From a virus (Duplodnaviria; Caudoviricetes), in the IMG/VR virus record IMGVR_UViG_3300046786_000150, positions 1 to 36,899 of that record: 36,899 nucleotides of DNA. The stretch is one strand, 5' to 3'. The translations under genes and the position numbers were made by a program. The first letter of the stretch is position 1, and every line of letters starts with the position of its first letter. This document shows, piece after piece, positions 1 through 36,899 of this stretch. The notes below the pieces were generated by a model, which saw only the letters and a program-made list of their open reading frames with translations, ran no database searches and was not told the origin of the DNA.

Positions 1-27
1 CATTGACAAAACAACTTAAAGGAAATT

Positions 28-648
28 ATGAATAAACTATTAACATTGTTACTTGCTTCATTAGCAGTAACCACACAAGCACAGACAAACAACTGGGTTA
101 GTTCAACAAACACCCCATGGAAGAATAGTTCAGGTCAATGCTGGCGTAATTCGGCTTGGACACCTAGTACCGCACATCCTGATTGTGATGGTGCATTGAA
201 AGCAGAAACACCTGCACCAAGAGTATCAGCTACATTCCAAGCTCCAGTAGTACAACCAGCACCTGTTGTTGTGAAACCCGAACCTAAGCCAGTTGTACAT
301 AAAATGACTTATGCGGCTGACACATTTTTTGATTTTGATAAGAGTGTCATCAAGCCCGAAGGTAAAGTTAAGTTAGATGAACTTCTAGAGAAAATGAAGA
401 ACATCAATTTAGAAGTTATCATTGCAGTTGGTCATACTGATTTCATTGGCAATGATGCATACAATATGAAGTTGGGTATGCGCCGTGCTCAAGCAGTCAA
501 GGCATACCTAGTAATTAAAGGTATCGAAAGCAAGCGTGTATTCACCGACAGTAAAGGAGAGCGTCAACCTATCGCTGACAACTCATTGCCTTCAGGTCGT
601 GCAAAGAATCGCCGTGTAGAGATTGAAGTAGTCGGCACTACTAAATAA
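28..648 (+). CDS. ompA: OmpA family outer-membrane protein (betaproteobacterial type)
   Basis: Signal peptide; WKNSSGQCWR...CDG N-terminal motif; Pro-rich linker; C-terminal OmpA peptidoglycan-binding domain (FDFDKS, VGHTD, N..L...RA..V..YL, GRAKNRRVEIEV); SD AAGGA. Confidence 0.93.
   Translation: MNKLLTLLLASLAVTTQAQTNNWVSSTNTPWKNSSGQCWRNSAWTPSTAHPDCDGALKAETPAPRVSATFQAPVVQPAPVVVKPEPKPVVHKMTYAADTFFDFDKSVIKPEGKVKLDELLEKMKNINLEVIIAVGHTDFIGNDAYNMKLGMRRAQAVKAYLVIKGIESKRVFTDSKGERQPIADNSLPSGRAKNRRVEIEVVGTTK
641..647 (+). promoter_or_regulatory. T4-late-like promoter (CTAAATA) for the tmRNA gene
   Basis: NTAAATA motif overlapping the ompA stop; predicted +1 near 653, just ahead of the tmRNA acceptor piece. 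Confidence 0.5.
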
Positions 649-652
649 GTTT

Positions 653-945
653 TATTGCTGTATGAAGCAAAGAGAAAAGTGTTCTGGACGCGGGTTCGAC
701 TCCCGCCTGGTCCACCAGAAAGCATACTCCGTGGGGGCTACGAACCACATTAAACAAATAAGTAGTATGAGTATGCTTCCTAATGGGCCAGTCATGGTTT
801 CGACAGGGCAAAGAGTAACAGAGTGGACAGCAGGGTAGGCGATGACCCTAAATCAAGCAAAACAAAATAGACGCAAACGATGAAGTTTACGCATTAGCAG
901 CCTGATAAGGCCGCTTGGGGCAAGACAGGCCTCGCAACAGAACCT
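653..945 (+). ncRNA. ssrA: Circularly permuted (two-piece) tmRNA; tag (A)ANDEVYALAA
   Basis: The T-arm GCGGG-TTCGACT-CCCGC plus CTGGTCC-A-CCA (690-717) precedes the 5' strand GGGCCAG (785-791). Together they form a 7-bp acceptor stem with a G3-U70 wobble. Tag ORF GCA AAC GAT GAA GTT TAC GCA TTA GCA GCC TGA TAA at 873-908. Outer ends are approximate. Confidence 0.92.
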
Positions 946-946
946 C

Positions 947-974
947 AGAAAGGGCATTCGTGCCCTTTTCTTTT
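947..974 (+). terminator. Intrinsic terminator after tmRNA
   Basis: AAGGGCA-TTCG-TGCCCTT hairpin followed by a T-rich run. Confidence 0.85.
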
Positions 975-1001
975 GACTACGAATGTTAGGTAATATATAA
1001 T
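973..1001 (+). promoter_or_regulatory. sigma70 promoter, probably giving a leaderless mRNA
   Basis: TTGACT-17 nt-TATAAT; ATG 5 nt after the -10 box; no SD. Confidence 0.7.
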
Positions 1002-1006
1002 ATATT

Positions 1007-1291
1007 ATGAGCAACGAATTAGCAAAATATCTAAACTCACGCCGTCGCTTTCGTGACGAAACAGCAATCAAAAAACAAACTAAGATTGCTAAACAACATG
1101 GTGGTCAAACTAAAGAACCACACAAATACAACAAGCATCACGCAATGGATTGCGGAAATCCAGATTGTTATCTCTGTGGGAACCCAAGAAAAACCCATAA
1201 AGATAAACTAACAGCACAAGAAAAACGCTTGTTTCAAGACCTAGAAAAGACTTCTGACCGCCATAGTAATGGTCTAAAACCAGAAGAATAA
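1007..1291 (+). CDS. Small basic Cys/His-rich hypothetical phage protein
   Basis: 94-aa ORF with HH..DCGNPDCYLCGNPR putative Zn-binding motif; own promoter. Confidence 0.7.
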   Translation: MSNELAKYLNSRRRFRDETAIKKQTKIAKQHGGQTKEPHKYNKHHAMDCGNPDCYLCGNPRKTHKDKLTAQEKRLFQDLEKTSDRHSNGLKPEE

Positions 1292-1399
1292 GCCCAAATG
1301 CGTTGAAAGTACGCATACATTGTGTAAAATAGAAAAAGATTTGTGAAATACCTCACAAGTTAAATACTTGTTCAACGATTTTTTAAAAAGGAAACATAT

Positions 1400-2293
1400 A
1401 TGAAAAAAATCACAGTCGCGGCTTTATTGACCGCAGTTTGCATGGCTGCTTCAGCCCAAGTCACATTAACTGGTAAAGTAAGCCAGTGGATGGACAACAA
1501 TCAAGTCGGTAGTGCTAAGACTACTGGTATGACAACCGAACCAACCAGTAACATCGCTTTTGGTATTACTGAAGATTTGGGCGGTGGCATGAAGGCACGT
1601 GCAGTACTAGAAACCAGCTTGAGTGGTAACTCAATTAACGGTACTGGTACACAACTTGGTGATCGTCAATCTACAGTCGGTCTAGCAAGCAAGTTTGGTA
1701 GCGTTGACCTAGGTCGTAATGTTCATAGCCAATTCTTGGCAATCACTACAAATGACGCATTCGGAACCTTGTATGGTTCTGTTGCAGGTGATGTACATAA
1801 CCTACGTGGTCTACGTTTCAGCAATGGTGCTTTCGTAGCAACAAACTTTGGTCCTGTTAACGCAACTTGGGATCGTTCAAACAACGTTCCTGGAACTGCT
1901 GATGCTACATCTTATAGCCTAGGTGCTAAAGTTGCTGGCGTTAGTGCAACAGTTGCCGAATATCAACAAGGTGCCGCAGAAAAGAGCACAGTAGTTGGTC
2001 TAAGTGCTAAAGTAGGCAAGACTGGTGTATTCTATTCACACAGTGATAACAAGAGTGCAACCGCTGGTGAAACCAAGAAAGGTGATCTAGTTGGTCTAAG
2101 TCAATCATTTGGTCCTGTAACTGCTAAAGCAAGTTATGGTAAGACAAACACAGATGTTAAGGCATACAACGTTGGTCTAGACTATGCATTAAGCAAGCGC
2201 ACTGAAGTTGGTGTTGCATATCGTAATGTTGATGTTGCTGGTACAACCGCAGACATTAAGCAAATTGGTGTTGGTCTAACACATCGTTTCTAA
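1400..2293 (+). CDS. Gram-negative trimeric general porin (Burkholderiales/Neisseria type)
   Basis: Signal peptide ending ASA-Q; 'VTLTG', 'GITEDLGGGMKA..VLE', 'RQSTVGL.SKFGSV.LGR', 'GLDYALSKRT' and C-terminal 'GVGLTHRF'; SD AAGGA; TTAAATA at 1360-1366. Confidence 0.92.
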   Translation: MKKITVAALLTAVCMAASAQVTLTGKVSQWMDNNQVGSAKTTGMTTEPTSNIAFGITEDLGGGMKARAVLETSLSGNSINGTGTQLGDRQSTVGLASKFGSVDLGRNVHSQFLAITTNDAFGTLYGSVAGDVHNLRGLRFSNGAFVATNFGPVNATWDRSNNVPGTADATSYSLGAKVAGVSATVAEYQQGAAEKSTVVGLSAKVGKTGVFYSHSDNKSATAGETKKGDLVGLSQSFGPVTAKASYGKTNTDVKAYNVGLDYALSKRTEVGVAYRNVDVAGTTADIKQIGVGLTHRF

Positions 2294-2310
2294 TTTAGAA
2301 ACTCTTATAC

Positions 2311-2333
2311 AAAGGCTCTTCGGAGCCTTTTTT
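2311..2333 (+). terminator. Intrinsic terminator (cUUCGg loop)
   Basis: AAAGGCTC-TTCG-GAGCCTTT-TTT. Confidence 0.88.
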
Positions 2334-2359
2334 CATAAATACTTTGGGAGGAACATAAC

Positions 2360-2422
2360 ATGATACGTTTGAAATCAAAAGATATTCCGCAACCTAGTCC
2401 TTCTGAGACAGGTCCAGAGTAA
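2360..2422 (+). CDS. 20-aa micropeptide MIRLKSKDIPQPSPSETGPE
   Basis: ATAAATA at 2335-2341, strong SD GGAGG, ATG, TAA, then its own terminator; not in the supplied ORF track. Confidence 0.55.
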   Translation: MIRLKSKDIPQPSPSETGPE

Positions 2423-2439
2423 AAACAATTGAAAGATAA

Positions 2440-2467
2440 AAAAAAGGGCACTTAGGTGCCCTTTTTT
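2440..2467 (+). terminator. Intrinsic (bidirectional-type) terminator
   Basis: AAAAAAGGGCAC-TTAG-GTGCCCTTTTTT. Confidence 0.85.
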
Positions 2468-2503
2468 GTTGGATTATACAATATATACGTATATAATACT
2501 TTC

Positions 2504-2552
2504 TATAGAGCACTAAGTAAATGTATAGAGTGCTCTACGATAGTGCTCTATA
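2504..2552. repeat. 12-bp inverted repeat with an extra internal half-site in the HNH gene leader
   Basis: TATAGAGCACTA (2504-2515) / TAGTGCTCTATA (2541-2552); a second AGTGCTCTA at 2529-2537. Confidence 0.8.
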
Positions 2553-2564
2553 AGAAAGAGGATA

Positions 2565-2930
2565 ATGTCAAATTTAGGTTGTTTTACTTGTTTAAGTTGT
2601 GGTAAGGTTAATCCGATCAAGGGTCACTCCTATACTAACAAGTACTGTAATAATAGTTGTCAACAAGAACATCAAAGACGTAATCGTATGTTTGAAAATG
2701 TTCAGAAATGGAAAGAATCTAGTCAGCCGCAAGCATGGGCTAAGATTCCTGATTGGATCAAACAGTACTTGATTAAGGAAAGAGGTCACCAATGTGAAGT
2801 TTGTAACAACACACAACATAACGGAAAAGATATTCCATTAGATGTAACTTACGCAGATGGCGACAGTTACAACAACAAGGAAGACAATCTACAGTTGATA
2901 TGCCCCAATTGTAGGGCACAGAGAAAATAA
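2565..2930 (+). CDS. Zn-finger HNH-family protein with a degenerate active site
   Basis: CxxC, YCNNSCQ, CEVC and 'LDVTYADGDSYNN...NL.LICPNCR', where HNH proteins normally have 'DHIDG..NN...NL..LCPNCH'. Confidence 0.75.
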   Translation: MSNLGCFTCLSCGKVNPIKGHSYTNKYCNNSCQQEHQRRNRMFENVQKWKESSQPQAWAKIPDWIKQYLIKERGHQCEVCNNTQHNGKDIPLDVTYADGDSYNNKEDNLQLICPNCRAQRK

Positions 2931-2956
2931 TTCATTAACACACAAAGGAAATTAAA

Positions 2957-3502
2957 ATGAAAACAATCGGCGATAAAATCACAAGTTTTGCAATTACAGG
3001 TGTCAAGCCCGGCGCACTAACACCAGAAGGTGCTTTTGAAACTATTACAGATAAGAGTTTCGAAGGCAAGTGGAAGGTAATCGTTTACTATCCAAAAGAC
3101 TTCACATTCGTATGTCCTACAGAAATCGTAGCATACGATAAGTTGAATGGTGACTTTAGTGATCGTGATGCAGTTCTATTGATCGGCTCTACTGATAATG
3201 AGTTCTGTAAACTAGCCTGGCGTAACGCACACGAAGACCTAAAGAAAACAAATTCTTGGTCATTCGCAGACGTAGCACGTGATGACAATTCACTAGCAGA
3301 ACAACTAGGTATCTTCTATAAGCCAGCTGGCGCGGCACTACGTGCAACCTTCATTGTTGATCCTGACAATGTTATTCAACACGTTACTGTAAACAACTTG
3401 GATGTTGGTCGTAGTCCAGATGAAACATTGCGTATTCTTGACGCATTGCAAACTGGCGAACTATGCCCATGCTCACGTCCAATCGGCGGTGAGACACTAT
3501 AA
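2957..3502 (+). CDS. ahpC: 2-Cys peroxiredoxin (alkyl hydroperoxide reductase C)
   Basis: YPKDFTFVCPTE peroxidatic motif, RATFIVDP, GRS.DE.LR..DALQ, ELCP resolving Cys. Confidence 0.95.
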   Translation: MKTIGDKITSFAITGVKPGALTPEGAFETITDKSFEGKWKVIVYYPKDFTFVCPTEIVAYDKLNGDFSDRDAVLLIGSTDNEFCKLAWRNAHEDLKKTNSWSFADVARDDNSLAEQLGIFYKPAGAALRATFIVDPDNVIQHVTVNNLDVGRSPDETLRILDALQTGELCPCSRPIGGETL

Positions 3503-4152
3503 TGTTAGAAACTATTTGCGACACATTAGTTGAAGCATATAGACGCAACTGGATTACCAGTCGTGATGGCAATGTAAGTATTCGTCATCACGACAGGGAC
3601 CATTTCTATATTACACCTAGTGGCGTGCGTAAACAAACTCTACAGCCCGATCAGTTTAAAAAGATACAGATTGTTAAATGGGATACTGGTATTGATAACG
3701 TACTGGCTTATAACTGGAAAGAGGCATCATATACTGATATTAGTGCTAATCTAAAGCCCAGTGGCGAAATTCCATTGCACTTCGGATTACAAAAGAACAT
3801 GGGACAACATAGTGATGATGTAAGAGTAGTAGTACACTTGCATCCTACGTATTGTGTGGCTGCTATGCATGCGGGCATAGATTTAAGTACTATCGTTAAC
3901 GATTTTCCAGAACTCAGTCGCTACACTAAAGTAGCACCTAACGTAGGAGATGTTCCACCAATTAGTCAAGAGCTTGCTGACCGATGCCATGAAAACTTAC
4001 AATTAGACAACTATGGTAACATCAGTTACGATATTGTAGGTATCAAAGGACATGGTGTTGTAGCTATTGATACTAGTCCATGGCGTGCGTTTGAGCACAT
4101 TGAACGTTTAGAACATATCTGTCAAATCGTATTAGCATCAGGGAAATATTAA
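3502..4152 (+). CDS. Class II aldolase/adducin family metalloenzyme
   Basis: GNVSIR, ITPSG, PSGE.PLH, VVHLHP, GHGVVA motifs. Confidence 0.88.
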   Translation: MLETICDTLVEAYRRNWITSRDGNVSIRHHDRDHFYITPSGVRKQTLQPDQFKKIQIVKWDTGIDNVLAYNWKEASYTDISANLKPSGEIPLHFGLQKNMGQHSDDVRVVVHLHPTYCVAAMHAGIDLSTIVNDFPELSRYTKVAPNVGDVPPISQELADRCHENLQLDNYGNISYDIVGIKGHGVVAIDTSPWRAFEHIERLEHICQIVLASGKY

Positions 4153-4785
4153 ATGAGTTACATTGTAGGATCATTGCCACCTATCAAATGCTTTGTTAAG
4201 AAAGAATTTCTGTATAACTTTGAAAAAGGTCATGGAGAATTAGAACCTGCTATATGGGTAAGTCTTAAGGCATTACGAGGTCAAGTGTTTCGCATAGAAT
4301 CATTGTTGCCTAATTACGGAGCACTGTATGATAAACTTCCTATTCATGCTTATGTATGGCAAGAAAATTATACAGGCAATCTACCCATTGATATTTTACA
4401 ATTGTGGGATTGTATGGGATACCGTTTTACTATTATTGAAAAAATAGGATTACGTAATCTGGGTGTAAAGTTTTTAGGCAAAGACAAAGAATGGCATTAT
4501 GGAACCTACTTGTTTACAGTAGATTTTTGTGCTGACGGTATGGACGTAGACACTGGGTTTACAGAAGTAGCTGAAGAACACAAATCGTTTAACTTTATCA
4601 AGTTAGAGAACGGGCAGTTTGCTTGTCAACCTAACAACAGATGTTTATGGTATGACCAAAGTTTGATTTCTGGAAATGTTAAATTTCCTGATTTCAAAGC
4701 CGCACAAACTATATTCACTGTTGATGGTACTCGCAAGTGGAGTGCAGGGGACGATTGGTTTTATTCAATCGAGGAAAGAAAGTAA
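4153..4785 (+). CDS. Hypothetical phage protein
   Basis: 210-aa ORF abutting the upstream stop; globular composition; no recognised catalytic motif. Confidence 0.75.
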   Translation: MSYIVGSLPPIKCFVKKEFLYNFEKGHGELEPAIWVSLKALRGQVFRIESLLPNYGALYDKLPIHAYVWQENYTGNLPIDILQLWDCMGYRFTIIEKIGLRNLGVKFLGKDKEWHYGTYLFTVDFCADGMDVDTGFTEVAEEHKSFNFIKLENGQFACQPNNRCLWYDQSLISGNVKFPDFKAAQTIFTVDGTRKWSAGDDWFYSIEERK

Positions 4786-4798
4786 TAGGAGATATTAA

Positions 4799-5455
4799 AT
4801 GTTAGAAGCAATTTGGGCCGTTATAGCCATTGTATTGATTGATATTGTATTAGCAGGTGACAACGCACTTGTTATTGGTATGGCAGCAAATCGTTTGCCA
4901 GAACATCAACGAAAAAGTGTAATCTTTTGGGGAACGTTTGGCGCAGTGGCAATTAGATTTATATCTGTGGCGGCACTAACTTACTTGTTATTGATTCCAG
5001 GACTTAGATTGATTGGTGGATTGGCACTAATTTATATCGGATGGAAGTTAGCATTCGCGGATAAGGAACATAGTGTTTCTGCTAAAGAAACATTCTGGGG
5101 AGCTATCAGCACTATTGTTATTGCAGACGCAGTAATGGGCATTGATAATGCATTGGGTATTGCGGCAGCAGCCGGTGGCAATTTTTCAATGGTTATCTTT
5201 GGTTTATTGATTAGTGTTCCAATCATATTGTTTGGTAGTACTGTAATTGCAAAGTTACTAGAAAAGTATCCTGATAGTGTATTCATTGGAAGTTTTGTAT
5301 TGTTTGTAGTAGCACTACAAATGATTTTAAAAGAGCCTTTTGTTGATACACATATTGACCCTGCACACGATTGGGTAGAGCATTCAATCGCTTGGTTAGT
5401 AGCTATTGTATTAACAGCAAAACAATATTATAGAGCAAGAATAAGGAGAAAATAA
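4799..5455 (+). CDS. TerC/YjbE family integral membrane protein
   Basis: DIVLAGDNALVIGMAA..LP..QR, ADAVMGIDNALGIA, GLLISVPII motifs; about 7 hydrophobic segments. Confidence 0.9.
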   Translation: MLEAIWAVIAIVLIDIVLAGDNALVIGMAANRLPEHQRKSVIFWGTFGAVAIRFISVAALTYLLLIPGLRLIGGLALIYIGWKLAFADKEHSVSAKETFWGAISTIVIADAVMGIDNALGIAAAAGGNFSMVIFGLLISVPIILFGSTVIAKLLEKYPDSVFIGSFVLFVVALQMILKEPFVDTHIDPAHDWVEHSIAWLVAIVLTAKQYYRARIRRK

Positions 5456-5456
5456 A

Positions 5457-5975
5457 ATGACAGCATGGGTAGACGCACTTAAAGAATCTAGTATTCCTGA
5501 TTACGCAAAGGATACTAAACTAAACATTGACGCAGTAGTTAAGCGTAGTTCTCTTCCAATAGAAGAAGCAGAGGGTGTAGCATTAGCGGCAGCATTTGCA
5601 ACTGGCAATAGCAAGTTGTGGACTTGGATGGAAAGTCAGATTACTAACAAGACTGAAACACAAGCCGCATTGACTGCAGGAGCATTGATGGCACAAAACA
5701 ATGTATGGTATCCATATGTTGAAATGGCTGACGATGAAAATCTAAAAGGATTACCCGCTCAACTACGTATGAATGCTATCAGCACATCGGGTGGCACAAC
5801 CAAAGAACGCTTTGAGGCATATTCATTAGCCGCAAGCATTGTTGGTAAGTGTCACTTCTGTGTTAAGGCGCACTACGAAGGCTTGAAGAAGATGGGCTAT
5901 ACTGTAGAACAACTACGTGATATCGGTCGCATCGCAAGTGTAATCAATTCAGTGTCAAAAGTAGTAGCAAGTTAA
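5457..5975 (+). CDS. ahpD: Alkylhydroperoxidase AhpD (CMD family)
   Basis: IPDYAKD.KLN, AGALMAQNNVWY, LRMN, SIVGKCHFCVKAH (CxxC). Confidence 0.92.
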   Translation: MTAWVDALKESSIPDYAKDTKLNIDAVVKRSSLPIEEAEGVALAAAFATGNSKLWTWMESQITNKTETQAALTAGALMAQNNVWYPYVEMADDENLKGLPAQLRMNAISTSGGTTKERFEAYSLAASIVGKCHFCVKAHYEGLKKMGYTVEQLRDIGRIASVINSVSKVVAS

Positions 5976-5982
5976 TTGCCCA

Positions 5983-6025
5983 ATAAGTTTGATTATGCTA
6001 AATATTTCTGTATAATCAAACTTAT
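5983..6025. promoter_or_regulatory. 14-bp perfect inverted repeat enclosing a late-type promoter and overlapping a sigma70-like promoter, upstream of the tRNA
   Basis: ATAAGTTTGATTAT (5983-5996) / ATAATCAAACTTAT (6012-6025); CTAAATA 5998-6004; TTGATT..TATAAT (5989-6016). Confidence 0.65.
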
Positions 6026-6030
6026 ACATT

Positions 6031-6106
6031 GCGTCCGTAGCTAAGTGGAACAGCGTGAGCCTCTAAAACTCTGGATGCGTGGGTTCGATTCCCACCGGAC
6101 GCACCA
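6031..6106 (+). tRNA. tRNA with CUA anticodon (amber suppressor), Arg-like body
   Basis: Acceptor GCGTCCG/CGGACGC-A-CCA; D arm GCT..GGA..AGC; T arm GTGGG-TTCGATT-CCCAC. Anticodon stem GAG/CTC places the loop CT-CTA-AA (CTA at 6063-6065, U33 present). The stem has U-U and C-A mismatches. Confidence 0.85.
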
Positions 6107-6127
6107 ATTAACTTAAAGGAAACTAAA

Positions 6128-6700
6128 ATGGCATAGATTGAATTTGCGTGTAAGGAAGTTGTGTTTCACTTCAACAAGAAACACTTGGAAGATCAGACCA
6201 TTCCCATGTGGGTCTTAAAATTTCATGGCGAAACGTATTATGTGAATCATGTGGAATGCAATATTTCATGGTCTACAAAAGAGACACCTGACAACTCACA
6301 TACTAAGGGCAGTATCAAAGTCAAAGAGGTTCTATTAACCATTGATGACGATAACAATGCTAACTTAACCCAACTCACTATATTTGATAAGATTCGTTTG
6401 CGTAATCAAAAATTAGGCATTACTAGAATCATGTTCAGACCACATAGTGATATTCACAAAGCATTACAAAGGAATGAATTTAAACACAGTCCGTTTAAGA
6501 ATATCTTAGGACGATGTGCTACTGGGTTTGTTATCTGTGATTTGCTTGATAAGGCTGAGCTAACATTCGCAACACTGAAATATGACGATTTTAGAGTAGT
6601 TCAGCCCAACGAATCATATTATAAGGAATATGATGACGTTAAAGGTGACCATATCAAAGTTGATTATAGTCATCCGGATACACCCTTTGAATATAGTTGA
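6128..6700 (+). CDS. Hypothetical protein with in-frame TAG at codon 3 (read-through product about 190 aa; alternative GTG start at 6161)
   Basis: SD AAAGGA 7 nt before ATG 6128; ATG GCA TAG ATT GAA TTT GCG TGT AAG GAA GTT GTG is in frame with the 179-aa ORF 6161-6700. Confidence 0.75.
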
Positions 6701-6816
6701 CCAAACTTCTTTTTTATAAGAAAGCCCTATGTTATACTAAATAATGTTGAAGCATGGGGCTTCACCTAACACTCTTTAAACACTATGGTCTTAGAGTGTG
6801 ACCAGAAAAGGAAAAT

Positions 6817-7665
6817 ATGATGTACAATCAAAAGCTGGTGGCCAGCCTAAAAGCCAATGGTAAAATCCTTCGTGAATTCAAGGATACTGTCTACTGCCCA
6901 TTCGGAGCAGAATATTCAATACTACTCAAAAACCTAAATACTGTTCGTGCAGTCGTTCATGTTTACATTGACGGCGAGAATATGATACCTGACGGTCTTG
7001 TATTAAACGCAGGGCAAGAAGTTGACCTAGAACGTAGTATTAAGAACGGTAATCTAAATGAAGGCAATCGCTTCAAGTTCATTGAAAGAACTGGTGCTGT
7101 CGAACAACACCGTGGTGTCAAACTAGAAGATGGATTGATTCGTATTGAGTATCAATTTGAAATTCCCCGCCCTATTATTAATATTACTAATGCTTATGAC
7201 CATTTTAGATACACTGGCATTAAAGATGCTTATAATACTAATCCATCCTATAATATCAATGGTATGTTGCGTAGTGTTGACTGGAGCAAGAATGGAGAAG
7301 TAACTGCACAGGCAGCAAGTGTCGCAGTCAATAACTACTGTGCCCAAAACAACATCAGTGCTAGTATCGGTGAAATACATGATGGTATGGCAACAATGGA
7401 TTCGTATGTACCAAAGAACGAAACAGGTATTACTGTACCTGGTTCTAGAAGCGAACAGAAGTTTCAAACAACTACAATGGGTGCATTAGATCCTCAGAAA
7501 CATTCAATCGTATTGAAGATTCTAGGTGAGACTCCTGACAACGAGCCTGTTCGTAAGCCTGTCACTGTAAAGCACAAACCTAAATGTGTCACGTGCGGTA
7601 AACAGAACAAAGCAAACGCCAAGTTCTGTACTGAATGCGGAACAGCATTAGAAATTTTTGCTTAA
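6817..7665 (+). CDS. Hypothetical protein with C-terminal zinc ribbon
   Basis: 282 aa; C-terminal CVTCG..N...AKFCTECG; SD AAGGA; CTAAATA at 6737-6743. Confidence 0.8.
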   Translation: MMYNQKLVASLKANGKILREFKDTVYCPFGAEYSILLKNLNTVRAVVHVYIDGENMIPDGLVLNAGQEVDLERSIKNGNLNEGNRFKFIERTGAVEQHRGVKLEDGLIRIEYQFEIPRPIINITNAYDHFRYTGIKDAYNTNPSYNINGMLRSVDWSKNGEVTAQAASVAVNNYCAQNNISASIGEIHDGMATMDSYVPKNETGITVPGSRSEQKFQTTTMGALDPQKHSIVLKILGETPDNEPVRKPVTVKHKPKCVTCGKQNKANAKFCTECGTALEIFA

Positions 7666-7667
7666 AA

Positions 7668-7695
7668 AAAAGAGGCTCATTAATGAGCCTCTTTT
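7668..7695. terminator. Bidirectional terminator between convergent genes
   Basis: Perfect 28-bp palindrome AAAAGAGGCTCATT/AATGAGCCTCTTTT. Confidence 0.8.
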
Positions 7696-7865
7696 AACTT
7701 CCCCCAACTAAACTTCAGCCATATTCTTTCATGTATATAGTGAAAGATTGTCATTGCAATGTTTATTACTATTGCTCCTTCTAAGCCGGTAAAAACGGCT
7801 GTGACAGCCGTTGCAGTAACTCTCCAACTTGCCGCTCGGGCAATCGTTCTTGTGTGTGATTCCAT
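7680..7865 (-). CDS. DUF2061-like small membrane protein
   Basis: MESHTRTIARAASWR...HYIHERIW...WG pattern; start moved to the ATG following SD GGAG. Confidence 0.75.
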   Translation of the reverse strand: MESHTRTIARAASWRVTATAVTAVFTGLEGAIVINIAMTIFHYIHERIWLKFSWGKLKEAH

Positions 7866-7926
7866 AATTTCTCCCAAATCATTTTATTTATGGGCAGAGT
7901 AAAAATATTATAGTAGTATATATTTG

Positions 7927-8871
7927 TCACCAGATGAAATTCTTTTTATAATACTTGATGATATCTTTGAGATTCTTATCAAAGTTAGCAACGGGTTGCC
8001 ATCCTAAAGACTTTAACTTAGTATCGTCTACACTATAACGAACATCGTGCCCTATACGTTTTACTGTTTTATCTAAGTGACTGTCTGGGTCGCCCTTCAA
8101 GCCCATGATATCAATAATTTTTCTCGCAACTACAATGTTCTGTTCTTCATAATTGCCAGAGATATTGTAGATATCATTAGTGACTCCGCTTTCAATAATC
8201 TTAATAATAGCATTGGCTGTGTCACCTACGTATAGCCAAGTTCTATAAGGTAAACCCTCATCGTGTAATGGAGCTTTCTTGCCCAATGTCAAGTACTTAA
8301 TTGTGTGAGGTATAAACTTCTCTGTGTATTGTCCAATGCCATAGTTATTAGTTGGTCTAACAATAACATATGGAACCTTGTATGTTCTTGCCCATGCTAA
8401 GATAAGCATATCAGCCGCGGCCTTTGTAGCAGAGTATGGATTACTAGGCTTAAGTAAGTGTGATTCATGGTGCGCTCCTGTTACTATATCACCATACACT
8501 TCATCAGTACTAAAGTGTAATAACGTTGGCATCTTAAACTTGAATTTACCTTGAATCAATTTTAGTAAGTGATGCACTCCATCAATGTTACTATGTACAA
8601 ATGCATCACTATTTGCAATACTGTTATCTACGTGTGTTTCGGCAGCAGTGTTTATGATGTAATCACATTCATATAACACATCAATGTCGTTGATATCCTT
8701 TTGTTCAAACACAAAGTTTTCATACTTTTGTAAGTCTGGTAGTAGATTGATATTGGCTGCATATGTTATTTTATCAATACCTCTAACAAACCATCCTTTA
8801 TCCAAACAAGCACGGGTAACATGATACCCGATAAATCCTAAACATCCGGTTACATAAACAATTTTCTTCAT
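7927..8871 (-). CDS. rfbB: NDP(dTDP)-glucose 4,6-dehydratase
   Basis: TGCLGFIG, DKITYA, AAETHVDNSI, STDEVYG, PSNPYSATKA, NNYG..Q..EKFIP, R.GHD.RY. Confidence 0.9.
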   Translation of the reverse strand: MKKIVYVTGCLGFIGYHVTRACLDKGWFVRGIDKITYAANINLLPDLQKYENFVFEQKDINDIDVLYECDYIINTAAETHVDNSIANSDAFVHSNIDGVHHLLKLIQGKFKFKMPTLLHFSTDEVYGDIVTGAHHESHLLKPSNPYSATKAAADMLILAWARTYKVPYVIVRPTNNYGIGQYTEKFIPHTIKYLTLGKKAPLHDEGLPYRTWLYVGDTANAIIKIIESGVTNDIYNISGNYEEQNIVVARKIIDIMGLKGDPDSHLDKTVKRIGHDVRYSVDDTKLKSLGWQPVANFDKNLKDIIKYYKKNFIW

Positions 8872-9662
8872 TTGTATCTCTCTAATCCTATATCAGTTCC
8901 AAGTCTTGGTAAATTTAAACTCTGTAATCTATCACTGTTTCCAGTGTATGCTAGTTCACTATAATCACCAAATGTAATATTGTCACCTGTTAACTTATGA
9001 ATGTTGCAAAATCTTTTTACAAACTCACTAAGTAACATCTTCTCAGGGTACGTTACATTGATGTCCTTATAGTTGGGATCCTCGTTGATATAATATTCAA
9101 CTACTGGAAGTAAGTCCTCTAGAAACAAGTAATCAAAGTACTTATCTTCTAACACCATTGGCGTATTAGATATTATCTTAGGTAACAGTCTACGTTTGGC
9201 TTCAGTAGGGTAAAATACTCCAAACAGTCTGAGAATGTACCAATTATCAGTAACGTATGCGATACGACTACATGCATTTTTGCTCATCCCGTATGTATCT
9301 AATGGATTACATGAAAATAATTCATCTTCTACTACATTATTGAGAGGGCGACTGCGATCAAACTCAGCCCCCGATCCAAAGTGAATAACTCTACCAAATG
9401 CATTACGTGATGCATATACATTCGTAAAAGTACAGAAGTTATCTTTTGCTACTGAAACGTCAGCATCCATTCTACTATCAGAATTGGCAGCAGCATTTAT
9501 AACAACATCAAATGGATGTGTGTTGAAATAGTTAGTTGTGTCAGTATGATTAGATAAGTCAACAACTTGCCTAGTCACGGGAGTCACGTTAAATTTCAGT
9601 GATAGACTATCAGTAAGAAACTTTCCAACTGTGCCGTTTGCACCTAGTACAGCGATTCTCAT
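8868..9662 (-). CDS. NAD-dependent sugar epimerase/reductase (extended SDR)
   Basis: GANGTVG Rossmann motif, FGSGAEF, YGMSK (YxxxK), LRLFGVF. Confidence 0.85.
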   Translation of the reverse strand: MRIAVLGANGTVGKFLTDSLSLKFNVTPVTRQVVDLSNHTDTTNYFNTHPFDVVINAAANSDSRMDADVSVAKDNFCTFTNVYASRNAFGRVIHFGSGAEFDRSRPLNNVVEDELFSCNPLDTYGMSKNACSRIAYVTDNWYILRLFGVFYPTEAKRRLLPKIISNTPMVLEDKYFDYLFLEDLLPVVEYYINEDPNYKDINVTYPEKMLLSEFVKRFCNIHKLTGDNITFGDYSELAYTGNSDRLQSLNLPRLGTDIGLERYK

Positions 9663-10192
9663 TTGCCGTAATCCGGAAACTCTACTAAAATGGTACTGCG
9701 TGTGTTGTTGTATGCTTGTTGATACCCTGGTAATATAGACTCAGGATCAGTTAGTTCAACTATGTCAATGTTCTTACACATCAATCTAAACGCATCAGCA
9801 AAATTACCTTTGTGTTGATCCTGCGGATCTACTGGCATCTCACTTCCCTTAGCAACACGAATGATTACTTTTGGATTACACTTACCATCACTCATTGAAC
9901 TCATCTTGTCTAAGTGATTTACAATCTGATCGGTTGCACACAATAGAAAGTTCCAGCGAGGCACAACACTTACTGGTACAAAGCCATTGATAGCCATTCC
10001 AGTACTAACACCTATTTGAAAATTCTCTGCTACAGGAAATTCCATTTTCTTATTGTTAGGAATCTCAGTCAAACTATCATAGCATCCAGTACCAGCATAA
10101 CAAACTGCTTGTCCAAGAATCATTACATTTTCTTGTGCACCTAACCAGTTCATTGCTTCTTTAAGTTTTTGATTATATAACTGTGTACTCAT
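9659..10192 (-). CDS. TPP-enzyme beta-like subunit (pyrimidine-binding domain of PDH-E1 beta/transketolase type)
   Basis: EFPVAENFQIG...GMAING, F...A.DQIVN, IIRV, QH; lacks the C-terminal domain of full E1 beta. Confidence 0.85.
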   Translation of the reverse strand: MSTQLYNQKLKEAMNWLGAQENVMILGQAVCYAGTGCYDSLTEIPNNKKMEFPVAENFQIGVSTGMAINGFVPVSVVPRWNFLLCATDQIVNHLDKMSSMSDGKCNPKVIIRVAKGSEMPVDPQDQHKGNFADAFRLMCKNIDIVELTDPESILPGYQQAYNNTRSTILVEFPDYGK

Positions 10193-10812
10193 TAGAATTG
10201 TACCCTTACTCCAGCACCTGCATGTGGATATTTTGTATTCTTGTATTTGTAATAGATTAGATGAGTATTCTCATACCAGGTTAAATTCTGATGTGGCAGA
10301 TACCATTTGTTCTCACCCCACATTTCGTGAGTAGGAGTCATTACACTTAGTTCGTTATCTTCTACTACAAATGTTATGGGTAAGTCTTGTGCTACTGCAT
10401 ATTTGTATGCTTCTGTCCAAGCACCTGTTTCTGCACTCATGTCACCAGTCCAACACCATACTCTTTCACTACTACCTTTTAATTTAGCAGCCAATGCAAT
10501 GCCAGTAGCAATACTAGGTATGCCACCTACTATACTTGAACAGATAAATTTATACTCAGGTAAATTCATAACCATGCTTTTACCTGCTAAGATTCTTTCT
10601 TTCAACACATCAGGTGGTATGCCCTTAAGCAGTGCTTGATAATGGTTACGCCATGTACAGCAGATCCAATCATTCTTTACATCAATATTTTCAAAGACAC
10701 GCATGATTTGTTCTTCATTATCTGCATATAAATGAATGGGTGCTTTGATTTTAGCGGCATTGAACATGTCGCCTATTTCTCGTTCAAAGTCAATTAGTTC
10801 TTGTTTGCTCAT
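10192..10812 (-). CDS. TPP-enzyme alpha-like subunit (short PDH-E1 alpha type)
   Basis: PIHL, WRNHYQALLKG, SIVGG, GD(M)...FVVEDN TPP-binding motif. Confidence 0.85.
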   Translation of the reverse strand: MSKQELIDFEREIGDMFNAAKIKAPIHLYADNEEQIMRVFENIDVKNDWICCTWRNHYQALLKGIPPDVLKERILAGKSMVMNLPEYKFICSSIVGGIPSIATGIALAAKLKGSSERVWCWTGDMSAETGAWTEAYKYAVAQDLPITFVVEDNELSVMTPTHEMWGENKWYLPHQNLTWYENTHLIYYKYKNTKYPHAGAGVRVQF

Positions 10813-12128
10813 ACAAATAAACTCATAAATCCATCGACCTTTTCGCCAATGTATTGAATTTGTTCTGGAGTAATTACTGGGCTAGTGCCATGGAAGAATG
10901 TGTTAGTCATTACCATAGTTGCTACAGGGAAGTCATCTTTTGCTTTCTGTGGATCCATGATGTGACTATATGCTGGTTGTAGCATAATATTGCCAGCAAA
11001 GTAAGGACGAGTTTGAATCAAGTTTTCTTCTAAGTAGTCAACAATATCAGTTCGTTTAAACGGTGCGTTCTCTCTGATAGTCAAAGGAAATGCGAACCAA
11101 CTTGGGTCTGATTTATGTTGTGCTCTAGGTAAGTGGAAGAATTCTTCATACTTTTCATAGATATTGAATAGTAGTTGATAGTTACGTCGGCGAAGTGCAT
11201 GTATCTCATCTAACTTCTTAAGTTGTTCTAAGCCCATAGCACCTTGAATTTCAATTGGCTTTAAGTTGTACCCAATCTCATCGTAAACATATTTGTGGTC
11301 AAATATTTCTCCGGGCATAGTAGGGATCCATTCTTTGAATCTATTGCCACATGTACCACACTTTAATTTATTAGCTTCTGGTCCTACACAATAACACCCT
11401 CTACCCCACTCACGGAAACTACGTAGAATGATTTCTTGTTCGTAAGTGTTACAGGCGACATATCCACCCTCACCCATAGTCATATGATGTGCTGGATAGA
11501 AACTACAGCTAGCCATCTCACCAAAGCTGCCCAATGGCTTCCCATCATAAGTACTTCCTAGTGCATCGCAACAATCTTCCAATAAAATAAGATTATATTC
11601 TTTTACTAACTCCATCAACTTGTCCATGTTAGGGGGATTACCTAATACGTGAGCAAACGTAATGATTTTAATATCTGGGTTTTGCTTTAGTGTTTCTTCT
11701 ACTTGGTCTAAGTTAAGATTCAATGTATCTAGTTCAATGTCAACAAACACTGGAGTGAATCCTAACTGTAGTGTAGGATTTAGTGTAGTAGGGAACCCCG
11801 CAATAGGCATTAATACTTTAGTGCCTTTAGGTAAGTTATATCCTCGTTTACTGGTCAATGAAGCCATCATCAACAAATTGCTACTAGACCCACTGTTAGT
11901 AACAATACCGTTATCTTTGCCGAATTGTTTGGGGAACTCTCTTTCAAATTTAAGAGCTTTGTCTCCCATAACTAACCATCCGCCTAGTAAACTCTCTGCG
12001 GCAGATACAAACTCATCTGCATTAAAATATGGTCCAGCATAGTTAACAAAGTCTTTGCCTGCTGTCCACGTTTTGTTTTCTTGTTTTTGCTCAATGTAAG
12101 CACGTATTTGATTTAAGATTTCTTTCAT
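10809..12128 (-). CDS. rfbH: NDP-4-keto-6-deoxyglucose 3-dehydrase (RfbH/DdhC, PMP-dependent)
   Basis: NSGSSSNLL, FPTTLNP, AHVLGNP, EDCCDALGS, SFYPAHHMTMGEGG (His in place of the Schiff-base Lys), WGRGCYC..CGTC, DHKY.Y..IGYNLK. Start reassigned to MKEILNQ (ATGA overlap with the upstream stop). Confidence 0.92.
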   Translation of the reverse strand: MKEILNQIRAYIEQKQENKTWTAGKDFVNYAGPYFNADEFVSAAESLLGGWLVMGDKALKFEREFPKQFGKDNGIVTNSGSSSNLLMMASLTSKRGYNLPKGTKVLMPIAGFPTTLNPTLQLGFTPVFVDIELDTLNLNLDQVEETLKQNPDIKIITFAHVLGNPPNMDKLMELVKEYNLILLEDCCDALGSTYDGKPLGSFGEMASCSFYPAHHMTMGEGGYVACNTYEQEIILRSFREWGRGCYCVGPEANKLKCGTCGNRFKEWIPTMPGEIFDHKYVYDEIGYNLKPIEIQGAMGLEQLKKLDEIHALRRRNYQLLFNIYEKYEEFFHLPRAQHKSDPSWFAFPLTIRENAPFKRTDIVDYLEENLIQTRPYFAGNIMLQPAYSHIMDPQKAKDDFPVATMVMTNTFFHGTSPVITPEQIQYIGEKVDGFMSLFV

Positions 12129-12775
12129 TTGACGATGTATTGACTGTAATGTTGTGCGAATCTGATTCGATTTTCTAATGTGTTTGCTGGCCAATGCATT
12201 GCCCAGTCGCCCGGTTCCCATTGACCACTAGTACCTAGATGATCTATATAATGATAGAGTCCGTTCCATAGTTTATAGTCGTATGAATTCATATGACGTT
12301 GTGGTACAATTTTTATAGTTTGTTGAAAGTGTGGCAAAGTATCTTTCATAATCTTTTGCTCTCCCTCCCAGTACCCATTGAGTGAGGGCAATACATCTTC
12401 TACCATCTTCCAATAACTACGGCTACCTTCGTTATTTTTAATGAGAATACTGTCAGCGTTTATGCCGTTACAGTCTGTTGCAAGAACCATGTTATAATTA
12501 TCGTCTACTTTGTCTTCCATTTTGACTGTGAAGTTAGTAACGATTAAGTCACATCCCGTCCACCAAACCCATTCAAAGTTTCTAGGATCGTTTAACATTC
12601 TGTTGATGAACGCTACCTTTTGTCGTTGTATTGAAGGCATATCACTACCATCTGGAATCTTTTCCATTTCACAGTGATATCCATATTGTTCTGCGTATGG
12701 TATTTTGTTTCCATACCATGTAAGTTTAGCCAATGGCTCATATAAATTGTTATGATGGCTTATGATTGCGTACAT
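12125..12775 (-). CDS. Putative glycosyltransferase (GT34/MNN10-like)
   Basis: EWVWW.GCD.I..N, D.NGINA..ILIKN, EQ, MNSY, W.PGDW..H.P pattern; late-type ATAAATA at 12797-12803 (-). Confidence 0.7.
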   Translation of the reverse strand: MYAIISHHNNLYEPLAKLTWYGNKIPYAEQYGYHCEMEKIPDGSDMPSIQRQKVAFINRMLNDPRNFEWVWWTGCDLIVTNFTVKMEDKVDDNYNMVLATDCNGINADSILIKNNEGSRSYWKMVEDVLPSLNGYWEGEQKIMKDTLPHFQQTIKIVPQRHMNSYDYKLWNGLYHYIDHLGTSGQWEPGDWAMHWPANTLENRIRFAQHYSQYIVK

Positions 12776-12859
12776 TCTATTCCTTAAATGTAGCTATATT
12801 TATTTTGAGGGGGTATCATAGGAATTTTTTCAAAACAACATGATTTATTAAATATGGTT

Positions 12860-13114
12860 ATGGCAATCAACAACTCATTAGATTGGAACAGCGAAGGTAT
12901 TCGTTTACAATACCAGATACAAAGTATTGGGTATAATCCCGACCTTCAAAAAGTGTTTAATAATATAGGTAAGATGGTTGATGAGTTAAGCAAGATTGAA
13001 GTAGTGGCTAGACGAACTCACGTTAACCATTATGCAAAAAACAAAGTAGAGGAAATCAATCAAGCGATTGATAGACTTGAAAAGTTATTGTTAATTGCTA
13101 GATTGATGCAGTAA
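12860..13114 (+). CDS. Hypothetical helical protein
   Basis: ORF; start at 12860 chosen because it lies 5 nt after TTAAATA (12848-12854). Confidence 0.65.
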   Translation: MAINNSLDWNSEGIRLQYQIQSIGYNPDLQKVFNNIGKMVDELSKIEVVARRTHVNHYAKNKVEEINQAIDRLEKLLLIARLMQ

Positions 13115-13933
13115 AGTATCTTTTTTGGGGTATCTGTCCCACCACTTTTTCCAATCAACCAATTCATCTATCTCAGTATCATACTGCATGTGCAGTGCTA
13201 CACTGGGCATAGGTACTAATAAATGATATCCGCGTGTTTGAAATAGTTGATTTATGGTTTTATCTTCCATGTATTCATTTATTTCATGGGTACCCATTTT
13301 ATAAAACAGATCCCAGTTATCTATGATTATTTGATGGAATGTCATAAAACAACTTGCAGTTGCGTTTTGTGTTCTCCAATGACGATGTGGAGTTTTCATT
13401 ATATGACTCTGTTTCCAGACGTTTACTGGAATGTAATATTGTGCAGGGTCATCATATGGAAATATGCTAACTAAGCTGTTAGTGTTCTTTGTAGCAATAG
13501 CCATTACATCTAGCATTTCAGATAATGCTGTAGTATCGTATAAGTAATCATCCTGAGCAAAATAGACAATATCTTTTCCGTAATCTCTACCATGCTCGTA
13601 ACATTTTAGTATACTTGGCATTATACCATAAGTTTCGGTAGGAATAAATTGTGTTTTAAATTTGGCTAAACTTAAATTGTATTTGATATCACTAACAGAT
13701 TCCGGATCACTATGGTCATCATATACTACTAGTTCAAATTCAAATTTATCGTTTACATGTTTTGTTTCCACACAATGGTTGATTGTATCTACTAGACTTC
13801 TAGAGCATCGGCGAGTAACTTCAGCTTTTGAATCGCTACAAAATCTTTTTTGATCTGTTAGTTTGGCATAGACTTGACTATCACCTTTGCTATGCGATTG
13901 TAATATGATTAATACATGAATTTTTTCGTACAT
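13091..13933 (-). CDS. Putative GT-A fold glycosyltransferase
   Basis: VYDDHS, IVYFAQDDYLY (xDD motif), P.PS.ALH; GTAAATA 5 nt before ATG 13933. Confidence 0.65.
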   Translation of the reverse strand: MYEKIHVLIILQSHSKGDSQVYAKLTDQKRFCSDSKAEVTRRCSRSLVDTINHCVETKHVNDKFEFELVVYDDHSDPESVSDIKYNLSLAKFKTQFIPTETYGIMPSILKCYEHGRDYGKDIVYFAQDDYLYDTTALSEMLDVMAIATKNTNSLVSIFPYDDPAQYYIPVNVWKQSHIMKTPHRHWRTQNATASCFMTFHQIIIDNWDLFYKMGTHEINEYMEDKTINQLFQTRGYHLLVPMPSVALHMQYDTEIDELVDWKKWWDRYPKKDTLLHQSSN

Positions 13934-13966
13934 CATTATATTTACATAATAGATGTTACGACAAAA

Positions 13967-14467
13967 TTATTCTAATGGGTTTACTGGCCAAACTGCAACA
14001 TCAATAGTTTGGGTAGGATCCATGTCACGCAATGATTGACGATATGTCAATACCGCAGTAAGTTGTTCCTGTGTTAATGTTGTTGGAATGTTTAATAATT
14101 GTTCTTCTTGGTGACGTTGAAGCACCCAATCAGTTTCATATAACTTACCAACAATGATGCCGGCTATAGTTGGTACTGGTACTTGATTGTTTGGATCATT
14201 TATACCTGCAGTACAAATATCATCAAAATTACTAGCTACCCAAGACATTTCTACAGAATCTGGAGATGTATCAATCTCGTTGTTTGTTCTTTCTACGATA
14301 AACATGTTTCTACTAGGTTCGTAACTTAACATTCGTGTAGTACTACTATATGGATAGTTAGTAGTTGATAAGAAGTATTCTACACTTGAGAATAGAAATT
14401 CAGTTCCGTTATTTCTTCCAGATACTGTTTGGTTATATAAATCTATATTTAAAAATGAATTGTCCAT
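13967..14467 (-). CDS. Phage tail-fibre assembly chaperone-like protein
   Basis: C-terminal L.ETDW...RH.E.....TTLT.EQ......YRQ.LRD......WP..P motif; follows two fibre genes. Confidence 0.75.
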   Translation of the reverse strand: MDNSFLNIDLYNQTVSGRNNGTEFLFSSVEYFLSTTNYPYSSTTRMLSYEPSRNMFIVERTNNEIDTSPDSVEMSWVASNFDDICTAGINDPNNQVPVPTIAGIIVGKLYETDWVLQRHQEEQLLNIPTTLTQEQLTAVLTYRQSLRDMDPTQTIDVAVWPVNPLE

Positions 14468-14470
14468 TTG

Positions 14471-15604
14471 TTATCCTTTGTATTGTATAAATGCTACACT
14501 AATTGCAGGTGGGCTATAATCGAAACTAGTTAGATTAGCACCGGCCCCGTGAGTATGTGAGGCAGATTGTGTATTATGTGCGAATAGTTCATATCTTGAG
14601 GCAGCAGTACTATCGCTAGAGTAATGATAATGGCTCCAAGCATTAGTAGAAATTGTTGTACCTGATAATGATCCTGATAATGCCGTAGAAGTATCCCAGG
14701 CTGTTACTGAGCTGTTAGAGTATCCTAAAAAATAATCAGTCATATCTATAGTACCATTAGTACCGTCACATAATTTCCAATTAGATGGGAGTGAGGACAA
14801 CGTACCTACATACATTAAAACTAAGTCTGTTGTTATTATTGAAGCACTAGCAGTTAGCCATAATTTTAAAAGTTTACTTCTAATAGAACTTACAGTAAGA
14901 ATAGAACTTATAGTATGTGTATGCGAACCTTGAGTGGAACCTAATTTGTATATGCCTTGCGGTGGATTAGTAGTTCCGCCGGTACCACGATTTGCGGTTG
15001 TGTGTGAGTGGGAACCGCCAGTGGTGCTAGTACCGCCTACAGATGTGGTTATTGGGTTACCATCGGTAACTCCATTTCCTCCCTGTAAGTATCGTGTTGA
15101 CGTTGATGCTAATTTCTCTGTCCATCCACCTGAATTGGTAGGTGATATATGTATTGTACCTGATGGAAAACTAGTCAGGTCAGTGGTAGCTCTAAGTAAA
15201 GTAATTGAAGTATTGTATGGTCTTATTGAATTACTGATACTGGATTTGACAAAACTGTGCGTATGAGAACCAGCCGTGTTTTGTTGACCCGGTAAAACAC
15301 TTCCGGCATTTGGACCGGTTGTATAATTCAAATTAGCAGTACCGGTATGAGTACCTGCTGAAGTTAAAGTTACAATTACTGATCCACTAGCTGTTGCTGC
15401 GGCTGTAGTTCCTATAGATCCTTGAGTAGTTGTTCCTTTTAGATAGTATCCATCTGCTGTTGTGTACCTAGCCCAGTCACTAAGTCCAGGATCTGTACCG
15501 TTGTACATAATTAGACTATCTGCCGGAATGACTGCTCCAACCGGTGGCGCACTAGAGCTAGAAGCCCATCTACCATATTGTCCTGCTAATCCAAATCTGC
15601 TCAT
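14471..15604 (-). CDS. Tail fibre/receptor-binding tip protein with HxH motifs and a collar-like domain
   Basis: Ser/Thr/Gly-rich; repeated HTH/HSH metal-binding motifs; LPSNWKLCDGTNGT.DM collar motif. Confidence 0.75.
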   Translation of the reverse strand: MSRFGLAGQYGRWASSSSAPPVGAVIPADSLIMYNGTDPGLSDWARYTTADGYYLKGTTTQGSIGTTAAATASGSVIVTLTSAGTHTGTANLNYTTGPNAGSVLPGQQNTAGSHTHSFVKSSISNSIRPYNTSITLLRATTDLTSFPSGTIHISPTNSGGWTEKLASTSTRYLQGGNGVTDGNPITTSVGGTSTTGGSHSHTTANRGTGGTTNPPQGIYKLGSTQGSHTHTISSILTVSSIRSKLLKLWLTASASIITTDLVLMYVGTLSSLPSNWKLCDGTNGTIDMTDYFLGYSNSSVTAWDTSTALSGSLSGTTISTNAWSHYHYSSDSTAASRYELFAHNTQSASHTHGAGANLTSFDYSPPAISVAFIQYKG

Positions 15605-15606
15605 TA

Positions 15607-17646
15607 TTATCCGTAAGTTGATGCTTGGCCTAATAACGTACTAGCTCCTAGGCTAGAAGTATATATCAAAGCAAATGTTACGAGGTCTACTTTGTTTGCA
15701 TTGCCACTAGGAGCACTGCCGTTTAACCAACTCAATGTCATTGGTGTTCCGTTAACTTGAACCGCAGTTGGCATGTATGGTGTAGCACCTTGAACTATTG
15801 CTAATGTGAATATAAATGACCTATTGGATGAAGTTGTGGGCACGTTAGTAAAGTTGGCTGTAAAGTTATCAGCAGGAGAAGTATGATAAAAGTTTACCCC
15901 TGTGTTAAAGTCATGTGTAACTGTACCAGTCGCACCTGATTTTAATATTACAACTTCAGTTGATGATGTAAGAGTAGCTAAGCCATTAAACTGTGTATTA
16001 ACCGCAGTTAATAAGTTAGCAGTTTTATTGAATGTTAATCCAGCTGTTCCACCAAATGAACCGCCATCGTTAAATTGGACAAACGTATCACTACCGCCCG
16101 GTGTTCCACCTGATGATACTGTAGCCCAACTTAATGTGCCAGATCCATCAGTTGATAGATACTGACCTGACGATCCACCAGTAATTTTAACATTACCGAC
16201 TGGACCTAAACTTGACACTCCGGTGACTGTAATATTACCTGTTTTTGATACAGAAAACTTACTAGTTCCACCTACTTGCAAGTCCATTAATAAACTTGCA
16301 GTTGCACTATTTGTGTCAGTTATATTTTCTTTTATGCCAGTAAAAGCAACACTTGCATTGTTCCATGTTTGTGCAAATGATATCGGGTTAGATGCAATTA
16401 GCCCGCCTGAAGATACAGACAATCCAGTTAATGTACCCGTACTTGTGATATTTGGCTGTGTCGCAGTTGTAACAGTTCCCGCAGTTAGTACACCTGTTAC
16501 TCCTGCACCATCTCCGACAAACTTGGCAGCATGTACATTACCTTGTACACCTACACCACCTGCAACTTTCAACGCACCTGTTGTTGTGCTTATTGCGGCG
16601 GTTGTTGATGTTATGTTAGCTAATGTGGATATAGTGACTGAACTAGCTGTTAATGTAGTGATGTTTCCAGTAGTGATGTTTCCAGTTGTCGCCGATATTG
16701 TTGCAGCACTAACACCATTAGTAACAGTTAAGCTATCACCTGACATAGCACCTACTACAGTTAGATTTGATAAGTTACCTACGCTAGTGATTAATGGTTG
16801 CGCGGCCGTAATTAATGTACCCTGCAAATAATTTCCAACTACTAGATTTCCTAAATTAGTTGTTGACGGAGTACCTGAAGTAGTGCCAATAGTTATATTA
16901 CCTGATGTGGTTGCACTAATCGCTGCACTTGGTCCCATTTTAATGGTAGTACCTGACAAGTATAAGTCTCTCCAGCGATGTGTTGCATCACCAAGATCAT
17001 ACACTTCATTTAATGAAGGTATCAACGGCCCGACAACATGATCCGTAACACTCAAACTACCTACATTTGCTATGCCAGTCGTAATTAAATTTCCAGCAGT
17101 GGTATTACCGGTTATTGATAAACTTGTTAATGTGCCCACTGAAGTGATATTTGGTTGGGCAGCAGTTGTTACTGTACCTGCAATAGTTGAACTAGGTACA
17201 GTACCGGTGACGTTTGCTCCGGTTAAAGTTGATAGTCTCGACCCATTTCCTGTAAATGAACCTGATATGTTTGTTGCAGATAACGTGCTAGTTCCAGTGT
17301 TAAATGTAAAACTAGAACTACCTGCAAATGTACCTGAACTGTTGTATTGTACTTCAGTATCATTGCCACCTGGAGTAGTAGATCCTTGTGCGATCCAAGA
17401 CAAATCTCCTAAACCATCAGTAGATAATACATATCCTGACGATCCTCCTGAGATTGACACACCTGACACATCTCCTAATACTGCACTTTGGGTGACTGCT
17501 AAATTAGATACGGTATAGGTATCTATGCTAGCACTGGCTAGCACCGTACTTACCCTATTCCAGACAGAACTGGAAGTATCATATTGATACAAAATACCGT
17601 TAATTGTTATTTGCTGTCCGTTTATGGGATTGACTGGCCAACTCAT
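15607..17646 (-). CDS. Long tail fibre-like virion protein with internal repeats
   Basis: Thr/Gly/Ser-rich; duplicated GGSSG..LSTDG.G.LSW...PGG.DT.VQ(Y/F)N module; three TA(A/T)QP.ITS.G.L repeats; YDLG....RWRDLYLSG; CTAAATA at 17667-17673 (-). Confidence 0.8.
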   Translation of the reverse strand: MSWPVNPINGQQITINGILYQYDTSSSVWNRVSTVLASASIDTYTVSNLAVTQSAVLGDVSGVSISGGSSGYVLSTDGLGDLSWIAQGSTTPGGNDTEVQYNSSGTFAGSSSFTFNTGTSTLSATNISGSFTGNGSRLSTLTGANVTGTVPSSTIAGTVTTAAQPNITSVGTLTSLSITGNTTAGNLITTGIANVGSLSVTDHVVGPLIPSLNEVYDLGDATHRWRDLYLSGTTIKMGPSAAISATTSGNITIGTTSGTPSTTNLGNLVVGNYLQGTLITAAQPLITSVGNLSNLTVVGAMSGDSLTVTNGVSAATISATTGNITTGNITTLTASSVTISTLANITSTTAAISTTTGALKVAGGVGVQGNVHAAKFVGDGAGVTGVLTAGTVTTATQPNITSTGTLTGLSVSSGGLIASNPISFAQTWNNASVAFTGIKENITDTNSATASLLMDLQVGGTSKFSVSKTGNITVTGVSSLGPVGNVKITGGSSGQYLSTDGSGTLSWATVSSGGTPGGSDTFVQFNDGGSFGGTAGLTFNKTANLLTAVNTQFNGLATLTSSTEVVILKSGATGTVTHDFNTGVNFYHTSPADNFTANFTNVPTTSSNRSFIFTLAIVQGATPYMPTAVQVNGTPMTLSWLNGSAPSGNANKVDLVTFALIYTSSLGASTLLGQASTYG

Positions 17647-17682
17647 TGTTATTCCTTAATACTAAGTATTTAGCTTTTTCGG

Positions 17683-17711
17683 TTGACAATAAATCAGTTT
17701 GGTCATATAAT
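17683..17711 (+). promoter_or_regulatory. Early sigma70 promoter, copy 1 (TTGACAATAAATC family)
   Basis: TTGACA-17-TATAAT. Confidence 0.9.
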
Positions 17712-17737
17712 ATATGTATTGATTGAAAGGAATATAT

Positions 17738-18043
17738 ATGGCTCTCACGCCCTTAACTGAACGCCAAAAGACCTTGATTGTGAACAATGTAGTCAAGGCC
17801 TGTAAGAATATCGAAAGCCTGAACAAAACCGGGTACAACTACTTGTATTTGTGCAGTGGGTTTATCGCTCATTATGACCTTTACGGCTTTCAAGCAAACT
17901 ATGATGATGGCAGTCTCAAGCGTGACATTATCAACTACGCTGGACAAAATCAGTGGAAAAACTTCCGTCCGGGCGAACGGGATTATGAATACTATAGTTC
18001 TAAAGCTGACGTATACAACCGAATCTTGGCTCAAATTATTTGA
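17738..18043 (+). CDS. Hypothetical early protein
   Basis: SD AAAGGA then ATG 17738; 101 aa. Confidence 0.75.
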   Translation: MALTPLTERQKTLIVNNVVKACKNIESLNKTGYNYLYLCSGFIAHYDLYGFQANYDDGSLKRDIINYAGQNQWKNFRPGERDYEYYSSKADVYNRILAQII

Positions 18044-18068
18044 CAATAAATCAGGATCCTGATATACT
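18040..18068 (+). promoter_or_regulatory. Early sigma70 promoter, copy 2 (leaderless transcript likely)
   Basis: TTGACA-17-TATACT; ATG 6 nt downstream; no SD. Confidence 0.85.
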
Positions 18069-18074
18069 ACTAGT

Positions 18075-18533
18075 ATGGAAATCGAAGTTCTAACCCGCAA
18101 AAGTTCTCGCAAAGAAGTGATTCAGGCGTCAGCCGAATTCTATGCGAAAAAACTCAACATTCTCAAAAGTAAGTACAAAGTATACATTTGTATGGACCCG
18201 AGTCTAGCCAAAGAATCCGAAGCAAACGGCATGTGTGCTAAGACTGGTGCCAAAGAAATCACCATTGCATTGTACAGCCGACTTCCTGCTAGCAAATTGT
18301 TTGTGACACTGGCACATGAAATGGTTCACGCAAAGCAAATGATGCGCGGTCAATACCGAATTGAAGTGGGTCCGAGGAACAAAACCACACACTATTGGAT
18401 GGGCAAACCCGTCAAAAAATCATACATTGAACGTCCCTGGGAAATCGAGGCGTTTCAACGTGAAGGAGTTCTTCTCCGGCATCTGAGTGATGTTGTTGAA
18501 AAGAATATGAAAAAGGGTAAAAAGCGTAGTTGA
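18075..18533 (+). CDS. Putative Zn metallopeptidase (HExxH)
   Basis: TLAHEMVHAKQ and downstream PWEIEAF. Confidence 0.8.
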   Translation: MEIEVLTRKSSRKEVIQASAEFYAKKLNILKSKYKVYICMDPSLAKESEANGMCAKTGAKEITIALYSRLPASKLFVTLAHEMVHAKQMMRGQYRIEVGPRNKTTHYWMGKPVKKSYIERPWEIEAFQREGVLLRHLSDVVEKNMKKGKKRS

Positions 18534-18558
18534 CAATAAATCAATTATGCTATATACT
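18530..18558 (+). promoter_or_regulatory. Early sigma70 promoter, copy 3
   Basis: TTGACA-17-TATACT. Confidence 0.85.
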
Positions 18559-18604
18559 AATGATTCTCAAGTTTTATATCAGCCATTAACACAAGGAGTT
18601 CAAC

Positions 18605-19708
18605 ATGGCATCAGTCGTTTCTGACAACCTCACTATCACTAGTGTTCAAGCCCGCAAAGCAATTTTGCAGGCATTCAAAACTCAACGCCCCGTTTTCTTG
18701 TGGGGTCCTCCCGGTATTGGCAAGTCTGATGTTATCGCCGAGATTACTGAGGAACTCGGTGGTCTTATGATTGACTTGCGTATGGCACAGATGGAACCTA
18801 CTGACATTCGTGGTATCCCTTTCTACAACAAAGACAAAAATGTAATGGAGTTTGCACCTCCGATTGACTTGCCTGATGAGGAACTCGCAAGTAAATATCC
18901 TATCGTTGTTCTTTTCCTTGATGAAATGAACTCGGCCCCTCCCGCAGTGCAAGCGGCAGGCTATCAGCTTATTCTCAACCGCAAAGTTGGTCGTTATACT
19001 TTGCCCGATAACGTTGTATTGGTTGCCGCAGGTAACCGTGATAGTGACAAGGGTGTGACTTATCGTATGCCGATGCCCCTTGCTAATCGTTTCGTTCACT
19101 TGGAAATGCGTCCTGACTTTACGTCTTGGCAACAATGGGCTGTGAAGAAAAACATTCACAAGGACGTTGTTGGTTACTTGTCATTCGCTAAAAATGACTT
19201 GTACGATTTTGATGCTAAGTCGTCCAGTCGTGCATTCGCTACTCCTCGTTCATGGGTGTTCGTTAGTGACCTCTTGAATGATGAAGCAAACATGGACACC
19301 GATACTCAATTCAACTTGGTTGCAGGTGCAGTTGGTGAAGGTCTTGCAGTTAAGTTTGCCGCACACCGCAAAGTTGCAGGTCGTATGCCCGAGCCTAGCG
19401 ATATTCTTTCTGGTAAGGTCAAAGACTTGCAAGTGAAAGAAATCTCCGCAATGTACGCATTGACTATTGCAATGTGCTATGAGTTGAAAGACTCCGTACA
19501 AAACAAGAAGGTTGACAACAAGAAGTTCCATGAAATGGCTCAAAACTTCTTTGAATACATGATGAACAACTTTGAGACTGAGTTGGTTGTTATGGGTGCC
19601 AAGATTGCGCTTAAGACTTATGAGTTGCCCATTGAACCCAGTCAGTTGAAGAACTTTGACGAGTTCCACAAGAAATACGGCAAGTACATTGTGGAAGCAG
19701 GTAACTGA
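18605..19708 (+). CDS. MoxR-like AAA+ ATPase
   Basis: Walker A GPPGIGKS, Walker B LFLDE, AAGN sensor, PLANRF arginine finger, TPRSW. Confidence 0.9.
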   Translation: MASVVSDNLTITSVQARKAILQAFKTQRPVFLWGPPGIGKSDVIAEITEELGGLMIDLRMAQMEPTDIRGIPFYNKDKNVMEFAPPIDLPDEELASKYPIVVLFLDEMNSAPPAVQAAGYQLILNRKVGRYTLPDNVVLVAAGNRDSDKGVTYRMPMPLANRFVHLEMRPDFTSWQQWAVKKNIHKDVVGYLSFAKNDLYDFDAKSSSRAFATPRSWVFVSDLLNDEANMDTDTQFNLVAGAVGEGLAVKFAAHRKVAGRMPEPSDILSGKVKDLQVKEISAMYALTIAMCYELKDSVQNKKVDNKKFHEMAQNFFEYMMNNFETELVVMGAKIALKTYELPIEPSQLKNFDEFHKKYGKYIVEAGN

Positions 19709-19757
19709 TTTGTCAACATAAAGTTGACTCCCTCGGAGCCGAAAGGTTCTGTTTTAT

Positions 19758-19789
19758 GAGCGAGGGTAGAAATATCCTTGCTCTTTTTT
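19758..19789 (+). terminator. Intrinsic terminator with a possible antiterminator alternative
   Basis: GAGCGAGGGTA-GAAA-TATCCTTGCTC-TTTTTT; CCCTCG (19730-35) is complementary to its 5' arm. Confidence 0.75.
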
Positions 19790-19802
19790 ATTAAGGAAGT
19801 AT

Positions 19803-19955
19803 ATGTCAGGTAAAAAGTATTTTTATGCGCTTGGTCAAAGTGTCCGTGCACGTGGTTGGACCAAGTCTGAAGGTGAATCCTTCTATAGTTTGGAATCGGC
19901 TTTGCCATATGCCAACATTGCCTTTGACGCAGGCTTTCGTGGACTTTCACTATGA
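19803..19955 (+). CDS. 50-aa hypothetical protein (MSGKKYFYALGQ...DAGFRGLSL)
   Basis: SD AAGGA; open frame; ATGA overlap with the next gene; below the ORF-track cut-off. Confidence 0.7.
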   Translation: MSGKKYFYALGQSVRARGWTKSEGESFYSLESALPYANIAFDAGFRGLSL

Positions 19956-20218
19956 CTGAAGAAAAGAAAAAACCCGAAATCATTTTTGCACCTGGCTGCT
20001 TTGATGACTTTGAAGGTACCCAAGAAGAATTGGATGAAATGGTAGCAAACATTCATAAAATGTTTGAAAGTGGTGAAGCATTTGAAAACGCCAAGCAAGT
20101 AGATATTAAAGAATTCGTAGAGGGTTTAACCGATGAAGAAATTGAAATGATGTTGGAACAACTTCGGGATTCTGAGGAACAGGAAGAAACCGTAAATTCC
20201 AACAGGAAGCTCCACTGA
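19952..20218 (+). CDS. Acidic hypothetical protein
   Basis: 88 aa, very Glu/Asp-rich; coupled to the upstream ORF. Confidence 0.7.
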   Translation: MTEEKKKPEIIFAPGCFDDFEGTQEELDEMVANIHKMFESGEAFENAKQVDIKEFVEGLTDEEIEMMLEQLRDSEEQEETVNSNRKLH

Positions 20219-20219
20219 T

Positions 20220-20248
20220 TTGACAATAAATCCGTGTTATGTTATAAT
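20220..20248 (+). promoter_or_regulatory. Early sigma70 promoter, copy 4
   Basis: TTGACA-17-TATAAT. Confidence 0.9.
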
Positions 20249-20272
20249 ACTTGTATCGTATAAGGAGTAACC

Positions 20273-21559
20273 ATGAGTGACGTAATTGACAAAGTAAAAT
20301 CTAAAAAGAAGCGTAGTGCTAAATTTGAAAATCTTGTAGGTCCTACTGATAAAAATATTGACCATCAGGCACGTGAGCGACTAGTTACCGCACGTATTGG
20401 TCTATTGCTACGTCATTCGTTTTTTGGTAATCTTGCAACTCGAATGCAACTAATTAATGCTGATGAATGGTGTAGCACAGCCGCAACAGACGGCTTGAAA
20501 TTCTATTACAATAGCCGATTCATTATGATGTTGAAGCCTAAAGAGGTTGAGTTCCTTGTAGGTCACGAAGTGTTGCACGTAGTGTATGACCATATGGGTC
20601 GCAGGAATACACGTGATCCTCAGATTTGGAACATTGCGGACGACTATGCAGTTAATGCCGACTTGAAACGTCACAAAGTGGGTCAATTCATTACTACTGT
20701 TCCTTGCTTGTACGAACAAAAATATGACGGCAAGCCTGCTGAGGAAATCTATGATGACCTGATGAAGAATGTACAAAAGATTGACGTAGACAGTTTGGTT
20801 GACCAACTCATCGATGACCACATGGATGGTGAAGATGATAGTGATGGCGATGATGGTGACAAAGAGGGCAAAGGCAAGCGCCCTAAAATGTCTCAGGAAG
20901 AACGTGAGCGTGTCCGTCAAGAAATCAAGCAGGCAATTATCAATGCCGCACAAAGTGCCGAAGCAGGCACATTGCCCAAAGGTGTCGAGCGTTTGGTTCG
21001 TCAAGCTACTAACCCTGTCATGCCCTGGCGTGAGTTGTTGCAAACTAACTTGACCAGTGCTATTCGCACAGATTACAGTTGGATGCGTCCTTCACGCCGT
21101 GGTTGGCACATGGATGCTGTTATGCCCGGTATGACCCCGGGTGAAGAAATTGACGTTGTAGTGTCCATTGACATGTCGGGTTCTATTAGTGACAAACAAG
21201 CACAACAATTCCTGGGTGAAATCGCAGGCATGATGGAATCGTTTGATGGCTACAAGGTGCATGTATTCTGTTTTGATACTAAGTGGTACAACCCACAAGA
21301 CTTCACTTCAGAGAACATGGACTCAATTGAACACTATCAGCCAATGGGCGGTGGCGGCACTGACTTTGATGTTATCTTTGATTACCTCAAAGAAGTTGGC
21401 AATGTACCCAAGCGACTGATTGTTTTCACTGACGGTTATCCTTGTGGTTCTTGGGGTGATCCTGATTACTGTGATACTACATGGATCATTCATGGTGACC
21501 CCGATCCTCGTCCCCCATTCGGTGCGTGGGCGATTTATGACGACCACAAGAAAGGCTGA
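20273..21559 (+). CDS. DUF2201-type metallopeptidase plus VWA-like domain protein (MoxR partner)
   Basis: TAATDG, HEVLH, WNIA.DY.VN, MIDAS DMSGS, GGGGTDF, FTDGY. Confidence 0.88.
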   Translation: MSDVIDKVKSKKKRSAKFENLVGPTDKNIDHQARERLVTARIGLLLRHSFFGNLATRMQLINADEWCSTAATDGLKFYYNSRFIMMLKPKEVEFLVGHEVLHVVYDHMGRRNTRDPQIWNIADDYAVNADLKRHKVGQFITTVPCLYEQKYDGKPAEEIYDDLMKNVQKIDVDSLVDQLIDDHMDGEDDSDGDDGDKEGKGKRPKMSQEERERVRQEIKQAIINAAQSAEAGTLPKGVERLVRQATNPVMPWRELLQTNLTSAIRTDYSWMRPSRRGWHMDAVMPGMTPGEEIDVVVSIDMSGSISDKQAQQFLGEIAGMMESFDGYKVHVFCFDTKWYNPQDFTSENMDSIEHYQPMGGGGTDFDVIFDYLKEVGNVPKRLIVFTDGYPCGSWGDPDYCDTTWIIHGDPDPRPPFGAWAIYDDHKKG

Positions 21560-21560
21560 T

Positions 21561-21665
21561 TTGACTTTTTGGGGTTTCTTTTTAGAGTGCGTGTTATGGA
21601 TAGCAATATTCATAACCGTACTTTTTGTCATTGAAAAAATACTTAATGATATAGACAAGCCATGA
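21561..21665 (+). CDS. Possible 34-aa membrane peptide (TTG start)
   Basis: Fills the gap between genes; single hydrophobic segment; ATGA overlap with the next gene. Confidence 0.4.
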   Translation: MTFWGFFLECVLWIAIFITVLFVIEKILNDIDKP

Positions 21666-21988
21666 ATAATTATATAGCAATGTGGGATATGTATGGTCTT
21701 GAAATGTTGTTTGATGTTACTGATTGGTCAAAGAAAGTAACTTGGGCAACATTAAAAGAAGAACCGGTGCCCGGAGGACCCAATCTGCAATTAATGATTT
21801 TACGTGCTAGAACAAACAGCCAAAGATGTTATGAAATTTATAGTTTCAATGCTGAATCAAATATATCAGAACAAGATATAAAATCGGCTTTTAAAGATAA
21901 TCCGCAACCTATCGTAGACTTCATTCGTAAGAACGGCGAAAAGATTTACAGCGACAGAAGCGATACCCAAAAGCAAGTTATTGTATGA
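21662..21988 (+). CDS. Hypothetical protein
   Basis: 108-aa ORF coupled to its neighbours. Confidence 0.7.
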   Translation: MNNYIAMWDMYGLEMLFDVTDWSKKVTWATLKEEPVPGGPNLQLMILRARTNSQRCYEIYSFNAESNISEQDIKSAFKDNPQPIVDFIRKNGEKIYSDRSDTQKQVIV

Positions 21989-22242
21989 TACCCAATCCAA
22001 GCAATTGGTTTAGTAAACGTGAATTAAATGTATGCCCACCGCATTTCGTAAAGTCCAATGCACCTGTAAGTAACGATTCTCAAATGTGGGTAACTGCCAA
22101 ACTTAAAGGTAGATTCGCTATTACATTGGAAGTAGAAGAAACAATGGATATGTTTGTATTGAATATTACGAAACCTTGTATAGCATTTGAAGATCCTGCT
22201 GAAGCAATGATATACGAACTACGTTGGTCAGGCACGAAATAA
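21985..22242 (+). CDS. Hypothetical protein
   Basis: 85-aa ORF ending AFEDPAEAMIYELRW. Confidence 0.7.
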   Translation: MIPNPSNWFSKRELNVCPPHFVKSNAPVSNDSQMWVTAKLKGRFAITLEVEETMDMFVLNITKPCIAFEDPAEAMIYELRWSGTK

Positions 22243-22299
22243 ATTTCGTAACTATAAACTTATATTAAATACTTTGCTGAAAGGCGCAAGGAGATTATT

Positions 22300-22986
22300 A
22301 TGAGTTTTATCAGACACGTAGGAAAAATTGGTGATCGCAAAGTTGCAATCGTATTTCGTGAAATACCCAATGAGCCACATATGGCATTGGTAACCTACAC
22401 AGAAACTTTAAACAGCCATGTACACGATCCATTGATGACAGCTATTGAGAGTTCAGCCGCTCAACAATCGCAGAACCTAGCTGAGATTTTGAATAGATCC
22501 TACACAAAAGATGGTAAGATCATTCTTCACATGCTTCATACTGAAGGATTACTCAAGAAAGTTCAAACATCACAAATTTTAGTAACACCCAACAGTCGTA
22601 CAAGTATTAGACTAGATGAGTTAAACAAAATTTTAAGCGAGATGGATCAAGGTGAAGCTGCTGTAAAACGTTTAGCGGAAATAGACGCAAGCCGCGGATT
22701 GCAAGATCCTGCAGATGTTGCACGTAGAGTACGTGAGAGCAAGAACCCCGCACCACCGGTAGCATCAGCACAACCAGGATTGATGGGAGATTCAGAATTA
22801 GCAAACAACTTACGCCAACAGGCTACTAGAATGGCTGCTGAAGCAAAAGGATTGTTAGCCGAATCGGATAGATTGATGAAAGAGGCTATGCAAATGGAAG
22901 GTCTTCCCTTAGAGACACAGCCTACTATTCAAGCACCCGCACCTAAAAAGAGAGGTCGTCCTGCAAAGGCAAAAGTAACCGTCTAA
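22300..22986 (+). CDS. Hypothetical protein with coiled coil and C-terminal AT-hook-like KKRGRP
   Basis: SD AAGGAG; TTAAATA at 22265-22271; 228 aa. Confidence 0.8.
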   Translation: MSFIRHVGKIGDRKVAIVFREIPNEPHMALVTYTETLNSHVHDPLMTAIESSAAQQSQNLAEILNRSYTKDGKIILHMLHTEGLLKKVQTSQILVTPNSRTSIRLDELNKILSEMDQGEAAVKRLAEIDASRGLQDPADVARRVRESKNPAPPVASAQPGLMGDSELANNLRQQATRMAAEAKGLLAESDRLMKEAMQMEGLPLETQPTIQAPAPKKRGRPAKAKVTV

Positions 22987-22990
22987 CAAA

Positions 22991-23287
22991 ATGACACCTG
23001 ATTACATTAGAAAATGGGAACACATCCTAGAAGATGTGGAAAAGAGTAAGGTGCCGATACAGTTTATTAAAAAGATTGTAGTAAAGATGGTTGGAAAGAA
23101 GCAACATACAATCAATATACATAACTTGTTGAAGCAGGGTCTAGAACCAGAAGAAATTGAAGATGTAGTATCTAGGAAATTGAATGAACTGGATCCACTA
23201 ATAACTAGTTTTGAATTCATACTAAATGTCGAATCTATCGCACAAACAGTACAACCAGAAACAGATAAGTTGTTAGGAAAATTATGA
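22991..23287 (+). CDS. Hypothetical protein
   Basis: 98-aa ORF in an operon with dfr/thyA. Confidence 0.75.
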   Translation: MTPDYIRKWEHILEDVEKSKVPIQFIKKIVVKMVGKKQHTINIHNLLKQGLEPEEIEDVVSRKLNELDPLITSFEFILNVESIAQTVQPETDKLLGKL

Positions 23288-23727
23288 AATTAATTATAGC
23301 TTGTGACCCAAAAGGTGGGATAGGCTATCAAAACAAATTGCCCTGGGATAAACTCCAGGGCGATTTACCTAGATTCAAAGAATTGACTACGGGTAAAATA
23401 GTATTGATGGGCCGAAACACCTATGAAAGTTTGCCTAAGAAAACTTTACCTAACAGAACAGTTTGGGTGAAAACAACTAGACCGATAGGCGATGTTGTAA
23501 ATCCAAGTGATGACGTAATTGTAAAAGAGCGTGAGATATGGTTGATAGGTGGAGCCAAAATGATAAACAGCTATTGGCAATACATCGATGAAATTCACTT
23601 GTCTAGGACATTCACCGAATACACTTGTGATACATTCATAGATGTTGTAAAATTACAAGATGAATTTGTGTGTTGGTTCAAAGAAGATTTAACTGACCAT
23701 TCATATGAAATTTGGAAACGTAAATGA
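23284..23727 (+). CDS. folA: Dihydrofolate reductase
   Basis: GIG..N.LPW, DL.RFK.LT.G..V.MGR.TYESLP, LPNR, IGGA, CDTF. Confidence 0.95.
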   Translation: MKLIIACDPKGGIGYQNKLPWDKLQGDLPRFKELTTGKIVLMGRNTYESLPKKTLPNRTVWVKTTRPIGDVVNPSDDVIVKEREIWLIGGAKMINSYWQYIDEIHLSRTFTEYTCDTFIDVVKLQDEFVCWFKEDLTDHSYEIWKRK

Positions 23728-24629
23728 GACAATACTTAGATTTATTACAAGACATTTTAGATAACGGAGAAGAAAAAGATGACAGAACTGGCGTTGGGAC
23801 TGTTAGTGTTTTTGGACGTCATCTTCGCTTTGATTTGCGTAGGGGTTTTCCAGCTGTCACTACCAAGAAACTTGCATGGAAAGCCTGTGTCGGAGAACTA
23901 CTTTGGTTCATCGAAGGCTCAAGTGACGAAAGGCGCCTTGCGGAAATCACGCATGGTACGAAAGACGGCACGGTTACAATATGGACGCCGAATGCAGTTG
24001 CACCGTATTGGAAAGATAAAGCAGAATACGAAGGTGATCTCGGTAGAGTCTACGGAGTCCAATGGAGGCATTGGCGCAAATATGATGAAATGAAAGACAT
24101 GGGTCCTGCGCATCTAAAACCTGATGCGAATCGTGTTGCTACCGACAGACATGAAGTTGACCAATTAACACAACTCATTGAAGGCTTGAAAAAAGATCCT
24201 AGTAGTCGTAGACACATTATTAGTGCATGGAACGTGGGTGAGTTGGATCAAATGGCATTACCTCCTTGCCATGTAATGTCACAATTCAATGTAAGCAAGC
24301 ATGGTGAATTAAGTTGTCACATGTATCAACGTAGCGTTGATGTGTTCTTGGGCCTACCATTTAATATTGCTAGCTATGCTTTATTAACACATATGTTAGC
24401 TCAAGTATGTGATTTAACAGTAGGTGATTTAGTAATCAGTACTGGCGATACACATTTGTATAAGAATCACTTGTCACAAGTTAAAGAGCAACTATTACGT
24501 AAGCCTTTGGGAAACCCTGCACTGATATTGAATCCTGATATTAAGGATATCACAAAATTTACAATGAATGATATTGTGTTAGAAGGATATCAAAGCCATG
24601 AAGCAATCAAAGCACCAATGGCCGTCTGA
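23724..24629 (+). CDS. thyA: Thymidylate synthase
   Basis: DRTGVGT, TTKK, ELLWF, YGVQWR, MALPPCH, YQRSVDVFLGLPFN. Confidence 0.97.
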   Translation: MRQYLDLLQDILDNGEEKDDRTGVGTVSVFGRHLRFDLRRGFPAVTTKKLAWKACVGELLWFIEGSSDERRLAEITHGTKDGTVTIWTPNAVAPYWKDKAEYEGDLGRVYGVQWRHWRKYDEMKDMGPAHLKPDANRVATDRHEVDQLTQLIEGLKKDPSSRRHIISAWNVGELDQMALPPCHVMSQFNVSKHGELSCHMYQRSVDVFLGLPFNIASYALLTHMLAQVCDLTVGDLVISTGDTHLYKNHLSQVKEQLLRKPLGNPALILNPDIKDITKFTMNDIVLEGYQSHEAIKAPMAV

Positions 24630-24873
24630 GGCACAATCTACTATTGTATACGAAGTTCATAGATTTAATATGGGCGATGTAGAAGATCCAGATTTGTGGG
24701 CGGCACAGAGTCTTATGGATTTTGAAAAGTCAGACAAGGGAAAATGGGTAATGAGTAACTCTGCTCCCCAAGCAAGTTGGCATCGTATACCATGCGACTA
24801 TGGGTGGCAATATCAGATACGCGCCTATCTTACTCCAAACCAAATAACATATTATAAATTAAAATACGAATGA
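24598..24873 (+). CDS. Hypothetical protein
   Basis: ORF filling the thyA-epimerase gap; start uncertain. Confidence 0.65.
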   Translation: MKQSKHQWPSEAQSTIVYEVHRFNMGDVEDPDLWAAQSLMDFEKSDKGKWVMSNSAPQASWHRIPCDYGWQYQIRAYLTPNQITYYKLKYE

Positions 24874-25832
24874 ATATATTAGTAACAGGTGGACTAGGAC
24901 TCATAGGACATAATGTAGTCAAACGATTACAAGACATGGGTCACTTAGTATCTATTATGGATACTAAAACAAACTACGGCATCATTCCTCAAAAAGAAAT
25001 TGATTACTTGATGAGTGAACGTAGGAAAAACATTGATGTGGATAGTTATATCTATGACCGTGATATTTGTGATAGTAATGCAGTTGACCATGTATTCAAT
25101 GTAGAGCAACCAGAGATTGTAATTCATTGTGCTAGCTTCCCAAGACAAAAAGTAGTAAATGCGAATCCAAGTATGGGGAGTCGTGTTATGAGTGAAGGGT
25201 TACTCAACTTGCTGGAAGCTAGCAATAAATATGAGGTACGTAAATTCATCTATATCAGCAGTTCAATGGTATATGGTGATTTCAAAGATGATGTGAAAGA
25301 AGATTATGACTGTAAACCACAAGGACAATATGGTATCCTCAAACTCGCAGGTGAATGGCTTGTTAAAGATTGTAGTCGTAGGACAAATCTTGCTTATACT
25401 ATTATACGCCCCAGTGCTGTATATGGTCCATACGATGTGGAAGACAGGGTCATCAGTAAATTTATTCTTAATGCAATGCGTGGAATCCCCCTCAAAGTTA
25501 ACGGGGCAGGAGAAACCCTCGACTTCACCTACGTTGCCGACGCCGCAGATGGAATTGTCGCCGCCAGTTTATCAGACGCCACCGACAACAAAACCTATAA
25601 CATAACTAAGTCACATAGTCATACTTTACTTGATGCAGCCAAACTAGCTGTAAAAGTCGCAGGTAAAGGGGAAATCATAGTAGGCAATCGTGATTTAGAC
25701 TTTCCTAGCAGGGGAGCATTGAATATTGAAGCTGCCCGCAGAGACTTTGGATTTGATCCTAAAATTGATGTAGAAGAAGGCTTTCAAATATACTATGATT
25801 GGCTGAAAAACGATTCCTACTTTAATAAATAA
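24870..25832 (+). CDS. NAD-dependent epimerase/dehydratase
   Basis: TGGLGLIG, ISSSMVYG, YGILK (YxxxK), RPSAVYGP, DFTYV.D. Confidence 0.92.
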   Translation: MNILVTGGLGLIGHNVVKRLQDMGHLVSIMDTKTNYGIIPQKEIDYLMSERRKNIDVDSYIYDRDICDSNAVDHVFNVEQPEIVIHCASFPRQKVVNANPSMGSRVMSEGLLNLLEASNKYEVRKFIYISSSMVYGDFKDDVKEDYDCKPQGQYGILKLAGEWLVKDCSRRTNLAYTIIRPSAVYGPYDVEDRVISKFILNAMRGIPLKVNGAGETLDFTYVADAADGIVAASLSDATDNKTYNITKSHSHTLLDAAKLAVKVAGKGEIIVGNRDLDFPSRGALNIEAARRDFGFDPKIDVEEGFQIYYDWLKNDSYFNK

Positions 25833-25836
25833 GTGA

Positions 25837-26280
25837 ATGTGGATAATCAAGTTCATGCCCGAATGGGCGTTTCATATGTTATTAATTGCGGGTCTATTGT
25901 CAACAATAGCTGGATTCGCATTGGGTATGATTCCGTTTATAAAGAAATATGCCCTAGCATTGAAAATACTGGGTATTACAGGATTGTGCCTAGCACTCTA
26001 TCTAGAGGGTGGGTTAGCGGATTACAAGGAATGGGAACTCAGGGTCAAGGAGATGGAAGCTAAAGTCGCAAAGGCAGAAGCTGAATCTCAAAAAGCAAAT
26101 ACTGAAATCGTAGAAAAGATTGTCTATAAAGACAAGATTATCAAAGAAAAAGCACAAGTCGTTAAACAATACATTGACCGTGAGATTGTAAAATACGATG
26201 AAACTTGTAAGATTCCTGAACCAGTAATCAAAGCACATAACGCAGCCGCAAAGAATCAAGCAATTGAGGATAAGAAATGA
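25837..26280 (+). CDS. Putative inner-membrane spanin (Rz-like)
   Basis: N-terminal TM segments, coiled coil, C-terminal C.IP....HN.A; overlaps a lipoprotein gene. Confidence 0.7.
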   Translation: MWIIKFMPEWAFHMLLIAGLLSTIAGFALGMIPFIKKYALALKILGITGLCLALYLEGGLADYKEWELRVKEMEAKVAKAEAESQKANTEIVEKIVYKDKIIKEKAQVVKQYIDREIVKYDETCKIPEPVIKAHNAAAKNQAIEDKK

Positions 26281-26540
26281 AATACTTGTTAGTTGCTTTG
26301 TTAATGACTCTTTCAGCTTGTTCCACTACTGTACCAGTAACAGCTAAGTTCCCCGATGTGCCTAAACGACTAATGGAAAAATGTCCTCAACTTGAAACAG
26401 TTAAGGACGATGCGAAGTTAAGTGAATTGACAAAGACAGTTACTATGAACTATTCAACTTATTATAGTTGCGCGGTAACAGTTGACTCTTGGATCGAATG
26501 GTACGGTATTCAGAAGAATATATTTGAAAAAGTCAAATAA
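26277..26540 (+). CDS. Putative outer-membrane spanin lipoprotein (Rz1-like)
   Basis: Lipobox LSAC; Pro-rich region; C.....N...Y..C.....WI.W. Confidence 0.75.
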   Translation: MKYLLVALLMTLSACSTTVPVTAKFPDVPKRLMEKCPQLETVKDDAKLSELTKTVTMNYSTYYSCAVTVDSWIEWYGIQKNIFEKVK

Positions 26541-26981
26541 TTACTGACACCAAGACGTTTTAGCTTCCCCGTAATATTCACGGGCATATCCATTCTGTAT
26601 TAACATCATACGTAGGCTTTGTCCGTTCAACAATACATCACCTAACACTCTACCACCATACTTGTCCCAATCCATCAATATTACTTGACGTTTTTGTGAT
26701 TGTTCTACCATCTTTTTGGTAAACAGAGTGGCTGCTTGCCCACGTTCATTTTCTTGTGGACACTGTGCCCTATGTCCCTTTTCAGGGGTATCTACCCCAA
26801 ATACACGTATAGATAGTTCTTTTTTCAAGGGTTCTGGTAAAAAAGGTGCTTGGAAAGCCACAGTATCTCCGTCTACTACTCTAGTAATCACAGCATCGTA
26901 AGTAACACCAGGCTTTTGTTTTTGTGCCATGACAGTTACAGACACTAGACTAAGGATTAAGATTGATAATAAGTTTTTCAT
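26541..26981 (-). CDS. Thermonuclease (SNase-like) with signal peptide
   Basis: RVVDGDT, IRVFGVDTPE, DKYGGRVLGDV, LI.NGYA..Y; TATAAATA 5 nt before ATG. Confidence 0.9.
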   Translation of the reverse strand: MKNLLSILILSLVSVTVMAQKQKPGVTYDAVITRVVDGDTVAFQAPFLPEPLKKELSIRVFGVDTPEKGHRAQCPQENERGQAATLFTKKMVEQSQKRQVILMDWDKYGGRVLGDVLLNGQSLRMMLIQNGYAREYYGEAKTSWCQ

Positions 26982-27035
26982 ATACTTATTTATATTATGG
27001 ACAGATAAATACTACATAAGTGGAAGAAGAATGAC

Positions 27036-27815
27036 ATGACCATAGAAGTAGTTGATATTGGCGCGTTTCCCAACGATGGCACCGGCGACCCGTTACGATT
27101 AGCGTTTGCAAAAATTAACAACAATTTTACCCAATCCGCATCTGCTGCGGCTGCTGGTCCACAGTATGCTATCCAATATAATAATGCAAATGCACTTGGT
27201 GGCAGCTCAAGTCTCTTATTCAATTCTAGCACGAATACAATTCTAACTAATGCTGATTTTATACCTACAGTAGATAACGATATCAGTATAGGTAATTCAA
27301 ACTATTCAATTGGTAGCCTTTATTTAGGTAGTACTGGATTTTATCTAGGTAATTTATATATAACAGAAACTGATAATGTTATTGATTTTGGTGTTGCTGG
27401 TAGTCCTGGAACACAAGCTGGTATGATTTTAGGTGCTGTCACCGGAGAATCTACAACAGTATCTGGATCTATGACATTCGGTGGCTCAGTAACTATGGAT
27501 GTAGCATCCGTAACTACAAGTAGTAATTCACCTAATCAATTAATATATCAAACTCCTGCTTCAGGGTTTAGTAATGGCACATTTAAGATTGTTTCTAGAC
27601 AGGCAGCTTCAGATAATGCACAGGATGCAGTAATTGAAGTAGTAAAGAACAATTCAGGATCAGCGGTATCATACATAGTATATGGAACAACATTCACTGG
27701 TATTGCTATGACAACATACGATGCTGACGTAGTTAGCGGGAACGTATGTGTATATGTTAGTCCATTGACTAATCAAACAATAACACATACCGCTACATAT
27801 CAAATAAATACATAA
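27036..27815 (+). CDS. Virion structural protein with T4 gp9/gp10-like N-terminus
   Basis: DIG..PNDGTGDPLR.AF.KIN.NF motif; beta-rich remainder; ATAAATA at 27005-27011. Confidence 0.78.
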   Translation: MTIEVVDIGAFPNDGTGDPLRLAFAKINNNFTQSASAAAAGPQYAIQYNNANALGGSSSLLFNSSTNTILTNADFIPTVDNDISIGNSNYSIGSLYLGSTGFYLGNLYITETDNVIDFGVAGSPGTQAGMILGAVTGESTTVSGSMTFGGSVTMDVASVTTSSNSPNQLIYQTPASGFSNGTFKIVSRQAASDNAQDAVIEVVKNNSGSAVSYIVYGTTFTGIAMTTYDADVVSGNVCVYVSPLTNQTITHTATYQINT

Positions 27816-27816
27816 T

Positions 27817-28191
27817 ATGAGAGCAAACGAATTTATTACTGAAGGTAGGAAAAAAGGTAAACTCACTAAACGTCAAGATGTGGCTACTGTTGGGTTGAAC
27901 GTTTTCCGTGATAAAGAATTTGCCGATAGAATCTATGAATTGAATAGAGTAATGATGGCAGCAGCCTGTGCTGACGGTACAAACCCTATAAATGTAAGTC
28001 ACGAATCCTGGGCTGGACGAATGGATATTGCAGCTCCATACAGTTCACTTGAGCAAAAGATGCTATCACAAGCATATGCCGCAGTTGGTTCGGTTCACTA
28101 TGACTTGAACAAAGGTGATCTACGCAGTCAAGAGTTAAGCGATACTAATAAAGCAAGCCCAGTTGTTGGGTTTAAAGGCTTCAAAAAATAA
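27817..28191 (+). CDS. Hypothetical late protein with capsid-targeting-like N-terminus (MRANEFITE)
   Basis: ATAAATA 6 nt before ATG; N-terminus resembles the T4 internal-protein leader. Confidence 0.7.
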   Translation: MRANEFITEGRKKGKLTKRQDVATVGLNVFRDKEFADRIYELNRVMMAAACADGTNPINVSHESWAGRMDIAAPYSSLEQKMLSQAYAAVGSVHYDLNKGDLRSQELSDTNKASPVVGFKGFKK

Positions 28192-28221
28192 TCAACGTAC
28201 TCTCTACGAATAAGTAGAGTT

Positions 28222-28896
28222 ATGATTGATATTAACAACACCCTAGATTTAATTAAGATTAAGTTTTACAACGAATGGTTGTATTCTTCACATGTGTTAC
28301 CTGCAGATGAAGATGCTATCAACTCTACTATAACTGAAAAGGTCGTATCAGAATTCATTGATCCATTAAATGTACCTAAAGATGCAGTGATTATGGATAT
28401 GGGTTGTGGATCTGGATACTTTCTAGACCAAATGAAAGAGCGAGGATACACTAACGTTACTGGAGTTACTTTAGTAGAAGAAGATAAAAAGAAGTGTGAA
28501 GAACGTGGTCATAAAGTCAGCACTTATGATTTTTCATTCATACCACAAAAAGATGGTTATTGGGATGAAAGTGTTGACTTTATCTTTTTCCGTCAAGGAT
28601 TACAGTCTAGTCCATATCCTATATTCACATTGATGGAATATAATAGGATTCTCAAGCAAAACGGTTTAATGTACATTGAAGTACCTGCCCCGGATTGTGA
28701 ACGTAACTTAGAAGAACTAGACAATAATTACAGTATTCTAGGTCAAAAGCAATTGGCAGCATTGCTTAAGCGCACTGGATTTGAGATTCTATCGTTTAAA
28801 ACATTAGAATTCAACGGATCTAAGGATGAGGAAACGTTCAATGAAAAGTATTTCTCATTGATAGTTCGCAAAAAACAACCCATAGATGTTAAATAA
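28222..28896 (+). CDS. Class I SAM-dependent methyltransferase
   Basis: MDMGCGSG motif I; ESVDFIF; EYNRILK.NG.MYIEVP. Confidence 0.88.
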   Translation: MIDINNTLDLIKIKFYNEWLYSSHVLPADEDAINSTITEKVVSEFIDPLNVPKDAVIMDMGCGSGYFLDQMKERGYTNVTGVTLVEEDKKKCEERGHKVSTYDFSFIPQKDGYWDESVDFIFFRQGLQSSPYPIFTLMEYNRILKQNGLMYIEVPAPDCERNLEELDNNYSILGQKQLAALLKRTGFEILSFKTLEFNGSKDEETFNEKYFSLIVRKKQPIDVK

Positions 28897-28913
28897 ATTC
28901 AGCTAAATACATC

Positions 28914-29189
28914 ATGACCTTTGATGTATGGAAACAAGCAAAAATACAGAATGGTCTTGATAAAGTCAAGACCTTTTCCTTGCCTGAGCAAAATATTGAT
29001 AATATCAAGGATCTAAAGAAATTAGCTGGGGTGGGTGAGAACATCAGTAATGGCATGAATATGAGCGTTACTGGTACACAGAAGGGTGAACTTATGAAGA
29101 AACATAATATACAACCCGGGACTCCCGAATGGTTTCAATTATGGTTTAGTTTGCCATATATGACGGGTGAGAAACCTGTAGGAAAGTAA
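28914..29189 (+). CDS. Hypothetical late protein
   Basis: CTAAATA 4 nt before ATG; LKKLAG and IQPGTPEWF motifs. Confidence 0.7.
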   Translation: MTFDVWKQAKIQNGLDKVKTFSLPEQNIDNIKDLKKLAGVGENISNGMNMSVTGTQKGELMKKHNIQPGTPEWFQLWFSLPYMTGEKPVGK

Positions 29190-29192
29190 GAT

Positions 29193-29471
29193 ATGAGAGC
29201 AGTTGAATTTATTCGTGATATGTTAGACCTTATTGAAAAGGTTGAATTACAACAAAACACCCAAACTAGTCAGGATTATGCTGACGAGTTTGAGCCTACA
29301 GAAGAAAATCCAAACGATACACAGTATTCAAATTCACCTGATGAAAGAGTTACTAGTGAGAAAGTAATCTTCTCTATAGGTAACGATTTAAACAAACCTA
29401 AGCATCCTAGTGATTTGAGATCAGACACTTTTTCTATGTATCCAAACATGCAATATGATCCTAGGAAGTAA
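29193..29471 (+). CDS. Hypothetical acidic late protein (MRAVEFI N-terminus)
   Basis: 92-aa ORF in an operon. Confidence 0.7.
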   Translation: MRAVEFIRDMLDLIEKVELQQNTQTSQDYADEFEPTEENPNDTQYSNSPDERVTSEKVIFSIGNDLNKPKHPSDLRSDTFSMYPNMQYDPRK

Positions 29472-29473
29472 TT

Positions 29474-29920
29474 ATGGCTAATATTACATTAAATGTTCAA
29501 TACTTAATTAATTCTGCTACGTTCAATGCATACACAGTAGATGACACTACACCAGTTGGAACTTTTCAAACCACACTCGCAACATCTTGGGGTACAGGGG
29601 TACAAAATACTTGGTTCACTTTGAACTATAACGGCACTGCACTGAACCCAGCAAATACGTTGGCTAGTTATTCTATTGCAAATAATGCAACTATACTAAC
29701 TGGAAACAATATTGATAGATTAACTACACTACAAGACAGACAGGATGCTAAGTTATTGATAGCACAGATTCGCAAACAAGCTGGCGGCAACACTGCTGCT
29801 CCTTACTATAGAGCATACAACACATTTGATTTAGATTTATTACCTACTCAATATGTTGGTAATACTGTAGTAGACAATCCAGGACCATTAGAACCTGCTA
29901 GACCTTGGCAAGACTTATAA
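29474..29920 (+). CDS. Protein with N-terminal ubiquitin-like (beta-grasp) domain
   Basis: LNYNGTALNPANTLASYSIANNATI aligns without gaps to ubiquitin [25 protein letters not shown]. Confidence 0.65.
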   Translation: MANITLNVQYLINSATFNAYTVDDTTPVGTFQTTLATSWGTGVQNTWFTLNYNGTALNPANTLASYSIANNATILTGNNIDRLTTLQDRQDAKLLIAQIRKQAGGNTAAPYYRAYNTFDLDLLPTQYVGNTVVDNPGPLEPARPWQDL

Positions 29921-29929
29921 GGATAAATA

Positions 29930-31843
29930 ATGCCATCAGTACCAGATCCAGACCACGTTAAACCATGGTATCTTAGAAACATTACCGAAGCCTTAGCATT
30001 GGATGATGCTAGTGGTAACGTGTATGTCAGGACTGGCTTTACTGGTAATATCGTTATCGAAGGTGATGTTAACATACCGGGAAATATTGATGCACACGTG
30101 GTAGAATTAGGCAATGTAGATATATCACAGAATACTCTACCTGTTACTGTTGAATCCGGTAATATAATTGTTGCAGGTAATGTAGGTATACTAGGTAACG
30201 TTACTGTACTACAAGGAACAAGTCCGTGGGTAGTTACTGGCAATGTAAATGCTAATGTAAGTGGTAATGTAGGAATAATTGGTAACATTGCTGGCATAAC
30301 AAGTCTTCCAAATATTGCAGGTAATGTAGGTATACTAGGAAATGTTAACATAGGCACTATGCCTAGTATTACAGGTAACGTCAATGCTAACGTTAGTGGT
30401 AATGTTGTTATAAGTAGTGGTAACATAAACGCTAATGTATCAGGAAATGTTAATGCTGCTATCACATCATTAGGAAATATTTCAATTGCAGGTAATACAC
30501 TTCCTATTAGTGGCAATGTTGGTATAATTGGAAACGTTAATGTTACACAAGGAACTGATCCTTGGAACATAACCGGTAATGTTGGTATCACTGGTAATGC
30601 TAATGTTATATTAGCTGGTGACGCCAATGTCGTTATTTCAGGATTTAGTGGAGCAACATCAGATGCATTTGGTAGATTGCGTGTAAGTGAACCATACACA
30701 TTATTTGATACACAAGCACGTTACTACGATCATGGTCAGTTTGCTTCAAACGTATCAGGTACTGGTAACGTAGTATACGTTCAAAATCAAAGTAGTTATC
30801 AACTTAATGTAGGTTCTTCGTCAGGTGATAGTGTATTAAGAGAAACATTGAAGCCCTTCCCCTATCAACCAGGTAAGAGTCAACTTACATTAAACACTTT
30901 CTGCATGAACACTCCTAAGACTAATTTACGTCAGCGTGTAGGATTGTTTGATGCTAACGATGGAGTGTATTTTGAAAACGATGGAACATACAACTACTTT
31001 GTAATACGCTCAGGATCTACTGGAGTAGAAGAACGTGTTCGTCAAGATTCTTGGAATGTAGACCGATTGAATCCTTCATATGGATTAAATCCATCTGGAT
31101 ATACTTTACATGTAGATCGCACACAGATTATGTTTGCTGATGTAGAGTGGCTGGGCGTAGGATCAGTGCGTGTGGGATTTGTTATCAATGGTGCTTATGA
31201 AATCTGTCATCAGTTCAACCATGCTAATCAACCAGGTAATACCAAAGTCTATATGACTACTGCGACACTTCCTATTCGTTATGAAATAACTAACACAGGT
31301 GTTACTACTGGCAATAGTATGATGACACAAATTTGTAGTAGTGTTATCAGTGAGGGTGGATTTCAATTGTCAGGTTCTGGTAATCCACGAGCAGCATCAC
31401 ATTTATTAGGATCACCGACTAGATTGCCCAACGATCAAAGTTTCAAACCTGTTATGTCTATAAGATTAAAGAGCACTAACTTAAATGCGGTAGTTATACC
31501 TATTAACTACTCATTGATTCCAGTGGCACAGAGTATATTCCAATACCGTATCTATAAAAAAGCAATAACGTCAGGTGGGAGTTGGGTAAGTTCAGCATCA
31601 GATAGCTCGGTTGAATATAATTTAACGCCTACATCTTTAGTGAGCGGTGATATTGCAGAACAAACATTTTTGAATTCTACTAATCAAAGTGCAGGTTCTC
31701 CTACACAAGTACCCTTTTCATTTACCTATCAATTAGAAAGAGAACCATTCACTGGGGTAGCATATGAATATGTTATTATGATGGCTACTACTGGTACTAA
31801 CCAAGACGTTTATGCTAGTATCGAGTGGCAAGAGATAACCTAA
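29930..31843 (+). CDS. Virion/fibre-like protein with GN(V/I) repeats and a globular C-terminal domain
   Basis: About 200 aa of GNVGI.GNV/GNVNANVS repeats, then a DAFGRLRVS.P.TLFD domain. Confidence 0.75.
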   Translation: MPSVPDPDHVKPWYLRNITEALALDDASGNVYVRTGFTGNIVIEGDVNIPGNIDAHVVELGNVDISQNTLPVTVESGNIIVAGNVGILGNVTVLQGTSPWVVTGNVNANVSGNVGIIGNIAGITSLPNIAGNVGILGNVNIGTMPSITGNVNANVSGNVVISSGNINANVSGNVNAAITSLGNISIAGNTLPISGNVGIIGNVNVTQGTDPWNITGNVGITGNANVILAGDANVVISGFSGATSDAFGRLRVSEPYTLFDTQARYYDHGQFASNVSGTGNVVYVQNQSSYQLNVGSSSGDSVLRETLKPFPYQPGKSQLTLNTFCMNTPKTNLRQRVGLFDANDGVYFENDGTYNYFVIRSGSTGVEERVRQDSWNVDRLNPSYGLNPSGYTLHVDRTQIMFADVEWLGVGSVRVGFVINGAYEICHQFNHANQPGNTKVYMTTATLPIRYEITNTGVTTGNSMMTQICSSVISEGGFQLSGSGNPRAASHLLGSPTRLPNDQSFKPVMSIRLKSTNLNAVVIPINYSLIPVAQSIFQYRIYKKAITSGGSWVSSASDSSVEYNLTPTSLVSGDIAEQTFLNSTNQSAGSPTQVPFSFTYQLEREPFTGVAYEYVIMMATTGTNQDVYASIEWQEIT

Positions 31844-31881
31844 TAAATACCCTCATTTGATTATCCATACTAAATAAAAAT

Positions 31882-33429
31882 ATGAGTGGAACGCCTACCT
31901 TAATCAAGAATCCTTATGTTAAGACAAAATTTAAGGATAGTAAAGAACTAGATGATTTCATCAAGTGTTGTGACCCTGATACTGGTCCAATGTACTTTAT
32001 GGATAACTTTTTCTACATACAACACCCAACTAAGGGTAGTATGTTATATCATCCATGGGACTATCAAAAACGATTGATTGAAAATTATCATCAAAACAGA
32101 TATTCAATCAGTTTGATGCCACGACAAACAGGTAAGTCTACTAGTGCTGCTGGATATCTATTATGGTATGCGATGTTTGTGCCAGACAGTACGATTCTTA
32201 TCGCAGCTCACAAATATACAGGTGCTCAGGAAATTATGCAACGTATTCGTTATGCATATGAGAACTGTCCTGACCATATCAAAGCAGGCGTTACAACATA
32301 TAACAAAGGTTCATTAGATTTTGAGAATGGCTCTCGTATTGTAAGTGCAACAACGACTGAAAACACAGGTCGTGGTATGTCTATCACACTATTATACCTA
32401 GACGAATTTGCGTTCGTTAGACCTACTATCGCTACAGAATTCTGGACATCTATTACACCTACGTTAGCAACTGGTGGTAAAGCGATTATCACAAGTACCC
32501 CAAACAGTGATGAAGACCAATTCGCATTGATTTGGAAACAGGCTAACAAAACAGAAGATGAATATGGAAATACAACAGAGCTGGGTGTAAACGGATTCAA
32601 AGCATATCGTGCGTATTGGCAAGAACATCCTGAGCGTGATGAGAAATGGGCTGACCAAATGAAGGCACAACTTGGCGAAGATAGATTCCGCCGAGAGATT
32701 GGTTGTGAATTCATTATCGCTGACGAAACATTGATTGCTCCTGCTACCTTAATTGACATGGATGGCATAGAACCTACGTTCCGTCAAGGGCAGGTTCGTT
32801 GGTACAAGAAGCCACAAAAGGGTAATATATACTGTGTTGGTCTAGATCCAAGTCTTGGTACAGGTTCTGACCCTGCTGCCATACAGGTATTCGAAGCGAA
32901 CACTACAACACAAGTGGGTGAATGGAAGCACAACAAAACTCCTATTCCAGACCAAATTAAGATTTTAGCACAAATTAACAAATACATTGAAGAATGTACA
33001 GGAGAAGCTAATAACATCTACTATTCTGTTGAGAGTAATTCAATAGGTGAGGCTGCACTCATTTCGCTTGCTGAATACGGTGAGAGTAACATTCCCGGGG
33101 TATTCACTAGCGAACCCGGAAAGAAACGTAAAGGCTTCAACACAACTAACAAGACCAAACTGGCAGCTTGTGCTAAACTAAAAACCCTAATAGAATCCAA
33201 GAAAATGACTATTAATAGTCGTAGTTTAATCACTGAATTAAAAGCATTCGTTGCTTCTGGTGGTAGCTACGCAGCTAAATTAGGGGAGCATGACGACCTA
33301 GTTATGGCTAGTTTGTTGGTAGTCAGATTGATGCAACAACTGTCAGACTTCCACTACGACTTAGAAAATCACATCAGAGACTATGACGATATCATAATGC
33401 CTCTACCGTTCTACGCTGTACTAGCATAA
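31882..33429 (+). CDS. terL: Terminase large subunit (T4 gp17-like)
   Basis: YQ motif, PRQTGKST Walker A, YLDEFAFV Walker B, ITSTPN, GLDPS.G.G.D nuclease motif, HDDLVMA. Confidence 0.96.
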   Translation: MSGTPTLIKNPYVKTKFKDSKELDDFIKCCDPDTGPMYFMDNFFYIQHPTKGSMLYHPWDYQKRLIENYHQNRYSISLMPRQTGKSTSAAGYLLWYAMFVPDSTILIAAHKYTGAQEIMQRIRYAYENCPDHIKAGVTTYNKGSLDFENGSRIVSATTTENTGRGMSITLLYLDEFAFVRPTIATEFWTSITPTLATGGKAIITSTPNSDEDQFALIWKQANKTEDEYGNTTELGVNGFKAYRAYWQEHPERDEKWADQMKAQLGEDRFRREIGCEFIIADETLIAPATLIDMDGIEPTFRQGQVRWYKKPQKGNIYCVGLDPSLGTGSDPAAIQVFEANTTTQVGEWKHNKTPIPDQIKILAQINKYIEECTGEANNIYYSVESNSIGEAALISLAEYGESNIPGVFTSEPGKKRKGFNTTNKTKLAACAKLKTLIESKKMTINSRSLITELKAFVASGGSYAAKLGEHDDLVMASLLVVRLMQQLSDFHYDLENHIRDYDDIIMPLPFYAVLA

Positions 33430-33451
33430 ATACACTATTGAGAACAATAAT

Positions 33452-35605
33452 ATGCCAAAGAACCAAGATTCATTAAATTCAGACTTGTTTGCTCTACTAC
33501 AAAGTAGAGGATACAGTCCTGTATTATTAGATACTTCAGGAAAAGAAGTCCCTGTACCCGACGAAGCTGAAGTTTTCCAGTTCAATTTTGTCAAAAATGA
33601 CGAAGATTATGGAACCGTAACTCTAAGTATTGACGGATTGCATAAGTTAGTAGTGTACTTTGATGACAAAGTAGCTGATAGTCCTAAAGAACGTTCAGAC
33701 ACCGGAGAAGAAAATTGGTATACTTTATTAAAGCGTCTTAAGAATTTTGCCCGCACTCATCAATTGAGCTTTGAGATTAGAAATACCGATAAACTGAGAT
33801 ATGATATGAAACAACGTGACCACTTAAAACAACTAGATGAAAGCTATCATGCGGTAAGTAAGCATAAGAGCTATAATGATAACATTCCTGAAACAAAGAT
33901 TGTTATTCAGCATAGCAAAGTCATGGAAGAAGGTGAACAACGATTCCGTCATGTTGACAAGATTTTCATTGAAAATATGTTAGGTGAAAGAATTCTAGCA
34001 CCTACAACTAAGCCAGGCATTGCACAAGTTTATGCTCGTCACTTAGCAGAAGGTGGTAAGCCACACGATATTCGTTGGCAACATATTGGTGCAATGGTTG
34101 AAGAATATAGTAAAATGGCTGGGTTCGTTCGTGCTACACGTGGTAATCAATTCAACGAATCAGCACAGCGTTTAGTAAACGAAGGCTTAAATCACTACCA
34201 AAAGTTGCGTGAGTGCTTAAGCAAGATGAGAGGTAAGCGTGGATACAATACTTACTTTGAATCTTGGACACCACCATTAATGGAAGATGAAGAATCAGTA
34301 GACTTAAGTGAAATGTTTATGCAGTCTAGTTTAGATCCACGCATTGAATCTGTAATGCCAATCTTAGGTAAACTAAGCAAGAACTTAGGTGAAGCAAAAG
34401 ACATGGCAGAAGTTATTGCTTTGGAGAACTGGGCAGATAGTATTATGACCCAAGAAGCTAAAGAGGAAGAAGCAGACTACGGTGATGAATATCAAAGTGA
34501 TGTGTTAACGTTAAAACAAAAGGCACAAGCGCAAGAAAAGAAAAAACCAGTTGATATTACTGCACTTGCACGTAGACTAAAATCGGTAATGGATAAGGAT
34601 GAGAAGGAAGTTTCTGAAGAACAGTTTGGTCCAGCTGCAACAGCAGCGATCCAACAAGGTAGACCTCCTAATGAAGTGCACTACGCTGACACTGGTGACA
34701 AGATGAATGCTGAGTTCCATAAAATCGCTATGAGAGAGCAAGGTGTGGCGGAAGAGGCACAAAATAAAGATATGACTGGCCAAACTTGCGAAAAGTGTAA
34801 AAAGGGCAAGTACCAAGAGCGTAGTCAATACGATGATATGGAAGGCAAGGTGACTTGTAAATGTGGTCATAGAGTAGATCGTTGGAAAAAATACAAAGAG
34901 CAAGGTGTGGCAGAAGGATTCTTTGGTATTGACGACAAAATCAAAGGCAAGATTCAGAACATTGTAAGTAGATTGAGTGACGAATACGGTATGTGGGATC
35001 ATAAGGCACAGACATTTACACCTGACGGTCTTGAGCACTTAAAGAGCATTCTAAAGTTTAACGACAAGTATATCAAGTATGCCCTATCTCTTACCAGTAG
35101 AGATTTTGAAGCGGAAGGTGTGGCGGAAGGCGCACCAGAGTTATTAAAAGCAGAGATGCCACTAGTTCGTCATATTGAACAAGAATTAACAAAGATTGGG
35201 TACAAAAAAGGCACCCCAGAATTTAACGCATATTTTAATGATGCAATAAAATTCTATCGTCAGTTTGGTAATTTTGGATTTAATAAAAATCAAGGCGTGG
35301 CGGAAGGCTCCTTAAACGAAATGGATAAGTCTCAGCCATCAAGTGATAGAGGTGGTGAGAGTTCTGGTAATCCATACGCTAAGGGTAGTAAGGCAACGCC
35401 AATCAAGGCTAAAGACTTTGCTAAGAAAGCAGGCAAAGAGCTTGACAAGGCAATGGACAAGGCACATCCTGACTATGATAAACACGAGAAAAAACTTATT
35501 AGCAAAATGAGTAATGCTGAAAAAGCAGACAAGGGTTGGCGTAATCCAAACGTCAAAGAAGGACAAGAAGACCTCGAAGCCATACTAAGAATTATCAAAA
35601 AGTAA
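33452..35605 (+). CDS. Large acidic putative head/internal protein with modular GVAE-delimited C-terminal array
   Basis: 717 aa; ATAAATA at 33426-33432; many (L/I/V)-x-E sites; four (Q/E)GVAE repeats. Confidence 0.8.
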   Translation: MPKNQDSLNSDLFALLQSRGYSPVLLDTSGKEVPVPDEAEVFQFNFVKNDEDYGTVTLSIDGLHKLVVYFDDKVADSPKERSDTGEENWYTLLKRLKNFARTHQLSFEIRNTDKLRYDMKQRDHLKQLDESYHAVSKHKSYNDNIPETKIVIQHSKVMEEGEQRFRHVDKIFIENMLGERILAPTTKPGIAQVYARHLAEGGKPHDIRWQHIGAMVEEYSKMAGFVRATRGNQFNESAQRLVNEGLNHYQKLRECLSKMRGKRGYNTYFESWTPPLMEDEESVDLSEMFMQSSLDPRIESVMPILGKLSKNLGEAKDMAEVIALENWADSIMTQEAKEEEADYGDEYQSDVLTLKQKAQAQEKKKPVDITALARRLKSVMDKDEKEVSEEQFGPAATAAIQQGRPPNEVHYADTGDKMNAEFHKIAMREQGVAEEAQNKDMTGQTCEKCKKGKYQERSQYDDMEGKVTCKCGHRVDRWKKYKEQGVAEGFFGIDDKIKGKIQNIVSRLSDEYGMWDHKAQTFTPDGLEHLKSILKFNDKYIKYALSLTSRDFEAEGVAEGAPELLKAEMPLVRHIEQELTKIGYKKGTPEFNAYFNDAIKFYRQFGNFGFNKNQGVAEGSLNEMDKSQPSSDRGGESSGNPYAKGSKATPIKAKDFAKKAGKELDKAMDKAHPDYDKHEKKLISKMSNAEKADKGWRNPNVKEGQEDLEAILRIIKK
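34739..35307 (+). repeat. Four dispersed in-frame direct repeats, consensus CAAGGTGTGGCGGAAGG
   Basis: Copies start at 34739, 34901, 35114 and 35291, each one base from consensus; periods 162, 213 and 177 nt. Confidence 0.9.
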
Positions 35606-35673
35606 TAAATAAAAGTGTAGTTCGCGGATCTGGACAATCCCAACTACTCTAACGCTTATAGGAGCAATCAGCA

Positions 35674-36225
35674 ATGTTATTTAGTAGAAAAAATCCCCCA
35701 CTTGGGTTTTATGTTTATGCCTACCTTAGAGAAGATGGCACTCCATACTATATAGGAAAAGGCAAGGACATACGAGCATGGCACACCGACCATACCGTTA
35801 ACTTACCAAAAGACAAAACACGAATAACGATAGTTTCATATGGGTTATTAGAATCATGGGCTTACGCACTAGAACGTCGGTTAATTAGATGGTACGGGAG
35901 AAAAGACAACGGTACTGGTATATTGCGTAACAAAACAGATGGCGGTGAAGGGAGTATAGGAACAGTGTTGAATCCAACTGCGATAGCGAAACAAAAAGAA
36001 ACCAAACGTAGAAACAACTCAAATTCGAACACACCTATTTCCATTATAAAACGAATACAGACAAAGAAAGAAAACGGAACATTAAATAGTGATCCCGTTA
36101 TTAGAGAAAAAATCAGAGCAACACGCCGAGTAAATGGATCTAACGCAAACACACCAGAGTCTATTGCTAAACGGGTTGCTACTAGAAGGGCAAATAGGTT
36201 AGCAAAAATGCTAGTAAATAAATGA
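35674..36225 (+). CDS. GIY-YIG family free-standing homing endonuclease
   Basis: [19 protein letters not shown]...RA, E..LI..YGR, LRN.TDGGEG; basic repeated C-terminal DNA-binding segments. Confidence 0.85.
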
Positions 36226-36242
36226 ATTTTACCTAATTAGGC

Positions 36243-36280
36243 ATAAATACATTGACGGAGAGATTATTACTCGCTATAAT
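36243..36280 (+). promoter_or_regulatory. Tandem late-type and sigma70 promoters for the SSB gene
   Basis: ATAAATA 36243-36249; TTGACG-17-TATAAT 36252-36280. Confidence 0.8.
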
Positions 36281-36358
36281 AATATCTACGTTAGTCATTC
36301 ATAGGGAGTGGCGAATATTTAAAAGAGACCATCTCAATTTTTATAAGGAAAATATATT

Positions 36359-36899
36359 ATGGCAAGTCTAAGCGAAATCCGCGCTCGTATCGCAGCGCAA
36401 GAAAATAAATCCCAAGCAAAGAATTCTGCACCACAAGGTGACAATGCTACCTATCCGCATTGGAATATGGACGAAGGCACAACAGCTACTATTCGTTTCC
36501 TTCCTGATGCGGACTCTAAGAACACCTTCTTCTGGGTTGAGCGTCAAATTATTAAACTCCCATTCAACGGAGTCAAAGGTGATCCAAACGTCAAGCAAGT
36601 TGTCGTTCAAGTCCCTTGTGTAGAAATGTACAACGATGGTTCAACTTGCCCAATCTTGGCAGAAGTTCGTCCATGGTACAAAGACGAAACACTAAAAGAA
36701 TTAGCAAACAAATATTGGAAGAAGCGTTCATATTTGTTTCAAGGTTTTGTTCGTCAAAACCCAATTGGCGATGACAAACAACCTGCAAATCCAATTCGTA
36801 GATTTGTTATCAGCCCACAAATCTTCACTATCATCAAGTCTAGCTTGATGGACCCTGAAATGGAAGAATTGCCAACTGACTACTTGCGTGGTCTTGACT
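36359..36899 (+). CDS. Single-stranded DNA-binding protein (T4 gp32-like), truncated by the window end
   Basis: SD AAGGA; own translation MASLSEIRARIAAQE...ATIRFLPD...FFWVE...VPCVEMY...CPIL...YWKKRSY...; open to the window end and absent from the ORF track. Confidence 0.88.
   Translation, partial: MASLSEIRARIAAQENKSQAKNSAPQGDNATYPHWNMDEGTTATIRFLPDADSKNTFFWVERQIIKLPFNGVKGDPNVKQVVVQVPCVEMYNDGSTCPILAEVRPWYKDETLKELANKYWKKRSYLFQGFVRQNPIGDDKQPANPIRRFVISPQIFTIIKSSLMDPEMEELPTDYLRGLD

Follow-up and report, generated by a model that had tools for sequence, protein, structure and literature searches.

The best explanation of the arrangement described here is that one stop codon, read by a dedicated phage tRNA, acts as a gate on a translation-rescue module, a reading to which we give a probability of about 0.7 on comparative sequence evidence. 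The window, by which we mean the whole stretch of viral DNA analysed (36,899 nucleotides), carries an amber-suppressor tRNA followed by a gene, gene X, with an in-frame TAG close to its start. Full-length X would be made only when the phage CUA tRNA, which a host synthetase (most likely LysRS) would charge, wins against the host release factor at codon 3. Given that the stop is also found in leaders and in a linker, it is the passage of the ribosome that would count, and not the residue inserted. The gated unit (a Pth2-like, or peptidyl-tRNA hydrolase-like, protein, the X beta domain and a coiled coil) would recycle peptidyl-tRNA or rescue ribosomes, and the gate would hold the level of this module low and make it depend on how much charged suppressor is available; each failed pass would cost a peptide of just 2-4 residues. 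Read-through of the stop by the phage tRNA, against the release factor, is highly probable; that it controls a module, with X as a part, for recycling peptidyl-tRNA or for rescue is probable.

The stop codon of gene X and its suppressor tRNA

The features of the locus are collected in Table 1. The type of the tmRNA, together with window genes for a porin, OmpA, AhpC/AhpD and TerC, suggests a large phage of Betaproteobacteria. In five of six long records the tmRNA lies about 1-5.5 kb from gene X.

Table 1. Positions of the tRNA, the gated gene and associated elements in the window.
Feature	Position	Strand	Remarks
Permuted tmRNA, betaproteobacterial type	609..996	+	tag ANDEVYALAA; ARAGORN, Rfam
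Sigma-70-like promoter TTGATT-16-TATAAT	5989..6016	+	10/12 consensus matches; ends 14 nt 5' of the tRNA
Amber-suppressor tRNA	6031-6106	+	single ARAGORN call, anticodon CTA; CCA end encoded
Anticodon CTA, loop CU-CUA-AA	6063..6065	+	same loop in 48/68 distinct family tRNAs
Shine-Dalgarno (SD) AAAGGA of gene X	6115-6120	+	relatives show an equivalent SD before the ATG
Gene X, 190 codons from the ATG through the TAG	6128..6700	+	no Pfam or PHROG family
Gate: in-frame TAG, codon 3 of gene X	6134-6136	+	frame runs to TGA 6698-6700
N-terminal beta domain, residues 4-83	6137..6376	+	first strand encoded between TAG and GTG
GTG called as start; reads as an internal Val codon	6161..6163	+	gene callers' choice
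C-terminal ACT/RRM-like (ferredoxin-like) domain	6416..6646	+	conserved G-x-C motif; structural comparison of the predicted model

The first-pass annotation, made from the letters alone, had read the anticodon as CTA, and ARAGORN and the Rfam tRNA model (55.2 bits over the same positions) agree on both the call and the register. This tRNA has G1:C72, C2:G71 and A73, carries A20, and has a weak anticodon stem in which 27:43 and 31:39 are mismatched. The arrangement SD-ATG-GCA-TAG, in frame and with the ATG 21 nt past the CCA end, was also borne out. The sigma-70-like site would co-transcribe the tRNA and gene X, judging from its consensus match; such sites are frequent by chance (6 seen versus 3.5 expected). 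No terminator-like site was found on the + strand between the tRNA and gene X. Downstream of X, a zinc-ribbon gene occupies 6817-7665; in another locus, L134, it sits between the CUA tRNA and a Pth2-like gene.

Homologues of gene X numbered 1451 at E<=0.001. Viral contigs were scanned three times, with 47, 80 and 80 overlapping loci as the result, and in the pooled set 188 of 205 sequences passed a motif filter, leaving 105 distinct X proteins, the window included, with 43-100% identity to that of the window (median 60%). Of the 17 sequences that the filter removed, one (L021) lacks its 5' end, and TAG was present in every one of the ten that were inspected. A start-proximal TAG is kept in 100 of the 105 distinct proteins. 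It is codon 3 in 70 of them, codon 4 in 10, codon 5 in 15, codon 6 in one and codon 10 in two; two more were scored at codon 20 since the script picked an earlier ATG, and actually read M-K-TAG. In one further gene (L047) the TAG is codon 88, inside a linker, and four genes (L134, L202, L212 and L248) have none. By set, and with overlapping contigs, TAG was present in 45 of 46 loci with upstream DNA and in 79 of 80.

At the gate site of the 100, neither TAA, TGA nor a sense codon was ever found, whereas adjacent codons vary; the following codon is Ile in 88 of 98, and otherwise Val, Thr, Lys or Asn. The first-pass annotation had asked whether TAG recurs near the N-terminus of homologues, as it does, and had held that sense codons at the site in relatives, with no link to the tRNA, would speak against the gate; among the distinct proteins, those free of the TAG are limited to the four named above. 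Conservation is thus far beyond chance, and by this comparison the stop is under selection. An assembly error, another doubt raised then, is dispelled by the TAG of the 45 relatives and by a public contig (run X1) identical to the window over 5900-6669, which possibly comes from the window's own source sample; a second run, X2, is probably the same data set and may be that source. RNA run X16 contained only relatives less than 90% alike, as contigs, and no sign of expression.

A CUA tRNA, whose co-occurrence the first-pass annotation had wished to see checked, was found for 87 of the 105 X proteins, and for 67 of the 76 whose upstream DNA spans at least 5 kb. It lies upstream of X in 86 of the 87, at distances from 91 nt to 8.2 kb. 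Direct adjacency of tRNA and gene, which that annotation had put at the centre of the module, holds in the window but not in the family, where only 19 of 87 tRNAs start within 113 nt. For the remaining nine of the 76, no CUA tRNA was seen in the flank covered; absence is not established in these, because that of one relative, G001, lies 8.5 kb downstream. In G002 and G005 the CUA tRNA is placed away from the main tRNA arrays and close to X and the tmRNA. These arrays (L069, L098) also hold tRNA-Leu genes (CAA, GAG, TAA) of 77-79 nt that have no usual long variable arm. A doubtful UUA tRNA call beside L305 was left out.

The 68 distinct suppressors of X loci share G1:C72 (68/68) and a YU-CUA-AM loop (68/68), and most have C2:G71 (64) and A73 (58), with G73 in the other 10; the D arm varies. 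Over a wider set, G1:C72 is present in 121 of 128 suppressors versus 287 of 542 other phage tRNAs, and A73 in 109 of the 128. According to the accessible text of PMC9976931, Lys is what amber suppressors put in when they have U35 and A73, a G73 moves them partly to Gln, and the 1-72 pair of Gln inserters was unstable. With U35, A73 and a stable G1:C72, host LysRS is the likely charger and Lys the likely inserted residue. UCA suppressors, having no U35, cannot be Lys under the same rule. The stable G1:C72 and A73 argue against a reading of TAG as Gln. Database proteins do show Q at the gate site, most likely from code-15 gene calls, because every DNA locus read has TAG.

Resemblance to tRNA-Arg, proposed at first from A20 and the acceptor stem, did not survive the comparison as a property of the family: just 30 of the 138 suppressors collected over all loci have A20, which speaks against an Arg identity for the family, and Lys fits better. 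Nearest-isotype scoring of the 138 gave Met 33, Thr 23, Gly 21, Val 12, Arg 10 and Lys 7 (a leave-one-out control scored 88/120). This points to no single ancestor, and the assignment to Lys therefore rests on identity elements and not on ancestry. In some suppressors (L386 995-1068, L269, L321, L374) C replaces U33, giving the loop CC-CUA-AA.

The gate elsewhere in the module, and in cultured phages

In two of the four loci with a TAG-less X gene, L134 and L212, the upstream Pth2-like gene itself has SD-ATG-x-TAG, with TAG as codon 3. The Pth2-like gene of L134 stops 1 nt before X, and that of L212 is followed by a coiled-coil gene and then by X. For the remaining loci, L202 and L248/L249, the flanks covered showed no substitute gate. 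The predicted coiled-coil gene of L212 (9269-9532) encodes 87 aa; many proteins, gp254 of Atu_ph07 among them, have a similar segment joined to the X beta domain. A gene of about 70 aa, often overlapping the end of X, follows X in L212 (10049-10279) and in some 20 other loci; it is absent in the window.

Scans for Pth2-like genes examined 129 loci and gave 102 distinct genes. Seventy are gated, by TAG in 67, by TGA in two and by TAA in one, the latter on a short contig; two are ambiguous and 30 have no stop of their own. The TAG of the 67 is codon 2-7, with a loose SD match in 59, and a suppressor was called in the locus for 37, many contigs being short. In both TGA-gated genes the TGA is codon 4, with a UCA tRNA upstream at a distance of 148 and 293 nt. 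Stop codon and suppressor anticodon correspond, TAG with CUA and TGA with UCA, and on these pairs the two evidently co-vary.

A third position of the gate was found in leaders. In seven of eight examined Pth2-like/X loci with a CUA tRNA and no TAG in the gene (L282, L357, L364, L365, L370, L371 and L374 being the seven), an M-x-TAG...PP-stop leader lies about 100 nt upstream. A Pro-Pro-stop end may stall ribosomes once they have read through. L264 and L295 have a CUA tRNA nearby, and no gate was identified in them. In L293/L257 (about 3160-3510) the Pth2-like gene has two in-frame TAGs, at codon 3 and internally, and in L295 it has the internal one only. The first-pass annotation had listed several purposes for the gate; its movement between X, the Pth2-like gene and a leader narrows these toward control of the rescue module, with the inserted residue unimportant.

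Against the Pfam PTH2 family (PF01981, cutoff 23 bits), Atu_ph07 gp256 (73.9) and XacN1 ORF364 (25.3) score above the cutoff, and the Pth2-like proteins of L134 (19.6) and L212 (15.8) below it. From these sub-cutoff scores, the short Pth2-like family may not be an active hydrolase. One search pattern found no member of it in GTDB genomes. In XacN1 ORF364 and Xoo-sp13 gp327 (L389 964-1803, L393 967-1809) the Pth2-like domain is fused to an uncharacterised N-terminal domain, which resembles phrog_14850 by way of a neighbour in L258, where a phrog_14850 gene follows the Pth2-like gene.

The X beta domain is found by itself, joined to a coiled coil or joined to PTH2; one PTH2 fusion, P0191, scores 32 bits against the Pfam cutoff of 23. 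Gene X itself has no PF01981 score, only relatives fused to the X domain having one. Neither the window nor most X-type loci have a Pth2-like gene nearby, and a single-protein search, run with no positive control, turned up no such gene in any of 10 long X-type records, of which 6 are at least 90% complete. The case for a rescue role of X would therefore come from other phages, through their fusions and operons, and for the window itself the tie of X to rescue is indirect.

No family was found for gene X in Pfam, PHROG or NCBIfam, no solved relative was found by sequence, and a Foldseek search of the PDB gave nothing at E<=0.001. BFVD yielded one uncharacterised phage homologue plus weaker phage hits. 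The structure was predicted with a pLDDT of 88.5 for the whole protein and 97.3 for the beta domain. For the C-terminal domain the best match has Z 5.3 with an rmsd of 3.2 over 74 aligned residues, ACT being tied with RRM and EF-G-like domains; a match at this level indicates a common arrangement only, and any function would be putative. For the beta domain the closest structures (Z 3.9 or lower) are partly OB folds and partly ADP-ribosyltransferase cores, and no fold was assigned. Tail tube/Hcp-like matches in the ESM Atlas (0.84) fell below the 0.9 mark and were rejected.

Among cultured phages, the Pth2-like protein has matches in 35 records and the X domain in 4. Eleven were inspected, and nine have the gate: fHe-Yen9-04, Arash, ME3, RHph_I1_18, XacN1, Xoo-sp13, RsoM2USA, Phosso and Atu_ph07. 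RHph_I1_18 has an unannotated X domain, with TAG as codon 6, directly before a CUA tRNA. Phosso has TAG at codon 4 and two CUA tRNAs, and Atu_ph07 has TGA at codon 7 of a PTH2 gene and a UCA tRNA; both share the order PTH2, small gene, coiled coil-X. The CUA tRNA of Arash (L385 4307-4381) is annotated as tRNA-Phe, and its Pth2-like gene as a fragment. The Pth2-like genes of RaK2 and Hallingskeid have no stop, and a pattern search of RaK2 brought no confirmed suppressor.

Three of these genomes were published with a suppressor tRNA. In the accessible text of the XacN1 paper (PMC5852040), from which the XacN1 tRNAs were taken, no target of the CUA suppressors is identified, and a test of read-through past 18 amber stops gave none. 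The accessible parts of the Atu_ph07 (PMC6102473) and RsoM2USA (PMC8504454) papers name no target of the UCA and the CUA suppressor, respectively. All three phages have the matching stop at codon 3-7, either ahead of the start given in the annotation or in a gene that the annotation lacks.

Competing readings of the stop codon

The gate could in addition be a sensor, an extension that we consider less likely than not. The suppressor would be a weak LysRS substrate, charged well only when the cognate tRNA-Lys is sequestered as peptidyl-tRNA or destroyed, or when release factor is scarce. tRNAs compete for a synthetase, and pth mutants suffer starvation for tRNA-Lys. Read-through would then rise when rescue is needed, as in the autoregulation of prfB or arfA, and the gated genes do include PTH2 members. 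The weak anticodon stem is kept as well, pair 31:39 being Watson-Crick in just 9 of 68 suppressors, and the control of arfA by trans-translation, described in the accessible text of PMC8012679, is a precedent. But a build-up of peptidyl-tRNA would trap the suppressor too, which gives the opposite sign, and the opal versions would require another synthetase and RF2. A wider form, in which jumbo phages across many hosts would keep the suppressor purely as a sensor molecule, is similarly doubtful. If it were true, the charging of this weak, borrowed substrate of a host synthetase would report tRNA sequestration or destruction, or release-factor shortage, and the suppressor would turn on a peptidyl-tRNA rescue module by way of one stop codon. 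The phages would then possess a natural feedback switch built on a tRNA, which would also serve as a counter-defence where the host blocks translation, and gene X would be a new rescue factor, of a fold that had no match here.

Gating of the module, with or without sensing, has to be set against a neutral origin, in which a harmless TAG arose after the suppressor and each now keeps the other with no regulatory benefit. Variation in the position of the TAG and in the next residue would fit this, as would the relatives that have no stop. TAG is, however, one substitution away from several sense codons, and yet it is kept in nearly all X proteins, down to 43% identity; moreover, the same module shows the stop again on a gene that is not homologous and on a leader, whereas other genes lack it. 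We regard a neutral origin as improbable.

The first-pass annotation had also held that the recoding is local to one gene, with no change of the genetic code, and this has stood. By a crude ORF caller, none of the window's 38 long ORFs ends in TAG; in the relatives G001 to G005 the counts are 15 of 291, 15 of 184, 3 of 140, 27 of 155 and 18 of 157, respectively. TAG is the rarest stop, and the counts for the window and G003 could suggest a remnant or early stage of genome-wide amber recoding; Borges et al. (10.1101/2021.08.26.457843, accessible text) propose that gain of a suppressor precedes recoding. This is very improbable here, as TAG ends ordinary ORFs in the four other relatives and no other conserved internal TAG was found between the six records among the all-against-all matches listed. 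A scan for SD-ATG-TAG followed by a long frame gave 24 hits, with X in all six records, and 17 of the hits resemble shadow frames or ordinary gene junctions. One hit, a radical SAM gene of G002 (ATG-TCA-TAG), was considered as a second gate and rejected, its TAG not being conserved in three homologues. From these comparisons the five relatives are not recoded and the gate is local. Such a gate may be an evolutionary source of recoding, which would not explain the gate itself.

That the protein begins at the GTG, or restarts past a mini-ORF with the tRNA unrelated, is scarcely credible and largely refuted already. Gene callers choose this GTG, and an AAGGA lies 4 nt upstream of it in the window. 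Val is the residue at this place in 100 of 100 genes, but the codon is GTG in just 53, and in 40 of 100 neither ATG, GTG nor TTG occurs between the TAG and the first motif. An SD-like site precedes an internal start in 24 of 100, window included, so that some truncated product is possible. The segment that a GTG start would skip, singled out beforehand as the place to look for conservation (IEFACKEVV), proved conserved, with Cys at -5 in 97 of 100 and Asp/Glu in 99 of 100, and forms the first core strand of the predicted beta domain. The four TAG-less X genes translate this strand from an ATG, and the co-variation of stop and anticodon also stands against an unrelated tRNA. A restart at ATT would not serve the family as a whole, since the codon after the TAG is I in most members and V, T, K or N in others. 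On these grounds the upstream ATG is taken as the true start of gene X.

Least probable of all is a pyrrolysine-like residue needed by the protein: ARAGORN labels the tRNA 'Pyl' from its anticodon and the loop is CU-CUA-AA, but where tRNA-Pyl has a 6-bp anticodon stem, a 3-nt variable loop and G73, the suppressors have an ordinary tRNA shape with a 5-position anticodon stem, a variable region of 4-6 nt and A73 in most, and the site precedes the folded domain at variable spacing, shifts to a linker or leader, and can be TGA.

Relation to known systems and meaning

We found no description of such a gate in the published literature covered, which lay largely outside the subscription journals. Several known systems share part of its logic. 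In the recoded phages of code 15 and code 4 (Borges et al., accessible text), the phage's own suppressor likewise passes in-frame stops, and post-transcriptional control has been proposed; there, many late and lysis genes are recoded, against one stop in one gene or operon here. Unlike in those phages, TAG ends ordinary genes here, and the residue is probably not Gln. The orphan suppressors of XacN1 and RsoM2USA (CUA) and of Atu_ph07 (UCA) are the same tRNAs as those described here.

In Streptomyces, the bldA tRNA-Leu(UUA) gates genes that contain TTA. As in our case, a single tRNA switches expression in trans via one rare codon, often near the gene start; bldA, however, reads a sense codon in many genes, whereas the tRNA here is phage-encoded, has one target, and would face a release factor at a stop. 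Synthesis of prfB involves a frameshift at UGA. With prfB and arfA the present gate would share the principle that a quality-control factor is made only when termination or rescue fails at a built-in site, but those systems have no dedicated tRNA and their feedback is proven, while here feedback is merely proposed. The pyrrolysine system, with tRNA-Pyl and PylRS, has the CUA anticodon and in-frame UAG in few genes in common with ours, and differs from it in the canonical shape of the tRNA here and in a site that has no structural part and can be TGA. PTH2 is present in jumbo phages, and a service in ribosome rescue after tRNA cleavage has been proposed for it (Iyer et al., PMC7824862, accessible text); the word 'suppressor' does not occur in the main text of that paper as available, and gene X is not a PTH2 homologue.

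For the three phage genomes whose papers left a suppressor tRNA without target, each gains a specific matching target that annotation had truncated or missed, as far as the accessible texts go, and the question becomes testable in cultured phages whose hosts are harmless. An uncharacterised domain with more than 1,400 homologues would be tied to translation rescue. Stop-codon read-through would have a use apart from recoding, with one tRNA, one codon and one module, the stop and the anticodon changing together. Such a gate would offer a reason why phages with the standard code keep suppressor tRNAs, a step proposed to precede recoding.

Follow-up and report, generated by a model that had tools for sequence, protein, structure and literature searches.

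Mobile cassette arrays bounded by a recombination site are familiar from integron gene cassettes and shufflons. Among phages, the internal proteins IPI-III and Alt of T4 and its T-even relatives are described as having a capsid-targeting sequence and being processed by gp21 (PMC9026906, PMC12373910, PMC3012670). In RB49 and phi1, the PeSLs are intergenic promoter/stem-loop elements, dispersed short repeats within which crossover shuffles small ORFs; mini-circles were shown, and no recombinase is identified in the available text of that report (PMC2839356). Polyvalent proteins are variable, multidomain and virion-associated, have large enzymatic domains and embedded metallopeptidases, and have been proposed to be processed and injected (PMC5512222).

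The window considered here, a whole virus record of 36.9 kb, carries a 717-aa gene, P0001 (Table 1), in which a 17-nt repeat matches four times on the + strand, at 34739, 34901, 35114 and 35291, in a within-genome search limited to that fragment. All four copies lie in frame within the ORF; the chance expectation is 0.06, and at least four copies were seen in 0 of 100 shuffles. A sequence-only reading had proposed a cassette array whose repeat may serve both as a recombination or insertion site and as a protease site. The four copies that it listed are there, each with one mismatch to its 17-mer (exact copies 0/4), as are the units of 54, 71 and 59 codons between them (spacings of 162, 213 and 177 nt), and with regard to module types, unit 1 does contain CxxC...CxC and unit 3 is a predicted helical hairpin. 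The stretch preceding copy 1 (34619-34735) is probably a fourth module, module 0, for which no relatives were found in the local sets.

Table 1. Features of the cassette-bearing gene, in window coordinates
Feature	Position	Strand	Remarks
P0001, 717-aa cassette-bearing probable head protein	33452..35605	+	PHROG 13484, PA5oct homologue
Constant domain A, aa 1-130, ends L-D-E	33452..33841	+	E130 invariant; second insertion point in relatives
Constant domain B, aa 131-330	33842..34441	+	
Probable module 0, after V-S-E	34619..34735	+	Missing in 95%-identical orthologue P0226
Joint copy 1, EQGVAEE	34736..34756	+	Last codon is part of module 1
Module 1, zinc-ribbon-like	34757..34897	+	Also in other genes; free-standing in Variovorax phage V45v66
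Joint copy 2, EQGVAEG	34898..34918	+	
Module 2, 64 aa	34919..35110	+	Also in 75 further proteins, most from different gene families
Joint copy 3, AEGVAEG	35111..35131	+	First codons are part of module 2
Module 3, predicted helical hairpin	35132..35287	+	pLDDT 77.5; free-standing homologues start MTAPELLK
Joint copy 4, NQGVAEG	35288..35308	+	Then second candidate site S-L-N-E
C-terminal resident module(s) and conserved C-terminal tip	35309..35602	+	

As with the T4 internal proteins, there is a gp21-type protease in the relatives, there are [LIVM]-x-E sites, neighbouring genes carry leaders, and the cargo is small, diverse and often basic. The T4 proteins, in contrast, are encoded by separate genes with one leader each, whereas here modules are chained in frame and the codons of the putative cut site are also the DNA joint; no similarity in sequence between the two was seen. 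The joint resembles the RB49 and phi1 elements in being a dispersed short repeat within which crossover exchanges the adjoining units, but it is 15-21 nt long, coding and in frame (468 of the 472 sites left of 627 after removal of exact duplicates lie in an open frame), and has no shared hairpin. P0001 resembles polyvalent proteins in being variable, multidomain and probably virion-associated, yet a Pfam scan matched no family in it, and a repeated DNA joint is not described in the available text on those proteins (PMC5512222). Like integrons and shufflons, the array is bounded by a recombination site; unlike them, it comes with no tyrosine recombinase (0/5 genomes), folded attC-like site or polarity, and its cassettes lie within one ORF. 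The constant part has a virion-associated homologue in the PA5oct-like jumbo phages, the genus Wroclawvirus (PMC7318152), namely a PA5oct protein whose virion structural annotation cites ESI-MS/MS; however, identity is only 24% and the cassette region has no match there. The joint system resembles T4 internal proteins in its cargo and PeSL cassettes in its mobility, and is a member of neither; going by the available text of the sources, it is also neither an integron nor a polyvalent protein (PMC5512222, PMC7824862, PMC13282480, PMC3012670). A literature search, with subscription papers and supplements outside its scope, found no description of such a system.

P0001 matches PHROG 13484, a virion structural protein (E 2.8e-7), and for residues 1-330 there are 1,407 relatives after clustering at 50%. 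Upstream lies a T4-like terminase large subunit (Pfam), and downstream one GIY-YIG-like ORF followed by an ssDNA-binding protein (PHROG 1192). The GIY-YIG-like ORF, at 35674-36225 +, belongs to a PHROG of unknown function, has what we take to be a GIY-YIG-like N-terminal motif, and has a flank in common with other contigs. A fold search with residues 1-331 returned nothing from the PDB at E<=0.001 (the top match, to KA1 domains at Z 6.5, does not rise above noise) and only uncharacterised phage proteins from BFVD; a search with module 3 was uninformative, an Atlas search gave 0 matches, and the predicted folds offered no clue to function. Elsewhere in the window, OmpA-domain protein, Gram-negative porin, AhpC, class II aldolase, TerC and CMD-family genes were observed at 28-648, 1400-2293 and 2957-5975 (+), the phage-borne porin pointing to a Gram-negative host, and a nucleotide-sugar cluster at 7927-13936 (-) comprises two epimerases, a split transketolase-like pair, a DegT aminotransferase and glycosyltransferases. 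A virion protein at 29930-31843 (+) has a long, repetitive Gly-Asn-Val-rich N-terminal region, longer than that of its homologue in the related genome G004 (637 vs 493 aa), and directly before this gene is a 148-aa ORF (29474-29920, +) that weakly matches the ubiquitin family (E 8e-4, below the cut-off).

The repeat is shared across a gene pool and is not peculiar to P0001. Sought in related phages, as the sequence-only reading had suggested, the exact 17-mer was found in an estimated 1,100 or so IMG/VR stretches and in many unrelated genes, including some with unrelated N-termini, and the QGVAEG frame was the longest open frame in 168 of 169 matches. Eight of ten long records contain 5-9 copies, clustered in a few genes. 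Twenty-one positions are conserved, a 15-nt core among them, and none outside this stretch, in a set that was itself chosen by the core. Phages sharing this core have proteins about 50-65% identical; the relatives are phages of 300-360 kb (one record reaches 525 kb), G004 and PA5oct have capsid proteins with 66% identity, and the sequencing runs containing window DNA are labelled freshwater or aquatic; the one RNA run, with a share of 0.06, was left aside. A site derived from hosts was considered and rejected, as 596 Gb of prokaryote genomes contained just 2 stretches with the exact 21-mer; an exact 21-mer does occur in an 8.9-kb contig (CAILDT010000116.1) of a Bacteroidetes bin, possibly a mis-binned phage contig. 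Another genome, G007, was dropped as a site-negative control; it is 93% complete and has no matches to most of the cluster. Among cultured phages the cassette region had one match, to module 1 only, in Variovorax phage V45v66, where no joint lies in the 20 kb around the homologue.

The proposal that constraint acts on the DNA of the joint, and that its GC-rich codons are unusual, was borne out. In the window copies GTG is used in 4/4 and GCG in 3/4 cases, although over the genes of the window GTG makes up 11% of the 713 codons for Val and GCG 9% of the 748 for Ala. A codon-neutral scan, with the peptide EQGVAEG alone fixed, yielded 124 unique sites, 15 of which had GC>=0.5, lacked the codon bias and were left out as chance matches; the 109 AT-rich sites kept had the consensus codons GGT in 106, GTG in 101 and GCG in 99 cases, against same-ORF backgrounds of 0.48, 0.24 and 0.13, so that synonymous positions are conserved in this larger sample as well. 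Consensus codons were also used in 23 of 33 GVAE joints from loci found by the N-terminal domain or in whole genomes rather than by DNA pattern. In contrast, the silent positions of S-L-x-E, a motif that often follows the joint, vary freely (across 21 cases, four different codons serve for Ser and three for Leu). The joint is thus constrained at the DNA level across the gene pool. EQGMAEG and KQD[VM]AEG variants mostly adjoin consensus sites and therefore look like decayed copies, not separate pools, although their position would fit a sequence-reading enzyme too. A Chi-type hotspot was rejected, since the 7-mer excess comes from poly-Gly codons and no genome-wide over-representation independent of coding was seen.

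There is strong support for modules changing partners at this joint, both within and between genes. A comparison of 451 unique sites gave 131 pairs with the same 45 nt upstream, 129 with the same 45 nt downstream and only 2 in which both flanks agree, whereas pseudo-joints placed inside modules gave 112, 80 and 65, and 86, 104 and 77, respectively. Without duplicate removal, 53 of 56 pairs with 90-99% upstream identity differ downstream, counts that are inflated by re-fetched loci (175 identical pairs include re-fetched contigs). Site positions 1-4 travel with the upstream module and positions 20-21 with the downstream one, which explains two of the window mismatches, as copy 1 takes its last codon from module 1 and copy 3 its start from module 2. 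Core variants are shared with neither the upstream flank (1/29, 0/26) nor the downstream flank (0/13, 0/26).

The gain, loss and reordering of modules at the repeat that had been foreseen can also be followed in individual arrays. A 1,742-nt contig of run X7 has 3 differences over 34400-34754 (99% identical), and it changes over exactly at copy 1, where its remaining 100 letters, a loose end assigned to the record by place and length, are the start of another cassette. In P0226, 95% identical over aa 1-400, one different cassette replaces modules 0-3. The same modules recur in other genes, again as anticipated: module 2 was found in 75 other proteins among 100 candidates, of which 2 have the P0001 N-terminal domain, and 48 different upstream neighbours were counted among 74, while P0004 and P0005 have modules 1 and 2 in another gene and in another order. 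Five of eight matches to module 3 are free-standing homologues starting MTAPELLK, short gene calls that may be fragments. Free-standing homologues have conserved residues, and those of modules 1 and 3 suggest that cassettes likely derive from small accessory genes.

Such shuffling could in principle be false, produced by short-read assemblers mis-joining contigs at the repeat: contigs often break at copies, the sequences are all metagenomic, and some short-read contigs may indeed be mis-joined there. However, a single 3,166-nt contig of run X1 spans the whole window gene, arrays differ among near-complete genomes, indels also occur at joints with only 4-8 nt of identity, and the 15-21-nt core is shorter than the usual assembly words, so that we regard an artefact as the explanation with almost no credence. 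In the contigs of seven runs, which drop rare forms, neither precise excision of a window cassette nor a circular single-cassette joint was observed.

Tyrosine and serine recombinases, IS110 transposases and reverse transcriptases were all sought in 5 near-complete genomes as possible drivers of the exchange, and none turned up in any of the 5 (PF00589, PF00239, PF07508, PF00078 and PF01548, 0/5 each, where a divergent family could escape; the PF00589 control gave 14/14), and RecA-like and gp46/47-like genes are present in G004, in a scan of 110 proteins, most of them from 214 shared ORFs. The joint has no inverted symmetry, and no guide-like non-coding copy was found in 4 genomes. Integron-like polarity was not seen (of 351 contexts, 24 vs 16 were one-sided, and boundaries were noisy), and a hairpin was rejected, with z-scores of -1.6, -0.4, -2.6 and -0.2 and no common structure. 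A two-tier G-quadruplex of four GG runs was rejected as well, because module 1 moves together with a joint that lacks the fourth run and the ESVNE linker described below has none. In close orthologues 22 clean indels were identified, 21 of them away from GVAE and 1 at GVAE; in 14 of the 22 both ends carry [LIVM]-x-E (the background for a single end is 0.195), and 17 indels analysed at the DNA level show exact repeats of 2-8 nt around the Glu codon (median 4, background 2). T4 itself is reported to recombine at microhomologies of 6-10 bp (PMC9391042). A second lineage (L409-L532) has arrays delimited by an ESVNE linker with its own cassette pool; at 55 of its array sites one 15-mer occurs in 26 and a doubly different one in 8, no GVAE sites were found in 124 of its loci, and 0 of 66 cassettes are common to both lineages.

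One may consider, as an alternative, a sequence-specific enzyme, be it an unrecognised recombinase, nickase or endonuclease of phage or host, that reads the 15-nt core, with protease cutting retained. The sharpness of a core fixed across phages with such divergent proteins, the failure of core variants to propagate with either flank and the nearly complete unlinking of flanks would all suit such an enzyme, strict non-inheritance of core variants fitting a sequence-reading protein equally well, and many conserved G004 genes have no Pfam family. Yet the five missing recombinase and reverse transcriptase families, the lack of inverted symmetry, shared hairpin, polarity and guide-like copies, the location of most recent orthologue indels at other joints and the unrelated linker of the other lineage make it unlikely, if the most serious competitor. 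Its boldest form, a dedicated unrecognised machine shuffling hundreds of cassettes at a 15-nt protease-coding site, in effect a protein-level integron loading magazines of injected anti-defence proteins, we consider slightly less likely still. The failure to find a dedicated recombinase in five genomes, the use of ordinary [LIVM]-x-E joints and the other lineage's different linker make short-homology recombination the likelier driver, and the odds lean towards ordinary exchange without a dedicated recombinase, in which the commonest joint wins. The proposal of a recombination or insertion site stands insofar as exchange does take place at the repeat; the repeat is not the sole joint, and neither a recombinase nor integron-like polarity was found in these genomes.

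Our preferred model, which we hold to be more likely than not, is that of a freshwater jumbo-phage in-frame joint with short-homology exchange, likely protease cutting and predicted delivery to the host. Its first element is observed, namely a 15-nt core fixed in the DNA across the gene pool at which partners change. Secondly, a T4-type UvsX and gp46/47 system would probably cross over within short identities, with no need of a dedicated recombinase; at any [LIVM]-x-E joint an identity of 4-8 nt would suffice, if only rarely, and the commonest 15-nt joint would work best. We propose that silent positions stay fixed because majority-flanked modules spread, whereas mutated joints are dead ends.

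The third element, which we consider quite probable, is that a gp21-type protease would cut after V-A-E, releasing proteins of 50-70 residues with near-native N-termini, and selection would keep only those exchanges that respect protease sites. T4 gp21 cuts after L/I-x-E, whereas phiKZ proteins are cut after S/A-x-E and those of SPN3US after A-x-E (PMC9026906, PMC5694885). An S77 (T4 gp21-type) prohead protease is encoded in 4/5 related genomes, in G004 at 5677-6309; the gene is absent from the 36.9-kb window fragment. [LIVM]-x-E is enriched in four G004 scaffold/core-like proteins, assigned from position and composition (50 vs 27 expected), and depleted in 182 cassette interiors (68 vs 92 expected), with 125 vs 91 expected in 12 enzymes. 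For V-x-E alone cassette interiors are not depleted (34 vs 28 expected) and scaffolds are modestly enriched (11 vs 8.5). The proposed protease site is thus indirectly backed by the protease of the relatives and by sites that are scaffold-rich and cassette-poor, whereas V-A-E falls outside the strict T4 rule; on balance the joint peptide is likely a head protease cutting site. All of 71 sequences keep E130, between domains A and B, and inserts occur at this point in 37 of 150 orthologues, in 7 of them with GVAE-type joints. Each genome has 8-10 genes with T4-like N-terminal leaders such as MRATEFITE; some modules occur either after such a leader or after GVAE, many other module-2 carriers have leaders, and free-standing module-3 homologues begin where the proposed cut would fall. 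Two small window ORFs, at 27817-28191 (+, MRANEFITE) and 29193-29471 (+, MRAVEFIRD), resemble T4 capsid-targeting leaders at their starts. P0001, which starts MPKNQDSLNS, lacks such a leader, and its targeting to the head may depend on domains A/B or on the conserved tip; it is probably a head protein, a claim of the sequence-only reading that the ESI-MS/MS annotation of the PA5oct homologue supports indirectly. Alternatively, the joint could be a flexible linker only, in a multidomain virion protein that stays whole, the DNA repeat being a mere recombination hotspot, and V at P3 would agree with this. But joints, indel ends and the A/B boundary all end in [LIVM]-x-E with otherwise varied residues, and GVAE interchanges with N-terminal leaders, leaving the linker explanation very improbable.

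As a final element, freed modules would be injected like T4 internal proteins and some would counter host defences, others perhaps being mere DNA-binding filler; we give this step about an even chance. The 261 cassettes of a partial sample fall into 193 families, with a median of 72 codons between sites. Pfam matched 11 of 149 cassette families at E<=0.003, one of them, a nucleotidyltransferase, over the cut-off; zinc ribbons and a GNAT-like domain also occur, and the window modules had no family matches over the cut-off. T4 Ip1-3 inhibit GmrSD (PMC12373910), and by analogy some freed modules may have an anti-defence role. It is also conceivable that modules are exchanged and cut but serve as head-filling or scaffold peptides rather than injected effectors, their diversity being largely neutral or selfish. 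Of 206 short cassettes 137 are net basic (51 are acidic) and many look low in structure, only the lysines of T4 internal proteins are described as contacting packaged DNA (PMC3012670), and T4 core fragments leave the head (PMC9026906). However, the number of families, with the domains just named, the conserved residues of free-standing homologues and the depleted internal sites, which suggest that modules are kept whole, render pure filler doubtful. In G004, leader- or cassette-bearing genes at 183249-199858 (L345) have cytidylyltransferase-like, nucleotidyltransferase, amidoligase and GH19 domains, and this cluster is a candidate for encoding packaged enzymes.

The joint provides a search handle, and the 193 cassette families, nearly all of unknown function, form a library for anti-defence screens. 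The question left open for PeSLs, whether a dedicated recombinase or a by-product of phage recombination is at work (PMC2839356), is made testable by a defined 15-mer. A single short joint that preserves the reading frame, permits exchange and probably also marks the cut could let large phages vary their injected cargo with no need of further promoters or leaders.
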